Shown: in pieces, positions 1-64,000 of the stretch
How the letters are laid out: the number at the start of each line of letters is the position of its first letter
Numbering within the stretch: the stretch's first letter is position 1
Origin: a virus
Taxonomy: Duplodnaviria > Caudoviricetes
Length of the DNA: 64,000 bases
IMG/VR virus record: IMGVR_UViG_3300014204_000128
Coordinates: 32,001-96,000 of that record
Direction: 5' to 3' (one strand)
Notes under the pieces: model-generated
The model's input: only the letters and a program-made list of their open reading frames with translations
Database searches by the model: none
What the model was told of the DNA's origin: nothing
Translations under genes and position numbers: made by a program

Positions 1-1575
1 GTAAGTAGAAATAGTTACCAGAATAAATCAACACTTGTTTTGAAAGTATATGGTGACATAAATCTGAAATATGAAATAGACACTGATGTTCATATTAGTC
101 CAGGATATCAACACATTGTCCTTATGGGGGAGGATGTCGGAAATGGATTCTCATACAATATACAGAAGGGAACCAGGGTCTCAGGGTTATTCATATACAG
201 GGGAATACTGACAAAGGATGACGAATTGAAATATTGGAACAAGGGGGTGCCTGTTTCAGGTACTCAGTTGTTTTGTAAACTAGATGAGGCAAACGGGTAT
301 ACTGTTTTCGATAGTTCAGGCAATGGTACCAATGGAACTATTCAGGGAAACCCAATATGGGTTAGTGACTCTAATTTTCATAGTTGGCAAAACATGTTTG
401 GGTACACGGTTTTAGGAAGTATACGGAAACCAGTTATCATGTGTAATCCAGATATTGACATAGAAAACAACAAGCCTACATATAGTGGAAGATGTAGGTT
501 ACACACTGCTATACAGAACATACAGTCACTTAAAGCAGATGGTTCAATATGGGGAAGATCAAATCCTCAGAACTTGAATGTGCGCCCTGGGCAGGATACT
601 TTTACTGTATTATTAATCGTAGAGAAGACGGGTGAACAAGAAGGTTACGTGATGTGCATTGGTGACAGGGTAACAGTTAGGTATTTCGGGGGTCAATTAC
701 TAATTAGTATAGGTGGGAATGAGAGCACTTTACAAATACAAAATGGTATAAATGCAATTGAATTATCTGTTGAACAACAGAGATGTGAAATATACGTCAA
801 CGGGGTACATGATACCTACAAACAGGTTTCTCCATATTACACAACAGGTATAAACTTTGACATACTAGCAAAGGGGGGTAATGAAATACTCAATGAAGGT
901 AGTATAGTATACATAGCACTACTTGAAGGATTATTTAGTGAAGAAGAAAGGTCATACTGGAATAAAAACGGGTACACATCTAAGAAGACAATCATTGATT
1001 ACTACATGTACTCACGTACTGACGTGATATTCGACCTGTCTGGCAATCTTAACCACATTGGTTTATTCGATGTTGGTGAATTCAGTTGGTCGGGTAAGCA
1101 ATCAAAATGTCCTAGGTTACTAAATGGGTTTACTGAAATATACCCATCAAGAAAAGACATGTTAGTTCCTGTAGTGGTTCCATATGATTGTAATGGTAAG
1201 AAGATATACCACAACGAGTACGGGGAACATCAAGTAGAAGTAGAATACAAGGGAACAGGGGGCATATTAATATTCGATGCTTACATAAACATGAACCCAG
1301 ATAAACTAGAACTAGGTTTCTGGTCAACATTCTGGAATAAATCAAATTCAAATATATGGTCTACTCTATCAGGTCAGTTTAGACAGGATGACCCATACAT
1401 GTGGAATTTGCAAGAATTGACTATGGACTACCTGATACGTTCTATGACTGAAGAACATTATAACATGGTTTTCTCGGGATCTCAGGAAGGAGCGTATGGT
1501 CTAACTATTGAACTTGTGGACCTGGTGTTGCTTAATCTTGGTAATAACATGACATATAAACCAATACCACTATGA
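1..1575 (+). CDS. Tail/baseplate-associated protein with LamG/concanavalin-like domains (5' partial)
   Basis: Frame is open from base 1. Contains LamG-type signatures (KLDEANGYTVFDSSGNGTNGT; EIYVNG; DLSGNLNH) and sits directly upstream of the tail fibre gene. Confidence 0.6.
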   Translation, partial: VSRNSYQNKSTLVLKVYGDINLKYEIDTDVHISPGYQHIVLMGEDVGNGFSYNIQKGTRVSGLFIYRGILTKDDELKYWNKGVPVSGTQLFCKLDEANGYTVFDSSGNGTNGTIQGNPIWVSDSNFHSWQNMFGYTVLGSIRKPVIMCNPDIDIENNKPTYSGRCRLHTAIQNIQSLKADGSIWGRSNPQNLNVRPGQDTFTVLLIVEKTGEQEGYVMCIGDRVTVRYFGGQLLISIGGNESTLQIQNGINAIELSVEQQRCEIYVNGVHDTYKQVSPYYTTGINFDILAKGGNEILNEGSIVYIALLEGLFSEEERSYWNKNGYTSKKTIIDYYMYSRTDVIFDLSGNLNHIGLFDVGEFSWSGKQSKCPRLLNGFTEIYPSRKDMLVPVVVPYDCNGKKIYHNEYGEHQVEVEYKGTGGILIFDAYINMNPDKLELGFWSTFWNKSNSNIWSTLSGQFRQDDPYMWNLQELTMDYLIRSMTEEHYNMVFSGSQEGAYGLTIELVDLVLLNLGNNMTYKPIPL

Positions 1576-3284
1576 TATTATTATTAAAAAATACACCTAG
1601 GGCAAATCAATTCGCACCTAGGGTTGACGGTAAAAGCTTGGTATTAAAAAATCCATTGGTAGTTGGTGAGGCACAGGAAGCCAAGATTAATGATGCTAGT
1701 CTAACTAATGGGGAAGTAGTTGTATGGGATGGCACAAACTCAGTGTTAAAATCAACAGGGGTAAGTGATACAGAACTACAGGTATTAAACAACGCATTAA
1801 TTGGGTCGGCTGTAGCATCTAAGGCTGTAGTGCTTAGTGAAAACAAAGATCATTCTGGTATTCGCAATTTGAGTATAACAGGAAACAATACAGTTGAGGG
1901 TATACTTACAGTAGTCGGCTCTGGTGAATTCAGTAGTTCTATAAAGGTCATTGGATTGACTGAATTGATGGGGGACATATCAACCCAGGGTTCATTTAGA
2001 AACACGTCTATAAAATTGGTTGATTCATTCATATCATCTAAGATAAGAACATCAACAAGACTGGTATTTGCAAGAAATCAAGATACGCTTGAATTTGGAA
2101 ACTCAGTAGATGCTATTACTTTGATAACAGGTTCTGTACTAAAAAGAAAAACTGGGGGTGCGGAATACAAGATATGGGACGAACTAAGTGATGGTACAGG
2201 ATCAGGACTCGACGCTGATTTGCTTGATGGTGTTCATTCAACATCATTTCTGCGTTCAGATACAGATGCTGAAATGGGTGGTAATCTTGTGATGAAAGGA
2301 AAGTACATTTCGTACAAGACAGCAGTAGGGGATGAGAAATTCAGGTTACGGTTAACAGGCACTGATTTTAATGTGTATGATGTGGTTAATGCTAAAACTA
2401 GTTTTTCAGTGTATAACGATAAGGCATACGTTAATGGGTCTCAGGTTTTAACAGCAGCGAATTATGGTGCTTTGAATGCTGACACATTAGATACCCTACA
2501 CGCATCACAATTACTAAGAAGTGATGTAGACTCAACACTTAGTGGTAAGGTGACATCAGTATTACCAAAAAACGGTTTGTACTTCTATGACGGAACAGGG
2601 TTTGCAAAAGTGGTGTTCCAAAAATACGGGTCTGACTTTACAGGTATTGGTGTAGACAGTGTTGGTAATATGAGACTAGGGGCATGCGATTATGACGGGA
2701 CATGGAGATCATACAACCCAGCATACAATTTATACTATGGACAGCATAAAGTAATGCACATGGGAAATATGGGAGAAAGCTCAGGTTTCTCATGCGACAT
2801 GGTTGATGGGTATCACGCTTCCTCACTCTTAAGCTTTGCGAATCACACAAGGGGGATCGTCAGGGCTGAGAATGAATCTACAGGAAAACCCAAGATTATA
2901 AATTTAGCAAAAAATGGAAGATGCACTTCTTATACTTTGAATGTAAATATAGCTAACACGAACAACACGGGAGGTGTTGCTTACCTTAATTTCTTAGAAG
3001 GTATGGAAGATGTCATATCTGGACATTCTAATTGCTTATCAGCTATAGGAACGGTTAAAATAGGGTATGCCGGAAACGGTTCATCATCAGCTGCATTTAA
3101 TATTAATATAAGATGGGATAACAATGGAACGGACACTCGATGGTCATGGGTAGAAGGTTTACCTGCTGGAAAATCAGTAGGATTTTATATAAGTCCACAG
3201 GGGTACGTGATGATACAGACGACAGGTGGTATAATTGACTTGGCCATGGCATTTACGTATAGTTCTGTTGAACAATCTTGGTAA
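1572..3284 (+). CDS. Tail fibre protein
   Basis: Three fibre-type repeats (LDADLLDGVHSTSFLRSD, LNADTLDTLHASQLLRSD, SCDMVDGYHASSLL); Gly/Ser/Thr-rich beta character. Confidence 0.75.
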   Translation: MILLLKNTPRANQFAPRVDGKSLVLKNPLVVGEAQEAKINDASLTNGEVVVWDGTNSVLKSTGVSDTELQVLNNALIGSAVASKAVVLSENKDHSGIRNLSITGNNTVEGILTVVGSGEFSSSIKVIGLTELMGDISTQGSFRNTSIKLVDSFISSKIRTSTRLVFARNQDTLEFGNSVDAITLITGSVLKRKTGGAEYKIWDELSDGTGSGLDADLLDGVHSTSFLRSDTDAEMGGNLVMKGKYISYKTAVGDEKFRLRLTGTDFNVYDVVNAKTSFSVYNDKAYVNGSQVLTAANYGALNADTLDTLHASQLLRSDVDSTLSGKVTSVLPKNGLYFYDGTGFAKVVFQKYGSDFTGIGVDSVGNMRLGACDYDGTWRSYNPAYNLYYGQHKVMHMGNMGESSGFSCDMVDGYHASSLLSFANHTRGIVRAENESTGKPKIINLAKNGRCTSYTLNVNIANTNNTGGVAYLNFLEGMEDVISGHSNCLSAIGTVKIGYAGNGSSSAAFNINIRWDNNGTDTRWSWVEGLPAGKSVGFYISPQGYVMIQTTGGIIDLAMAFTYSSVEQSW

Positions 3285-3302
3285 TAATTTAAAGTCATAG
3301 TT

Positions 3303-3518
3303 ATGGATATTAAAGACGAAGCAAAAATTACAGCGTTGGAAAATGAATACAAATCTCAGTTGACTAGTTTTGTGGGTGAGATAGACACTATCGAAATGCA
3401 AATAAGTAATTTGCAGTCTAAATTAGAAGCGTTGAAAGGTAATAAAGAACGGCTACTCGGGGCTATCGGGGCTATTTCTGAAATGAAACAAAAACTAGCA
3501 TTATCAGTAAAAGACTAA
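3303..3518 (+). CDS. Small coiled-coil protein
   Basis: 71-aa heptad-rich ORF following the fibre gene. Confidence 0.6.
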   Translation: MDIKDEAKITALENEYKSQLTSFVGEIDTIEMQISNLQSKLEALKGNKERLLGAIGAISEMKQKLALSVKD

Positions 3519-3535
3519 TGACTCAAAAAGATGCA

Positions 3536-3581
3536 AAATCCCGTGAAAGATAACGTATAAGTTATTTTATTCACGGGATTT
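3536..3581 (+). terminator. Long hairpin (terminator-like) with CGTATAA at the loop
   Basis: Outer stem AAATCCCGTGAA/TTCACGGGATTT, inner stem AGATAAC/GTTATTT, loop GTATAA, followed by a T-rich tract. Confidence 0.6.
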
Positions 3582-3595
3582 AATTTTTAAAGTAT

Positions 3596-4804
3596 ATGAG
3601 ATCTGAAAAGACATTGCCAAAGCTGGAAGAAGAAGTTAAGAGTCTAGGATTGTATGTAAAACCAACAGGAAAGAATGGTAAGTTCATGAAGAGAGATTAC
3701 GTCATGGCACTGATGCAACACCATATCCTAATGTTATATGGATCCATTGATAAAGTTCCAATTAATCTTAAATTTAGACTATCATTTGAATCACCCCAGT
3801 TGGCGTACAACTATTTTGATCTAAAACCAAAAGAACAAGAAAACATATGGGTGTCTGAAAATGTCTGGCTGGTAGAAAAAATACAGGGCATACGTGGGAC
3901 ACTCATCCAATCAATAAGAGAAGGATGGTCATGTTATTCCAGGGATATAAATGAGAAGACTTATATATGGGACAATTACTCTGAAAGGGTTCTGGACCAC
4001 AGTATAGGTAAACTAGACAAGAACATCGTTGTAGATGTCGAATTACAGTTGGCAAACAAGAATGTAAAGCCACTACTGAAAGAAATGAACTTCGAGATTG
4101 AAACAGATTTCCAGTGCATCTCAGCACTGATGATGATCGATAGTGACAAGTTCAACGTAATAGCGAAGCAGTGCCCGAATTTATTCCTATACAAGTTAAT
4201 CGACGTTTATTTCTACGAGACAGACGTAAGGAAGAAAGCATACAAGGAAAGAGAAGAACTGTTTGATAAAATAGTCACTGAATTGAAAAGTGTTGGCGTT
4301 CTTATTGAAAGACCGCTGTATTGTAAAGATCCATTAACAAAGAAAGCATTCCACGAGGGGTTGATAAAACAAGGTGCTGAAGGAACAATAGCAGTGTTTA
4401 TTGATAAACCATGTATACTCGACGGTACTCGGGGAAGAGATGAAATGATAAAGATAAAAAAATCATTGTTCTCTTTAATGTTCGAAAAAAATGCATTGAC
4501 AGACACTGTTGATGGGTGGGTCTCCAAGGTTATAAATTCAGACGAACTGACGGGTCTAGTAAGAACTATAGAAGTAAGTGCATTGGATAATAAAGGCGCT
4601 GTTGTGGTAATAGCAGTGACAGACGCGATACCTTTATCATGTCGGTTATTCTCTCAAACGGGGGACAGTACACCTAGGAACATATCAGAGGGTGATGTCA
4701 TTGAGTTATCAGGTTCAGTATGGAAAGAAGGTCTGATACAGGATGCAACAGTAGAGAGAATAAGGTGGGATAAAATGCCACATGCATGTACTCTTAACGG
4801 TTAA
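3596..4804 (+). CDS. Divergent ATP-dependent ligase-like nucleotidyltransferase
   Basis: Motif I variant EKIQGIR, IVVDVEL, LIDVY, GAEGTIA and IKIK; C-terminal OB-fold-like end (RIRWDK). Confidence 0.65.
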   Translation: MRSEKTLPKLEEEVKSLGLYVKPTGKNGKFMKRDYVMALMQHHILMLYGSIDKVPINLKFRLSFESPQLAYNYFDLKPKEQENIWVSENVWLVEKIQGIRGTLIQSIREGWSCYSRDINEKTYIWDNYSERVLDHSIGKLDKNIVVDVELQLANKNVKPLLKEMNFEIETDFQCISALMMIDSDKFNVIAKQCPNLFLYKLIDVYFYETDVRKKAYKEREELFDKIVTELKSVGVLIERPLYCKDPLTKKAFHEGLIKQGAEGTIAVFIDKPCILDGTRGRDEMIKIKKSLFSLMFEKNALTDTVDGWVSKVINSDELTGLVRTIEVSALDNKGAVVVIAVTDAIPLSCRLFSQTGDSTPRNISEGDVIELSGSVWKEGLIQDATVERIRWDKMPHACTLNG

Positions 4805-4920
4805 AAATATTTTTTAAAAAATATATAAAAACATTTGGATTTACTCATTTTTTAGTATAATATTGTAAAAGTGTATCCAACCTGGAACACTTAGTAGTAT
4901 ACATTTTTAAATCTAAAGAC

Positions 4921-6012
4921 ATGGTAGTGACTAGTACTTCTGTTACGGAGCAGAATGAATCAGTGGCAAAGGGTTTTTCCCTAAATGATCTAAAGAAAGT
5001 TGAAAACGAGGTGAGGAGAGCAGTCTCGCAGTTACGTTTCAGGTATAATCCTAATACTAGGATGCCAGAAAGTGATGTAGCATGGGACTGCTTTACAACT
5101 TTATACATGAGGGGTTTCTTCCACAAGTATGATGGTACTAAGTCGAAGACAATAACATACTTATGGAATGGTGTAAGAAACTATCTAATCGACCAAGAAA
5201 GAAGTGCATTAAATAAGATGCAACCTGTATCAATGAATACAATGGTCGGTAAAACTAAGACAATATGTCTGGGTGACTTTATAGACAACTCAATATCTGA
5301 AAGTGCCATAGGTATAGAATCATACCTAGAGGTTCTGGACATACTGAAGAATACTATGAAGAATAACACCAAGTACCAGGCAGTTACTAAAGAACTGGGT
5401 AAGGTTTGTCTAAGTGGTTACACAGTCATGTACCTGGTTGTCTCAGGTTACAAGATTCATGAAGTCGCAAAGATGTTCGGGGTATCCAAGGCAATGATTT
5501 CTTTATTATACACGGAAGCACTAGGAATATTAAAAGAGAATGCTGAAGATCTGGATATTAGTACTGATATATTATCCTGGACTAATAAGATGGAGACTAT
5601 CAGGAATTCAGGAAGTGCCCCAACGTGCCCACATTGCGGGGGTCACAGGACTAAATACTGGTGTACAAGTACAGAAGGGACATATGTTAAATTGTACACA
5701 TGTAAGGACTGTACACGTAGCTTTAATATCTTTACTAAAACACCATTACACTGGATGAAAACTAGTGTAAGGCAGCAGTTTATAGCATTTTGTACTGACT
5801 ACACTAACGGCAAAATACTCTCAGATTGCGCAGCAACTGCTGGTGTGGGTTTCAAGAAAGCAACTACATGGTTATCTCAATACAAGGATTACTTCTATAT
5901 TGATTCAAAAAGGATAATATTGAAGAAACTAAACATGTGGGAAGAAGAAATACGGGACTCAATAGAACGAAAGGAAAATGAAAGTATTAAAGATAGGGTA
6001 CAAGCAGATTGA
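4921..6012 (+). CDS. Sigma-70-like factor fused to an IS1595-like zinc ribbon/HTH
   Basis: Region-2-like KYDGTKSKTITYLWNGVRNYLID; region-4 HTH GYKIHEVAKMFGVSKAMIS; then CPHCG...YTCKDCTRSFNIFTKTPLH. Confidence 0.65.
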   Translation: MVVTSTSVTEQNESVAKGFSLNDLKKVENEVRRAVSQLRFRYNPNTRMPESDVAWDCFTTLYMRGFFHKYDGTKSKTITYLWNGVRNYLIDQERSALNKMQPVSMNTMVGKTKTICLGDFIDNSISESAIGIESYLEVLDILKNTMKNNTKYQAVTKELGKVCLSGYTVMYLVVSGYKIHEVAKMFGVSKAMISLLYTEALGILKENAEDLDISTDILSWTNKMETIRNSGSAPTCPHCGGHRTKYWCTSTEGTYVKLYTCKDCTRSFNIFTKTPLHWMKTSVRQQFIAFCTDYTNGKILSDCAATAGVGFKKATTWLSQYKDYFYIDSKRIILKKLNMWEEEIRDSIERKENESIKDRVQAD

Positions 6013-6424
6013 AGGTTTAACCCTTTTGAAAAATATAAATGATGTTCGTAACTACGTTGATAACTATGCAAAATCTACAATAAGGGAAGATGCAATCGGT
6101 GATGTCTCCGGGTTATGTATCGAAGCTCAGTCTACACTGCTGAAGTTCATAGAGGAGACGGAAACTAGTATCACGGTGTACGCAAGCAGGGACAATGTAA
6201 GTCCCGTGTTGATGAGCAGGTTTGACAAGATTGAAAAGACGGACGATATAAAACTTGGTTACGGGTTATTCAGTAATTACATAGAAGAACAACAGGGTAA
6301 GGAAACAAAAGATGCAAGTTCCGAAAGAGAGTTCGCTTCTATATGCTGCGAAAAACTTAAATCATTTCTATTATATAGAAAGTTGAATACAAGCATCATA
6401 GCAAGAGTTGGTAATTATATTTAA
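5978..6424 (+). CDS. Hypothetical protein
   Basis: 148-aa ORF in the operon. Confidence 0.6.
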   Translation: MKVLKIGYKQIEGLTLLKNINDVRNYVDNYAKSTIREDAIGDVSGLCIEAQSTLLKFIEETETSITVYASRDNVSPVLMSRFDKIEKTDDIKLGYGLFSNYIEEQQGKETKDASSEREFASICCEKLKSFLLYRKLNTSIIARVGNYI

Positions 6425-6440
6425 AAATAACTATTATAAA

Positions 6441-6477
6441 ACGTAACATTATGTATTAATATAACGTTATACAAGTA
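6441..6477 (+). promoter_or_regulatory. Degenerate copy of the repeated early-promoter module
   Basis: CGTAACATT-N-TAACGTTA-CAAGTA with the same spacing as the copies at 10985, 12047 and 20064. Confidence 0.45.
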
Positions 6478-6505
6478 AATTTAACACACATAAACTTAGA
6501 CTAAA

Positions 6506-7213
6506 ATGAAAACACTACAATTGTTGATCGTACTGGCATCTGTAATCGGAATGATACTCACAGGATGCAAGAAGACTGAACTGGAAGGAATCCAGAAAAA
6601 AGACGATACTGTTGGAATAAAAGACACGGTTAATCTAAACCAGAAACTACGCGTTACTGACACGCCCGTCGTTACTGATACGCTGGTAGTCACTAAAGAC
6701 AGTATTATTATAGTAGGGGATACTATAAAGAAAGACACTGTTACAGTTGAACCTGTCGACTCAAATGCTTTAGAACTAAAGAAGTGGTTTAGTCATAACA
6801 TTCCAACAGAGTACTACTATATAAGGAAATACCAGTATAAAAATGGTATGCGTACATTCGAGTATTTATATATATCTGAATCTACGATAAAATACACTAG
6901 AGATGTTGTAGACACGGTAGATAACTCTGTAATAAGTACAAGTACAGAAAACTATCTAATAGACAGTACACGAAAAATAAAAGCGAACAGGTGGGCATGG
7001 AGGGCAAATTGCTCCAGGGTAAGTACGGGAGAAAGGTTAAATAAATGGTTCGTGCTAATGTATTATGATGCCCTAACATGTGCTATACCAAATGACGTTG
7101 AAATTGATGACGATATACTGGTTAGGTTGCACAGGAGTGATTATCCTATATACTATAAAATATCTTACAGGGAAGTAGATTTCAACTGGGTAAAAGTTGT
7201 ATACGAAAAATAA
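6506..7213 (+). CDS. Lipoprotein
   Basis: Signal peptide with lipobox ILTG-C followed by KKTE; Thr/Asp/Val-rich linker. Confidence 0.7.
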   Translation: MKTLQLLIVLASVIGMILTGCKKTELEGIQKKDDTVGIKDTVNLNQKLRVTDTPVVTDTLVVTKDSIIIVGDTIKKDTVTVEPVDSNALELKKWFSHNIPTEYYYIRKYQYKNGMRTFEYLYISESTIKYTRDVVDTVDNSVISTSTENYLIDSTRKIKANRWAWRANCSRVSTGERLNKWFVLMYYDALTCAIPNDVEIDDDILVRLHRSDYPIYYKISYREVDFNWVKVVYEK

Positions 7214-7270
7214 GGAACATTGGACGATATCATAATATACTGCGAATTATTATCTACTCTCATTGTTTTC

Positions 7271-7299
7271 AAAACCCTCACTTAACGGTGGGGGTTTTT
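7271..7299 (+). terminator. Intrinsic terminator
   Basis: Stem AAAACCCTCAC/GTGGGGGTTTT plus T run. Confidence 0.75.
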
Positions 7300-7305
7300 C
7301 GTATA

Positions 7306-7467
7306 ATGAATAAAAGGCATGGACAAGTATATAAAAAGGAACTGGATAAGATAACTAAGGTTCAACAGACGCAGGCTAGTTTGGTAAAGCAGTTAGAAAT
7401 ACTAAGGGTTTTCGCTAATAAACTTGGTTTATATGATGCGGCTGACTATATAAAGACATACAAATGA
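7306..7467 (+). CDS. Small hypothetical protein (53 aa, not in ORF track)
   Basis: ATG..TGA, MNKRHGQ...NKLGLYDAADYIKTYK; overlaps the next start in an ATGA junction. Confidence 0.55.
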   Translation: MNKRHGQVYKKELDKITKVQQTQASLVKQLEILRVFANKLGLYDAADYIKTYK

Positions 7468-8114
7468 AATTGATAGTTAATACTGAATACCAAGACATCG
7501 TTAGGTATCTCTTCTCAGGGTACAGGTTGGAAAAGGAATTCCCTATTCGTGATAATTTTTTTATAGTGAAGAATATAAGCCACAAGGAGAACATGTTGCT
7601 AGACAGGTTCAATAACTACGTTATAGTATCCAAGAACTTCTTTACCGAAGTCTGGGGTAAGGAAGAAATATTCCAGTACTTGATAGATAATAAGAGAACA
7701 CGTAAGAAAACAGTCCCACAGTTTGACGGTATGTCTGATGCCGAATTTGAAAAATACATTAAAATAATGTACCTGACGGGTACATGGGCATATGATGATA
7801 GCACGGAAGGATTGCTAGAACTATTCAAGAACATAGACTCAGGTGCAAGATACAAGGAATACTTTACATTACTCAGTACAGGAATGGATCCCATGTATAT
7901 TTTCTATGGCATACTGACAATGATAAAGAAATCACTGGGGTACATGGAACTTACAAATGTTAACAACAACTTCTTTATACTATTGAAGAACAAGAATACG
8001 GTTTTATCCAGAAATATTGTAAAGTCATTAGAAAGATGGGCACAGTGGGATAAGAATGTAGATGATGACATGAAAGTACTAAGGTTTATTAAAGATATAG
8101 GAGATAGGGCATGA
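7464..8114 (+). CDS. Hypothetical protein (possibly clamp-loader accessory)
   Basis: 216-aa ORF, helical C-terminal part; function not recognisable. Confidence 0.5.
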   Translation: MKLIVNTEYQDIVRYLFSGYRLEKEFPIRDNFFIVKNISHKENMLLDRFNNYVIVSKNFFTEVWGKEEIFQYLIDNKRTRKKTVPQFDGMSDAEFEKYIKIMYLTGTWAYDDSTEGLLELFKNIDSGARYKEYFTLLSTGMDPMYIFYGILTMIKKSLGYMELTNVNNNFFILLKNKNTVLSRNIVKSLERWAQWDKNVDDDMKVLRFIKDIGDRA

Positions 8115-8914
8115 AACTATTAAACAGTTTCTTCAAGAAGAAGGAAGTTGTGAACAGGTGGGGAGTAGCATTCCCACTATCACAGATATATGATAACCAC
8201 CACAGGATAAATAACATACTGGCTAATCTATACGTAGATATAGAAGACTTGGATGATGACGCATTCAATGAAATATACAAAAGGTTCTCAAAGAAGTACA
8301 GTCTGTTTATTAAATTACCAAAGTGGGTAAACGCATACAATACCGATAATGCATTATTTATAGAAACAATGCAAAAGGTAAAAGGTCTAGTAGGTAACTA
8401 TCCAGAAATAAAAGGAGTAGTGCTAGAACTCAGAATGTATTATGGTAATGAAAGTGAATGCTTGTATTCATTGAAAAATGTTTTGGTGAAAAGGCTGGCA
8501 ACTACACTGGTAAGAGAAGGTAAAAGTTTGTTCCTGGTAAATGGTGAAGTACCTAACGGGGCATCTAATGCGTTCTCACTTTCTAACATGATTAGTATAA
8601 AGAAGGATATCCCTGATGTCAAACTGGGGTTAAACTTGCAGAATGCGTACTGGACGGGTAACAGGGTACTTGACGTTTTCATAAAAGAAAACACGCTGGC
8701 TGGTTTTCCTGTTAACTTCGACATGGTTATACTCGGTGGTGTCAACGATAAGCTTGGTAATGTTGCTTTCGCATCCGAAGAAGACAAGTACACTATAGAA
8801 CAGTATACCAGTGTTCTTAAACAGTTCAAGAAAGCATTATTCATATATGACTGTGCTATAGAAGAAGTGTTAACGGTGCATGATATAATTAAGAAGGTAG
8901 ATGGAACAAGTTAA
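8111..8914 (+). CDS. Hypothetical protein, possible degenerate TIM-barrel (endonuclease IV-like)
   Basis: Alternating beta/alpha pattern; VKLGLNLQNAYWTG resembles the GxxxDxxH segment but without the metal ligands. Confidence 0.35.
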   Translation: MKLLNSFFKKKEVVNRWGVAFPLSQIYDNHHRINNILANLYVDIEDLDDDAFNEIYKRFSKKYSLFIKLPKWVNAYNTDNALFIETMQKVKGLVGNYPEIKGVVLELRMYYGNESECLYSLKNVLVKRLATTLVREGKSLFLVNGEVPNGASNAFSLSNMISIKKDIPDVKLGLNLQNAYWTGNRVLDVFIKENTLAGFPVNFDMVILGGVNDKLGNVAFASEEDKYTIEQYTSVLKQFKKALFIYDCAIEEVLTVHDIIKKVDGTS

Positions 8915-9398
8915 TTTTGATTTCGGCAGGGTCGTGGATAGATACACGTATTTACTTGCTCAATTACACGTTAAGATAAATGGTGGTGTTTACACGATAC
9001 TAAACTCGAATGAAAAGATAACGTACCACGGGTTGAATTACGCTAATGAGATTAGAAAACTACTAGCTGAATCTGTAGATCCTAAGTTGTCATACGTGGC
9101 ATTAAGGGACGCTGACAGGTACATAACGGATATACAGGAGATACGCCTAGATTGTATGTTGATGAGGTCTGAACTAAAATCTGTAGTAAACAGACCTGAA
9201 CTGACTAAGAATCCAGCAATATCAGGATACTACAAGGCTTTAAAACTGGCATTAGACACTGTATGTGATTACTTAGAGGTGTGTGATAAGCAATATTCAT
9301 ACATGACCGAGATACTATTTGGTGTCTCCCAGGTAAACGTGTCTATCAATAGGAGGTTTTTCGGGGGTTCAGACATGATGTATGATTACAAGAACTAA
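8901..9398 (+). CDS. Hypothetical protein
   Basis: 165-aa helical ORF. Confidence 0.55.
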   Translation: MEQVNFDFGRVVDRYTYLLAQLHVKINGGVYTILNSNEKITYHGLNYANEIRKLLAESVDPKLSYVALRDADRYITDIQEIRLDCMLMRSELKSVVNRPELTKNPAISGYYKALKLALDTVCDYLEVCDKQYSYMTEILFGVSQVNVSINRRFFGGSDMMYDYKN

Positions 9399-9876
9399 AT
9401 TTGACTACATGATAAATAGATTCACATTAATGGGATACGTAGGGAATGAACCCCAAGTATCAGTTGTGACAGGAGGACTACAACGAAGTGTTTTCTCAGT
9501 GGCAACAAGGGAAACATACATAAAGAAAGATGGGTCTCCACACGAAGAGACATCGTGGCATGATTGCGTGGCATGGGGTAAGGTCTCGGAAAACGTGGAG
9601 AAATTCGTGACAAAAGGCACACTAGTATTCATAGAGGGTTCCATAAGTTACTGGGAAGCAGAAAAAGACGGGGTGAAGATAAAAAGAGCAAGTGTCAAAG
9701 TAAACACATTCACGGTTGTAAAAAGTATGAAAGAAACAGGACAAAAACAAATAAGTGTTCCCACTGTATCACAACAAAAACAAGTAGACAACTCATTAGC
9801 TCTACCTAGTTTTGAAAACAATGGTGTGGTGACTACAAGGGTAAGCCCAGGTGAAGATATCGACTTACCATTTTAA
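9382..9876 (+). CDS. ssb: Single-stranded DNA-binding protein (bacterial type)
   Basis: INRFTLMGYVGNEP, FSVAT, ETSWHDCVAWG, KGTLVFIEG; C-terminal DIDLPF. True start is likely 9409. Confidence 0.9.
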   Translation: MITRTKFDYMINRFTLMGYVGNEPQVSVVTGGLQRSVFSVATRETYIKKDGSPHEETSWHDCVAWGKVSENVEKFVTKGTLVFIEGSISYWEAEKDGVKIKRASVKVNTFTVVKSMKETGQKQISVPTVSQQKQVDNSLALPSFENNGVVTTRVSPGEDIDLPF

Positions 9877-9910
9877 CGTATAACAATAAAACAATTAATT
9901 TTTTTGACAT

Positions 9911-10900
9911 ATGAATACACAAGGTAATTATCCTGCATCAGTGCAGGAAGTGTCTATGGGTGTAGTTGTTTCACAGTATCCCGTAGAAATATACAGGGTG
10001 AGTGAAAATAACGTAGACTTGATGACAATCTTAACACAGAATCCCATTGTAACTAAAACCTATTACCACGACAAGATAGGTTTCAGGTTCCACGAGATTC
10101 CAGCAGCACTGCAACTAGGTCTTAAACCGTCTATCCATTATAATTTCCTAGCAGCAGTATGGAACGCAACTAAAGACGGAAAGAACATAGTAGACGGGTC
10201 GTACACGGTGGTACTTCTTAGACTAGCAGAAGAAATGTACAAACGCCTGGTTAAGAAGTTCGAATTAAACGGTGACCTTAGACAACTGGTATTACAAGTA
10301 TACCTTGAAGGTGAGGTAAAATACCAGAAGATGAACTTCGAGGTAGACACGCAGAAGAAACCACCTTATATGCTAGATCAAGCTTTATTTAACCAGGTTA
10401 AAGCTGATGTAATAGACATGAAGCAATACATCGTTCCCGTAGCAGGGGGCACAATCGATGAAGAACGTTTCTGGGAGTTGTGGAAGACAGAGGGTACTGC
10501 TGTAGAAAAGCAGAAAGAGCAGCAATTCAGTGGAAGGGGTATGGTAGGTGCAGGTAATCAACAACAGCAGGGTGGCTTCCAAAGAACGGTACAGCAGCAG
10601 AATAATATCCAACTCCCACAAAGTCAAGGTACACCAGCAAGCATGCTTAGACAAGAGGACTTCAATTTTGGTATGGGCGCACAACAGCAGCCACCATTAC
10701 AGCAATTTCAACCGCAACAACAGAACCAACAGCTCGTGCAACAGCAGCCACCATTACAGCAACAACCTCCTTTGCAGCAAGTTCAGCAGTTTCCAAACGG
10801 CGGTCAACCAGTATTTGACACGCATACTGTAATACATGAAGAAGTGCAACAGCAGCCATTATTTAATAAAATGGGTGACTTCAACTTTGAAACTCCCTAG
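9911..10900 (+). CDS. Putative phage SSB-like protein with a Gln/Pro-rich disordered tail
   Basis: Folded N-terminal ~190 aa, then a Q-rich tail ending DFNFETP; adjacent to ssb. Confidence 0.4.
   Translation: MNTQGNYPASVQEVSMGVVVSQYPVEIYRVSENNVDLMTILTQNPIVTKTYYHDKIGFRFHEIPAALQLGLKPSIHYNFLAAVWNATKDGKNIVDGSYTVVLLRLAEEMYKRLVKKFELNGDLRQLVLQVYLEGEVKYQKMNFEVDTQKKPPYMLDQALFNQVKADVIDMKQYIVPVAGGTIDEERFWELWKTEGTAVEKQKEQQFSGRGMVGAGNQQQQGGFQRTVQQQNNIQLPQSQGTPASMLRQEDFNFGMGAQQQPPLQQFQPQQQNQQLVQQQPPLQQQPPLQQVQQFPNGGQPVFDTHTVIHEEVQQQPLFNKMGDFNFETP
10682..10762 (+). repeat. 24-bp direct repeat encoding QQQPPLQQ
   Basis: CAACAGCAGCCACCATTACAGCAA at 10682-10705 and 10739-10762. Confidence 0.85.
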
Positions 10901-10923
10901 ATAAATATTTCATATATTATTAT

Positions 10924-10956
10924 AAACCTGTACTTTATAAAAAGTACAGGTTTTTA
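10924..10956 (+). terminator. Intrinsic terminator (possibly bidirectional)
   Basis: AAACCTGTACTTT-ATAA-AAAGTACAGGTTT plus T's. Confidence 0.8.
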
Positions 10957-10960
10957 TTTA

Positions 10961-11034
10961 AAATTTTTTCAATAATTTATATTAAATATCGTAACATTTC
11001 ATATATTTGTAACGTTAAAACAGTATAGAACGAA
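10961..11034 (+). promoter_or_regulatory. Repeated early-promoter module, copy 1
   Basis: ATATCGTAACATTTCATATATTTGTAACGTTAAAACAGTATAGAACGAA; contains the Bacteroidota -7 element TAnnTTTG; near-identical to 20041-20113. Confidence 0.75.
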
Positions 11035-11063
11035 GTAATGCTATCATTTAATATATAGGAATC

Positions 11064-11606
11064 ATGGAAACGACTAAATTATCGTTACAGCACTTTAGGG
11101 AAAAGAAACCTTTCAACACTAATAAAGGTTTGTCTGTTTTCAACATTACTGATATACTCGGTGATAATCCATACGAGATAGACTTTGACGTGTACTTGCC
11201 AACAAAGGGGTGTAACTTGCAAAGGGAGTTCTGCTGGACTCTATTGCAGAAACAAGAGTTTATACTGTCATTGCTAAAAGATATAACAATACCACCTTTC
11301 GCATTTATATGCTACGAACGTAAAGTATTCAGGGTAATAGATGGCAAACAAAGACTTGGAGCATGGATAGATTTCTGCAAGGGTATATTTCCGATAGAAG
11401 TAGACGGAAGTACATACTATTTTTCAGATTTAGATAACAGGTGCCAGGGTGAGCTCATGTTTTCAAGGTTTGTACAAGGAGATGTTGCTTACGAGTACGA
11501 AGGTCAACTCATATCAGATAATGACAAGATAGAGTGGTTCGATAGAATAAATTTCAAAGGAACCACTATGGATATAGAACACATGAAGAAATTAAAGGAG
11601 CTATGA
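11064..11606 (+). CDS. DUF262 (GmrS/ParB-superfamily) domain protein
   Basis: LQREFCW...QKQEFILSLL..IPPF...VIDGKQRL...FDRIN. Confidence 0.8.
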   Translation: METTKLSLQHFREKKPFNTNKGLSVFNITDILGDNPYEIDFDVYLPTKGCNLQREFCWTLLQKQEFILSLLKDITIPPFAFICYERKVFRVIDGKQRLGAWIDFCKGIFPIEVDGSTYYFSDLDNRCQGELMFSRFVQGDVAYEYEGQLISDNDKIEWFDRINFKGTTMDIEHMKKLKEL

Positions 11607-12055
11607 GAACACTAGTTAAACTAGATAGTAAATTATGGTACGAATACATACTCGCAGGGGACTCGTTCGTGACATTAAAAAGTCTAAGAACTGGTTCTGA
11701 AATGTCATATCACATACAGAAGCAAACAGCTATCAGGCATATACATCATGTAAGGTACAGGGTAGAAAGCAAGAAAGGGGCACAATACATATATGTAGGT
11801 ACTATATTCGATAAAAAGTTCTTTAGGTTGTCTGGAAAATCACGGGTAACCCTTGATTCAGTTATATACGTGGCATTCAACTACGTTATAGAGAAACTAA
11901 GGAATGGTGTAATAGACATGGGGGTTGAAATATACCATGAAGGCAAATGTGGCAGGTGTGGTAGGCGGTTAAACTCTGAAGAATCGATGAAAACAGGGTA
12001 TGGTTCAGATTGCGTAAGCAAAATAAAACACAAAATATTGTATAATATATCGTAA
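11603..12055 (+). CDS. Zinc-finger protein (DUF6011-like)
   Basis: HEGKCGRCGRRLNSEESMKTGYGSDC. Confidence 0.7.
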   Translation: MRTLVKLDSKLWYEYILAGDSFVTLKSLRTGSEMSYHIQKQTAIRHIHHVRYRVESKKGAQYIYVGTIFDKKFFRLSGKSRVTLDSVIYVAFNYVIEKLRNGVIDMGVEIYHEGKCGRCGRRLNSEESMKTGYGSDCVSKIKHKILYNIS

Positions 12056-12080
12056 CATTTCATATATTTGTAACGTTAAA
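12047..12080 (+). promoter_or_regulatory. Repeated early-promoter module, copy 2
   Basis: ATATCGTAACATTTCATATATTTGTAACGTTAAA, identical to the core of copy 1. Confidence 0.75.
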
Positions 12081-12103
12081 CAAGTATATATAAATTAGAA
12101 ATC

Positions 12104-12334
12104 ATGGCAAAACAAGGTACATTAAAAGTAGGAGACATCGTAACTATGAAAAACATACGATTTCATGGTAATACAGAAGGTGTAATAAAAGAACTTAATG
12201 TAAAAGACAAACAAGGTTTTATATGTGTACTGGTCAAGTGGGGAGACATGTCTGAAAAAGGATGGTTTCAAAATGGTATAATACAAGAATATGATTTGGA
12301 ACTGGCAAATGTTAAAAGGTGTAATATTTATTAA
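12104..12334 (+). CDS. Small hypothetical protein (SH3/KOW-like)
   Basis: LKVGDIVT...EGVIKEL. Confidence 0.55.
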   Translation: MAKQGTLKVGDIVTMKNIRFHGNTEGVIKELNVKDKQGFICVLVKWGDMSEKGWFQNGIIQEYDLELANVKRCNIY

Positions 12335-12367
12335 ATATGTTAATTTATACAAAGAAGCGGGTTAATC

Positions 12368-12934
12368 ATGGAAACGACTAAAAATAACGTGGCACTATTA
12401 GTGCATGACATAATGGACTGTGACTTAAACTGTAATACTGAACTAGACATGGTCAACAAATTAATAAGGTGGGTCTACTCAGGAGGGTTACTAAATGAAA
12501 TTGAATTAGAAGTCAAAAGACTAGGTGATACATTTAATGACTACTATTCCAATGATTGTATTATCATTGCAGAAAAATTAAAAAAAGAAATACATGCACA
12601 AGCATACACAGATGATGACATTGCTAACATCATTGTTATGGAAGCCCATGTTCGTTACGGGTACTGTGTTGAAAACTTCATACAACTAAGGAAACACGGG
12701 TTATTGAAACTACTAAGAAGTTTTAGTACTAAACTAGTTGGGGACATACAAGAAGTATTGACAATTGGTAGGTACACTGTAGTTAAGACATTTAAAGGAA
12801 CTCACTTAAAGTATTATTCCATTGTTGAGGATGAACTGGTAAATACACAAAGTAATACACTGGAAGAAGCATTGTGTTACTGCTTGAATGAGACATACGC
12901 AGCAGCAATGTACACACTAGTAAGTGCAAAATAG
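12368..12934 (+). CDS. Hypothetical protein
   Basis: 188-aa ORF. Confidence 0.6.
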   Translation: METTKNNVALLVHDIMDCDLNCNTELDMVNKLIRWVYSGGLLNEIELEVKRLGDTFNDYYSNDCIIIAEKLKKEIHAQAYTDDDIANIIVMEAHVRYGYCVENFIQLRKHGLLKLLRSFSTKLVGDIQEVLTIGRYTVVKTFKGTHLKYYSIVEDELVNTQSNTLEEALCYCLNETYAAAMYTLVSAK

Positions 12935-13246
12935 ATGGAACTCAGGTGGAAACTAGTCAGTTACAAATTGAAGGACAGTGCAACAAGGTCAGGTAAAGAA
13001 TTGTATGCAGGCCTGATAAAGGTAGCAGAATACAGGTGGTTAGTAAAAGCACCAGCAGGTTCAGGATACCAGTTCATTTGCCAGGTACACTTGCCAGGAA
13101 TACAAGGTGTATCATATTTTAAAGGGAAAGAAGAATGTGAGAAATTCATGGTGACATCAACAATTAACTGGTTTAATTTAACAGTAAAAAAGTATGAAAG
13201 AGACAGGGAAAGCTACTGTGTTTTACAAAGTGTTAAAATTCATTAA
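12935..13246 (+). CDS. Hypothetical protein
   Basis: 103-aa ORF. Confidence 0.55.
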   Translation: MELRWKLVSYKLKDSATRSGKELYAGLIKVAEYRWLVKAPAGSGYQFICQVHLPGIQGVSYFKGKEECEKFMVTSTINWFNLTVKKYERDRESYCVLQSVKIH

Positions 13247-13409
13247 GGTAAAAGAAGACGGGTCATACGTAAGGGTAGCAATTTTTACAGACAAGAACAG
13301 TAATGTTAGTATTGTAAGGGTATCAGATGATAAACTTACAGAAGGACTTAGATACAATTGTAAACTAGAAGCAAAACCAACTAGGTATGTGCAACGAATA
13401 CAGGTATGA
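13194..13409 (+). CDS. Hypothetical protein
   Basis: 71-aa ORF overlapping its neighbours. Confidence 0.5.
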   Translation: MKETGKATVFYKVLKFIKVKEDGSYVRVAIFTDKNSNVSIVRVSDDKLTEGLRYNCKLEAKPTRYVQRIQV

Positions 13410-13845
13410 AGAACCTTGCAAAAGCTTGGTTACTTTCTACAATAAAGTATGGTACGGGGTAAACAAGGTGGCACCAGAACTGATAAAAAGCAGGTATTTC
13501 TCCGGTAAGGAGGAGGGACAGACAAGATCGTTCTGGCAGAGGGTAGCAACGGGTTCACTAGTTCATACAGTAGGCAACTTGCATATAGAATCTGACATAC
13601 ACTCAGGTATAAGAGTGTTCAGATTACAGGTAGGTGAAAAGACTAATATCCCAAAAATGGTATCAACAGGGGAAGGATTCGATGGAAGCGCATACATATT
13701 CAGGGGTAAGAAGCAAGTTGGGTATATAAGCATAACAAAACTACAAGATGGTTCAGACAAATTCGCAGCAGATATAGCAAAAGAAGGTAAGTTCGACAAA
13801 AGTGAATTAACGGTACGTAAGACATGGGATAGTATAAATGTATAA
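13387..13845 (+). CDS. Hypothetical protein
   Basis: 152-aa ORF. Confidence 0.55.
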   Translation: MCNEYRYEEPCKSLVTFYNKVWYGVNKVAPELIKSRYFSGKEEGQTRSFWQRVATGSLVHTVGNLHIESDIHSGIRVFRLQVGEKTNIPKMVSTGEGFDGSAYIFRGKKQVGYISITKLQDGSDKFAADIAKEGKFDKSELTVRKTWDSINV

Positions 13846-13906
13846 TTACAGTATGAAACTCTCCCAGAATGTCTGATTTTAATAGACAACTATAAATTAT
13901 ACAGAT

Positions 13907-14113
13907 ATGGAAACAAGTGTAAAAGGTTATTACTACAACGCTGGTAACAATCAAGCGGTATTCGTACCGATACTAGATATAGGTCCTGAACTGGATGGAT
14001 ACACGTTCACGTGTACAAGAAACACAGGTAAGTTATGGGTGTGTACAGAAGACTTGTGGTTGACGGAAGAAAATGCATTAATTAACAGGGTAGCATTAAT
14101 CATGAACAACTAA
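13907..14113 (+). CDS. Hypothetical protein
   Basis: 68-aa ORF. Confidence 0.5.
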   Translation: METSVKGYYYNAGNNQAVFVPILDIGPELDGYTFTCTRNTGKLWVCTEDLWLTEENALINRVALIMNN

Positions 14114-14157
14114 CATTATTCAACGATATTCATTAATTTTTACAATAATGTTTAAAG

Positions 14158-15285
14158 ATGAAAGAGAAATTTGAAAATAGACGGTTAACTGGCAAGTTAC
14201 GGGTTAAACTAGAAAGAGATGACCACGATTGTGGTAAGTACTGGGAAGCAGACAAGCAACAAGTTATTAACTGCATAATCTCAGTGTTGAAAGACTACAA
14301 GTCACAGGGTTATATCCTAACATTGAGACAGCTGTATTACCAACTGGTTTCAAAGAATATAATGCCCAATGATAATATCTGTTACAGTAAACTTTCCTCG
14401 TTGCTTGATGACTGTAGATACTCAGGTGTTGTTGACTGGGACTCCATAGAAGATAGAGGCAGGGTTCCTTACACGCCATACTTTGAAAACTCAGTAAAAG
14501 AAGCATTGCAAAGAACAATAGATTGCTACAAGCTAGACAAGAGGTTAGGTCAGGATGTATACGTGGAACTATGGTCTGAGAAAGATGCAATCTCTAACAT
14601 ACTGAAGGAGACAGTTAAGGATTACACTCTAACGGTAGGTATAAACAAGGGTTTCGCAAGTTCCACGGCAATGTACAACGCATACATGCGATTCATGCCA
14701 ATGATGCTAGAAGGGAAGAAGGTAGTGGTTCTGTACGCAGGTGACCATGACCCTAGTGGTCTGGACATGGTACGTGATATCAGGGAACGCTTGGAATACT
14801 TTATGTCCAAGGGTTCATACAAGACAAAACTATGGGATGAATACATTCAAAGAAACGGGGATACATCTATTGTAAACATTATGTTTGACAGGTATCCAGA
14901 ATTAGTAGGAAGGTGTAAAGAAATCATACCAAAAGAAGATGATGATGAAATGTCAGATGAAGCATACGAAGAATTGGTGCAGATACAAGCTCTTTGCGTG
15001 GTTAAAGAATACTTTGTTGTTAAGCCGATATGCTTGACAAGGGAACAGATAGATTACTATAACTTACCACCAAACCCTGCTAAAATCTCTGATCCTCGTG
15101 CAAAGAAATACATAGAAGAACACGGTGATGTATCGTGGGAGGTTGACGCATTAAGTCCAAGAATACTCAGATCTATTATACTGGAAGCAGTTAAAGAATG
15201 TATAGATATGGACAAGTATGAAGAGGTAATAATACAAGAAGAAAAGGATATAGAAATTATAAGGGGTTATATTGCTAATATGTAA
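14158..15285 (+). CDS. TopoVI-A/Spo11/JetD-like winged-helix plus TOPRIM protein
   Basis: LTLRQLYYQL (catalytic-Tyr-type helix), ELWSEKDA, AGDHDPSG, WEVDAL. Confidence 0.75.
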   Translation: MKEKFENRRLTGKLRVKLERDDHDCGKYWEADKQQVINCIISVLKDYKSQGYILTLRQLYYQLVSKNIMPNDNICYSKLSSLLDDCRYSGVVDWDSIEDRGRVPYTPYFENSVKEALQRTIDCYKLDKRLGQDVYVELWSEKDAISNILKETVKDYTLTVGINKGFASSTAMYNAYMRFMPMMLEGKKVVVLYAGDHDPSGLDMVRDIRERLEYFMSKGSYKTKLWDEYIQRNGDTSIVNIMFDRYPELVGRCKEIIPKEDDDEMSDEAYEELVQIQALCVVKEYFVVKPICLTREQIDYYNLPPNPAKISDPRAKKYIEEHGDVSWEVDALSPRILRSIILEAVKECIDMDKYEEVIIQEEKDIEIIRGYIANM

Positions 15286-15288
15286 GGT

Positions 15289-15837
15289 ATGAAATTTGAA
15301 GAATGGTTCAATAAAGCTATTATAGTATCACAGACACCTAACAACTCTGTAGGGTGGTTCTTAGAAAAATACAGTAATGTAGACGTGGTTATAAACGTTT
15401 CAGATGACATCTCATTTGAAATCTATAGACGCATGACAGGTACAGGTAAGGAATACTGGTGGTTTCCTATGAACGAGCGTATGAAAGACATGGGTCTAAA
15501 TTCAATTTACGGGGCTATGCTAGTAATGGCTGAAGCTGAGTTGACTAGTAAAACTGTATTCCTACATTGTATCGGTGGTGTGAATAGATCTCAGTTAGTT
15601 AATCAATGTTACTATTATATAAGGACAGGTAGACATTACACTGATGAACACTGTAAGGACACACGGTGGGTAAACGAAATAGAACGAGCATGTAATCGTG
15701 GTTACCTGCCACCATTCGCTGAACTATCTGATTTTTTACTAACTATCAGTGACAAGATAGGTGTACAGGTTAAAGAAAAGAAACTGCATGGTGGGTTCTT
15801 AACCAAAGCAAAGATAGACACAATTCATAATTTTTAA
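15289..15837 (+). CDS. Dual-specificity/Tyr phosphatase-like protein
   Basis: CX5R loop FLHCIGGVNRS. Confidence 0.75.
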   Translation: MKFEEWFNKAIIVSQTPNNSVGWFLEKYSNVDVVINVSDDISFEIYRRMTGTGKEYWWFPMNERMKDMGLNSIYGAMLVMAEAELTSKTVFLHCIGGVNRSQLVNQCYYYIRTGRHYTDEHCKDTRWVNEIERACNRGYLPPFAELSDFLLTISDKIGVQVKEKKLHGGFLTKAKIDTIHNF

Positions 15838-15841
15838 ATGT

Positions 15842-16297
15842 ATGCCTATAACGGATATAAAATACGGTGTTCCCATAACAGAAAACAAGTGTATGGACTT
15901 GATATATGCTAGAGGTCATGTCTCAGGTGAACTGATAAAGAATATCGTTTTTACGGTACTGGATGACCACATGAATATGTTATTCAATCCTAACCTAAAT
16001 ATAGCGAAGTCACTCGGTGAGGTTCATTACTCATTAGACAGGACGTTGGAATTGTTGAGGTATGTCAAGGGAAACACTCCATTTGATTTTAAGATAGACA
16101 TGGTAGACTTTCACATGGTCGACGGTGAGTGGGAGTATGTCGCAAGTGTCAGGTATGAGATAAAGATTTTCGGAAGTCACAGTATGACAGACAACGGTAC
16201 TGTATTCTATAAAAAACAACTCACTGCAGATGATTGGAAGAACCAGTTAGAGCCACGTATTATGCGTGTGGTTAATAACTATTTACAAAAATATTAG
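15842..16297 (+). CDS. Hypothetical protein
   Basis: 151-aa ORF. Confidence 0.55.
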   Translation: MPITDIKYGVPITENKCMDLIYARGHVSGELIKNIVFTVLDDHMNMLFNPNLNIAKSLGEVHYSLDRTLELLRYVKGNTPFDFKIDMVDFHMVDGEWEYVASVRYEIKIFGSHSMTDNGTVFYKKQLTADDWKNQLEPRIMRVVNNYLQKY

Positions 16298-16315
16298 TAA
16301 ATAGTTGTAAAAAGG

Positions 16316-16346
16316 TTTGTTTGTATGTAACCTTTTACTACTTTTG
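16316..16346 (+). promoter_or_regulatory. Bacteroidota housekeeping-type promoter
   Basis: TTTG (16316-19), 19-nt spacer, TACTTTTG (16339-46); matches the -33/-7 consensus. Confidence 0.7.
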
Positions 16347-16380
16347 TGGTACAAACAAGTATATTTAAAGATACAAAAGT

Positions 16381-16617
16381 ATGGCAACAAGAGAAGACTT
16401 CAAACTGGTAAGACCAGACAGTCACATGGTAGTAAATCCAGTAAGAGGGTATACTCACACGATAGATGGTATACACTTCTTACTGGAAAAAGCGCTGGTA
16501 GCTTTTCCATCACTACGATTAAAAGAATGCCCACATTGTCGGGCACTCGAAAAAAGACTCTCATCAGGGGAATATAAAGCTGTAAAAGGCGCATCATCAT
16601 TAGATCATTGTTTATAA
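16381..16617 (+). CDS. Hypothetical protein (CPHC motif)
   Basis: 78-aa ORF downstream of the promoter. Confidence 0.55.
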   Translation: MATREDFKLVRPDSHMVVNPVRGYTHTIDGIHFLLEKALVAFPSLRLKECPHCRALEKRLSSGEYKAVKGASSLDHCL

Positions 16618-16709
16618 GGACTAAATTTTACCAATTGCTACATTTAATGTAGACATACTGCACTAGTATAGGGTTACAATGATATAAATAACAAATACAT
16701 ACAGATAAT

Positions 16710-18098
16710 ATGAATATTGATTTAGAAAAAGAAAGAATGATGTTCATCCTGGACAAGCTCTCTCAAGTAAATGCTTGCAAGGGTACAGGGTCAGCAGCTA
16801 AGAAAATTCAGTTAATAAAAGATTGCATAGTAGAAGGAGATGACTTGATCGAATTTGTTCTACGCACGGCATTCGACCCGTTCTGGGTGACTCATATAAG
16901 CACGATAAAGATGGTAGGAAACGATAGACCCTCTACAATAAGTTTCAGGGAATTAGTCGGATCGCTATTAAAGGTGAAAGCAGTCAATAATGATTTACGG
17001 GAAGAAGTAAGTGGGTACATACTCAGTTATCCTGAAACATACAGGGAAATGCTTGGCAAGTTGATAACGAAGAGAATCAATATCGGTGTTGATGTTAAAT
17101 CAATAAACAAGGCACTGGGAAAGGTACTCATTCAGGACGTTGAGATAATGAAAGCTGACTCTGATATAGAAATAGTTAAGAAGTGGTTCGAAACAGGGGA
17201 GGAAGTCTGGGCTGAGATGAAGTACGACGGGATTCGTGGTTTCTCTGAAATGGTTCGGGGTTCTGTTGTCTCAACTAAAACCTACAATATGTCTGAAATG
17301 GACATAGACATCATGTGCAACATTACGGAACAGTTGAACAAGATGGGTAAAACATGGATGAAGACACTCAATATAGACCATTTCTTCTTTGACTTCGAGT
17401 TGACAGATGCAGCACGCCAGTCTATCTCAGGTGAAATAAACAAACTGTTGAAGGGTACGGCAGCGAAAGGGTGTGATGAAAAGTGGAAGGCAAATATATT
17501 CGACGTTCACACGTGGGACATATTCGAAGGGGTAAAAAGTGAAGTATCATATAACAAAAGAAGATATATTCTCGAAGGTATTCACAAGTTAACGCTCAGG
17601 GATGGTGAACTTAAAAATATACTCATTGCTGAAAGATGGAAGGTTCATAATTATGAAGAACTGTTAGCACTATTTACACTTGTACTAGAACAAGGATGTG
17701 AGGGTCTGGTGGTGAAATGTGGATCAGGTGTGTATGAGTTGAAAAGATCAAAGAACTGGGTTAAGTGTAAGGCTGTGAAGGATTGTGATCTAATGATAGT
17801 ATCATGGTTCAAAGGAGAACAAGGAACTAAACGTGAAAAATCAATAGGTGGTTTCACTTGTGTAAGTTCTGACGGTGGTTTGGTTGTATCGGTTGGTTCC
17901 GGTTTCAAAGATAAGATGTTAGATGAAATCATGAAAAATGGGCCTGACTCATATATTGGTAAAATAGCAAAGATAAAGTACAATATGACTATTACCAAGA
18001 GTGATAGTGATATAATGTCTCTATTCCTACCGAGATTCGTTGAGATACGAATTGACAAGGCAGTGGCAAACTCAATAGAAGAAATAAAGAACATCTAA
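16710..18098 (+). CDS. ATP-dependent DNA ligase
   Basis: EMKYDGIR, FDFEL, IFDV, EGLVVK, KRSKNWVKCK, VGSGF, SLFLPRF. Confidence 0.92.
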   Translation: MNIDLEKERMMFILDKLSQVNACKGTGSAAKKIQLIKDCIVEGDDLIEFVLRTAFDPFWVTHISTIKMVGNDRPSTISFRELVGSLLKVKAVNNDLREEVSGYILSYPETYREMLGKLITKRINIGVDVKSINKALGKVLIQDVEIMKADSDIEIVKKWFETGEEVWAEMKYDGIRGFSEMVRGSVVSTKTYNMSEMDIDIMCNITEQLNKMGKTWMKTLNIDHFFFDFELTDAARQSISGEINKLLKGTAAKGCDEKWKANIFDVHTWDIFEGVKSEVSYNKRRYILEGIHKLTLRDGELKNILIAERWKVHNYEELLALFTLVLEQGCEGLVVKCGSGVYELKRSKNWVKCKAVKDCDLMIVSWFKGEQGTKREKSIGGFTCVSSDGGLVVSVGSGFKDKMLDEIMKNGPDSYIGKIAKIKYNMTITKSDSDIMSLFLPRFVEIRIDKAVANSIEEIKNI

Positions 18099-18497
18099 TT
18101 GTAACGAAATTTAAAACATAAGGGTATGACAAGGGAAGAAGGTAAAGAAACTATTAAACGTGCTGAAGAACGTTTCACTGAGCTTACTAACAATTTAACC
18201 AAAAACATCACAATGATGGTATCTGTTATTACAGGGGTGCTGAATGGGTATTCAATCATGATTTAAAAACCAATATAGTTTGAATAAGGTATTCGTTAAT
18301 AAGGTCAGTTTTTGAATCTAAGTTTGGTTTTAACTAACAATAAGATCAAAGAGTTAACTACTAGTTGGGTAAATACATAGGTTGCGATGGGTTTACAACT
18401 GGTAAGTGCTCCAGGACGTACCACCAATGGTTTGGTAAACACACTAGTTGCAGTGAATTAATAGCATTAGAAATAAAAACAACTAACTATTTAGAAA

Positions 18498-18785
18498 ATG
18501 AAGACAAAAGACGGGGAAGGTAACAGGGTCGTGTATGTAGTGCAATCAACTATCAATATGGATGAAATTTATGTATTCACTGAAAATCCAGTCATGTGCG
18601 AAACTATGAGTAAAGTAACAGGTTCTAAGTGGTCTGCTGAAACAATAGTATATCACACTAATAAAAAGAAAGAACGTAAATTCGAATACAGGGGTTATAA
18701 GATACATGTGTGTGCTGAAATAAAGGGTCCAAGTAGGGGAAGCATAGAAAAAATGTTAAAGAAACGATTTGAATCAATTCATTAA
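18498..18785 (+). CDS. Hypothetical protein
   Basis: 95-aa ORF. Confidence 0.5.
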   Translation: MKTKDGEGNRVVYVVQSTINMDEIYVFTENPVMCETMSKVTGSKWSAETIVYHTNKKKERKFEYRGYKIHVCAEIKGPSRGSIEKMLKKRFESIH

Positions 18786-18864
18786 TAAATTATAGTAAAG
18801 AAACTACGTACAAAAAGTACCACTTTTTTGGAACTATGCAAATGAGAAAACAAAGACGGACTAT

Positions 18865-19423
18865 ATGGATTATATAAAAGAACATTTAGATAAAATATGC
18901 AGTTACATATCTTCAAAAGACACTAATACGAAGATATCATTGCTAAACGAGGTAAGGGAAAGATTGCACAGCATTTCTCCTTTCAAGAACGAACCCAGTT
19001 GATTTAGTAACATGGGTTCCTAATAATATAGTAGTGGCAAACGACTACAATCCAAACAAGGTAGCACCACCAGAAATGGAACTACTTGAAGTTTCAATAG
19101 TAAATGATGGTTACACACAACCTATAGTGACGTGGTCTGAAGGTAACGGTAAAGTAGAAGTAATAGACGGTTTTCACAGGAACAGGGTCGGTAAAGAGTC
19201 TAATCTTGTCAGGCAACGTGTACTAGGTTACCTTCCAGTTGTAGGAATTCACAAAGAACAGTCTAACAAGAGTGACAGGAACATGCTAGTAGCTAGTATA
19301 GCATGCGTGCATGGTGAGGTAATAATGACATGGGGTACTAATGAAGAAGACAAGGTAAAGTACAAGGCTTTCAATTACAGATGGTATCAATGCACGGTGA
19401 TAAGTTCAACGGGTCATTCATAA
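18865..19423 (+). pseudogene. Frameshifted and truncated IbrB/YbdM-like (ParB-type) gene
   Basis: ATG 18865 reads ...NEVRERLHSISPFKNEP, then an extra C near 18995 gives a TGA. The +1 frame continues VDLVTWVP..ANDYNPNKVAPPEM..DGFHR. Homology is lost after SNKSDR (no ASTIRHNRARG). Confidence 0.75.
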
Positions 19424-19984
19424 ATGTACTATGTAATAAACTATATAATACTAAATAACATGCTAGACTTCGCATATTCACATGACTCAGATATAAATAA
19501 CGAGTACAGGAAATTACAGTTATCAGGTAAACACAAGGGTGCATTCTCATGCGGATACACAAGGTACAGTATTGATATAGAAAGCACGGACTGGAATACT
19601 ATCCAGATGGTATCAATGAATGGTGACAGGTTCAACGGTTACTTCGAAGCACAACTAAGAAGGGATTCTAACAGGGTTTCATCATTGTTCATATTCAGTG
19701 TTGAAGATGGTAACAAGTTGACGTACGGGAGGGATCTGGTAAGTTTCTTCAAACTGCTACTAGGTAGGTTCAACAAGGTAAATTTCAACGTCAACGTTGG
19801 TCATTACATGGAGGAAGTATACGACAGGATAGTAGAAAGACTAGGTGGTCGTGTCGTTGGTATCTATAAAGACCACGTGACGTTGCCTAACGGTAAACTG
19901 GTAGATAAGAAGGTGTACGAGATAATGTGCAACGATAATACTCCAGAGATAAAGAAAGAAGAAAATAAGACAATGGAATGTTAA
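19424..19984 (+). CDS. GNAT-fold (RimJ/RimL-like) protein
   Basis: FNKVNFNVNVG...YDRIVERLGGRVVG...NGKLVDKKVYEI. Confidence 0.6.
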   Translation: MYYVINYIILNNMLDFAYSHDSDINNEYRKLQLSGKHKGAFSCGYTRYSIDIESTDWNTIQMVSMNGDRFNGYFEAQLRRDSNRVSSLFIFSVEDGNKLTYGRDLVSFFKLLLGRFNKVNFNVNVGHYMEEVYDRIVERLGGRVVGIYKDHVTLPNGKLVDKKVYEIMCNDNTPEIKKEENKTMEC

Positions 19985-20040
19985 ACAAAATATGTACAGG
20001 GAAGTGTTTGGTGTATAAACAAGATGTAAAAATATTTTCT

Positions 20041-20113
20041 AAATTCCTTCAATATTTGTATTAAATATCGTAACATTTCATATCTTTGTAACGTTAAAAC
20101 AGTATAGAACGAA
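20041..20113 (+). promoter_or_regulatory. Repeated early-promoter module, copy 3
   Basis: Near-identical to 10961-11034; -7 element is TATCTTTG. Confidence 0.75.
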
Positions 20114-20190
20114 ACACAATACTAATTATTATTAAAACTTAGAAATCATGTCAGCAACTTAACGATCATAATTATCTCGGGTGTGGGGTT

Positions 20191-20406
20191 GTGAACTATT
20201 TCCGTGTAGACCCAAGAAATATAATCAAACAAATACCTGAAATCATTAATCACTATGAAATATTCAAATCAAAATACGGTGATAAACTTACCAACTGGGT
20301 ATGGTCTGAAAGGTCAATATCAGACATGGAAGAGTTGGAAAGTAGTGATATCGAATTTGATTTCACGCTTATAGGTACTGAATTAGTAGAAAAACTTCTA
20401 TCATGA
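20191..20406 (+). CDS. Hypothetical protein (possibly a 5'-truncated fragment)
   Basis: GTG start; the ATG after the promoter (20148) ends after 4 codons. Confidence 0.4.
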   Translation: MNYFRVDPRNIIKQIPEIINHYEIFKSKYGDKLTNWVWSERSISDMEELESSDIEFDFTLIGTELVEKLLS

Positions 20407-20594
20407 AAACAATAATAGTAACATCGAAAATGATAATGTCAGTAGCATGTAGTTTGAAGAATTACTGGTTAGACATGGCTGACATCTTTATAGGGTTGAT
20501 CATGATAATGGTGGCATCATTGTTTACCATGTCATGGTGTGTAAACGGTTTCGACCGTTACATCTTGACTATACTGGAAAGTTTTAATATCTGA
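20403..20594 (+). CDS. Small membrane protein
   Basis: Hydrophobic segment DIFIGLIMIMVASLFTMSW. Confidence 0.45.
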   Translation: MKTIIVTSKMIMSVACSLKNYWLDMADIFIGLIMIMVASLFTMSWCVNGFDRYILTILESFNI

Positions 20595-20634
20595 TAGAAT
20601 AATACTTTTCAGTAAATTATTTATTAGTAAATAG

Positions 20635-20664
20635 TTTGTATTTAAAAAGTATTTACTATATTTG
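20635..20664 (+). promoter_or_regulatory. Bacteroidota-type promoter at the start of the island
   Basis: TTTG, 18 nt, TATATTTG. Confidence 0.55.
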
Positions 20665-20726
20665 TAATGTGAATATATCACAACCCAATGACTGAAGGGA
20701 AAAGAAGTTAGATAAAACTTACCACA

Positions 20727-21290
20727 ATGAATGCAACTATTAAAACAATCAGCATTGAAGCATTAGCTGAAAAAATCAACGGAAAATTATGGGTTAAAGG
20801 TGATGTAAAACGTATCTATTTAGATTGCGGTTACAACACAAATAAAATGTCAACCAAAACTTATGTATTCCAACGCCAAGACGGAACATTCGGAGTTAGT
20901 TGCACTGTTGACTGTCCAAGTCAAGACCCTGCTTGGATTAACTCACAAGAGGAAGCGATTGTAAATCCTTTAATGGAACAAATCAATGAAGTTATTGAGG
21001 AGTTTGGACACGAAATTGAAAACCCTGCAATTGAAATAAAAGCTACATTAGATGCAGAAGAGCAAGTTCAGGGCTATTATATGAGATGGCACGAGGTAAG
21101 AGTTGCAATTAACTCTTATGGAAAATTAGCTTATCGTAAACGTCAAAAAGTTCACACCTATAAAGGGGCGGGTTCAAAAACTCCTTCTGGTTTTATCGCT
21201 TTAAATGATAATCATTTTGCACAAGCACTTGAAATTGAAAGCAAAGAAAGTTTATTTGAATTTGGTCAAACTCCAAACTTTAAAGACTAA
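20727..21290 (+). CDS. Hypothetical protein (island)
   Basis: 187 aa; GKLWVKGDVKRIYL motif. Confidence 0.65.
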   Translation: MNATIKTISIEALAEKINGKLWVKGDVKRIYLDCGYNTNKMSTKTYVFQRQDGTFGVSCTVDCPSQDPAWINSQEEAIVNPLMEQINEVIEEFGHEIENPAIEIKATLDAEEQVQGYYMRWHEVRVAINSYGKLAYRKRQKVHTYKGAGSKTPSGFIALNDNHFAQALEIESKESLFEFGQTPNFKD

Positions 21291-21571
21291 TGATAAAATC
21301 AGTCAATATAAAGTTTGAAAAATTACTACACGATACGGGCAAGGCAATACTTGTCCGTATCAATGGGGCTGAACATTGGATACCAAAGAAACTTTGCAGA
21401 AAATTGATTGTAAATAATAAGATGGGAGGCAACGTATGTATTCCAACATTCATAGCTGAGCAAATTGGATTTGATATAGAAGATTGCAGCCCTGATGTAG
21501 AAGTAATTCATCACATACCTGAAGCACAAGACAAAGCAAATATAAAGCACGATGCAGACCTTTTTAGATAG
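21290..21571 (+). CDS. Hypothetical protein (island)
   Basis: DTGKAILV...HWIPKK. Confidence 0.6.
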   Translation: MIKSVNIKFEKLLHDTGKAILVRINGAEHWIPKKLCRKLIVNNKMGGNVCIPTFIAEQIGFDIEDCSPDVEVIHHIPEAQDKANIKHDADLFR

Positions 21572-22748
21572 CCAAATAAAAGCAATTGATAAATTGAACG
21601 CTGTTAAGTGCGGTGCTTTATTTATGGAGGCTGGCACAGGCAAAACACGTTCGGCTTTAGAACTCATAAAAAATACTGATGCCGATTACATATTGTGGTT
21701 TACTCCATTTCAAACAAAGGAAAATTTACAGGCTGAAATAAATAAATGGGGCGGATTAGATTGTGATATTGTTGGCATTGAAAGCATTCAAAACAGCGAT
21801 AGAATTTATTTAGAACTTTCTCAAAAATGCGAACAAGCTAAAAAGGCATTTATTGTTGTTGACGAAAGTCTGAAGATAAAAAACTCTGATGCCAATAGAA
21901 CACAACGCCTTTTGCAATTGGCTGAAAAATCAGCTTATCGTATAATATTGAATGGAACACCGTTGAGCCGAAACTTGCTTGACCTGTGGTCGCAAATGGA
22001 ATTTCTTTCTCCAAAAATTCTAAAGATGGGATTGGCAGAGTTTAAAAATACCTTCTGCGAATACATAAAAGTAACCTATCATTTACAAGGCTTTGGAATG
22101 TCTTACTCAAAAGAGTTTATCAAAAAATATCACAACATTGATTATCTCTATTCATTGATTGAGCCGTTTATTTTTGAAAGCAAACTATCATTGAGTATTG
22201 GGCAGCAGCATATTGATATTGATTATAGTTTAACTGATGAAGAAAAGGCACAACACGACAAACTGAAAGAAAAGTATTTAGATAATGAATATTTGCTTGC
22301 AAAGAACAACAATATCTTTTTGGAAATTACCCAAAAGATGCAGCATAATTATTCTTTAAGCCATTCAAAATTTGAGATAGTAGATAAGTTGTTGTCAGAA
22401 ATTGACAAGTCAAAAGTTTTGATTTACGCAAAGTATATAGACACTCAGGAGCAACTTTCAAAGCACTATAAAGATGTTCGTATAATGAGCCTACAAAAAC
22501 ACTCATACGGTTTGAATTTGCAGGATTACAACGCAATAGTTTTTTGGGATAAGACTTGGGATTATGCCCAGCGTGAACAAATTGAAAGGAGAATATTCCG
22601 CACCGGGCAAATATCAAATTGCGTTTACTATGATTTAACTGGAAATGTTGGACTTGAAGGAATGATAAATCAAAACATTGAACGTAAAAGAAACTTACTT
22701 GATGTATTTGCAGAAATGAGTGTTGAACAATTAAGAAAAAAATTATGA
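21552..22748 (+). CDS. Compact SNF2-family helicase
   Basis: FMEAGTGKT, VVDESLKIKN, LNGTP, DLWSQMEFL, YGLNLQ, QIERRIFRTGQ. Confidence 0.85.
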   Translation: MQTFLDSQIKAIDKLNAVKCGALFMEAGTGKTRSALELIKNTDADYILWFTPFQTKENLQAEINKWGGLDCDIVGIESIQNSDRIYLELSQKCEQAKKAFIVVDESLKIKNSDANRTQRLLQLAEKSAYRIILNGTPLSRNLLDLWSQMEFLSPKILKMGLAEFKNTFCEYIKVTYHLQGFGMSYSKEFIKKYHNIDYLYSLIEPFIFESKLSLSIGQQHIDIDYSLTDEEKAQHDKLKEKYLDNEYLLAKNNNIFLEITQKMQHNYSLSHSKFEIVDKLLSEIDKSKVLIYAKYIDTQEQLSKHYKDVRIMSLQKHSYGLNLQDYNAIVFWDKTWDYAQREQIERRIFRTGQISNCVYYDLTGNVGLEGMINQNIERKRNLLDVFAEMSVEQLRKKL

Positions 22749-24019
22749 ATGTTTACGAAGCTACACAGCAACGATTAAAGATAATATTTTCAGAGTTTGA
22801 TAACGTTTATGTTTCATTCTCTGGCGGCAAGGATAGTGGAGTATTACTAAACCTTTGCATTGACTATATACGCCAGCATAATTTGAATATAAAACTCGGA
22901 GTTTTCCATTTAGATTATGAAGCTCAATACCAAATGACAACCGAATATGTCAATAAAACACTTGCTGAAAATACTGATATACTTGAAGTTTATCGTTGTT
23001 GCGTTCCTTTTAAGGTTGCCACATGCACGTCAATGCACCAAAATTACTGGCGACCTTGGGAAGAATCAAAACAAGATATTTGGGTTAGTAAAATGCCTGA
23101 GAATTGCTTTACAAAAAAGGACTTTTCATATTTTAAACCTACTATGTGGGATTATGAGTTTCAGGAACGATTTAGCCAATGGCTTCACGAACGAAACAGA
23201 GCAAAAAAAACATGTTGTCTTGTAGGCATCCGCACACAGGAAAGTCTTAATCGTTGGCGTGCTATTCACAGTGACCGCAATTACAAAAAATACAATGGTT
23301 TGAATTGGACAAAAGAAATGTACGAAAATGTTTATAATGCTTATCCTATATACGATTGGATCACAACTGATGTGTGGACAGCAAACGGGCGTTTTAAATG
23401 GGATTACAATAAACTTTATGACTTATATTATAAGGCTGGAGTTGGTATAGAACAACAAAGAGTTGCAAGTCCTTTTCTTTCAACCGCTCAAGGAAGCCTT
23501 AAACTTTATAAAATAATTGAACCTAACACATGGGGTAAACTAATAAGCCGTGTGAATGGCGTTAATTTTACGGGCTTATATGGTGGAACAACTGCAATGG
23601 GTTGGAATACAATTAAACTGCCCAAAGGCCACACGTGGGAAAGTTATATGTACTTTCTTTTAAGCACATTACCTGAAGAAACCAAGGCTAATTATTTAGA
23701 TAAACTTTCAACAAGCATGAGGTTTTGGCGTGAAAAAGGCGGTGTTCTTTCATCATTAACCATTGATAAGTTAAAGAAGTCAGGTATTAAATTTGAAGTT
23801 GGAAAAACAACCAATTATAATACTTCAAAGTTGCCTGTTAAAATGGATTACATTGATGAAATTGATATTGCAGAAGCTAAAGAAATACCAACGTTTAAAA
23901 GAATGTGTATTTGCATTATGAAAAACGACCATTTGTGTAAATACATGGGATTTACTCTCACAAAAAACGAAATGGCCAGACGTAAGAATATTATCGAAAA
24001 ATATAAACCATTATTATGA
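22745..24019 (+). CDS. IbrA/YbdN-like PAPS-reductase-family protein (DUF3440)
   Basis: PP-loop VSFSGGKDS, VGIRTQESLNR, YPIYDW, RVNGVNF, KNDHLCK. Confidence 0.88.
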   Translation: MNVYEATQQRLKIIFSEFDNVYVSFSGGKDSGVLLNLCIDYIRQHNLNIKLGVFHLDYEAQYQMTTEYVNKTLAENTDILEVYRCCVPFKVATCTSMHQNYWRPWEESKQDIWVSKMPENCFTKKDFSYFKPTMWDYEFQERFSQWLHERNRAKKTCCLVGIRTQESLNRWRAIHSDRNYKKYNGLNWTKEMYENVYNAYPIYDWITTDVWTANGRFKWDYNKLYDLYYKAGVGIEQQRVASPFLSTAQGSLKLYKIIEPNTWGKLISRVNGVNFTGLYGGTTAMGWNTIKLPKGHTWESYMYFLLSTLPEETKANYLDKLSTSMRFWREKGGVLSSLTIDKLKKSGIKFEVGKTTNYNTSKLPVKMDYIDEIDIAEAKEIPTFKRMCICIMKNDHLCKYMGFTLTKNEMARRKNIIEKYKPLL

Positions 24020-24531
24020 TGAAATCACCAGTTTACAACGTAAAGGCTGTGCCAATTGAAAAGATACACGCCAATAGTTACAATCCTAATTCAGTTGCTC
24101 CACCCGAAATGAAGCTATTGTATCAGTCTATTAAAGAAGATGGATATACGATGCCTATTGTATGTTATTATATATCTGAAACAGATAGTTATGAAATTGT
24201 AGACGGTTATCATAGATATACTGTTATGCTTACCCATAAGGATATTTATGAGAGAGAAAAGGGATTAATGCCTGTAGTTGTGATAGAAAAGGACGAATCT
24301 AATAGAATGGCATCAACAATACGACATAATAGAGCAAGAGGTAGCCACAATATTGAATTGATGAGTAATATAGTATCTGAACTCACTAAAGCAGGAATGA
24401 GTGATGCTTGGATATTAAAAAATATTGGCATGGATGCGGATGAGTTATTGAGATTAAAACAAATAACAGGACTTGCATCATTATTTTCAGACAAAGAATT
24501 TTCCCGTAGTTGGGAAGTAGATAAACCCTGA
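24016..24531 (+). CDS. IbrB/YbdM-like ParB/sulfiredoxin-family protein
   Basis: ANSYNPNSVAPPEM, DGYTMPIV, IVDGYHR, ASTIRHNRARG. Confidence 0.88.
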   Translation: MMKSPVYNVKAVPIEKIHANSYNPNSVAPPEMKLLYQSIKEDGYTMPIVCYYISETDSYEIVDGYHRYTVMLTHKDIYEREKGLMPVVVIEKDESNRMASTIRHNRARGSHNIELMSNIVSELTKAGMSDAWILKNIGMDADELLRLKQITGLASLFSDKEFSRSWEVDKP

Positions 24532-24608
24532 TTTTACTGTGGTAAGTTTTATAGGGCTGGCGAAGTGGGGAGGATGCTAGTTGCTCCCTTATTAAATAAA
24601 ATAACAAA

Positions 24609-24755
24609 ATGAAAACAAAAAAAGTAACAATTAGTCTTACTCAAGAACAGCAGGACAAAGCAAAAAAAGACAGTACAAGGGTGTTTGGTAAAGAAAACCT
24701 TTCCGGGTATATCCAGGTTTTAATACAAAAAGGTTCTGAAAAGATAAACAGGTAG
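24609..24755 (+). CDS. Ribbon-helix-helix-like small regulator (48 aa, not in ORF track)
   Basis: MKTKKVTISLTQEQQDKAKKDS...NLSGYIQVLI shows the RHH strand-helix-helix pattern. Confidence 0.5.
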   Translation: MKTKKVTISLTQEQQDKAKKDSTRVFGKENLSGYIQVLIQKGSEKINR

Positions 24756-25436
24756 TATAATAAGGTCATTGTTCAAAATAGAATAATAACGTACGTATTT
24801 AAGTAGTGCTAACATTTAATATATAAATATGGCAAAAAGTAATGAAAATTTAGTCGAATTGGGTGAAGACAAGCCAGAGTTCTCTAAGAACGTCGCATTA
24901 GGTCTAGTAAGAAACACCGAACAGGATCAGCGTATTTGACAGTGGTCAGTAGTGAATTCTTGCCTAACGGGCAAAGTAAATCAGTAAATACATCAAGTAA
25001 TAGAACTGAAACTAAATTAGCTGATTAGTATGTTTAAGAATAAGAAATTAACTATGTTTTTGACAGACACTGAAACAGGTAATACGGTGAACTGTGAAAC
25101 AAACTTGGAAGAGATGTTGGAAACTTCCGAAAAGACAGGTACTAATACATTAATATCCGTTGTATCAGCAATGGTAGAACAATTAGATAACTTTAAAAAG
25201 GAAGGATAATGTTATGGTTGTATGAAAAAGTAGGTCCTACTACTGTATTTATATTCAAGTGTTTTATATTTATAATACCATTTGCAAAAGCTTGGAATTG
25301 TAGATAACACATTGAGTAAACAAACAACGTAATACATCGTATAACCTGGTGTATTAAGTTCATTGATAAAGTAGGGGTATTACTAGAAAATAAATATTTT
25401 GTATATTCGTGGTTCCATACCACGTTGTATACACAG

Positions 25437-25536
25437 AAACAATACTGCTAGGACAGTCACAGGACGTGATGGTAACAGGCTGGTGAAACCCGGGAGCATC
25501 TAATGTAACTCGGGCATATCCGAAGCAGTATTGTTT
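25437..25536. ncRNA. Putative structured RNA
   Basis: GC-rich intergenic island closed by a 13-bp stem AAACAATACTGCT/AGCAGTATTGTTT, with internal stems CAGTC/GGCTG and CCCGGG/CTCGGG. Confidence 0.45.
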
Positions 25537-25573
25537 TCAATATAAAATTATTAATATATTAATGTTTTAAATA

Positions 25574-26194
25574 ATGAACGAAGAGAACTTAATACTCAAT
25601 GAAACGGAAGTCAGAAACTCCAATTTAGATAATGTCATTGCACTCATGTGCTCAAATGGCCTAACTGATTACACGGAACTAGTAAAGGGAAAGAACGCAC
25701 TAGATACACTCGCAATTACGTGTTGCTTCTTAGGATCTAAGAACATTGCTGAAAAATCAACAGAAGGATACATGGTGATAGACTTGCCATCACTCGGTTA
25801 CAGGTTAGATAATGTAATAGTTTCTAAAAACTCTGAACATGGGCCAAACGTTCTTTATACAATTGTTTCTTTCAGACTTGTCAAGATATACCATGTGATT
25901 AGTTATAAGAACTCTACTGACGGGGTTCTCTCTTTATTCAATCATAAAAATAAAGGGTATACACGTGACTTACGAGTAGCTGGTATCTATACTGAAGAAG
26001 ATATTAAGCATAGTTTAGACTATTACCATAATGGTAACAACGTATGTATTCGCACTAACAAATTGTATTCTCACTTCACTTCTGCACATATTGTAGATTA
26101 CATGAAGTTACCTGAATTAGATTACACAGTAAGTAAAAAGGTACTAGAGGTTTCAGACATGGGAAGTTCAACGGAAACAGAAAAAAGTGAATAA
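25574..26194 (+). CDS. Hypothetical protein
   Basis: 206 aa; KGYTRDLRVAGIYT motif. Confidence 0.6.
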   Translation: MNEENLILNETEVRNSNLDNVIALMCSNGLTDYTELVKGKNALDTLAITCCFLGSKNIAEKSTEGYMVIDLPSLGYRLDNVIVSKNSEHGPNVLYTIVSFRLVKIYHVISYKNSTDGVLSLFNHKNKGYTRDLRVAGIYTEEDIKHSLDYYHNGNNVCIRTNKLYSHFTSAHIVDYMKLPELDYTVSKKVLEVSDMGSSTETEKSE

Positions 26195-26801
26195 AATAAA
26201 CTTACTAAAATTAGTAGCAAGGGCAACTTTATTGTTGTCCTTGTTATTTACTCACAGTTGTAACGAAACTGTCGAGAAACGGCCAGAGAAACGTATTGTG
26301 TACAAAACGGTACACGTTCGCAGAACTCTATTATACAATAAACAGGACTACGAAGAACTAGTATCTAAACTAAAGGAGTGGGAATCATTTAGGGGGAATT
26401 TGTTCATAGGTTGCGCAGGAGAACGACTCATAGGATATGGTCACTTGGTTAGATGGAAAGACAAGCATAAATTCAGGAACGGAATAACAGAAATACAGGC
26501 TGACAGTATACTCAGGTCAGACATAAACTACTTTATAAAGTACTCTTACAAGAAGACAGGCTTCAGTGGTAAGAAACTGCTAGCTGTTTCATCTCTAGTG
26601 TTCAACTCTGGAACTGCAAAATTCACACGGTCTAAACTGTACAAATACATGATGTGTAATAATGACTCAACAGGCATGACGTGGTTATCGTGGTGTAAGT
26701 ACAAGAATAACAAAAAGTGGGTCACTAGTGAACACTTGAAGAAAAGAAGGGTCTGGGAAGTAGAAACGTATAATAGTTGTAAAACAAATAAAAACAGATA
26801 G
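26187..26801 (+). CDS. Phage lysozyme (GH24)-like protein with an N-terminal signal
   Basis: IGYGH, GITEIQADSILRSD, AVSSLVFNSG, LKKRRVWE; hydrophobic N-terminus ending THSC. Confidence 0.8.
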   Translation: MNKINLLKLVARATLLLSLLFTHSCNETVEKRPEKRIVYKTVHVRRTLLYNKQDYEELVSKLKEWESFRGNLFIGCAGERLIGYGHLVRWKDKHKFRNGITEIQADSILRSDINYFIKYSYKKTGFSGKKLLAVSSLVFNSGTAKFTRSKLYKYMMCNNDSTGMTWLSWCKYKNNKKWVTSEHLKKRRVWEVETYNSCKTNKNR

Positions 26802-26983
26802 TATACGGGCAACATTAAGAAAGACTTGATCGTGTTATTAAAAAGCAGGTACTCAGATTTAAATGCAGAATTAAAAACTAAGTTGAAAAGTGTTCCATCT
26901 GACACTAGTTATGTAGAGGGTCAGATAGCCGAAATAAATAATATTGCAGCAAGATTTGAAATACAACTAAAGGGTAAGTAACA

Positions 26984-27364
26984 ATGATTATAGCTGTAGA
27001 CTTCGATGGTACTCTAGTCAGTCATGAATATCCTGAAATAGGTAAACCATACGATGACGTTTTCAAGTTGTGTATCACTCTTAAAAGTATGGGTCATGAA
27101 CTCATATTATTCACGTGTAGAGAGGATTACATATGTGGAAGACCACTGTTATCTGACGCAGTTTCATTTTGTAATAAGAAGGGTCTGTTTTTCGATGCAG
27201 TGAATGAAAACTTGGAAAGACATAAGAATATGGGTATACTATGCAGGAAACCAGTCTGGGATATACTAATTGATGATACAGCAGGTTTCGAACCATCAAA
27301 GTGGGCAGATATACTAGATACTGTCTTAAACAAGAAAACGTATATAAACTCAATAGACATATAA
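26984..27364 (+). CDS. HAD-superfamily hydrolase
   Basis: IIAVDFDGTL, LFTCR, FDAVNEN, ILIDD. Confidence 0.85.
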   Translation: MIIAVDFDGTLVSHEYPEIGKPYDDVFKLCITLKSMGHELILFTCREDYICGRPLLSDAVSFCNKKGLFFDAVNENLERHKNMGILCRKPVWDILIDDTAGFEPSKWADILDTVLNKKTYINSIDI

Positions 27365-27367
27365 AAC

Positions 27368-27715
27368 ATGGGTTCATGGGTATCTCCATATTCTGGTAAG
27401 GGTACTACAAGTAGGTACACGCTGGAGAAGGTAGGTGTCTACTTCATACGTGACAAGTACACGAAGGAGATAGTGTACATTGGTATGTCAAGAAGTTCAC
27501 TGTATAAAGCATCATACAGGCATTTCCAGAATTGGAATACCAGTGTGGGGTACAGGGTAGTGTATTCAGACAGAAATGGGTATGAAATTAGATATATATT
27601 CATGGATAAGCGTCTGGTGAAGAGAACAGAAAAACGTTTGATACACAAGTTCAAACCACGAGATAACAAGGAAAGGTACGAGTATGACAAGCAAGAAGAG
27701 CATTGTCCATTTTAA
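27368..27715 (+). CDS. GIY-YIG nuclease-domain protein
   Basis: GVYFI...VYIGMS...EKRLI..KPRDN. Confidence 0.75.
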   Translation: MGSWVSPYSGKGTTSRYTLEKVGVYFIRDKYTKEIVYIGMSRSSLYKASYRHFQNWNTSVGYRVVYSDRNGYEIRYIFMDKRLVKRTEKRLIHKFKPRDNKERYEYDKQEEHCPF

Positions 27716-27733
27716 CTTAATACAAATTTAATC

Positions 27734-28867
27734 ATGGCAAAAACAAACAAGGTAACGCCTATTTCTGAACTAAGGAAAGCATATGGGAGACCAGAAACAC
27801 AGTATTATGATACTGGTATCTTCTTATTGAATGACATTTGGGGAGGAGGTTTGCCTACGGGTAAGATAATAGAAATACACTCAGGTGAGGGTCTTGGTAA
27901 GACTACAATCATGCTACAGGCATGTAAGTCATTGATAGCGAAACATAACTTGAAGGTGGCTTACTTAGACGTAGAGAACGCATTAGATATATCATTAAGG
28001 AGCAATTTGGGCATAGTACCATACGAAAGTAATGACGCTGTTGAACCATCTTTCGCTTACCTGTGCCCTTTCACGTACGATGAGGTGTCTAAGACACTAA
28101 ACATACTCACTCGGGGTAATTATGATATCATAATCTATGATTCAATAGCCAATACAAGCCTGGACGTGGATGACTCAGAGGAAGAAGATTTCAAGATAAG
28201 CAAGAAACTGGGACAGCACGCATTACTACAGGGTGAGTTATTGAAGATGTTCAAGGGAAGACTAGCACGGTCTGGTAAAACACTGGTAATAATAAACCAG
28301 ATGAGAACTAATATCATTACTAATCCTATGAAAGCTAAGCATGCACCCGAATTGAAGCCTGCTGGTGGTAAGGTTCTAGACCATAATTTCGATATAAGAA
28401 CATCTATAGAACGTGTGGAGTGGATATTCGATGACAGCAAGGTTAAGATGGGGGCTAAACTCAGGTTAACTACAATAAAGAACAAGGTGGCTCCTCCATA
28501 TAGACAAGTAGAACTGGAACTAATATTCGGGTGGGGTATCAACAAGATAACTACACTCTGTACAGTACTGGTGAATAAGAATATCGCTGTACGTACCGGG
28601 GCTGTTTATACTCTGCCTAATACTGTGAAATGTGTAGGTCTTGAGAAGTTGAAAGACTATATCCGCGAAAACTACGCATTGTGCTTGTCATTCGTCGGTG
28701 ATAGTTCATATCAAGTGAACATACTAGGAGAGAAGATAGAAGAAGGGGCAGCCGTAGATAAAACAGCAGACGGGAAGGAAATAGTCATAAAGGAGGATGC
28801 CGAAACGGGCGGGGTCTCGTATAATGAACTGGAAGAATCATTTAAACAACCAACCAAAAGAAGATGA
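27734..28867 (+). CDS. recA: RecA/UvsX-like recombinase
   Basis: GGGLPTGKIIEIHSGEGLGKTT, YLDVENALD, IIYDS, INQMR, KNKVAPPYR. Confidence 0.9.
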   Translation: MAKTNKVTPISELRKAYGRPETQYYDTGIFLLNDIWGGGLPTGKIIEIHSGEGLGKTTIMLQACKSLIAKHNLKVAYLDVENALDISLRSNLGIVPYESNDAVEPSFAYLCPFTYDEVSKTLNILTRGNYDIIIYDSIANTSLDVDDSEEEDFKISKKLGQHALLQGELLKMFKGRLARSGKTLVIINQMRTNIITNPMKAKHAPELKPAGGKVLDHNFDIRTSIERVEWIFDDSKVKMGAKLRLTTIKNKVAPPYRQVELELIFGWGINKITTLCTVLVNKNIAVRTGAVYTLPNTVKCVGLEKLKDYIRENYALCLSFVGDSSYQVNILGEKIEEGAAVDKTADGKEIVIKEDAETGGVSYNELEESFKQPTKRR

Positions 28868-29790
28868 GTAACTTATTCGGAAATCCCCACCTGGAAACTA
28901 AACGTAGTCTGAACGACTACTTCATAGTTAAACCTTTCTCGGTTCTCAATACAATGGAACAAGGGTGGATGAGAAGGAAAGCATGGTGGTGTGAAATAAT
29001 AACAAACAGGGGTAAGTCACGTGAAAGTGTCCTTTTCAAGAAGTCTGGAAAGGAGACTACAAAACTGGGTAACACTATACAGACATTTAACAACGGAGTA
29101 TCATTGTTTGACCCAGTACTATCAGAAGCAATGGTAAGATGGTTCTCCGAGAAAGGTTGGGTCATACTAGACCCATTCGCAGGTGATGAGTCAAGGGGTT
29201 TCGTTTCTTGTTATTTAGAAAGGAACTACGTGGGTATAGAGTTGAGACAGGAACAGGTGAACTTAAACAGGGACAGAGTTAAAGAAGCTGGGTTAACGGG
29301 TTACAAATATATTTGTGATACATCTCTTAATATGGACAAACACGTCCCAATGGAAGCGGTAGACATGATACTTACATGCCCTCCTTACGCATTCTTAGAA
29401 AAGTACTCTGACAATCCTGAAGATTTGTCAAATATGTCTGTTGAAGACTTTTTCAGGGTGTACGACCATATACTAAATAAGACATACAGTGTATTAAAGA
29501 ATAACAGGTTCGCTGTTGTAGTGGTATCTGAAGTAAGAGACAAGACTGGGGGATACATAGGTCTGGTAAATAAGACTATAGAATCGATGGAGAAAGCTGG
29601 ATACATGTACTACAACGAAATAATACTGCTTAACAATGTAGGAACACTCCGTTTCAGGGTAGGTAACCAGATGAACAGTGGAAGAAAAATAGGCAGGTTA
29701 CACCAGAACGTCCTAGTATTCTACAAGGGTAATGCATCAAAGATAAAGGAAAACTTTTCAAAACTAATAGGTGATGACAACGAAGAATAA
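28864..29790 (+). CDS. Amino-type DNA methyltransferase-fold protein (MTase 1)
   Basis: PFSVL, SLFDPVL, LDPFAG, GIELRQEQ, LTCPPY..LEKY, HQNVLVFYK. Confidence 0.85.
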   Translation: MSNLFGNPHLETKRSLNDYFIVKPFSVLNTMEQGWMRRKAWWCEIITNRGKSRESVLFKKSGKETTKLGNTIQTFNNGVSLFDPVLSEAMVRWFSEKGWVILDPFAGDESRGFVSCYLERNYVGIELRQEQVNLNRDRVKEAGLTGYKYICDTSLNMDKHVPMEAVDMILTCPPYAFLEKYSDNPEDLSNMSVEDFFRVYDHILNKTYSVLKNNRFAVVVVSEVRDKTGGYIGLVNKTIESMEKAGYMYYNEIILLNNVGTLRFRVGNQMNSGRKIGRLHQNVLVFYKGNASKIKENFSKLIGDDNEE

Positions 29791-30649
29791 TGTGACTGCT
29801 TTGACCCCTATAATACCATACGCTACAGTACTAGTTAAGAGGGAAGACATGTATGTAGAGGGTATGGTTAACGGAGGCAAGGTCAGGCAGTGCAGGATGT
29901 TGTTGGAGAATAATATAGACTTAATAAGAAATAGTTACGGTGGTCGTGTGGTGTGTTCAGTACATTTGCAGAGTCCACAGTCTGCAATTGTATCTCACGT
30001 GTGCAAGACACTAGGATTGGAATGTCATATAGTGGCTTACGGAACAACGGTTCCAAATACCCAGTTATCAATGGCAAAGAGGAACGGCGCTATACTGTAC
30101 GGTACTAAAAGTCCATACAGGACTACGCACGAGTTCATAATAAAGAACTATTTTTCTGACTGTTACTGGGTAAGGATGGGATTCGTTGATGACTCAATAG
30201 TTAACGCTACTCTGGCACAAGTGGAGAACATACCAGATTACTTGGATTATTTAGTTCTACCCATAGGAAGTGGGATAAACGCTGTCTCTGTAGTCAAGGG
30301 GTTAGAAAAGTATAATAAGAGTGTAAAGAATGTTATCGGTGTGTGGGTCGGTAAGAACAGAGAGCAGTTATTCAGGACAATGTTGGGTGAAGAATTAACT
30401 AGCAAGATAAAACTGGTTAAGGCTCATGTTGACTACAATACACATATTGACGTCGGTGTAGATTTCATTGATAGTGTATACGAGGCAAAAGCATGGCATT
30501 ACATGACTGAGAACATAGACACAAAAGTAAACAAGGTGCTGTTCTGGGTCGTGGGTACACGTAATGATACTAACGGGACTGAAGAACTTGTATGGCATGA
30601 TGCTAAAGAACGTGTTAAGTTCCGTATGTTTTCCAGGGGTGTTCAATAA
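29771..30649 (+). CDS. PLP-dependent enzyme, ACC deaminase/D-cysteine desulfhydrase-like (fold type II)
   Basis: LTPI..VKRED..GGKVRQ (Schiff-base Lys), LPIGSG, IDSVYEAKAW, LFWVVG. Confidence 0.8.
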   Translation: MMTTKNNVTALTPIIPYATVLVKREDMYVEGMVNGGKVRQCRMLLENNIDLIRNSYGGRVVCSVHLQSPQSAIVSHVCKTLGLECHIVAYGTTVPNTQLSMAKRNGAILYGTKSPYRTTHEFIIKNYFSDCYWVRMGFVDDSIVNATLAQVENIPDYLDYLVLPIGSGINAVSVVKGLEKYNKSVKNVIGVWVGKNREQLFRTMLGEELTSKIKLVKAHVDYNTHIDVGVDFIDSVYEAKAWHYMTENIDTKVNKVLFWVVGTRNDTNGTEELVWHDAKERVKFRMFSRGVQ

Positions 30650-30712
30650 AATATAAATAGTTGGTTAAGTTATAAAAATACTTTCACATACATATTTTGT
30701 AAAAATTGTATA

Positions 30713-30738
30713 AAAAATTTACAATAGATTTATATATT
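30713..30738 (+). promoter_or_regulatory. 26-bp phage promoter motif AAAAANTT-N9-TTATATATT
   Basis: One of 5 equally spaced copies. Confidence 0.65.
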
Positions 30739-30823
30739 GTTTGTGAAGACCACTTCTTTGTAGCAGTCCAGTAACTGCCGTTCCAGGTTGAGCCGACTAT
30801 TTCCGTAAATAGTCGGCTTTTTT
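30739..30823 (+). ncRNA. Putative ~85-nt small RNA
   Basis: Lies between the promoter motif and a terminator; two small hairpins; no ORF. Confidence 0.5.
30791..30823 (+). terminator. Intrinsic terminator
   Basis: Perfect 12-bp stem AGCCGACTATTT/AAATAGTCGGCT plus T run. Confidence 0.85.
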
Positions 30824-30833
30824 ATTCGTATAA

Positions 30834-32252
30834 TTGAAAAACATTAATGATATGGCAATTAAGGTAATAATAAGGCAGTTCGAAATAATAGAGGATGCAA
30901 AGTTAGTTCTGGATGGTTTGGTCGCACTTGTCGGAGAATCAAATAATGGTAAGACAGCAACATATAATGCATTGAAGGTGCTAACATATAACATACAAGG
31001 CACTGGTTACATCAGGAAGATAAATGGTAAACCATACCCAGCAGGTTGCTCTGTTGGTATACGTTTTGATGATACTAATTCAGAAGTAACTTTCGAGAAA
31101 TCTACATCACCTGTATACACGTTGAAAGTAGGAGACAGCAAACAGGTATTCGACAAAGCAGGCAGGGGACCAACACCTGAAGATGTTTCGTTATTATTGA
31201 ACATGGTTCCACTTGACATAGATGGTCTCTCAGTTAACTTGAACTTTGCTGACCAACTAGAAGAACCATTGCTACGTAAGTTGACAGACTTCCAACTGTA
31301 CAAGCTGGCTGTAAAGTCATCAGATGGGGAAAAGATACAGGAGGCTATTGCATTATGTAGGAAAGATACAGATGAAAAAGCAAAGGAACTTGTAAGGAAA
31401 GAAGAAGAAATAGTGGTACAGAAGAAGAGTAAGTTATCTCTAATAGCAGACTTGGACAGGTATTCAAATCTTATTGACATAAAGGTTGACTATGAGGTGT
31501 ATGATAAAATATGCAGGGTTTTACCTTATGTGATCACAATGGAAGGACAATACTCAGGCATAGTTAATAGCATATCAACGGTTGATGCTAATCTATCATT
31601 GTTTGAAAAACACGGTGTCATTTTCAGGAACTATGATGTTGCTAAGAAACTAATAGCAACACTTAATTATGTTGTATCAGTAAGTGATGACTATGAAAAG
31701 ATAGTAACTAATATAAATGTAACAGAAAAGAAATTAGATTCTTTGAACAAACTCAATGACTTAGAGAAAGAAAAAATATCTTACACACTGGGGGTTGGGA
31801 AATTAAGACTAGCACTAGAATATAATAATAGTTTGCTTAATATAGAAGCGGAATCTAATATTGTAAGTACTGGATTAACAACCCTAGGCAATAACCTTTC
31901 TACTTTGACTAATGATCTAATGTCATATAAAGACAGTGTAAAGAAATTATCAGATACAGTCTCGTTTAAAGAAGAGTACGAAAGTATATCAAATAGAATA
32001 AATTCAGTAACAAGTCAACTAGAAACGTATACAGACATAAGTGGTTTCGACAAGTACAAGAAAACATGCACAAGTTTGAATATACTACCAGTTCTCGGTA
32101 ATCAGCAACAAATGGTATCTAAGAGATTATGTGGTATAGAAGAAGAATTGAAACTAATAGAAACTGATAGGGCATCTACTCAATACATGATCGATAATCA
32201 TGTTTGTCCTGTATGTGGTATGGATGAAACAGGTAAAAAATGTAATCATTAA
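30834..32252 (+). CDS. SbcC/Rad50-like ATPase, N-terminal half
   Basis: Walker A GESNNGKT, Q-loop-like NFADQ, long coiled coil, terminal zinc hook CPVC. Likely start is 30852. Confidence 0.8.
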   Translation: MKNINDMAIKVIIRQFEIIEDAKLVLDGLVALVGESNNGKTATYNALKVLTYNIQGTGYIRKINGKPYPAGCSVGIRFDDTNSEVTFEKSTSPVYTLKVGDSKQVFDKAGRGPTPEDVSLLLNMVPLDIDGLSVNLNFADQLEEPLLRKLTDFQLYKLAVKSSDGEKIQEAIALCRKDTDEKAKELVRKEEEIVVQKKSKLSLIADLDRYSNLIDIKVDYEVYDKICRVLPYVITMEGQYSGIVNSISTVDANLSLFEKHGVIFRNYDVAKKLIATLNYVVSVSDDYEKIVTNINVTEKKLDSLNKLNDLEKEKISYTLGVGKLRLALEYNNSLLNIEAESNIVSTGLTTLGNNLSTLTNDLMSYKDSVKKLSDTVSFKEEYESISNRINSVTSQLETYTDISGFDKYKKTCTSLNILPVLGNQQQMVSKRLCGIEEELKLIETDRASTQYMIDNHVCPVCGMDETGKKCNH

Positions 32253-32263
32253 AATAAAATAGT

Positions 32264-32584
32264 ATGGCAGATTTTAACACAAATGCAACTGAGTTCAACA
32301 GCAACCTAGTAGCAAGGATAGAAGCATTATCAAGGAAAAAAGAAGCATTGTTAACTGAAAAGTCAATGTTGGACAAACAGAAGGCAGACTTGTCTGAAAA
32401 GATAAAAGCCCAGGGTTTCGATCCAGACAAATTACCGGATGAGATAAATAAGCTCACTGTAGCAAAACAGACGTTTGAAGCAAAAGCTCTGCCAATATTG
32501 GAGGAACTAGAAAAAGGAGTTCAGACAATGAACAATACATCACATGCAGTAGGGGCGTTTCCAGGATTTGAAAACATGATGTAA
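32264..32584 (+). CDS. Coiled-coil protein between the SbcC halves
   Basis: 106 aa, heptad-rich. Confidence 0.6.
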   Translation: MADFNTNATEFNSNLVARIEALSRKKEALLTEKSMLDKQKADLSEKIKAQGFDPDKLPDEINKLTVAKQTFEAKALPILEELEKGVQTMNNTSHAVGAFPGFENMM

Positions 32585-33219
32585 TGGAAACACAGTCTAT
32601 ACGTGACAGGTGTTTCAACTTATACATAAGACACGATGAAATACTGCGTCAGAAGAAGAACATCGAGGTAATAATAGAAGGTTTGGAGGGTGAAGTTAAG
32701 AAGATAGCATCTGACAAGCAGGAACTAGATGAAGTGTGGGAAACACTCAGGGACTTGCTTGACAAATTCTCGGCTGAATCTATATGCATGCTCAAGGAGC
32801 TACTTAACAAGGGTCTCAAATCTATATTCCAGGACAGGGACTACGAGATAAACGTGTCTATAAGTGATACAAAGAACAAGAAGTTGAAGTTGTTACTGGT
32901 TGAACACACAGAAACAGGAATGGTAGAGGTAGAACTAGGTTCAGGTACTCTACTGATGAATGGTGGTGGTGTTCTAGTAGTGGTATCATTTATATTTCAA
33001 GTGTTCTTGATAGTCATGTACGGGAAGAGAAAATTCATGTGTATAGATGAAGGGTTCACTAACATTTCATCAACATACGTGGAGGGTTTCTTCAAATTTT
33101 TAAAGTACTTGCATACTGAAATGGGTTTCACATTCTTAATGGTAAACCATGACCAACGGTTCATGCCTTACTTCGATAAAGTTTACGATGTATCAATGGG
33201 TAAGATAACAGCAAAATAA
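32584..33219 (+). CDS. SbcC/Rad50-like ATPase, C-terminal half
   Basis: Coiled coil, signature-like MNGGG, Walker B MCIDEGF, H-loop VNHD. Confidence 0.8.
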   Translation: METQSIRDRCFNLYIRHDEILRQKKNIEVIIEGLEGEVKKIASDKQELDEVWETLRDLLDKFSAESICMLKELLNKGLKSIFQDRDYEINVSISDTKNKKLKLLLVEHTETGMVEVELGSGTLLMNGGGVLVVVSFIFQVFLIVMYGKRKFMCIDEGFTNISSTYVEGFFKFLKYLHTEMGFTFLMVNHDQRFMPYFDKVYDVSMGKITAK

Positions 33220-33397
33220 TACTAACTATGTTAAATGAAGGCAGGCTTGACATACTAGAAAATATAAAGGAAAGGTATGAAAAGAACGTGGAATATTTAT
33301 CAACACTTGAAGATAGAGATCCTGACAAGGGGAAACTAGAATATAATAAGACAAGACTATCAGAAATTATACAACTCATAAATAAAATAAAGTCATA

Positions 33398-33736
33398 ATG
33401 TGCGAAAATGAAAAAGTTTTAGAAACACTATACATGTCACTGCGTAAACCAGCACATACTGAAGTAGGTGTATCTAGGTCTACATTACAGGAAGCAGGGT
33501 GGGATGGTACAATGCCAACACAGGTTTTCACAAAGTTTGAACAGTACTGGGTAAGGTTCGTTCCTGTACATCACACGTATAAGATAATAAAAGTAGAACG
33601 GTGGATGCTGGAACAAAAATCAGAACAACAGGTTGATATGAACGCACCTCTGCCTATATCAGGCAAACCCAAATTCAATTTGAAAGAAATGTACAAGACA
33701 CAAGTAAAAGATGGAGACAAACCAAAGACAGAATAA
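33398..33736 (+). CDS. Hypothetical protein
   Basis: 112-aa ORF. Confidence 0.55.
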   Translation: MCENEKVLETLYMSLRKPAHTEVGVSRSTLQEAGWDGTMPTQVFTKFEQYWVRFVPVHHTYKIIKVERWMLEQKSEQQVDMNAPLPISGKPKFNLKEMYKTQVKDGDKPKTE

Positions 33737-34070
33737 AAGTGTGAGCAATCCACATACTATTGTAGTTGGGATGTCTGTATTAGTCACACACTGGTACAGA
33801 TCACGTGCCCTTGAGTATAGAGTTACTCGACTGGACAATGATTACTTTTACACAACTGGTGGTTTCAAATTTAATTTGCAAACATTAATACAGGATAACG
33901 GGGGTTATGCTCCCTTATACACTCTTTATCTATCACAAGAAGATTACAAGCAAAAGATGATAGAAGAAGAATTAAGAAATGAATTAAAGACTCTTATAAA
34001 GAGTAACTATTTTGACAAGTCAAGCATAGATATTGTAAAGAAGGTATTAAATCTGATAAAAAATCCATAA
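33711..34070 (+). CDS. Hypothetical protein
   Basis: 119-aa ORF. Confidence 0.55.
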   Translation: METNQRQNKSVSNPHTIVVGMSVLVTHWYRSRALEYRVTRLDNDYFYTTGGFKFNLQTLIQDNGGYAPLYTLYLSQEDYKQKMIEEELRNELKTLIKSNYFDKSSIDIVKKVLNLIKNP

Positions 34071-34071
34071 T

Positions 34072-34995
34072 ATGAAATTTTACTTTGCAACGGACATACA
34101 CTTATCCTCTGTTATTCCCGGGGCACGTATAGATAACTATACTGAAACAGTGTTCTCAAAGATAGAATACTTACTTGAACAATGTAGTAAGGACAAAGCA
34201 GTTCTGTTACTAGGGGGCGACTTGTTCATGACACCAACACAACCTGACTGGATAAAGAATAGATTAAAAGACTTGATACTCAAATACAGTGTCAGGGTTA
34301 TATCTATAGTTGGGAACCACGACCTAGTTCATTACAATGTCGATTATATAGAGAGGACATCATTCCAGACACTCGTTAGTCCTGGAATTATAGACTTCCT
34401 GCACCCCCTTAGTAATAGTTACATACAGATAGATGACTGGAAGATAGTGGGGCACGCTTTCGCACAGAATTTCCCAGTGGACGGTGGGGTAATAGATAGC
34501 AAGACTATCGTGCTGTCTCATTGCTTTTATGACTACAGTAAAGAGGATAAGTTATCGGTTCACAGGCAAGAAGTGTACAGGTCAGGTGCTAAATTCATTT
34601 GCTTCGGTCACGATCACAACCAATATCCTGTTGAAGATAATAATGGGACACTAGTAGTAAGACCTGGAGCACTCACAAGGGGGACATCTCATACAGAAAA
34701 TAGGGTAAGACAGGTAGGTTACGCAATTATAGACACGGATACATTACAAGTAACATATGCAAGTATACCGTTCGCAATGGGTTTCAAGGAAGTATTCAGG
34801 GAAAAATATGATGTTGAAAGGGTTCGGGAACCAATAACGTTTGCAGAAATACAGTCTTTTATTGATGAACTCAGGAATGCCAAACTAGACGTGAATCCAT
34901 ACAACATACTGCTAAATTTGAATAAAAGGGAAGTTATAGTCAGGAAGTGTACTAACTACTTAGAAGCAGTAGGTTTGATAAATGAAGGGGCTTGA
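34072..34995 (+). CDS. SbcD/Mre11-like metallophosphoesterase nuclease
   Basis: TDIH, GGDLF, GNHD, LSH, FGHDH, RPGAL. Confidence 0.9.
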   Translation: MKFYFATDIHLSSVIPGARIDNYTETVFSKIEYLLEQCSKDKAVLLLGGDLFMTPTQPDWIKNRLKDLILKYSVRVISIVGNHDLVHYNVDYIERTSFQTLVSPGIIDFLHPLSNSYIQIDDWKIVGHAFAQNFPVDGGVIDSKTIVLSHCFYDYSKEDKLSVHRQEVYRSGAKFICFGHDHNQYPVEDNNGTLVVRPGALTRGTSHTENRVRQVGYAIIDTDTLQVTYASIPFAMGFKEVFREKYDVERVREPITFAEIQSFIDELRNAKLDVNPYNILLNLNKREVIVRKCTNYLEAVGLINEGA

Positions 34996-35035
34996 TATTT
35001 CGTATATAATTAGTTAATAGGTAAATCTTGAAAAG

Positions 35036-36289
35036 ATGGTAGAAGGTGATAAACTTAAAGAGTTCTCATTTGATGATGAACAGAAAACAGAAGGAACAGT
35101 TCCAATGGGAACTGTAGTAAGTGATGATGCTGTATTAAAAGAAACAGTCGAAAAGGCAATGACTGAAGAAAAGGTAGAAAGGGACTTTGATAATTTCATG
35201 ACATTCTCAGAAGGTTTACCTAGTATAGTATTCGACAAGAGAGACATTGCTCATTTCGTGGACATGGTAGGTTACCATTCAAGACTGGGGTATGATAACT
35301 ACACGCTATCATTCAAACTAGATACAGAGGGTTACGACAAAACAGGTACGGTTAAACTAGTCTATAATAACGGTACTGTACTGTGTATATCTGAAGTTAA
35401 AGTCAAGATGTCAGGAGTTGTTTCCAATTTCATAATCTCAGTTGAAACAATGTTGAAAGTATTCTCAGCAAGCCATGGGTACATGTTCTTATTCGAGGAG
35501 AACTCAAATATATACGGGTATGTTCTCGGTGGTAGGGTATACTTAGAAACATATAAGGTCACAGTAGACATATGTGCAAAGGAATACTTGATGGAGCAAA
35601 TGAGTACTAGTGTGATTGAAGAGACTTCTACGGATCAGAAGTTTATCAGCACGCTTAAAATGCTTTACGAGGTTGTCAAGTCAGGTTCTCGCATAGAAGA
35701 GAAAGCAATATATTTCGAAAAAGACGCGACGTACATATACGCTGGAATAGTCATGGGAATGTTCGAAGGTCTCGGTTTGAAACTTACATTGCAGGACATA
35801 GATATCAACACGTTATCAAAATATTTCTTTGACACTGAAGGTATAATTAAAATCAACGACCATGGCATATTCCTGAAATTCACTTCAAACGGTCGTGAAG
35901 TATACTTGCAGAAACGTGGCTTGACACTATCAGATGACATGAAGTATACTGATTTCTCTGGTAAGGGTAGTATACAGGTTCCAATATCTAGTGTGAACTC
36001 CATAGTATCATTCCTTATAGGTATGTCTAATAATACGGGCATTGCTAGTCTTGAAAGTGAAAATGACAACCTTAAAATAACATGTTACCAGAAATCGTTG
36101 TGTGATAAATCGCTGTTCTCAATAAAAGGTCCATCAGTAGGTGATGGGTTATCCGAAATAAAAGTGCCACTGTCTACTTTAAAGACGTTCACAAAAGTAT
36201 TCAATAGTCAGGTAACATTCAGGAACAACGGTTCCAAGTTGTACCTTAGTGGTATCGAAGGTAAATTAGTAATATTCGGAAATCAGTAA
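35036..36289 (+). CDS. Hypothetical protein, candidate sliding clamp
   Basis: Size and repeating beta/alpha pattern fit a clamp, and the genome encodes a clamp loader; no diagnostic motif seen. Confidence 0.3.
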   Translation: MVEGDKLKEFSFDDEQKTEGTVPMGTVVSDDAVLKETVEKAMTEEKVERDFDNFMTFSEGLPSIVFDKRDIAHFVDMVGYHSRLGYDNYTLSFKLDTEGYDKTGTVKLVYNNGTVLCISEVKVKMSGVVSNFIISVETMLKVFSASHGYMFLFEENSNIYGYVLGGRVYLETYKVTVDICAKEYLMEQMSTSVIEETSTDQKFISTLKMLYEVVKSGSRIEEKAIYFEKDATYIYAGIVMGMFEGLGLKLTLQDIDINTLSKYFFDTEGIIKINDHGIFLKFTSNGREVYLQKRGLTLSDDMKYTDFSGKGSIQVPISSVNSIVSFLIGMSNNTGIASLESENDNLKITCYQKSLCDKSLFSIKGPSVGDGLSEIKVPLSTLKTFTKVFNSQVTFRNNGSKLYLSGIEGKLVIFGNQ

Positions 36290-36292
36290 TAT

Positions 36293-36565
36293 ATGAGCAA
36301 TACAGGGAAATCTTTAACAGTCACGATGTGCTTGTTATCTCGTTTGAAAGAACGGGACAACAAGGACAAAGTTTTAGATGCCGTGCAAAACATATTAGTA
36401 GGCTCGGGGGTATGTACAGAAAAGGAAATATTAGAAGTGGAACAAAGATTCTCTGAGTTCATAAACATGGTGTTAAGTGGTATAAATGAACGGAGTTTAA
36501 CATACGACGAGTCATATAAGAAAGCGCAAAGTAAGTATCCAGAATTCAAAATTAATCCTAATTGA
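36293..36565 (+). CDS. Hypothetical protein
   Basis: 90-aa ORF. Confidence 0.55.
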   Translation: MSNTGKSLTVTMCLLSRLKERDNKDKVLDAVQNILVGSGVCTEKEILEVEQRFSEFINMVLSGINERSLTYDESYKKAQSKYPEFKINPN

Positions 36566-36569
36566 AATT

Positions 36570-37214
36570 ATGAAAGCAAAATTAAATGATCTAATGGTAG
36601 TCAGGGATCTAATGAATAGCAAGTTAGATTCAAAGAATAAGAGATTCTCGTATGCTCTTGAAAAGAACATAACAAAAGTAATAACATTAGAAAAACACGC
36701 AAAGAATAGGGTGTACAAGTTGCCTATATTCGCTGATAGTGACGACTTCAAAAAGTTCTACACCAGTTTGCAGAAGTTAATAGAACAGCATGCTAAAAGA
36801 GATGAAGCAGGGCATAAACTGTATGACAGTAATGACAATATCATTACAAATGATGTCACTTTATACACTGAAGCACTTAAAAATTTAAGGGAATCAGAAC
36901 AAAAAGGGGCAGCAATATTCGACAGAAGAATGGAGGCACTTAATACCATGGGTGAAACAATGGTAGACATAGAATTCAAGCTGCTGCTGGATGAAGACTG
37001 TATTCCAGAAGACTTCAGTACACGAGACAGGATGAATTTCAGGTTCATGATGGATAGCTCACTCATACCTTCTGAACTATTCGAAGAAGTAAAGGAAGAA
37101 CTGGCAGAAAGTCACCAAGTTCAGGAAGACGTACCAGAAGTAAAAACGGAAGAAAGTGTCGAAGAGAAACAGGTAAAAGTGAAAATAGCAAAGAAACCAA
37201 TAACTAAGAAATAG
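36570..37214 (+). CDS. Hypothetical protein
   Basis: 214-aa helical ORF with a charged tail. Confidence 0.6.
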   Translation: MKAKLNDLMVVRDLMNSKLDSKNKRFSYALEKNITKVITLEKHAKNRVYKLPIFADSDDFKKFYTSLQKLIEQHAKRDEAGHKLYDSNDNIITNDVTLYTEALKNLRESEQKGAAIFDRRMEALNTMGETMVDIEFKLLLDEDCIPEDFSTRDRMNFRFMMDSSLIPSELFEEVKEELAESHQVQEDVPEVKTEESVEEKQVKVKIAKKPITKK

Positions 37215-37217
37215 ACT

Positions 37218-37892
37218 ATGGCTTTGAATGTTAATGTAGATGTGTTTTCGAATAAGGATATACGTGAAGCAGTAACAGTAATTAGAGACGTAGCAAGCAG
37301 AAGGAAACTAGGTATACCCAGATGGGACAATGTCTTAGACATGTACCCATACTCGGGTACTGTAGTGATACCGGTTAAGATTGGGGCACGTGTCTTCAAA
37401 GAACCATTTTATTTCGTAATAGAAAAAGTAAACGATAGAGAAAGTCTGCGTATAAAACCAGTAAAGGGAGACCAGTGGTCACTTGGTGACGTGTATGGTT
37501 TCTTTGGTCTGTATGATTTCTTTGATTACACTCTGGATATGCCTATACTAGTCGTGGAAGGTTTAAGTGATTGGGCTGCTGTAAAGCCTTACTACAAGTA
37601 CACACTCTCATCATTATCGGCATGGGTCGGTTACAGACAGTGTTTTTTCATAAGTGGTATTAGTAGCAACATATTCCTGGGGTACGACTTGGACGAAACA
37701 GGGGATAAAAACAAGAACAGGAATAGTGAAACACTAAACAAGATGGGTGCAAATGTAGGTTTCTTGCAGCCACCACAAAAGGACTGGGGTCACATGTTCG
37801 AAAGTGATTTCGGTAAGATGCTTTTAGAAAAAACAATGTTAGGTTTCATGGAAAAAGTAAACAGTATAAACAGGAAAATATTATACAAGTAA
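37218..37892 (+). CDS. DnaG-like primase TOPRIM-domain protein
   Basis: ILVVEGLSDW, GYDLDETG, QKDWG. Confidence 0.7.
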   Translation: MALNVNVDVFSNKDIREAVTVIRDVASRRKLGIPRWDNVLDMYPYSGTVVIPVKIGARVFKEPFYFVIEKVNDRESLRIKPVKGDQWSLGDVYGFFGLYDFFDYTLDMPILVVEGLSDWAAVKPYYKYTLSSLSAWVGYRQCFFISGISSNIFLGYDLDETGDKNKNRNSETLNKMGANVGFLQPPQKDWGHMFESDFGKMLLEKTMLGFMEKVNSINRKILYK

Positions 37893-40800
37893 TGGGTAGG
37901 ACAGATGAATCCCTAAAGGGGTCAAGAAGCGAAAGAGAAGTACTTTTACAAAGGTTTGAAGGTACGGTCATAGAATCAATACTGGTACACAACAGGTCAG
38001 ACAAAGCAACTGACTTAACTGTTGAAAGAAGGTACGATAATGTTAAGGAAACAAGGGAAGCATTCCTAGATGAATATATAAGTAAGTCGGGGGACTTGGA
38101 GAACATAGCTGACATGGATGAGTTTAAGCAGCAGTTCAGGTCAGGCTTCGAAGGTTCTCGGGGTGCTGGGAAGACACTCTCTCGGTTCTCTCAGAACATT
38201 TGCAGGAACGTGATACAGTTCTACACGGAAGAAGGTGATACTATAGTCGACCCGTTCGCTGGTCATAATTGTTTAACACAAGAAGCTCCAGTAATATCTA
38301 AAAGAGGGGTTATTCCAATAGAGGATATTGTAGTTGGTGACTTTGTATTAACACACAAGAATAGATTCAGAGAAGTTATAGGTACACAGAAAAACTATGG
38401 TGGTGATGGTGGTAAACAATTCACAATAGCAGGCAATATGGTTTTGCCAATAACTGACAACCATCCTATGTGGGTATATCAAACAGAACTGTGTCCTTAC
38501 TATAGAAATGATAAAACACTAGTTTCTGGTAAACGTTGCTTAAAAGAATGTTCTATAAGTAAGAATAAAGAAAATCTTGTACGTATTAAAAAAGGTGACG
38601 TTAATTATAGGGGAGGGGATAGACGTACTAGTATGTGTACTAAACCATTTGAAAATTACAAGGCTGACTTTAAGTATGCAAAAGACGTAAAAGTAGGTTC
38701 ATACATTGGTTTTCCTATAGACTCTGATATTATAGACACTGAATTTATACTCATTTCTGATAAAACATGGATAGGTAGCAATACTAAAATACAGGGGGAC
38801 TATATTGTTACTACAAAAAAAGTAAATAATAAAATACTCATAAATGAAGAATTTATGAGATTAGTTGGTTACTTTATAGCAGAAGGAACTGCACTAGGAT
38901 CTTTGACGTTTTCTTTTCATAAAAAAGAAGTCGAGTATAGGAAAGACGTTATGTATTTACTTGACAAATGTCTAGGTATGGACAGTAGCGAAGAAATAAA
39001 TGATGAAACAAACACAGGTTATGTTATTTCTGAGAACTCTGAAGCAATCACACGATTTTTTAGAGAAACATTCGGTACACATTCATACAGTAAAAAGTTA
39101 CCGGAATTTTTAATGAAGTTGCCAAAAGAAAAACAAAAGGAATTCATACTCGGTTACTTTAGAGGTGATGGGCATTTTAATACAGAAACATCCCAAAGGG
39201 TAGCTGTTACGACATCACAGACGTTAGCACTTCAATTAAAAATACTGTTACTTAGATTAGACTTGATACCTAACACAAGAAAGGTGCCTTTTGAAAAACA
39301 AAATAGTTACAAAATTAATGATAAGTGGGGAATACAATCAAAACATGATGCATACTATGTATACGTGTCAGGATCTGATATAAATGTTATAGATAAGATA
39401 CTTGGTAATAAACACGATGTTATTTATAAAAATAAATTTAATACTTTCGTAAAAGACGGGTACGCTTGGTATAAGGTTCTAAAGATTAAAGACCATGATC
39501 TATCACAGAAATACGTATATAATATCGAAGTAGATGAAGATAATTCATATACATTGATGCAGGGTTGTGTACATAATAGTAGAATGGAAGCAACGTATAG
39601 GACGAACCGCAATTACTATGGGCAGGACTTATGCCACGAGTTCATGGAAGACAATAGGAAGGTACGTGATATGCTATTGGCTCAAAACAGTGGTAAACTA
39701 TTCATGAAGCCAAAAACAACAGTGATAGATTTATCTGAAGGGGACAGTCGGAAATTGCCTTGGGACGATAACTTCGGTGATTTCACGGTCACAAGCCCAC
39801 CGTATTGGTGTCTAGTACCTGAAACTCATATATTAACAAAAAGAGGTACTATTGAAATACAAGATTTAAAAGAAGGGGACTTTGTTTACACACATAATGG
39901 GAGGTGGAGAAAAGTAAAGGGTGTTTCATTTAGAGAAATAGACGATACAATCACACGTATAAAGGTAAAGAATAACAGTACTCCACTAAATTTAACAGAT
40001 AATCATAAGTTACTTGCATTAAAAACAAGTGTTTGTGCATACTTTAAAAAAGACAGTGTGTGTAGACCAAATTGTGGATATCTAAATAATGGAAACTGGG
40101 AAAAGCATAAATGTACAAAAAGTTGTGAAAACTATACACCAACGTTTACTCTGCCTACAGAACTAACACGTCAACATTATGTTGCTGCTCCTATAGACAG
40201 AACTGTGAATAAATCTGAAAACATAATACTCAGAAAAACAGTAGCAAAAAATAAGTATGATTTTACTCTTAAAAATGATATACCAGTAACTAAGGAACTA
40301 GCAAGGTTCATAGGTTATTATATAGCAGAAGGGTCAAGTGTAGAAGGTGGTGTAGATTTGTGTTTTAATAAAAACGAAGTAGAGTACATTGAAGACGTTA
40401 AAAATCTATTTGAAACATTGTTTGGGATAAGTCATGTATACTATCATGAGCAAGTAAATGCTGCACATGTTGGGGTGTACTGCACTCCACTACAAGAGTG
40501 GTTAAATGTAAATTGTGGAGAAGGTTCTCTAAATAAAAAAGTGCCAGACTTTTTATTACATGAAGAATTAGAAATTCAAAAAGAATTAATGCTTGGGCTT
40601 TACAGTGGTGACGGGTGTGACTATTCTGAAGGGTATAATTACTCAACAGTTTCTAAGACACTGAAAGAACAAATAAAATTCATTCTATTAAGGTTTAATA
40701 TATCTCCAACAATGGGTCACCAAAAAGGTGGTTACAGGAATATACTGGGAAGAGTATGTTACACTAATACATCTTATAGTTTGAACGTAATAGATAAAAA

Positions 40801-41368
40801 TGGAATATGCCTGCTTGACAATGTACTTGGAAGAAAACATCGTAAAGCAAATATAGGGACTAATTGTTATTCACAGTCCTTTATAGTCAATGACTACGTG
40901 TATTACAGAGTTTCTAAAGTAAGTAAGATACATTATAAGGGTAAAGTTTATAATTGTGAAGTAGAAGAAGACAATAGTTATACTACAGACGTTTGCACAG
41001 TCCATAATTGTTTAGAAGACTATGGTCCAGAAAAGGAACAACTGGGTTACGGGATGAACCAGACATACGAGGAGTTCCTAGATGGGATGCAACTAGTGTG
41101 TAATGAAAACTACAGGGTATTAAAACCAGGAGCTTTCTGTATTTACTTTATCAATGACTTTCGTAAGGATGGGAAGTTCTACGATTTCCACGGTGACATG
41201 AAGAATCTATTGGTGAACTCTGGGTTCGTGTATCATGATTTAATAATAGCAGATTTGGGGCCAAGTCTCAGGTCTGTATTTTTAGCAGCTGCTTTCAAAA
41301 GTAAGGTATTGCCAAAGAGACATGAATTTGGGGTGGTGATGAGAAAACCATTATTGAAAGGGAAATAG
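37892..41368 (+). CDS. Amino-type DNA methyltransferase-fold protein (MTase 2) with two inteins; spliced product 322 aa
   Basis: Exteins reconstitute LSRFS, VDPFAGHN|SR, GDSR, TSPPYW|CLEDY, RVLKPG, KRHE. Confidence 0.88.
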   Translation: MGRTDESLKGSRSEREVLLQRFEGTVIESILVHNRSDKATDLTVERRYDNVKETREAFLDEYISKSGDLENIADMDEFKQQFRSGFEGSRGAGKTLSRFSQNICRNVIQFYTEEGDTIVDPFAGHNCLTQEAPVISKRGVIPIEDIVVGDFVLTHKNRFREVIGTQKNYGGDGGKQFTIAGNMVLPITDNHPMWVYQTELCPYYRNDKTLVSGKRCLKECSISKNKENLVRIKKGDVNYRGGDRRTSMCTKPFENYKADFKYAKDVKVGSYIGFPIDSDIIDTEFILISDKTWIGSNTKIQGDYIVTTKKVNNKILINEEFMRLVGYFIAEGTALGSLTFSFHKKEVEYRKDVMYLLDKCLGMDSSEEINDETNTGYVISENSEAITRFFRETFGTHSYSKKLPEFLMKLPKEKQKEFILGYFRGDGHFNTETSQRVAVTTSQTLALQLKILLLRLDLIPNTRKVPFEKQNSYKINDKWGIQSKHDAYYVYVSGSDINVIDKILGNKHDVIYKNKFNTFVKDGYAWYKVLKIKDHDLSQKYVYNIEVDEDNSYTLMQGCVHNSRMEATYRTNRNYYGQDLCHEFMEDNRKVRDMLLAQNSGKLFMKPKTTVIDLSEGDSRKLPWDDNFGDFTVTSPPYWCLVPETHILTKRGTIEIQDLKEGDFVYTHNGRWRKVKGVSFREIDDTITRIKVKNNSTPLNLTDNHKLLALKTSVCAYFKKDSVCRPNCGYLNNGNWEKHKCTKSCENYTPTFTLPTELTRQHYVAAPIDRTVNKSENIILRKTVAKNKYDFTLKNDIPVTKELARFIGYYIAEGSSVEGGVDLCFNKNEVEYIEDVKNLFETLFGISHVYYHEQVNAAHVGVYCTPLQEWLNVNCGEGSLNKKVPDFLLHEELEIQKELMLGLYSGDGCDYSEGYNYSTVSKTLKEQIKFILLRFNISPTMGHQKGGYRNILGRVCYTNTSYSLNVIDKNGICLLDNVLGRKHRKANIGTNCYSQSFIVNDYVYYRVSKVSKIHYKGKVYNCEVEEDNSYTTDVCTVHNCLEDYGPEKEQLGYGMNQTYEEFLDGMQLVCNENYRVLKPGAFCIYFINDFRKDGKFYDFHGDMKNLLVNSGFVYHDLIIADLGPSLRSVFLAAAFKSKVLPKRHEFGVVMRKPLLKGK
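38270..39577 (+). mobile_element. Intein 1 (436 aa) with LAGLIDADG homing endonuclease
   Basis: Starts CLTQ; block B ITDNHP; LVGYFIAEG and ILGYFRGDG; ends VYNIEV...CVHN followed by Ser. Confidence 0.92.
39809..41008 (+). mobile_element. Intein 2 (400 aa) with LAGLIDADG homing endonuclease
   Basis: Starts CLVP; LTDNHK; FIGYYIAEG and MLGLYSGDG; ends VYNCEV...TVHN followed by Cys. Confidence 0.92.
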
Positions 41369-41369
41369 T

Positions 41370-41918
41370 ATGGACAACATATTCGGTAATCCAGAAAAGA
41401 ATAAGGTCGCATGGAAAATCTCGGGGCCTTGGGCACGTAAGAAGATAAACTGTGTAGCTTCTGCTATAGTTAACGGATGTGGTGGCTGCTGCTGCTCACG
41501 AAAGGGGTGGGACACAAGAAACAAGTGGCCAATAATGTCATTCGGTGACGGGACTACATGTGATCACTTCGTTGCTGGTAGTGGGTGCAGGTTATCCCTG
41601 GAAGAAAGACCCATAAAGTGTATACTGTACCCGTTCATACTTAACGAACAGAAGACATTGGTTCTGTACGGTCGGGCTTTGCTATGCTGCAAAGCAAACT
41701 ATAACACGCAGGATAAATCAGTATTCGAAATATTTGAAAGTTCATTCACCAGGTTATTTGGGAAAGAACAATATGACAGGGTATACAAAGACATTATAAC
41801 AGATGAAAAAGACTCTAGTATATTCTACCCATCTGAAAAACTGGTACGGGTAGAGGCAGATGAAACAGTTAGGGAAAAGAATAATGATAAACCAAAAACA
41901 TGGTCAGAATATGAATAG
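41370..41918 (+). CDS. YkgJ-like cysteine-cluster (Zn/Fe-S) protein
   Basis: C..GCGGCCC, CDHF..GCRL..RPIKCILYPF. Confidence 0.7.
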   Translation: MDNIFGNPEKNKVAWKISGPWARKKINCVASAIVNGCGGCCCSRKGWDTRNKWPIMSFGDGTTCDHFVAGSGCRLSLEERPIKCILYPFILNEQKTLVLYGRALLCCKANYNTQDKSVFEIFESSFTRLFGKEQYDRVYKDIITDEKDSSIFYPSEKLVRVEADETVREKNNDKPKTWSEYE

Positions 41919-42090
41919 TAAGACACTATTTCTTTTTTATACAGTATTGATTATATTCATGGTAACATCTGAATTTACACTAACAGTGTTTCCATTCGGA
42001 ATAGTAATTGAAAACGGATATATGGGAGCAACTGGTTCTATACTTTTTATTCAGTTGTGTGACTTAACAGGTATAACAAATAGACATTGA
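41860..42090 (+). CDS. Small membrane protein
   Basis: Hydrophobic ORF; likely start 41911. Confidence 0.45.
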   Translation: MKQLGKRIMINQKHGQNMNSKTLFLFYTVLIIFMVTSEFTLTVFPFGIVIENGYMGATGSILFIQLCDLTGITNRH

Positions 42091-42091
42091 T

Positions 42092-42598
42092 ATGAGAGAC
42101 GTTTATATCGGGTTCGACAACGGTGCTACTGGTTCTATAGGTATAATCAACACGAAAACAAATCTCGTTTCATTCCAAGGTGTTCCTGTGGTTACAGCAC
42201 AGGACTATACACAGGTTAAGAAGAACATAACAAGAATAGACAGGAAAGAGGTTCTATCAGTTTTAAAGAAAGCAATACCAAAGGGTTCATCTACTTTCTG
42301 TATATTAGAAAGACCAATGATCAATCCATCACGCTTTAATGCATCTATAATAGCAGCACGGGCATTCGAGTCAGTCCTAACTGTTTTGGAAGAACTGGAA
42401 ATACCTTACGAGGTAAAGGATTCTAGGAATTGGCAGAAAGAATTGTTGCCAGTTGGTACCAAGGGAGAGGCTGATTTGAAACAGGCAAGTTTCGATGTAG
42501 GTCTCAGGTTATTTCCATCATTACGAGGTCACATCATTAAACAGAATGAAGCAGATGGAATATTGATAGCTGAGTGGGCTAGGAGAAAAAACTACTAA
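42092..42598 (+). CDS. RuvC-like Holliday junction resolvase
   Basis: YIGFDNGATGS, ILERP, NWQK, EADGILIA. Confidence 0.8.
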   Translation: MRDVYIGFDNGATGSIGIINTKTNLVSFQGVPVVTAQDYTQVKKNITRIDRKEVLSVLKKAIPKGSSTFCILERPMINPSRFNASIIAARAFESVLTVLEELEIPYEVKDSRNWQKELLPVGTKGEADLKQASFDVGLRLFPSLRGHIIKQNEADGILIAEWARRKNY

Positions 42599-42623
42599 GA
42601 TGAATCATACTTAAAAAGCAGCG

Positions 42624-42821
42624 GTGCTTTGCCAAATGAATGACATTGAAATATGCATTCACAGGGTAAATAATGCTATAAGTCAGTACAAGAAATACAT
42701 GCTAGTATGTTTTCTTTTAGTTATAGCGATTGCTTTTTACATGGCATACACACGTAAACTTCACTGTAACCATCATTTCGAAGAAAATGATTGCACGGGC
42801 TTTCATTGTAATACTTTATAA
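42624..42821 (+). CDS. Small membrane protein
   Basis: One transmembrane-like segment. Confidence 0.4.
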   Translation: MLCQMNDIEICIHRVNNAISQYKKYMLVCFLLVIAIAFYMAYTRKLHCNHHFEENDCTGFHCNTL

Positions 42822-42829
42822 TAGAATAT

Positions 42830-43243
42830 ATGGAAATAAATTCAGGTAACTACGTTGAGAACGTAAGGAGAACAGAACCTAGGGATTATACTCAGGTAAA
42901 GGAAAGACTACAAGATGAGGACACTATAAAGTTACTGCATGCTGCTCTAGGTCTGGTAACAGAGGCAGCAGAGGTTGCTGACGTCCTAAAGAAGCACATC
43001 TTCTATGGTAAACCGATAGACAGCGTAAATCTTAAAGAGGAAGTAGGTGATGGTATGTGGTACGCAGGGATAGCTATAGATGTACTCAGGACAACTATGG
43101 ATGATGTTCTATCATGTAACATTGAGAAACTACGTAAAAGATACCCTGATAAGTTCAATGTTCATGATGCACTGCACAGGGATAAAGAAAATGAAATGTC
43201 TCACTTTAAAACAGGAACAAATGAAGAAAAAATTAATGACTAA
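42830..43243 (+). CDS. MazG-like NTP pyrophosphohydrolase
   Basis: ALGLVTEAAEVADVLKK, EEVGDGMWY, NIEKLRKRYP. Confidence 0.85.
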   Translation: MEINSGNYVENVRRTEPRDYTQVKERLQDEDTIKLLHAALGLVTEAAEVADVLKKHIFYGKPIDSVNLKEEVGDGMWYAGIAIDVLRTTMDDVLSCNIEKLRKRYPDKFNVHDALHRDKENEMSHFKTGTNEEKIND

Positions 43244-43754
43244 AAGTTGCGCTCGGGATATAGCAAGGGCAATGGTTAAGGCAACAGTTAAGGAAAAGAT
43301 AAAAGAGAAGAGACAGGAACTAGATAACTTCGTTAAAGAAGTCATGGAAAGGCATTTCCCTGAAGGAACATACAAATCTATTTGCTCTATAGATCAAGCA
43401 TGGTTATTCACTAGGGGTAATTTTTATTTTAAATATGGTTCTCTAGCTCTGGTAAGTATCTACTTGTTAAAAAACATACCATTCAAGTCTGGTAAAGATT
43501 CTGTTATCGTTGTGAGTAAGGAAGACTACGATAAACTATATGATATGAACAAAGTCATACAGAACATGGACAACGAGGATGAGCTCATGTTCAAAATGGT
43601 AGTAGAAACTTTGTGCAGGTTGAAGACAGAAAAGAAGATAAAAGAGCAGTTACCAGAGTGTATGCCATATATTCCAACTGACTTCTTTAAAGTGTCAGAA
43701 TTGCCAGCAGTACAGACTACTGAATTAACCAAATTACTCACTAAATACAAGTAA
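43221..43754 (+). CDS. Nmad5-like (nucleotide-modification-associated) protein
   Basis: Likely start 43221; C-terminal LKTEKKIKEQLPE..YIP...LPAV pattern. Confidence 0.5.
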   Translation: MKKKLMTKSCARDIARAMVKATVKEKIKEKRQELDNFVKEVMERHFPEGTYKSICSIDQAWLFTRGNFYFKYGSLALVSIYLLKNIPFKSGKDSVIVVSKEDYDKLYDMNKVIQNMDNEDELMFKMVVETLCRLKTEKKIKEQLPECMPYIPTDFFKVSELPAVQTTELTKLLTKYK

Positions 43755-43756
43755 GA

Positions 43757-44887
43757 ATGATACAATATCTAGAAATTCTATCAGAAGTCCTGCAAGAAGG
43801 AACTGAAAAAAGTCCAGCACGCTCTGGTATGCCAAAGACTATCTCAAGGTTCGGTATAACTAAGAGATTTGACTTATCAAAAGGTTTTCCACTAGTCACT
43901 ACAAAACAGGTCAGCTTTAAGAATATAGCACACGAACTAATACTGTTTCTAAAAGGAGACTGCAATATAAAGTACCTTGTTGACAATAATGTCAACATAT
44001 GGAATGAGGACGCATACAAGTGGTACGTTAATTTTGCTAAAGATAACGGGGGTGAGGAGCAGAACTGTATAATGCATGACAATGGTGATGGTACTGTTAG
44101 AATGCTATTACTAGATGAATTCATCCAAAGAATAAAAGAAGTAAAGTCAAAAATTAACTTGCCAATATACTGGTTATCTGATAGAATGCAGGAAGAGCAC
44201 GGGTGTATTTGTTATACATTAGGAAGTATAGGTAAGTCATACCCAAAACAATGGAGGAATTATACAGGGGTAGTCGAGCATATGGAACAAGTATATGATG
44301 TAGACCAGATAGCTGAAGTTATCAGAAGACTAAAGGAATCACCTGAAGACAGATACAAGGTGGTCTGTGCGTGGAATCCTTCAGAATTCAAGGACACGGC
44401 ACTGCCTCCCTGTCATATTCTATTCCAGTTAAACTGTAGGCCACTAAGTGATGATGAAAGAGCAGAATTACTAGAAAACAAACTAGGTAGGCCAGTAATG
44501 GAATACGACAATGTTGAACAGGTTCATAAGTGGTACACAGAAATTCCTTTGTATAAGTTGGATTTAGCAATAACTCAAAGATCTTGTGACTCTGTACTTG
44601 GTGTTCCATACAATATCGCATCATACGCATTACTCACCCATATATTCGCTCACTTAGCAAACATGGTTCCAGGAGATTTAATATGGACGGGTAATGATGT
44701 TCATATATATGAGAATCATATCACACAGGTATCCGAACAACTCTCAAGAAAACCTTTTAATTTGCCAACGTTATTGATAGATAAAGAACTAACATCTATA
44801 GACGATGTCAAATTAGAACACTTTAGAATAGTAGGGTATCAACATCATGAAAAGATAGAAGCAAAACTATCAACAGGTCTAAGATAA
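43757..44887 (+). CDS. thyA: Thymidylate synthase
   Basis: FPLVTTK, AWNP, LPPCH, QRSCD, GVPYNIASY, DVHIYENH. Confidence 0.95.
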   Translation: MIQYLEILSEVLQEGTEKSPARSGMPKTISRFGITKRFDLSKGFPLVTTKQVSFKNIAHELILFLKGDCNIKYLVDNNVNIWNEDAYKWYVNFAKDNGGEEQNCIMHDNGDGTVRMLLLDEFIQRIKEVKSKINLPIYWLSDRMQEEHGCICYTLGSIGKSYPKQWRNYTGVVEHMEQVYDVDQIAEVIRRLKESPEDRYKVVCAWNPSEFKDTALPPCHILFQLNCRPLSDDERAELLENKLGRPVMEYDNVEQVHKWYTEIPLYKLDLAITQRSCDSVLGVPYNIASYALLTHIFAHLANMVPGDLIWTGNDVHIYENHITQVSEQLSRKPFNLPTLLIDKELTSIDDVKLEHFRIVGYQHHEKIEAKLSTGLR

Positions 44888-44911
44888 AAAGTTAAAAGCT
44901 TTTTATATATT
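44886..44911 (+). promoter_or_regulatory. 26-bp phage promoter motif
   Basis: AAAAAGTTAAAAGCTTTTTATATATT. Confidence 0.65.
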
Positions 44912-44948
44912 ATTAATCAATAGTATTATAAATTTTATAAAAATAACT

Positions 44949-45488
44949 ATGAGTAGAAGAATGGATATGTTCGACAAATTTGTCGAAGGACAGTACAAAG
45001 ACAAGACGTTACAGGAAGTGATGGGTCAAGATTTCGCTTACGTACAGGTAAAAGTACGAACAAGAGAACTCGTGCTATCTCAAACAGCACAAAGAACATT
45101 TGATGGTCTAACTAAAAGTCCAAAAGTGCAACAGAAACATATTGTTGTTGAACATGAAATACCTGGGGGTACTGAAGTACCAAATGGTGCTGAAAACGAA
45201 TTAAAAGAAATAAGCACAGAAGGTACTAAATTAACAGGAGGTACAGTAGAAGTCATAGGTGCTGAAGATACTGTAACTGAAAACTCTCAGGTAACAAGTG
45301 TTGAAGATATTAACATTACTGCTGAAGAAACTGAAAGCAATGACACAACTTCTGAAACTACATCTAAAAATAGTGAATTAGAAAGTTTTGAAGAAGTAGT
45401 TGGTCAAGAAGAGGACGATATTGTAACTGATGCAGGTAAAAGCAATGTAACTAATACAAAAAAGAAAGAGGCTAAACATAAAAACTAA
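44949..45488 (+). CDS. Hypothetical protein with an acidic disordered tail
   Basis: GQYKDKTLQEV N-terminal domain; E/T-rich tail. Confidence 0.6.
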   Translation: MSRRMDMFDKFVEGQYKDKTLQEVMGQDFAYVQVKVRTRELVLSQTAQRTFDGLTKSPKVQQKHIVVEHEIPGGTEVPNGAENELKEISTEGTKLTGGTVEVIGAEDTVTENSQVTSVEDINITAEETESNDTTSETTSKNSELESFEEVVGQEEDDIVTDAGKSNVTNTKKKEAKHKN

Positions 45489-45499
45489 AAAGTACTGCT

Positions 45500-45679
45500 A
45501 TGGCAAAACTAACTTACAAAGAATTCTTAGATAAAAAAGGATTAAATGACGATACCGATGTTACACGGGACATGTATAATGTCTATGTAAAAGAGTACGA
45601 AAGTAATCACAGGAAAGAAGAACCAAATTTACACGATCTTCATAAGTCAGGTAAAATGCCAGGACAGTTATTCGGTTAA
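45500..45679 (+). CDS. Small hypothetical protein (59 aa, not in ORF track)
   Basis: MAKLTYKEFL...PGQLFG. Confidence 0.55.
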   Translation: MAKLTYKEFLDKKGLNDDTDVTRDMYNVYVKEYESNHRKEEPNLHDLHKSGKMPGQLFG

Positions 45680-45687
45680 AAATAAAT

Positions 45688-45714
45688 AAAGGGAGTTCAA
45701 AAGACTCCCTTTTT
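45688..45714 (+). terminator. Intrinsic terminator
   Basis: AAAGGGAGT/ACTCCCTTT plus T's, immediately followed by CGTATAAT. Confidence 0.8.
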
Positions 45715-45734
45715 CGTATAATAAAACAAAACAT

Positions 45735-46760
45735 ATGGCAGTACTAACTATAGAACACAGACCAAAAACATTCGAAGATGTCATGGGTCAGGACACAGGT
45801 GTTAAGATATTGAAGGCAATCGTATCAAAACCAGAAGAAGCATCTAGAAGTATAGTGATAACAGGTCCATGGGGGGTTGGAAAAACCACTTTGGCAAGAA
45901 TATTTGGACGTGCCCTGTCATGTGAGTCATACAAGAAAACAGGGGTTATATGCATGAAATGTCAGGGGTGTAGAAACTTCGATAGCGGTATATCTAACAG
46001 GTATATAGAATATGATGCATCTATGGTCGGACAGGTTAGTCAAATACGAGAATTACGTCCAGTTTTCGAATTATCAACAGAGTTCTACAGAACACTCGTG
46101 ATAGACGAGGCTCATTTAATAACAAGACAGGGACAGTCTAGCTTGTTGAAAGTTATAGAAGAGGGGCCAAAAAATACATTCTTTATATTGTGTTCAACGG
46201 ATCCAGACATGATTTTGAAAACTATACATAGCAGGTCAACACCAGTAGACTTGCAGAAAATAGATATAGTGAACATGAAGGGTCTACTCTCAGGTATTTA
46301 TAAAAAGGAAACAAACGGGGGTACACTAGATGATGAGATAATGGATAAGATCGTGTTTAAAAGTGACGGGCACGCAAGAGATGCCTTGATGACATTACAG
46401 GGGTTCATGCTATGTAACGATACAACATTGCTTGATACACCTATAGATCCTTTGTACATGTACTTTTCATACGCTGTAAGTGGTGATATAATAAATGCTA
46501 GAAATGTAGTAACTAGAGACATACTCAGGTATCATTTACACGAAGTAAACAGGGCATTGTACTATACTATTATGCAATTAGTAGTTGCTTATACTTGTAA
46601 CATGAAGGAGAACAGGTATTATAACATAGCTAAAGCAATGGGTAACGGTACTATGAGTTTGATGAAAGAAGTCTCTGATAACTATGTCCAGGGTGTCTTC
46701 AAGGATAAATACTTAGCAATAGCATTCTTTATGTCTCTGGCAAATGCATATAAAAAATAA
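45735..46760 (+). CDS. dnaX: Clamp-loader subunit, DNA Pol III gamma/tau-like
   Basis: HRPKTFEDVMGQ, GPWGVGKTTLARI, CMKCQGC, IDEAH, LLKVIEE, GHARDAL. Confidence 0.85.
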   Translation: MAVLTIEHRPKTFEDVMGQDTGVKILKAIVSKPEEASRSIVITGPWGVGKTTLARIFGRALSCESYKKTGVICMKCQGCRNFDSGISNRYIEYDASMVGQVSQIRELRPVFELSTEFYRTLVIDEAHLITRQGQSSLLKVIEEGPKNTFFILCSTDPDMILKTIHSRSTPVDLQKIDIVNMKGLLSGIYKKETNGGTLDDEIMDKIVFKSDGHARDALMTLQGFMLCNDTTLLDTPIDPLYMYFSYAVSGDIINARNVVTRDILRYHLHEVNRALYYTIMQLVVAYTCNMKENRYYNIAKAMGNGTMSLMKEVSDNYVQGVFKDKYLAIAFFMSLANAYKK

Positions 46761-47700
46761 GCATATGGGTAAAATAGAACCAAGGGAACTAAGAATTATA
46801 TTCGACAGGGGCTATGTAACGAATAATGATGAGAAGATACTATCCAATGTGTGTGAAATGGTTTACAAATCACATTTTGCCCAAGCATTCTCAGATAAGG
46901 GTGATGACTTAATACAGGAAGGACTACTTGGATTAATACGACTAGTTAGCGAGAACAACTTCGACGAAACAAAGGGTGATATATTAACGTTCGCATATTC
47001 CAGGGTCAGGAATTCTATGTCCAATTACTTGTATGCCGAACAGAAATACAATAATCCTGCTACTCCAAACAAACCAGTCCAGTATTTCGATAACGTTGAC
47101 TACGGGAATAAAAGTAACTCAGATGTAAAGAATGATATTTTCTCAAAGTCAAAGAATGCACCTTACATAGAAGAAGAAAAAGTAGGGGAGATAAGAAATC
47201 ACGTGAGGAGTATGATACAAACCTTAGGTATAGAAGGTGACTTGGCATACTGTGTAGAAACGTATTTCAACGACAAACTGGGTATAAAGTGCATATTGAA
47301 ACAACCAACGGATTACTCGATAGATTTCATAGACAAGTACAGGTTTTACGTTAATACTATAGAATACGACGTGATAATGAAGTTCTTGGGTTCTAGGGCT
47401 TTTGACAACAAGATACAGGACATAGTTGACGTTCTGGAAGCTGAAGGTGATATTGATTTCTATATGAGGATGTTCATAGATTCCCTAAGTGATAAGCAGA
47501 TGGAAAAACTAATGTACGTGTTCAGTATGAACGACTTCAAATTCCCGTCTAAGTACAAGATATTAAAAGTAGATGAGTACGTGTCAATCTACAAGAGAAT
47601 AAAACATGGTGCATCAGTGGAAGATATTTCCAAGTCATTTGATAAACCAAGTGTAACGGTCAAAGCAATTTTTGACAAGTTTGATTTAATTTTTAGTTAA
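46744..47700 (+). CDS. Sigma-70-like factor (candidate late sigma)
   Basis: DDLIQEGLLGL..FDETKG..TFAYSRVRNSMSNYL; C-terminal HTH-like segment. Confidence 0.7.
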   Translation: MHIKNKHMGKIEPRELRIIFDRGYVTNNDEKILSNVCEMVYKSHFAQAFSDKGDDLIQEGLLGLIRLVSENNFDETKGDILTFAYSRVRNSMSNYLYAEQKYNNPATPNKPVQYFDNVDYGNKSNSDVKNDIFSKSKNAPYIEEEKVGEIRNHVRSMIQTLGIEGDLAYCVETYFNDKLGIKCILKQPTDYSIDFIDKYRFYVNTIEYDVIMKFLGSRAFDNKIQDIVDVLEAEGDIDFYMRMFIDSLSDKQMEKLMYVFSMNDFKFPSKYKILKVDEYVSIYKRIKHGASVEDISKSFDKPSVTVKAIFDKFDLIFS

Positions 47701-47726
47701 CAATTAATCCTTAATTTTTAAGAAGT

Positions 47727-47948
47727 ATGAAAATCTATTACAATTGTTCAGTTCGTTGGAAAATCGATGGAAAGAACGGGCCAGTATGGCAGACAGAAAC
47801 ATGGCTGGTAAAAGCAATCAGTATCTCAGATGCGGAAAAAATGGCTTTCAGTCAGGCAGAAAATGACCAGTTACCACAATTTGAAGTAAGATCAGCAACA
47901 CCATCAACTATAAAACTAGTCGTAGATGTTGAAGAAGAAAATGATTAA
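47727..47948 (+). CDS. DUF4494-like protein
   Basis: YYNCSVRW...TETWLVKAISISDAEK...FEV. Confidence 0.6.
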   Translation: MKIYYNCSVRWKIDGKNGPVWQTETWLVKAISISDAEKMAFSQAENDQLPQFEVRSATPSTIKLVVDVEEEND

Positions 47949-47958
47949 GTAGTTAATC

Positions 47959-47984
47959 AAAAATTTAAAGCATTTTTATATATT
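47959..47984 (+). promoter_or_regulatory. 26-bp phage promoter motif (packaging operon)
   Basis: AAAAATTTAAAGCATTTTTATATATT, followed by hairpin AAGCGTG/CACGCTT. Confidence 0.65.
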
Positions 47985-48024
47985 TAAGCGTGGGAAGTGG
48001 TTTTTTCACGCTTATTTTTTTAAT

Positions 48025-48642
48025 ATGTTAACAGGTACGGAAGACACTAGTAGTGAGTTTAAATTTGATGACGCTCTAACTAAAGAACGGGAAGTAAATG
48101 AACAGAGTGGTAAACCAAAAGACATACCTCCAGTAAATGAAAAGAAAGGGTTTGGGCAGTCACTTAATTTAGCCCACTTGATAGGTGAGCAATCACTGGC
48201 TTGGGTTAGGGGTGATTTAGAAGGTAAACCTGTAGGTATAAAACAACTGGGGGATGATTTCACTCAAAAGTTAAACTGGTACGTGGGTTGTACTATTCTG
48301 GCTCAGTACGCAAGGATACCGGCATTGTTTGATGCATTAGGAACAGTTAGTGAAACATTATTTAATAATGTTACTCTGGCAGAAGAGACGGATCCTGTAA
48401 AGCTGATGGAGTATTATAAGAATATCCAGAAAGAGATAATGCAAATAATGGAGTTCGCAAGGAAATTCGTTATTCAGAACAAGGATATGTTAGCTGATAA
48501 TTCTAGTTTCTATGACAGGTCTCTTTTCGAAAAGATAAAAAGTATGCCAATGGATCAGGTTAGGGATTACCTAACACTGTTCCAGATAATAGAAAGTAAA
48601 GGTCAAAACATTCTTAAAGAAATAATCGAAACATATAAATAG
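48025..48642 (+). CDS. Hypothetical protein (small terminase candidate)
   Basis: Helical; position upstream of terL. Confidence 0.4.
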   Translation: MLTGTEDTSSEFKFDDALTKEREVNEQSGKPKDIPPVNEKKGFGQSLNLAHLIGEQSLAWVRGDLEGKPVGIKQLGDDFTQKLNWYVGCTILAQYARIPALFDALGTVSETLFNNVTLAEETDPVKLMEYYKNIQKEIMQIMEFARKFVIQNKDMLADNSSFYDRSLFEKIKSMPMDQVRDYLTLFQIIESKGQNILKEIIETYK

Positions 48643-48651
48643 AAAAATATA

Positions 48652-49401
48652 ATGGCAACAATAGTGGGTAAGAAACAACTCGGGGACGTCAATAAAGGTG
48701 ACTTAAAAGCACAGGTAATTGAAAAACTGATAAGTCTAGGTAACAATCCCGATGAAGTCAAGAAAATGGTAGAACAGGAATTCGAGTATGTCTCTAAGAA
48801 ATACACTGGGGTATCTAAGATAGCTGAAGTAATCAGTTCATTGTATGAACAGAGTGATAATGCAAAGTTGGTCGTGAAGAAAAAACAGGTAAGTGATGCA
48901 GCAGGGAAATACAAGGTCGGGGATGAGGTATATACATGGCAGAACCCAAATTTCAAATGTAAGATAGTGAAGGTGCTAAGTGGTTCTGAACCATCTTACA
49001 TCGTTGATTTACCAGACCCTGACAATGAAGGTAAGTTCATTAAAAGCAAACCAGTAAAGGAATCTGAAGTTGACATGAAGCCAATAAAAGATAGTACAAC
49101 TACAAAAGGAACTATAGCCAAGAAGAAAGTACAAGACGCTGGAGGACCTGTAAGTATATCAATACAGGAAAAGGACGGAATGATCGTCATGGAATTGACA
49201 GGACCACAGTGTCAGATGATGGCTGAATTTATCAAGAAGAAATTCAGCAAGGAAGTTGAAGAGGTTGCTCCGATCTCAGGTGGTGTTGCTGTGTACTTCG
49301 ATCCAAAGAAAGTAAACAAGTCAAAGTTAAACGCTATTAAGACAGAAATAGAAAACAACTCCAGTATAACAGCTAATTTCATGGATTCTAAAAATATATA
49401 G
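48652..49401 (+). CDS. Probable internal head protein
   Basis: Modular, with Lys-rich linkers carrying repeated [LVI]xD motifs. Confidence 0.45.
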   Translation: MATIVGKKQLGDVNKGDLKAQVIEKLISLGNNPDEVKKMVEQEFEYVSKKYTGVSKIAEVISSLYEQSDNAKLVVKKKQVSDAAGKYKVGDEVYTWQNPNFKCKIVKVLSGSEPSYIVDLPDPDNEGKFIKSKPVKESEVDMKPIKDSTTTKGTIAKKKVQDAGGPVSISIQEKDGMIVMELTGPQCQMMAEFIKKKFSKEVEEVAPISGGVAVYFDPKKVNKSKLNAIKTEIENNSSITANFMDSKNI

Positions 49402-49417
49402 GATAAAAATACATTAC

Positions 49418-51325
49418 TTGAACAAACAAAGTAACATATCAGATATATTTCAAAGTATACTAGATTCAGTAGACGATAATAGTACGGAGAGAATTTACAT
49501 ACCAATACCTCCTGCTGATTTTTTCCAAAGCGAATACCATTGCGGTATGCCTAGTACTATGATACCAAAGTTCTGGTTGGATGAAGCAACGGAGTTCATA
49601 GAAGGAGGGTACAATGAACTAATCATAACAGGATCACTTGGTGCATTCAAAACAACGTGGGCAAATATGATACTGTTGTATAAGATGTACGATTTATTCT
49701 CATACCGTTCTATACATTCATACTTGAAATTACCACAGATACAGGACATCTATAACATATACTTTAACGTTAACTTGACGCAAGCCAGGTTAACAGGTTT
49801 CAATCAGTTGAAGAACTTGATTGATGCTAGTAGGTGGTACACTACAAATTTTCATAGAGATAAAGAACTAAACTCTATACTGAAATTCCCAAATAACAAT
49901 AAGTTCATGTTCCTATCAGGTTCAGGTCAGCAGCATGCAATAGGAATGTCAGTCTGGTCATTTGTATTAGATGAAGGTGATTTCTTTAAGAAAAACGGGT
50001 CTGGGTTTGATGAGTCATACTCTACAGTGACAGAAATGTACACTGAACTAGTAGACAGGAGGGTATCACGTTTCCAGCATGGCGAGACAGACCTGTCATT
50101 CTCTATACTTATTAGTTCGGCTTCATTCCAATCCTCATTCGTTGAAAAACGGATAGCAGAATCAGCAAGTGACCCAAAGATAAAGGTGGTCAAGGCGGTA
50201 CAGTACAAAGTAGTTCCTGAAAGGCATTCACAAGAAAAGTTCGTGGTATTCGGAGGAGACACAACAGTCGATCCTGAAATAGTCACAACATCGCAGGATT
50301 TTAATAATATAATGGCAAAAATGGGGTTAAAGACCCAGATAGATGCTACACTACCAGTACAGGCTGCTTACTACCAGTTGCCACCAGATTTAAAATTGAA
50401 GTTCGAGTTACCACCTATTGACTTAAAACAAAGGTATGAAAAGAACTTAGCAAAGTCATTGCAAAACTTCTCTGGTTTCTATGTCGCTGCTGAAGGAAAA
50501 CTTTTCCAATCAAAAGGTTTACTCTACTCTGCATATACTCCTGGATTAGTGCATCCATTCTCTAAGGATAAAATAGAAATATCTAATGGTGACACTGTAA
50601 AATTACAGGACTACTTCATGGCTCAACTACTTACACATATAGAACGACCACATGCACTCCACCAAGATGGATCATCTACTGGAGATAGCACTGGTTTGTC
50701 AATGGTAAGGTACGATGGTATGGTTGGAAATACTAGGGTATACACACAGGTATTTAGTTTGGAAATAATACCTCCAGGACCTCCTAATAGGATAAAACTG
50801 TCAAAGTTGAGGGACTTTATACTGTACTTAAAGAAAGAAGTAGGGGTTAATATAGTCAAATTCACGCAAGATATGTATCAATCTGAAGACAACCTACAAT
50901 TGTTGGCAGATGAAGGTGTCGAGGTCGGTAGGCAGTCTATAGATTCAAGCGATAAACCATACTTGACATGGATAGGGTTACTAGTGGATACATCAATAAA
51001 ACAATACAAGTACAAGGTGCTGGAAGAAGAAGCGTTCGCAGCAATACACAACAGAAGGAAACACAAGGTAGACCATCCTAAGATGGAAGGGTCTCCAAAC
51101 ATAAACGTTCTGCAATCATTCGTTGGGGCACTCAACAATCTGGTTATGCTAGATTCAGATTCGATGAAAACATCAGATTACAACTTGGTAATGCAGAAGA
51201 AAGAAAAAAAGGGGGTTCATGAATTAAGAGACATAATGGGTAATCCAATATACACTGATAACATTATCAGAACAGTTAAAACAGGTAAGAAGCAAAAAGA
51301 TTTTTATAACTCAATACTAGGATAG
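49418..51325 (+). CDS. Terminase large subunit
   Basis: ITGSLGAFKTT, FVLDEGD, ISSAS, nuclease HQDGSSTGDSTG, FTQDMYQS, KVDHP. Confidence 0.85.
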   Translation: MNKQSNISDIFQSILDSVDDNSTERIYIPIPPADFFQSEYHCGMPSTMIPKFWLDEATEFIEGGYNELIITGSLGAFKTTWANMILLYKMYDLFSYRSIHSYLKLPQIQDIYNIYFNVNLTQARLTGFNQLKNLIDASRWYTTNFHRDKELNSILKFPNNNKFMFLSGSGQQHAIGMSVWSFVLDEGDFFKKNGSGFDESYSTVTEMYTELVDRRVSRFQHGETDLSFSILISSASFQSSFVEKRIAESASDPKIKVVKAVQYKVVPERHSQEKFVVFGGDTTVDPEIVTTSQDFNNIMAKMGLKTQIDATLPVQAAYYQLPPDLKLKFELPPIDLKQRYEKNLAKSLQNFSGFYVAAEGKLFQSKGLLYSAYTPGLVHPFSKDKIEISNGDTVKLQDYFMAQLLTHIERPHALHQDGSSTGDSTGLSMVRYDGMVGNTRVYTQVFSLEIIPPGPPNRIKLSKLRDFILYLKKEVGVNIVKFTQDMYQSEDNLQLLADEGVEVGRQSIDSSDKPYLTWIGLLVDTSIKQYKYKVLEEEAFAAIHNRRKHKVDHPKMEGSPNINVLQSFVGALNNLVMLDSDSMKTSDYNLVMQKKEKKGVHELRDIMGNPIYTDNIIRTVKTGKKQKDFYNSILG

Positions 51326-51328
51326 TAT

Positions 51329-52927
51329 ATGAAGCCAAAAAAGATAGGTAGCTATGTAATTTCATCAGCAAAGGATACAGTGATGGATTCTATACTTAAT
51401 CCTAAAGAAAAGAAAACGATTGAAGATAGTTACAGTATCTTTGATGAGAGTTTCTTAAAAACATTAGGTATAGACAAGAGCAATAAAAGTGCAACGGGTT
51501 CTCTGGAGTCAAGGCTAAAACAGGAAACTAACACAAGGAAACAAAGATACGCAGACTACAAGGAAGCGGCTGCTGATCCTGTAATAGGTCAGGCTATTGA
51601 AATGATGGCTGATGACGCTACCCAGTTTGACGTAGACAGGGAAGTAACTGTCTGGGTGGAATCAGATGACAAGAAATATGCTGAAGCAATAAATGGTATA
51701 ATAAATGACTATATTGATCCATTCATTGATACACTCGCATCATGTATCATATCAAAGGGTGAGTTTGCTTTTAAAGTAAACAAGGAAGAAGACGGGGAAG
51801 ACAGGGATGGTTTTAAAGATGTGGTACTTGTTCCATACAAGCATATTGAAAAATTACATCATCTTATATTGCCTAACCAAGACAGATTTTTCTATATATG
51901 TCCAGATATATCTCAGTTCTCACAAAAAACAGCACTAGATGAAGATTCATTCCATAGTTTCTCTGACTACTTGCATTTTATAAACTACTCTTTAGAAAAT
52001 TCTGAAGAATACAAGATGTCAATACCTACAGGAAACACGGTAAAAGAAGAAGACATCTTCATACTACAGGGTGAATCTATAATAGCTGAAAAGGTATTGG
52101 ATTCATACAAGACACTGAAGGCACTAGAAGCAGCAATAGTCCAATACAGGTTGGCAAAATCAAAACTTGTACGGTTCGTGAATGTCGAAGTATCAAGGTT
52201 GACTGATGATGCAAAGGCTCAGAATATAGTTAACTACGTGCATGAGAGTATAGTTACTAACGAAATGATATCTAGTGGGTCAAACGGGTATGAGTCTAAT
52301 GGTACACAGGCAGAACCAGTGGTAGTTACCATACCAGTGAAAAATGGTGTCGGTGGTATAACTATACAGGAATTTGCATCAGATGTGAATATAAAGGATA
52401 TTGCTGACTTGGACTATTTCATGAACAAGATATTCGCAGGTCTGCGGACCCCACGTAGTTATTTCAACTTTGATGAAGCATTGCCAGGAGGAGGTATGTC
52501 GGGTACATCACTAGTAAGGATGGACATTCGTTATGCACGTGCAGTCAAGAAGGTTCAAAGAGTCATAATTAACGGGATAAAGGAACTTATACTGATATTC
52601 AATGAAGTTAATGGCATAGAAAAAAATAAAGCCCCTAAGGTAAAAATAAAAATAATAAAAGTAGCTTCTGCTGAAGACTCTGACAGGTACACGGAATTCG
52701 AGCAACGCCTGGCAATGGCGAATCAGATAATGTCCGGTTTGGTAGACCCAATGACGGGTGAAATTAATCTAAAATTAATTGACATGTACTTGAAGTTCTT
52801 TACCCATGTGATACCAATCAACGAAATGGTTATATTTCTAAACAGCATCAAGAGTAAGACGGATATAAAATCAAAACCAGAAGGACTGGGTGTTAAGGGA
52901 ACATTAAAAACTACACCAAATGGCTAA
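51329..52927 (+). CDS. Portal protein (T4 gp20-like)
   Basis: YADYKEAAADPVIGQAIEMMADD, LEAAIVQYRL, DIADLDYF..KIFAGLRTP, DIRYAR. Confidence 0.85.
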   Translation: MKPKKIGSYVISSAKDTVMDSILNPKEKKTIEDSYSIFDESFLKTLGIDKSNKSATGSLESRLKQETNTRKQRYADYKEAAADPVIGQAIEMMADDATQFDVDREVTVWVESDDKKYAEAINGIINDYIDPFIDTLASCIISKGEFAFKVNKEEDGEDRDGFKDVVLVPYKHIEKLHHLILPNQDRFFYICPDISQFSQKTALDEDSFHSFSDYLHFINYSLENSEEYKMSIPTGNTVKEEDIFILQGESIIAEKVLDSYKTLKALEAAIVQYRLAKSKLVRFVNVEVSRLTDDAKAQNIVNYVHESIVTNEMISSGSNGYESNGTQAEPVVVTIPVKNGVGGITIQEFASDVNIKDIADLDYFMNKIFAGLRTPRSYFNFDEALPGGGMSGTSLVRMDIRYARAVKKVQRVIINGIKELILIFNEVNGIEKNKAPKVKIKIIKVASAEDSDRYTEFEQRLAMANQIMSGLVDPMTGEINLKLIDMYLKFFTHVIPINEMVIFLNSIKSKTDIKSKPEGLGVKGTLKTTPNG

Positions 52928-53052
52928 AAAGACTGGAAATTACTCTGACTTTATTTCAAGTGAAATAGACAGATTAAGAAAAAATGAAGTAGAAACAGAC
53001 GCATCTGAAATAAGAAGGTTAAAGAAAATTGTAAGAAATAAAACATACTCAA

Positions 53053-54054
53053 ATGAAACAAGATAATAAATTTACTCCAAGCAGGGAGGAATACGAATCA
53101 AGTCTAAAATCTATACATGATAAATTCTCAAGGGTCATGGATGAACTAGACTCTGCATCTCAGTATCAAAATGGTGTTACTCAATATGCAGTAAATGGAA
53201 AGCAGTTCATGCCAGTGGGTGCATCAGTAAAGGTGATTCCAGCTGGATGGTATAAATTTACATTCAACGGTAGAACATACGTTCCAGAAATACAGGATGT
53301 GAGGAACGATGAATTGGTTAAATTACCGATGCCTGAATATGATGCAGTACTGAATGATGTTGACAAATTCAGGGGTTCTGAACAAGACTACAGGAAGTAT
53401 AAATTCCCATATAAACGGGGCATACTTTTATTCGGACGTCCCGGTACTGGGAAGAGTGGTTTAATACGTTTGCTAGGAGATGACTTAATAAAGCGTGAGA
53501 ACGGTGTACTGTTCAATCTACAGTCACCCGACGATATATATGCGTTCGAGTCTATCTTCTCACTATTCAGGGAAATAGAACCGAACAGACCTTGCTATTG
53601 TGTTATTGAAGATGTGGATAACTTCGTAAGGTACGGTGGAGGTGTTACAGCAAAATTGCTCAATGTGCTAGATGGAAATATGGCATATGACAATATTCTA
53701 TTCATTGCCACAACCAATTATCCTGAAGCATTGATAGAAAGTATAGCAAACAGACCAAGCAGGTTCGACAGGAGATATGAGATATCAACACCATCCCCAG
53801 AAGCAAGGAAGGTATACATCCAGTCTAAGTTTAAAGACATGTCAGTAGATGAAGTTGATAAGATAGTCAGTATGACTGATAACTTCACTATAGACATGTT
53901 GAAGGAAGTCGTGGTTTCATATAAGGTACTCAGGTATTCACTGGAAGAAAGTGTAAAAACAGTTTCTGGTCTTTTCAAGTTTGGGACAAAGCTAGGTGAT
54001 TCTGTTATACTGGATAGTACACGTGAGTTTATTGATAACGAGTTAAAAAGATAA
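53053..54054 (+). CDS. AAA+ ATPase
   Basis: RGILLFGRPGTGKS, VIEDVD, LLNVLDG, ATTNYPE, NRPSRFD. Confidence 0.9.
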   Translation: MKQDNKFTPSREEYESSLKSIHDKFSRVMDELDSASQYQNGVTQYAVNGKQFMPVGASVKVIPAGWYKFTFNGRTYVPEIQDVRNDELVKLPMPEYDAVLNDVDKFRGSEQDYRKYKFPYKRGILLFGRPGTGKSGLIRLLGDDLIKRENGVLFNLQSPDDIYAFESIFSLFREIEPNRPCYCVIEDVDNFVRYGGGVTAKLLNVLDGNMAYDNILFIATTNYPEALIESIANRPSRFDRRYEISTPSPEARKVYIQSKFKDMSVDEVDKIVSMTDNFTIDMLKEVVVSYKVLRYSLEESVKTVSGLFKFGTKLGDSVILDSTREFIDNELKR

Positions 54055-54056
54055 TT

Positions 54057-54542
54057 ATGCCAGCTCCCATAATAAAGTCATTTGCAGAAAAGAGTGGTAA
54101 GTCAGAAAAAGAAGTAGAAAGACTATACAAGGAATCTAAGAAGATTGTAAGTAAAGAATACAATCTGAAAGAATCAGATGGTGAGTCATTCTACCAGTTG
54201 GTAATAGGTGTACTTAAGAAGATGTGTGGTATCTCTGATAGTATAACAATTCATATATGTTCTAATTGTCAAGAAGAAGTAAGTGACTCAAGCAAGTTCT
54301 GTGGGTCTTGTGGAGGTGAACTAATGGATGGTGAAACAGGCATGATGTATAAGATAAGTAAGAGTGACATAGATGCACTAAGTTCATTCTTATACACTAT
54401 GCTTAAGACTAAAATAGTGTTTAGTGACTTGATGAGATTTATAAAGAACACAGTTCGTGCATATAGTGAACCTACCCAGGATAGTTTCGTCGAGTTTGTC
54501 AAGAGTTTAAGTGAAAAAGATATTAGAAACTTAATAAAATAA
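54057..54542 (+). CDS. Hypothetical virion protein with zinc ribbon
   Basis: MPAPIIKSFAEKSGKS N-terminal domain; CSNC..FCGSCG. Confidence 0.6.
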   Translation: MPAPIIKSFAEKSGKSEKEVERLYKESKKIVSKEYNLKESDGESFYQLVIGVLKKMCGISDSITIHICSNCQEEVSDSSKFCGSCGGELMDGETGMMYKISKSDIDALSSFLYTMLKTKIVFSDLMRFIKNTVRAYSEPTQDSFVEFVKSLSEKDIRNLIK

Positions 54543-54547
54543 AGGTT

Positions 54548-54961
54548 ATGAAATTTGAAAAACTTTTCGACTATCTGTACTTTATAAAGTCTGTGGAAAA
54601 AAACATAAAAGACGGTGGAATGGTCAAAAAACTAAATGACAACAAATCATTAGAATTAGAAGACAAAGATTATTTTATGCTTACAGATTCTGTAGAATCC
54701 TATATGGGTGAGATAGCGATGTACTCTAAAGAAAAGTCATTCTATAAAAAACTACAAGACGAAACACTGTCAGTAGACAATATGCCGAATCTTTTTGCTT
54801 TTCAAACCCACCTCAGTATTGGTTTGTCAGAAAGATTAAAGACACGGTCAGTAGTTGATTACACACATTTCATTGGATTGAAGAATATAATTGACAACAT
54901 GGTAACAACTATATTAAAGGAAGGGTCATGTGTCAATACATTGAAACCACTAATGAAGTAG
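54548..54961 (+). CDS. Hypothetical protein (late)
   Basis: 137-aa ORF. Confidence 0.55.
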   Translation: MKFEKLFDYLYFIKSVEKNIKDGGMVKKLNDNKSLELEDKDYFMLTDSVESYMGEIAMYSKEKSFYKKLQDETLSVDNMPNLFAFQTHLSIGLSERLKTRSVVDYTHFIGLKNIIDNMVTTILKEGSCVNTLKPLMK

Positions 54962-54964
54962 AGT

Positions 54965-55510
54965 ATGGTATTCAGGTCTCAACTTACGTTAAATCATTTT
55001 GCACTAAACGATGAGACGTCACGCGATCTCATTCGCTACGCAAAACAGACGCCTGAAATAGTCATTCGTGCTAAGAAACAAATACTCACATACTACCAGG
55101 GGGTAACAAAGGAAGGCATTATAAAATTCATGACACCATCTGGAACAACCCCAGGATTATATTGGTTGCAAGAAGTTGAATTATCTGATTTGAGATGGTT
55201 GATTAAGAAGTATGAAGGTAAGAAGAAGCCACTAGAAATAGTTAGAATAGCTTTGCAGGGTAGTATTAAAACAACATGTAATGACCCAGATGGAAATTCC
55301 GAACCATCATGGCTATTTTTTGGTCATAAATACAAAGCAACAGTATCGGGGTATAACTTAGGTACTCCAGAAAACAGGTTTCCAAAAGTAAGGAATCCAA
55401 CATTAGCTGGTGGTGGGTGTAAGCACGTCAGGGCTGTTATGGAAGCATTACCATTCCATGCTGGTATCATTACAAAGGATCTAATCAAGAACGGGATGCT
55501 CAGTAAATAA
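54965..55510 (+). CDS. Hypothetical protein with SWIM-like C..CKH
   Basis: TCNDP...PKVRNP..GCKHV. Confidence 0.55.
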   Translation: MVFRSQLTLNHFALNDETSRDLIRYAKQTPEIVIRAKKQILTYYQGVTKEGIIKFMTPSGTTPGLYWLQEVELSDLRWLIKKYEGKKKPLEIVRIALQGSIKTTCNDPDGNSEPSWLFFGHKYKATVSGYNLGTPENRFPKVRNPTLAGGGCKHVRAVMEALPFHAGIITKDLIKNGMLSK

Positions 55511-55535
55511 AAAATTTAAAGTAAGATTATATATT
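55510..55535 (+). promoter_or_regulatory. 26-bp phage promoter motif (protease/capsid operon)
   Basis: AAAAATTTAAAGTAAGATTATATATT. Confidence 0.65.
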
Positions 55536-55566
55536 GTTTTAAATTGCCAAACAAAAAGAATTAAAA

Positions 55567-56907
55567 ATGGCTAAGATAAAAATAAGTCCGATAGAGACTA
55601 ACTTACTATTTGATTTCAAAAAGGTAGACGGGGCTAAAATTCCTCCAGGATGTCTAGCAGTATTAGAAGGATACGCTACTCTATCAGATGATAAATCAAA
55701 TCGTAACAAACATTTCTATCCTACTGGATTCTGGAATAGCGTGCTTGATAATAACCAGTCAGTCGCTGAAAAACTAGCAACAAAGACGTTTTTCGGAGCA
55801 TATAGGCATCCTGAGAAGGAAGAAAGTCCTATACCAGAGTTCGGATCATTCTCTCACAATATACGTGATTACAGGGTTGACAAGAAAGGTGTATTCGTTA
55901 CACTCGACGTATTCGATAATACACAAGGTCGGGAATTAAAGCCACTAATTGATTATGGTTCTCAACTTGGAATATCTACAAGAGCATATGGTGAAGTTCA
56001 GGTAGCGAATGATGGTTATAAGACGCCCATTCTAGATAAGTACTTATTTGTTACATGGGATTTGGTATCGTTCCCGGCATTCTCGGAAACAAGAATGACA
56101 AGTGTATCTGATTCAGTTGTAATAGAGGTGGATGATTCAATATTCAACTCTAAGAACAAACAAGAACTACTCGATAGTATCAAGAAACTTGAGAAGAAAG
56201 AAGCCAGGATGCTGTGTGATTACATGGACATAGACTTTAAAGAAATATCAGACTCATTTAGCGGGGAGTGTTCTGGTGGTTGCTCAGGTAAAACATGTGG
56301 TCGTTGCAAAGATAAGAGCAAAGAAGGTGAAACAGACGTTGAAAAAGCTCTGGGTGATGCAATGAATAAGATAGTGGAGTTGGAAACTGAACTGGGAAAA
56401 CATCAAGGTTCTGAAGACAGCACTGGATTACAAAATAAAATAGCTATTTTAACTGACGAAAACACCCAGTTAAAAAACAGTATCAACTTGAAACAAGACG
56501 TTGAAAAAGCAAGGTTGAAAAACTCTGTAGAATTTCTAAAAGAAAAGATACAGGATATGGAAGCAGACAATGCAATTCTTGAATCAAAAAATAAAACTCT
56601 GCGTTCTATAGTGGATTCAAAACATGCTCAGGTATCAGAACTATCTGAAAAACTAGAGGATGCTCAAACTACATTATCAGAACTTAGACAAGAGTTTGAT
56701 TCTACGCTAAAATTAAAGCAAGCGTTAGAGGATAAACTATCAACAATCAAAGTAACAAATTCACTACAAGATAACTCGGTTAAAGGTACTACCAATGCTA
56801 GTACGAAGGCAGCAAGACCAATGCTCATTGCTGATTCAGTTAAACCTAGTAAAGCCACAAGTGATATCGACAGTATGAAAACAGTATTCAAAAAATTAAA
56901 ATCTTAA
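55567..56907 (+). CDS. Prohead protease (T4 gp21-like) fused to a coiled-coil scaffold
   Basis: NRNKHFYP, GAYRHP, GISTRAYG, TWDLVSFPAF; long C-terminal coiled coil. Confidence 0.85.
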   Translation: MAKIKISPIETNLLFDFKKVDGAKIPPGCLAVLEGYATLSDDKSNRNKHFYPTGFWNSVLDNNQSVAEKLATKTFFGAYRHPEKEESPIPEFGSFSHNIRDYRVDKKGVFVTLDVFDNTQGRELKPLIDYGSQLGISTRAYGEVQVANDGYKTPILDKYLFVTWDLVSFPAFSETRMTSVSDSVVIEVDDSIFNSKNKQELLDSIKKLEKKEARMLCDYMDIDFKEISDSFSGECSGGCSGKTCGRCKDKSKEGETDVEKALGDAMNKIVELETELGKHQGSEDSTGLQNKIAILTDENTQLKNSINLKQDVEKARLKNSVEFLKEKIQDMEADNAILESKNKTLRSIVDSKHAQVSELSEKLEDAQTTLSELRQEFDSTLKLKQALEDKLSTIKVTNSLQDNSVKGTTNASTKAARPMLIADSVKPSKATSDIDSMKTVFKKLKS

Positions 56908-56911
56908 GGGA

Positions 56912-58366
56912 ATGGACTTTTTAGCTTTACAGGCAGACTTTCTAAAGAAAGCTGAACCTATGATGGATAACTACAAGGAGAGAATCAATGTAGTAGCAAG
57001 TGTGGTTGCTGATTTAAAAAACCCACGCATGACTATGAGCGACTTCGATAAAGCGTCTCTGGCTATGATGTATGACAACATTGATAGTACACTACTCAGG
57101 TACAAGAAATTGAAGAACTTAAGTGACCGCACTTTCTCTGAAACAGTTGGTCCATACAAAAAACACGCTTACAATATCATAAGCGCTATGTACACAACTT
57201 TAGAGATTCGTGATATTATCTCTATCCAACCATTGCTCCAAAAAAGAGGTGCAATCTATAAAATGATTTACGAGTTCGCATCGAACAAGGGGTCAATCAG
57301 AGAAGGAGACACTATGTTCTCACCTGACAGCGCAGGTAAACGTTCACGCTATTACTCTAGTCAGATAATTGATGGTGAGCCTGTAGTGTTTACTTTCGAT
57401 ACTACAGACAGTCAAGCTATCCTGGAGTATTTCCCAATTATTAAACCTGAGAAAATAAGTATCGTGGTCACAGGTGGTGCAGCAGCAGGTACATACACAT
57501 ATTTGAATGCTGTGAATGGCATTTACAACTTGCAGAAAGGTTCTGTAGCAACAGCAGTTGGTACTCTTAACCCTATCAATGGTCTGTTAACATTACTCGC
57601 AGTTGACGCAACAGGTGCTACTAGTACAGTAGCAACATATAACTGGAATAGTGAGAAGTTCTCTAATAACTCACAGATACCAAGGGTTACAATTGGTGTA
57701 ACAGAACAAGAGGTAACTGCTGAACGTAGGAACTTGATGATTGATACTATGCTGGATGTGTCTTATGACTTTGAAACCCAGTTTGGTCAAGCATTGAATT
57801 CACAGTTAGAGACTACTGTTATTCAGTACTTACAAAACGAATTCGCATTCAGAATATTAGGTGAAATGTACGATGGTTCGACTGGTAACGGGGGTACTAC
57901 ATTTACATTCAGTACAACACCTGCTTCTGGTATCACATTGCAAGACCATGCTCAGCAACTTTACAAGATGTTGGCTGAAATGTCTTCAAAAATCCGTAAG
58001 AATGTAGGAAGAGGTTGGGGTAACAAGATTGTCTGTGGTGACAATATGTTAAACTTCCTAAAAGTGCTGTCTGCTGACGAGTTCGTTCGTGCTCCAAAAC
58101 CCAAAGGCGATGGACCATACTACGCTGGTAATATCAACGGTGATTATGACGTGTACTACAATCCTGATATACCAGCAACTGGTTTCATGATGTTGTACAA
58201 GGGTGAAACATGGTGGGATGCTGCTTACTACGTTGGTACTTACCTTCCATTAATGAATAGCCAATTCCTACTTTATCCAGACATGCACGGTGAGCAAGGG
58301 TATATTGCAATGGATTCGTTCTCATACGAGTATCCTCAAATGGTCGTTAAAGGAACTATTAGTTAA
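56912..58366 (+). CDS. Major capsid protein (T4 gp23-like)
   Basis: DIISIQPL, VTAERRNL, GWGNKIVC, VYYNP, MMLYKG..DAAYYVGTYLP. Confidence 0.85.
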   Translation: MDFLALQADFLKKAEPMMDNYKERINVVASVVADLKNPRMTMSDFDKASLAMMYDNIDSTLLRYKKLKNLSDRTFSETVGPYKKHAYNIISAMYTTLEIRDIISIQPLLQKRGAIYKMIYEFASNKGSIREGDTMFSPDSAGKRSRYYSSQIIDGEPVVFTFDTTDSQAILEYFPIIKPEKISIVVTGGAAAGTYTYLNAVNGIYNLQKGSVATAVGTLNPINGLLTLLAVDATGATSTVATYNWNSEKFSNNSQIPRVTIGVTEQEVTAERRNLMIDTMLDVSYDFETQFGQALNSQLETTVIQYLQNEFAFRILGEMYDGSTGNGGTTFTFSTTPASGITLQDHAQQLYKMLAEMSSKIRKNVGRGWGNKIVCGDNMLNFLKVLSADEFVRAPKPKGDGPYYAGNINGDYDVYYNPDIPATGFMMLYKGETWWDAAYYVGTYLPLMNSQFLLYPDMHGEQGYIAMDSFSYEYPQMVVKGTIS

Positions 58367-58376
58367 TATTCTAAAG

Positions 58377-58398
58377 GGTCTCGGGTAAAACCGAGACC
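58377..58398 (+). terminator. Hairpin after the capsid gene
   Basis: GGTCTCGG-GTAAAA-CCGAGACC; weak T tail. Confidence 0.6.
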
Positions 58399-58413
58399 TA
58401 TCATTTATATTTT

Positions 58414-59022
58414 ATGACATTAGCTGAATTAAAGGCGGACATACAAGCAAAATTTCATCAAAAGTTTGATGAAACATTGATGTATGATGAGGAACCAACA
58501 ACAATTGACATACTCATTAATACTGCAGTTCGCAAGTGTCTAACAAAGTATGAAAAATTTGAGAGTATTGAAATAAGTGCATCCCAGTATTTGACAAGAG
58601 CTCTTTCTATAATCAAGTGTGTTCCATCTGCAAGTGCTGCTAATTCCAATTATAACAGTGTTTGGTACAGTATGAAATTACCAAATTCACCAACAAGGGT
58701 AAATTATTATTTCACACCATCCGACAAGCATTTCAAATTAGTACCCGAAGGTGAAAGTGTCTGGATCGAATACGTTGTAGATCCAGCAGCAATGACAGTT
58801 CTAGATTTGACAGGGCAGTATTACGAGTGGGTTGTAGATTACGCACTCGCTCTACTCAACATAAAAGAAGGAATGATTGGAACAACGTCTAAGGTAACAG
58901 CTTTACCATTTGAATTTAATTATGAAACAATGGCTAACAATGGTACTCAAAGCAAAAAGGACTTAGAAGATGACTTAAATGACATGTACATGGGTACTTT
59001 AGCAATAAGAACGAATAGATAA
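58414..59022 (+). CDS. Neck/head-completion protein candidate
   Basis: Position after the MCP; WVVDYALAL...FNYETM resembles neck proteins. Confidence 0.5.
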   Translation: MTLAELKADIQAKFHQKFDETLMYDEEPTTIDILINTAVRKCLTKYEKFESIEISASQYLTRALSIIKCVPSASAANSNYNSVWYSMKLPNSPTRVNYYFTPSDKHFKLVPEGESVWIEYVVDPAAMTVLDLTGQYYEWVVDYALALLNIKEGMIGTTSKVTALPFEFNYETMANNGTQSKKDLEDDLNDMYMGTLAIRTNR

Positions 59023-59031
59023 ATTTAATAA

Positions 59032-59952
59032 TTGGTAAAAAATAAAAATATGAATTTAGCAGAGCAAATGCTTAAAAAGCTTAATGATAGTAATTTAAGC
59101 GATCATGTAGTTCCAAATGGGGAATCAATAAACGACAATGCTGGAACTAAGAAACTAGGAAAAGCCATTATGGATAATAATGAAAACGTTGAAGTAGTGG
59201 TTCGTAAGGTCGTTACTAAAGAACAACAAAACGATAATATCTGTATTGAAGCAGAAAATGACATTGTTGAAGTTGGTAACAAGGTGAAAGAAGGGGAAAT
59301 TGTAGCATCCGATGGCATTTACTCATTTGATTCAGAAGAGGGTGAGGTTTCATTCCTTGTAAAAGGAGGTATTATTGCAGCTATTGGTGATGAAGCAATT
59401 AGTGACTTGACCAAAACAGTTGTAAGAAATGGTGTGGTTAGGAAAGTAACTGTCAGAACTGTGAAGAAACGACTGTCATCAGCACAACGACAAGCTTTAG
59501 TAAAAGCACGCAAGAAAGCAAACACAGGTTCAGCTAAGAAGGCTCGCTTGAAGTCATTCATGAAAGGTATGGCAAAGGGTATTTACAAGAAAAAACAGAT
59601 GAACTCTGCTGATCCTTCATACTTTGACATCTCTGGTGTCGACATGAAAGACCTTGGTGATAAACTGTACGAAAGAATTTTCAAAGCTCTCGCTGACCGT
59701 TACGAGTTGACCGAAGAACTCATTACTAAAGTTGAAGAAATGATAGGTGATGAAGTTTGTACCCCAGTTGTAAATGGAAACAAACTCACATTTATTGTTC
59801 CTGTGTGGACTGAAATGAATGATGAATTAGACTTAGAGAAGTTTGACTTAGCCGAGTTAGTTTATGAGCTACAAGGTGAACATGATAGTGATTCTATCAG
59901 TGCTATCCTTTTAGAAGGAGAAATGAGTATTGAAACAAGTCTAGTTATCTAA
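59032..59952 (+). CDS. Prohead-core-like protein
   Basis: Basic segment KRLSSAQRQALVKARKKANTGSAKKARLKS (T4 gp68-like) between acidic domains. Confidence 0.5.
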   Translation: MVKNKNMNLAEQMLKKLNDSNLSDHVVPNGESINDNAGTKKLGKAIMDNNENVEVVVRKVVTKEQQNDNICIEAENDIVEVGNKVKEGEIVASDGIYSFDSEEGEVSFLVKGGIIAAIGDEAISDLTKTVVRNGVVRKVTVRTVKKRLSSAQRQALVKARKKANTGSAKKARLKSFMKGMAKGIYKKKQMNSADPSYFDISGVDMKDLGDKLYERIFKALADRYELTEELITKVEEMIGDEVCTPVVNGNKLTFIVPVWTEMNDELDLEKFDLAELVYELQGEHDSDSISAILLEGEMSIETSLVI

Positions 59953-59962
59953 TAATAACAGG

Positions 59963-60532
59963 ATGGAAAAGTCACGGGTATATGTTGGTAAAATCCATCC
60001 AGCTTTTTTCAAGTACTCAGGCATATTCAAAAAGTTTGATAAATCTGAAAACGAAAAAGGTGAGATAGCTCTACGCTCACCTTTTTTTGTTTTAAGGTAT
60101 GATTTTGAAACAGGGACATTATTATGCGAAGATAGTGACGTTCTTTTTGACTTCGTTAAATTGATTAAAGACAACTATGGGACTAGTGTTACAAGACAAG
60201 AACTTGAAGACAGTATAGAATGGCATACGCTGGGTGATAACTGGTCAATATTAAATATAGGTGTATGTGTGCTTGACGACGATATTTCAGGGTGGGACGG
60301 GTCTCCAAATTCAATATTTATAGATGGAAATGCTCCAGGAAAGATTGTAGACATACACTCCCAGTTTTGGAATAAAAAAGCACTTTACGATGCATGGAAA
60401 CTAAATGGGGATGACATACAGAAACTAGGAGGTAAGGTAACATTGCCTAATTTGCTAGACTCGCTTGTAATCTATAAGGATGATAAAGTGAAACACCAAA
60501 AAATAGAAAAGTTAATAAACTCTATACTTTAA
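59963..60532 (+). CDS. Hypothetical protein (late)
   Basis: 189-aa ORF. Confidence 0.55.
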   Translation: MEKSRVYVGKIHPAFFKYSGIFKKFDKSENEKGEIALRSPFFVLRYDFETGTLLCEDSDVLFDFVKLIKDNYGTSVTRQELEDSIEWHTLGDNWSILNIGVCVLDDDISGWDGSPNSIFIDGNAPGKIVDIHSQFWNKKALYDAWKLNGDDIQKLGGKVTLPNLLDSLVIYKDDKVKHQKIEKLINSIL

Positions 60533-60534
60533 AA

Positions 60535-61002
60535 ATGTCTCTGAATGATGTCATAGTAAGGAACTTGAGGAGGAATACTTTAAGGGAGTTAAAAAGACTA
60601 TCAGGTAGAAAAGAAGCATCACACTGCTTATTCTACCCGGCAACAAATACTCTTACTAATGCTCCTATAGTTAAGAGGAACCTTTATCATGACGTAGTAG
60701 ATGACACAGGGCCAGCAGTCATCACAGGTATTCCAACAGTAACATATATTGATATAATGCCACCCATAAAGGTGGTAAAGGAAGCAGGGTGGTGGAAAGA
60801 AGGAGATACACTGCCTATTGTAGCATACATAGGTTACGAGGGTGGTGTGGTGCCAGAAAAAGGTGCTAAACTAGAAGTGACAGATGCAGGGTACATGAAA
60901 GGAATGTATGTCATTCAAAACGTCAAGATGTACGGGAAGGATTCTCCAATAGTGTACATGTGTACTATAACAGCAGATAGAGATTCAAAAGTAAACGTTT
61001 AG
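60535..61002 (+). CDS. Head-closure protein candidate
   Basis: Beta-rich; position in the neck module. Confidence 0.4.
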   Translation: MSLNDVIVRNLRRNTLRELKRLSGRKEASHCLFYPATNTLTNAPIVKRNLYHDVVDDTGPAVITGIPTVTYIDIMPPIKVVKEAGWWKEGDTLPIVAYIGYEGGVVPEKGAKLEVTDAGYMKGMYVIQNVKMYGKDSPIVYMCTITADRDSKVNV

Positions 61003-61005
61003 GTT

Positions 61006-61281
61006 ATGAAAAATATTTTAGCTAAAAAAGTGATGGACACTCCAGATGTGATGCTAGTTGGAACTCCAGTACAATTACCCAGTGATTTAAAATCTCTGGT
61101 TTCAACAGTGTTTGGTACTAGTGGCAATACTGAAGAAATATCAGGAACATACAGGGTGGAAGTAAAATCTAACGACATAATAGAAGGTGCTACATTAAAG
61201 AAACTGGTGTCAAACCCATCATTTTCTCAAATAAAAGCACAGGGTAAAGGAATGTATTTGATCTGGTTCATTAAAGAATAG
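61006..61281 (+). CDS. Hypothetical protein (late)
   Basis: 91-aa ORF. Confidence 0.55.
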   Translation: MKNILAKKVMDTPDVMLVGTPVQLPSDLKSLVSTVFGTSGNTEEISGTYRVEVKSNDIIEGATLKKLVSNPSFSQIKAQGKGMYLIWFIKE

Positions 61282-61284
61282 GTT

Positions 61285-61809
61285 ATGAGATTGCGTCTCC
61301 AAGTTGATGTAAAACGGGAGTTCGTGATAGACTACCCAACTAAGAACGCACCCGATGACTTCAAGAAGTTTATGGACTCATTCTTGAAATGGCAATGTGG
61401 TCTAATCATAGAAAGAACCAAAGAAGTTGTCAGAAAAAAACTGTATAATTGGCACCCATTGTCTCCTTCATACGTTAAGTTCAAAGAGAAGATGGGGTTA
61501 GACCCAAGAACATGGTTGGCATCAGGCCAAGTTGAAAAAGCAATACATTACTGGTATAGTCCTCTGGCAGACTCATATTTTATAGGTGTACATCCAACAC
61601 TAAGACATAGGAATTACATAAAAGGTGGGTATGACCAAAAAAAGAAAGGTACTCGGATAATTGACATTATAAGGTATCTAGAATTTGGAACAACAAAAAT
61701 GAAACCAAGACCTTTATTTACAAAGGTTCTTGCAGAATTCAAGTCTAAGAAAAGACAAACTGAATTGTACGCACAATTCATACAATTATCAAAAACAGGT
61801 GTATTATGA
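61285..61809 (+). CDS. Tail-completion/neck protein (HK97 gp10-like)
   Basis: WHPLSPSY..K, YLEFGTTKMKPRPLF. Confidence 0.7.
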   Translation: MRLRLQVDVKREFVIDYPTKNAPDDFKKFMDSFLKWQCGLIIERTKEVVRKKLYNWHPLSPSYVKFKEKMGLDPRTWLASGQVEKAIHYWYSPLADSYFIGVHPTLRHRNYIKGGYDQKKKGTRIIDIIRYLEFGTTKMKPRPLFTKVLAEFKSKKRQTELYAQFIQLSKTGVL

Positions 61810-62438
61810 TAGAGTTGACAGATGCAAAAATGGTAGATGAGTTAAGTAGGATATTACAGTTCCCGCTTGACCGAATCATATATGGGCAACTCACAACAGC
61901 TAAGACATACTGGATGCAGTATAGAAAATCTAATAGTACTAAAGACAACGTTATAGAAGAATTGCCTTACATGGCTTTTTACAGGACTATAAAATTCCAT
62001 GAACAGAATAAGAAATCTAGTAGTCTGGAAGTAACTGGGTTTGATGATAAGACAAGTATGCGACATTTCTGCCAATGCATGCTGAATTACACTGTAGAGG
62101 TCATGACTGCAAAAGTAACCCAACAGAATAGTATCATGAAGAGATACATTCTGTGGGCAACTACTGAAGACTGCATACAGTTTAAAGATGACGCTGGAGT
62201 TGATTGGTCATTCAGGGTAATACCTGACGACCCAGAAGACAACTCCGATTTAGAAATGGAAGAAGACTACGGTCGGATAATAAGAACAACACTCAATATA
62301 CAGGTTGAAGGGTTATTAATGGAAACAGGCTCTGATGATATAGTTCCCATATTGGACATACTAGCAAAGATACATTTGTATTATGATGACAAAGAAGAAG
62401 CTATAGAAGCAACTAATATCCAAATAACAGGTAATTAA
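61806..62438 (+). CDS. Tail terminator candidate
   Basis: LPYMAFYR...RTTLNIQVEG; directly before the sheath gene. Confidence 0.5.
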   Translation: MIELTDAKMVDELSRILQFPLDRIIYGQLTTAKTYWMQYRKSNSTKDNVIEELPYMAFYRTIKFHEQNKKSSSLEVTGFDDKTSMRHFCQCMLNYTVEVMTAKVTQQNSIMKRYILWATTEDCIQFKDDAGVDWSFRVIPDDPEDNSDLEMEEDYGRIIRTTLNIQVEGLLMETGSDDIVPILDILAKIHLYYDDKEEAIEATNIQITGN

Positions 62439-62462
62439 AAACTTTTTGATTTTTTATATATT
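62437..62462 (+). promoter_or_regulatory. 26-bp phage promoter motif (tail operon)
   Basis: AAAAACTTTTTGATTTTTTATATATT. Confidence 0.65.
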
Positions 62463-62559
62463 ATCATTAGTTAGAATATAATAGTGATAATGCTACAATC
62501 TACTTAGACATAAATTTAAGTAAAGAAGTAAAATATTACAAATTTTAAAAATAAATAAG

Positions 62560-64000
62560 ATGAGCCCAGGCGTTTTTTATTCGCAGAAAGACCTTAGTCA
62601 GGTAGTCGTAGGAATCGACTCTGATACATTAGCAATTGCAGGAAATGCAAAATGGGGGCCTTCCGATGTACTCACTCCTTTGGGTGGGTTACAACAATAC
62701 GTTCAACTTTTCGGGAAACCAACAGTTCCTGAAGAAACTCCTATTTTTTATCAACTATACTTGTGGTACAAACTAGGTAAGTCTGTATACTATGTAAGAC
62801 CAAGAGGGAATTCTAAGTTCGGGGGGGCAGAAGCTCAGAAGGCTACAGTGTTCGCAGGCATATCAGCAGGTTTAGACTCATTGCCAACATCTCCTACAGG
62901 GACAAACGTTGTTTCACTATATACTAAATATGCAGGAGAACACGACGGGGGTACTGTAAAAATTTGGATATTTAATGTCGATAATACCACAGGTACGTTC
63001 GGGATACGTGTAGGAACAAAACTAGATAGTACAGGTGACGACTTGGACACAGGAAGTGAGTGGTTCGAAGAACACAGGGTCTCAGTAATACGTGGGGCAC
63101 GTGATGGTTTTGGTAGAAGCATGTACATTAAAGATGTACTTGATAGAGATAGTCAATTACTCGCAGGTCGTGCTAAGGCAAGTGCATTAGTTGATGATGT
63201 TCCTGCAGTTAGTTCCGCATTGATAGCATTAGCTCACAACTCATATGAAGTAGCAACAGAATCTGATGTACTAGCAGCTTATGAATTATTTAAACCACTT
63301 GATGCTGTAACGGTTGACTTAATCATTCCTGGAATGTTCACGACGGCAATCTTAAACAAGTGCGCTGAAGTAGGTATCGCAAGGGGTGATGCATTCCACA
63401 TCTTAACTCCATCAGTTGATGAAACATGGGAAGTAGAAGCAATCTCTGGAGCTACTGGCTGGTTGAGTACAATAACAACTAAAGATTGGACAGGGGCTGC
63501 TTACGGTATGTTCTACAAGGTAAAAGATGAGTACAATGATACTGACGTGTATGTACCAGCAGCAGGTTTGATTGCAGGAGCTTACTCATACAATGACGTA
63601 CAAGCTGCACAGTGGTACGCTCCAGCAGGTCCAAAACGTGGTATACAACCAGGTGTTGAACTAGGGTGTGTGTGGGGTACTACAGAAAGAGACACTATGT
63701 ACAGCAGGGGTATTAACTGGGTTAGTAAATCACCACGTTATGGTATCACTATAGAAGGACAGAAAACGCTTTACGGTATAAACTCTGCACTTAACAGGGT
63801 GAATGTCGCACGTTTGATGCTAAAGATGAAGAGGGACTTGATGACATTCCTGCAAGATTTTGTCTACGAGTTCAACAACACAAGGAACAGGACTATGATA
63901 TACAATGGTATAAACAATTACTTGCGAGATATCAAATCACGTGAAGGCTTGTATGACTACCGTGTTGTGTGTGATGAAACTAATAACCCTGCATCTATCA
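62560..64000 (+). CDS. Contractile tail sheath protein (3' partial, not in ORF track)
   Basis: MSPGVFYSQKDLS..AGNAKWGP; WYAPAGPKRG; RDTMYSRGIN; EGQKTL..SALNRVNVARL; VYEFN; VVCDETNNP. Confidence 0.92.
   Translation, partial: MSPGVFYSQKDLSQVVVGIDSDTLAIAGNAKWGPSDVLTPLGGLQQYVQLFGKPTVPEETPIFYQLYLWYKLGKSVYYVRPRGNSKFGGAEAQKATVFAGISAGLDSLPTSPTGTNVVSLYTKYAGEHDGGTVKIWIFNVDNTTGTFGIRVGTKLDSTGDDLDTGSEWFEEHRVSVIRGARDGFGRSMYIKDVLDRDSQLLAGRAKASALVDDVPAVSSALIALAHNSYEVATESDVLAAYELFKPLDAVTVDLIIPGMFTTAILNKCAEVGIARGDAFHILTPSVDETWEVEAISGATGWLSTITTKDWTGAAYGMFYKVKDEYNDTDVYVPAAGLIAGAYSYNDVQAAQWYAPAGPKRGIQPGVELGCVWGTTERDTMYSRGINWVSKSPRYGITIEGQKTLYGINSALNRVNVARLMLKMKRDLMTFLQDFVYEFNNTRNRTMIYNGINNYLRDIKSREGLYDYRVVCDETNNPASI

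Follow-up and report, generated by a model that had tools for sequence, protein, structure and literature searches.

Two translationally coupled genes of a phage encode a SAM-binding enzyme of the amino-methyltransferase fold and, as judged from its sequence, an intact member of the PLP-enzyme family whose characterised proteins decarboxylate amino-acid adducts on DNA. We tentatively propose, as an even bet at best, that the former moves the aminocarboxypropyl group of SAM onto a DNA base and that the latter decarboxylates the product to an aminopropyl group. The window, i.e., the whole stretch of DNA that was analysed (64,000 nucleotides), belongs to a source record of 113 kb that is ~53% complete, and no relative turned up when the phage collection was searched at the DNA level.

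The two genes form an overlapping run with a preceding gene, all on the plus strand: (i) a recA/UvsX-like recombinase gene (27734..28867; Pfam RecA 4.4e-28; phrog_97), (ii) the amino-methyltransferase-fold gene, encoding 308 aa (28864..29790; Pfam N6_N4_Mtase 4.1e-15; phrog_12517 1e-82; C-terminal half of phrog_498 5.8e-77), and (iii) the gene of a fold-type-II PLP enzyme of the ViI gp226/M6 gp52 family (29771..30649; 292 aa from GTG; phrog_3650 4.8e-21; phrog_7093 1.1e-8, M6 gp52 itself being phrog_7093). The recA-like gene overlaps the methyltransferase start by 4 nt. The second overlap is 20 nt when counted from the GTG at 29771 and 17 nt from the ATG at 29774, which is the start chosen by the gene callers and the likely one. 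The initial annotation, which had described an amino-methyltransferase-fold gene with DPFAG and TCPPY motifs overlapping a PLP gene directly after recA, is borne out by this arrangement (overlap of 17-20 nt). The unit is closed by a terminator-like hairpin (30790..30819, plus strand), consisting of a 13-bp stem and a T run, and the following gene begins at 30834. The order recA-methyltransferase recurs in the syntenic relatives L171, L173, L174, L176 and L181.

The methyltransferase-fold protein matches Pfam N6_N4_Mtase with 56.8 bits (cut-off 26.7). Its motif X region LFDP, which holds Phe82 (29104..29115, plus strand), is followed by motif I DPFAGDESRG, which holds Arg111 (29170..29199, plus strand; DPFAG at residues 103-107, 29170..29184), and by motif IV TCPPY, which forms the catalytic loop in amino-methyltransferases (residues 171-175; 29374..29388, plus strand). 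Phe82 and Arg111 occupy the two partner-dependent alignment columns described below. With the beta-class N4/N6 DNA methyltransferases (PF01555; TTHA0409 2zie, N4CMT 8s9n and M.PvuII) the protein shares the DPFAG motif I, the PPY loop and a Pfam match above the threshold, and both the PF01555 profile and a SAM motif I are present. Unlike these enzymes, it carries Cys at the D/N/S position, so that the (D/N/S)PP(Y/F) tetrapeptide of N6/N4 amino-methyltransferases reads CPPY, and has Arg where the last Thr of GSGTT would be. It also has motif I before motif IV, whereas the beta-class order is IV before I; its two halves match 2zie and 8s9n in swapped order, i.e., it is a circularly permuted relative of that class.

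The unusual Cys of TCPPY had been pointed out from the sequence alone. The residue is real (C172, invariant in 25/25 sequences of the near subfamily), but it is a family trait that also occurs in members without a PLP partner. A role as a C5-type nucleophile was considered for it, as was its use as a marker of the PLP-linked members; the latter was rejected, since all members of the subfamily have it irrespective of their partner. More distant PLP-linked methyltransferases have TSPPY instead.

An AlphaFold model of the methyltransferase-fold protein (pLDDT 75.8) has methyltransferases of the Trm11/TrmN/Trm14 type as its nearest folds (Foldseek), namely m2G and m6A methyltransferases. No aminocarboxypropyl or aminopropyl transferase (SpeE, TYW2) stands among the Foldseek top matches listed, and none of the Pfam or NCBIfam models of such transferases matches the protein; the likeness to them may lie in a possible way of working and not in family membership. 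Fold and motifs alike are those of ordinary exocyclic-amine methyltransferases, an observation that speaks against aminocarboxypropyl transfer. The protein belongs to the phage ParB-methyltransferase family (phrog_498/phrog_12517), its match to phrog_498 spanning profile positions 324-610, and has 4638 relatives at E<=1e-10; the fused ParB domain of that family is missing, with no ParB_N match within the 308 aa. Related methyltransferase loci were retrieved with an alignment query, a single-sequence query having returned none. A stand-alone ParB-N-like gene of the window (19034..19423, plus strand; phrog_2159 4.6e-28; Pfam ParB_N 22.3 bits, below the cut-off) may be a detached counterpart of the ParB domain, which most methyltransferase relatives carry in fused form; that it forms part of the module we can only infer.

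The second protein had been annotated as an ACC-deaminase/D-cysteine-desulfhydrase-like PLP enzyme. This holds for the nearest fold: the model (pLDDT 83.6) is of fold type II, closest to D-cysteine desulfhydrase and ACC deaminase, and the top Foldseek matches are DcyD and ACC deaminase (both ~E 1e-11) and SbnA. An invariant Lys and a GS (phosphate) loop are also present. The predicted Schiff-base lysine lies in GGKVRQ (29873..29890, plus strand), is invariant in 18/18 relatives and falls, in alignments, on the GGNK lysine of 1j0a and on the corresponding lysine regions of gp226 and gp52, for which K92 and K36, respectively, have been proposed as Schiff-base lysines from structure-prediction alignments (PMC8989533). 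Family membership is a different matter. The Pfam PALP match just passes its threshold (35.1 bits, cut-off 35), no NCBIfam model of ACC deaminase or D-cysteine desulfhydrase matches, and the best PDB profile match, of that enzyme type, has an E of 2.6e-8, far weaker than the match to gp226. The catalytic residue set likewise departs from that of ACC deaminase/D-cysteine desulfhydrase: the Tyr-Glu pair is kept (VYEAK), but SPQ stands in place of the QSN loop, as it does in gp226. By contrast, hhalign aligns the protein end to end with ViI gp226 (99.65%, E 4.9e-25, 264 columns) and M6 gp52 (98.8%, E 4.3e-17, 255 columns), with which it has the lysine and the SPQ, NQVENIPD, YE-K and FW-VG motifs in common. 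These comparisons indicate that it is not a metabolic ACC deaminase. Both gp226 and gp52 are proven PLP decarboxylases of amino-acid adducts on DNA, in thymidine hypermodification (PMC8989533). The initial annotation had noted that PLP enzymes of some phages tailor amino-acid adducts on DNA bases, and the placement of the protein in this characterised decarboxylase family supports its reading in part.

The PLP gene is repeatedly found beside the same methyltransferase family. A methyltransferase of that family lies within 6 kb in 22/32 PLP sequence groups, and in at least 15 of those 22 groups the PLP gene abuts, overlaps or is fused to it. Pairs occur in both gene orders, and the PLP-linked lineages are scattered over the methyltransferase tree. 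There are four end-to-end fusions, with both orders represented, and phage Pam4 has a nested fusion of the PLP domain and the methyltransferase. The Pam4 insertion near the active site was considered as a sign of channelling and rejected, because it sits in the loop from helix B to strand 3, on the far side of the Rossmann fold. Such linkage and fusions, together with the missing NCBIfam match and the weak profile match (E 2.6e-8) noted above, make it scarcely credible that the PLP gene is an auxiliary metabolic gene for ACC deaminase or D-cysteine desulfhydrase that stands beside the methyltransferase by chance, even though its fold and Pfam family are common to those enzymes. We found no paper in the literature on a methyltransferase-PLP pairing, a methyltransferase-AdoMetDC pairing or an aminopropyl-DNA system.

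The linkage across phages, on which the initial annotation made its reading depend, has to be qualified in one respect. While the counts and fusions support it, most of the nearest syntenic relatives of this phage have a PP-loop ATPase where the PLP gene would stand; it occupies that slot in L171, L173, L174, L176 and L182, the closest relatives. Across the methyltransferase family, one of three mutually exclusive partners is taken: a pyruvoyl SAM decarboxylase (AdoMetDC), an enzyme of the PLP decarboxylase type, or a PP-loop ATPase. For all three types, the group acted upon is an alpha-amino acid or a carboxylate. AdoMetDC is the partner in most members, its gene lying directly downstream of the methyltransferase in 68/80 loci (38/45 groups); for one such decarboxylase, gp67 of the Croceibacter phage P2559S, whose gene overlaps that of the methyltransferase homologue gp66, AdoMetDC activity is proven (PMC9992855). 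No AdoMetDC was found in the PLP loci, in the PP-loop loci or in this ~53% complete record, and no PLP gene in the 80 AdoMetDC-type loci. Methyltransferases of the Phe82/Arg111 type stand alone in several phages, e.g., Listeria B054, Enterococcus phiFL3A and locus L180, and these members may simply methylate. The occurrence of Phe82/Arg111-type relatives without any partner is a further observation that speaks against aminocarboxypropyl transfer.

The choice of partner is reflected in the methyltransferase itself. Of the ~300 alignment columns, two, 82 and 111, are the only ones that set the AdoMetDC-linked methyltransferases (Leu/Phe) apart from all others (Phe/Arg). Column 82 is Leu in 38/38 AdoMetDC-linked groups and invariantly Phe in the 13/13 PLP-linked methyltransferases; at column 111, every AdoMetDC-linked group has Phe, and Arg is the residue of members linked to a PLP or PP-loop gene and of those that stand alone, R111 being invariant in the PLP-linked set. 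Further members that were checked at both columns agree with this split. The AdoMetDC-linked clade is monophyletic (support 0.954 in the methyltransferase tree), and the two-column change is therefore one evolutionary event and not repeated covariation. In Trm14, a structural neighbour, S228 and T230 of motif I, together with the backbone close to motif X, hold the alpha-carboxylate of SAM (PMC3367198). Alignment to Trm14 would place columns 82 and 111 in the loops that hold the SAM carboxylate, and the partner pattern of the family points to the carboxylate end of SAM.

The hypermodification reading of the initial annotation left two options, and the partner pattern favours the one in which a larger SAM-derived group is transferred first and the PLP enzyme trims it afterwards. 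The other option, in which the PLP enzyme prepares the donor, is disfavoured because the PLP-linked methyltransferases keep Phe82/Arg111 and not the AdoMetDC-linked state. In its explicit form, the PLP enzyme would decarboxylate free SAM in place of AdoMetDC, and the methyltransferase-fold enzyme would then use the decarboxylated SAM. This would account for the mutual exclusion of the PLP gene and AdoMetDC, which take the same position beside the same family; with every PLP-linked methyltransferase lacking Leu82/Phe111, and with the characterised PLP relatives acting on DNA adducts and not on SAM, we regard it as improbable.

Under the proposed mechanism, both genes would constitute a post-replicative DNA-modification module. 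The methyltransferase-fold enzyme would hold SAM with its carboxylate in place (Phe82/Arg111) and transfer the 3-amino-3-carboxypropyl arm, not the methyl group, to the exocyclic amino group of a flipped-out base; the PLP enzyme would then remove the carboxyl group on DNA, leaving a positively charged 3-aminopropyl base. In sister phages, SAM would be decarboxylated first by the AdoMetDC partner and used in a Leu82/Phe111 pocket, giving the same product, and in the nearest relatives of this phage the carboxylate would be processed by the PP-loop ATPase. It is conceivable, with a probability that we put a little under one half, that one widespread phage methyltransferase-fold family aminopropylates DNA bases by two converging routes, with the PP-loop ATPase as a third branch. 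The modification would probably serve to shield the phage DNA against nucleases of the host.

Each proposed step has a precedent: TYW2 (wybutosine) carries out aminocarboxypropyl transfer with a class I methyltransferase fold, Dph6 (diphthamide) is a PP-loop ATPase that amidates the aminocarboxypropyl carboxylate, and spermidine synthase together with AdoMetDC performs aminopropyl transfer from decarboxylated SAM. None of these acts on DNA, and TYW2, Dph6 and spermidine synthase gave no sequence or fold match among the best matches.

Beta-replacement is common in fold-type-II PLP enzymes, which suggests a route that dispenses with SAM as the donor. The PLP enzyme would make aminoacrylate from serine, O-acetylserine or cysteine, like SbnA and cysteine synthase, and a base held by its partner would attack to give an alanyl adduct. 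SbnA is indeed among the top structural matches; however, the partner strictly conserves its SAM-binding motifs, the closest characterised PLP relatives are decarboxylases, and the AdoMetDC and PP-loop alternatives would be left unexplained, so that this route appears very improbable.

Plain methylation is a serious rival to aminocarboxypropyl transfer, despite being rather unlikely in our estimate. The first enzyme would be an ordinary N4-cytosine or N6-adenine DNA methyltransferase protecting the phage DNA, and the PLP enzyme would either help in another way or trim an adduct made by an enzyme from the unsequenced half. Intact SAM motifs, (S/C)PPY and the methyltransferase fold fit this explanation, as do close Phe82/Arg111-type relatives that lack a partner, and an amino-acid:DNA transferase could sit in the missing half because the record is only ~53% complete. 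A methylated base, however, gives the PLP enzyme no substrate, and repeated adjacency, overlaps and independent fusions, as well as the exclusive choice among three carboxylate-directed partners, are left unexplained. Against a separate adduct enzyme stands the failure to find any homologue of the M6/ViI amino-acid:DNA transferase or 5-hmdU kinase in the record: tblastn, at BLAST-level sensitivity, detected no homologue of M6 gp51 and gp54 or of ViI gp243 and gp247 in the 113 kb, and neither the record nor 80 PLP loci contained amino-acid:DNA transferases, 5-hmdU kinases or the radical SAM isomerase of M6/ViI. The combination of a 5-hmdU DNA kinase with an aGPT-Pplase/amino-acid:DNA transferase was accordingly not found, at this sensitivity, in the ~53% complete record.

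The pair can be compared with several characterised systems. The ViI gp226 and M6 gp52 enzymes resemble the PLP enzyme in family, aligned Schiff-base lysine and shared motifs, and are likewise phage-encoded and post-replicative, but their partners are a 5-hmdU DNA kinase and an amino-acid:DNA transferase working on thymine, whereas the constant partner here is a methyltransferase-fold protein. P2559S gp66 is of the same methyltransferase family (43% identical) and is translationally coupled to a decarboxylase; it differs in having a fused ParB domain, Leu82/Phe111 in place of Phe82/Arg111, and a pyruvoyl SAM decarboxylase that acts on free SAM. In the original description, gp67 is treated as a polyamine gene and its neighbour gp66 is not mentioned (PMC9992855). 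The CmoA-CmoX-CmoY system of Synechococcus phage S-B43 (carboxymethylcytosine; PMC12783734) parallels the proposal in that a methyltransferase-fold enzyme transfers a non-methyl group from a SAM derivative to DNA, the carboxylate serves as a handle for a second enzyme, and ParB genes are often nearby (PMC12783734). Unlike the present pair, it uses a C5-cytosine methyltransferase fold, carboxy-SAM from CmoA and an AMP-forming ligase, none of which was found here. From the beta-class N4/N6 DNA methyltransferases, the family studied here differs in its coupling to decarboxylases or a PP-loop enzyme.

If the proposal is correct, these phages decorate their DNA in an undescribed manner, with a cationic aminopropyl (or aminocarboxypropyl) group from SAM. 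Such a system would represent a new class of DNA hypermodification: the base modification would be new, and so would the type of reaction carried out on DNA by an enzyme of the methyltransferase fold, which would be the first DNA enzyme to draw on SAM's aminobutyryl arm. The presence of a SAM decarboxylase without a spermidine synthase in many phages would then have a reason as well. DNA marks of such a type affect restriction, CRISPR and sequencing chemistry, and could serve for DNA labelling.

The initial annotation had called the thymidylate synthase of the window canonical. The protein (43757..44887) keeps the canonical catalytic motifs but carries two insertions. The question of the modification is directly testable; both genes of the pair are small enough for expression, and cultured phages are available for three of the arrangements: P2559S (AdoMetDC), Pam4, vB_EliS_R6L and ZS04 (PLP-fused), and B054 and phiFL3A (stand-alone).

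The recA/UvsX-like gene (27734..28867), the methyltransferase-fold gene (28864..29790; 308 aa) and the PLP gene (29771..30649; 292 aa) are three successive overlapping genes of the + strand. The PLP gene has a GTG start at 29771 (gene callers chose the ATG at 29774), and a hairpin resembling a terminator (30790..30819; 13-bp stem) lies ahead of the next gene. The latter (30834..32252, +) belongs to an SbcC-like exonuclease family (phrog_16465) and is followed by an SbcD/Mre11-like metallophosphoesterase gene (34072..34995, +), an order kept downstream of the module in syntenic relatives. The source record (113,383 bases; G+C content 34-41%), whose large ORFs are all on one strand, is a linear fragment estimated to be ~53% complete, and gene absences from the phage are therefore provisional; no DNA-level relatives were found among deposited phages. 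Since one syntenic relative carries a Por_Secre_tail domain, the signal by which Bacteroidota sort proteins for type IX secretion, the host is probably a member of this phylum.

The PLP gene product was modelled as a PLP enzyme of fold type II (pLDDT 83.6), nearest to D-cysteine desulfhydrase, ACC deaminase and SbnA. Its true relatives, however, come from phages: a profile built from 18 of them aligned end to end with gp226 of Salmonella phage ViI (99.65%, E 4.9e-25) and gp52 of Pseudomonas phage M6 (98.8%, E 4.3e-17), and it has in common with gp226 the Schiff-base lysine as well as motifs SPQ, NQVENIPD, YE-K and FW-VG. Both gp226 and gp52 are demonstrated decarboxylases, acting on O-seryl-thymine and C-alpha-glycinyl-thymine in DNA (PMC8989533). 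The subfamily is a large one, with 301 cluster representatives at E<=1e-30. Unlike the ViI/M6 thymine pathway, with its kinase, transferase and isomerase partners, the ~53%-complete record yielded no homologues of 5-hmdU DNA kinase, amino-acid:DNA transferase or radical SAM isomerase.

Linkage was analyzed from the PLP side in 80 viral contigs and six other loci with PLP relatives, forming 32 groups at 70% identity. A methyltransferase of the window's family lies within 6 kb of the PLP gene in 22 groups, in at least 15 of which the two genes abut, overlap or are fused; both gene orders occur. Fusions include methyltransferase-PLP proteins (P0035, P0099 and P0160), a PLP-methyltransferase protein (P0096) and gp70 of Pseudanabaena phage Pam4, whose PLP domain is inserted between the two methyltransferase halves, SAM-binding and catalytic. 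In one further group a canonical beta-class amino-methyltransferase adjoins the PLP gene. Four PLP groups (20 loci; e.g. L057:879-3904, L038, L077 and L085) contain no methyltransferase; there, the PLP gene comes after a pair of ParB-N genes and a radical-SAM-like gene (339 aa), a different, likewise undescribed context of this family.

From the methyltransferase side, 80 viral contigs (45 groups) that hold the closest relatives of the window's methyltransferase (44-54% identity) all lack a PLP gene. Instead, a gene of ~112 aa, mostly overlapping, directly follows the methyltransferase gene in 68 contigs (38 of the 45 groups). Its product matches the full Pfam AdoMet_dc profile (3.5e-21) and retains the pyruvoyl processing-site residues ES/H/C of SAM decarboxylase (AdoMetDC). 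The homologous pair of Croceibacter phage P2559S is gp66-gp67, where gp67 was shown by complementation to be a true SAM decarboxylase, in a study that makes no mention of its neighbouring gene (PMC9992855).

In phages syntenic with the window, whose methyltransferases are 59-73% identical, the next slot is occupied by a PP-loop ATPase (loci L171/L172, L173, L174, L176/L177 and L182) or by a PLP gene 57% identical to that of the window (L175/L181). The ATPase (329-338 aa, motif SGGKDS) shows weak matches to the PAPS-reductase, QueC and TilS families and belongs to a type that activates carboxylates. AdoMetDC, PLP and PP-loop partners never co-occur at one slot within the sampled loci. In the cultured Erythrobacter phages R6L and ZS04 (L002/L003), however, the gene for a ParB-methyltransferase-PLP fusion and a PAPS-reductase-like gene are separated by just a few genes, so that a single genome can hold both PLP-type and PP-loop-type genes.

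The window methyltransferase scores above the Pfam N6_N4_Mtase threshold. It also matches two phage families, phrog_12517 (1e-82) and the ParB-methyltransferase family phrog_498 (5.8e-77), the latter in its C-terminal half. It has no ParB domain, which most relatives have; a stand-alone ParB-N-like ORF (19034..19423, +; phrog_2159, 4.6e-28) is located ~9.4 kb upstream. Motif I (DPFAG) occupies residues 103-107 and is followed by motif IV (TCPPY) at 171-175; since the halves align in swapped order to the solved beta-class enzymes 2zie, 8s9n and M.PvuII, the protein is a circular permutant of these. The Cys of TCPPY, previously singled out as a special feature, is indeed present but is a family trait, being invariant in the near subfamily and replaced by Ser in more distant relatives. 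The AlphaFold model (pLDDT 75.8) has a class I methyltransferase fold, closest to Trm11, TrmN and Trm14, methylases of the guanine exocyclic N2. As this is the fold of ordinary methyltransferases, and stand-alone members with Phe82 and Arg111 are common, plain methylation, with the PLP helper left unexplained, is a serious alternative, though clearly less probable than the account given below.

Residues 82 and 111 set AdoMetDC-linked members apart from the others. When 38 AdoMetDC-linked groups were aligned with 12 readable sequences lacking AdoMetDC, which represent six or more lineages, just two of ~300 columns separated the sets: position 82 (Leu versus Phe) and position 111 (Phe versus Arg). 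PLP-linked methyltransferases, although very divergent, have 13 invariant positions in all, and these include both residues. Among the nearest 120 database relatives, 105 have Phe111 and 13 Arg111; three Arg111 proteins looked up afterwards had a PLP partner, a PP-loop partner and none, respectively. Cultured phages agree, with Leu/Phe in P2559S (AdoMetDC) and Phe/Arg in B054, phiFL3A and HCTV-2 (without AdoMetDC). In a tree with both columns masked, the AdoMetDC-linked set formed one clade (support 0.954); the change thus happened once and is a clade marker, not repeated covariation. In Trm14, motif I residues and the backbone near motif X hold the SAM alpha-carboxylate (PMC3367198). Because these motif I residues align with positions 108 and 110, columns 82 and 111 would flank the carboxylate site.

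All three partner types have to do with SAM's amino-acid end, a part of the molecule that plays no role in methyl transfer. One account covers the partner set most simply, and we advance it tentatively at somewhat under even odds: transfer of the 3-amino-3-carboxypropyl arm to a base followed by PLP decarboxylation, with AdoMetDC and PP-loop branches. In the window, SAM would be bound with its carboxylate, its arm transferred to the base and the adduct then decarboxylated on DNA by the PLP enzyme; in the AdoMetDC clade decarboxylation would precede transfer, and in the nearest relatives of the window phage the PP-loop enzyme would process the carboxylate. Each step has a non-DNA precedent, in TYW2, Dph6 and spermidine synthase with AdoMetDC. 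That most family members have no PLP partner weighs less against this account, given that the majority of them carry AdoMetDC. That the PLP enzyme is itself a PLP-dependent SAM decarboxylase is improbable, being disfavoured by the Phe/Arg pocket. No paper describing methyltransferase-PLP or methyltransferase-AdoMetDC pairing as a DNA-modification system was found in the searchable library. The window contributes an unfused methyltransferase-PLP example without ParB, exchange of PLP and PP-loop genes in one slot among close relatives, and a link between PLP and AdoMetDC pairings within a single methyltransferase family.

Other genes were also observed. A 1158-aa ORF (37892..41368, +) with LAGLIDADG, Hint and intein-splicing domains and a C-terminal N6_N4 methyltransferase segment is apparently another gene for a DNA methyltransferase, split by an intein. 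An Nmad5 (nucleotide-modification-associated domain 5) gene (43080..43754, +) lies directly upstream of the thymidylate synthase gene (43757..44887, +), whose product, earlier described as canonical, keeps the catalytic motifs but has two insertions (~residues 87-157 and 226-266). The phosphatidylglycerol lysyltransferase C-terminal domain takes aminoacyl-tRNA as donor; a gene resembling it is found near the methyltransferase/PP-loop pair of one relative (L174:8434-9381), and a similar segment precedes the PLP domain of protein P0053 (765 aa). The PLP domain of P0056 (844 aa) is similarly placed, behind an N-terminal region without a Pfam match. One PLP-methyltransferase phage lineage (L004:220-1920) encodes DNA polymerase A fused to uracil-DNA glycosylase, a fusion type associated in a 2026 paper with phages having T-modified genomes.
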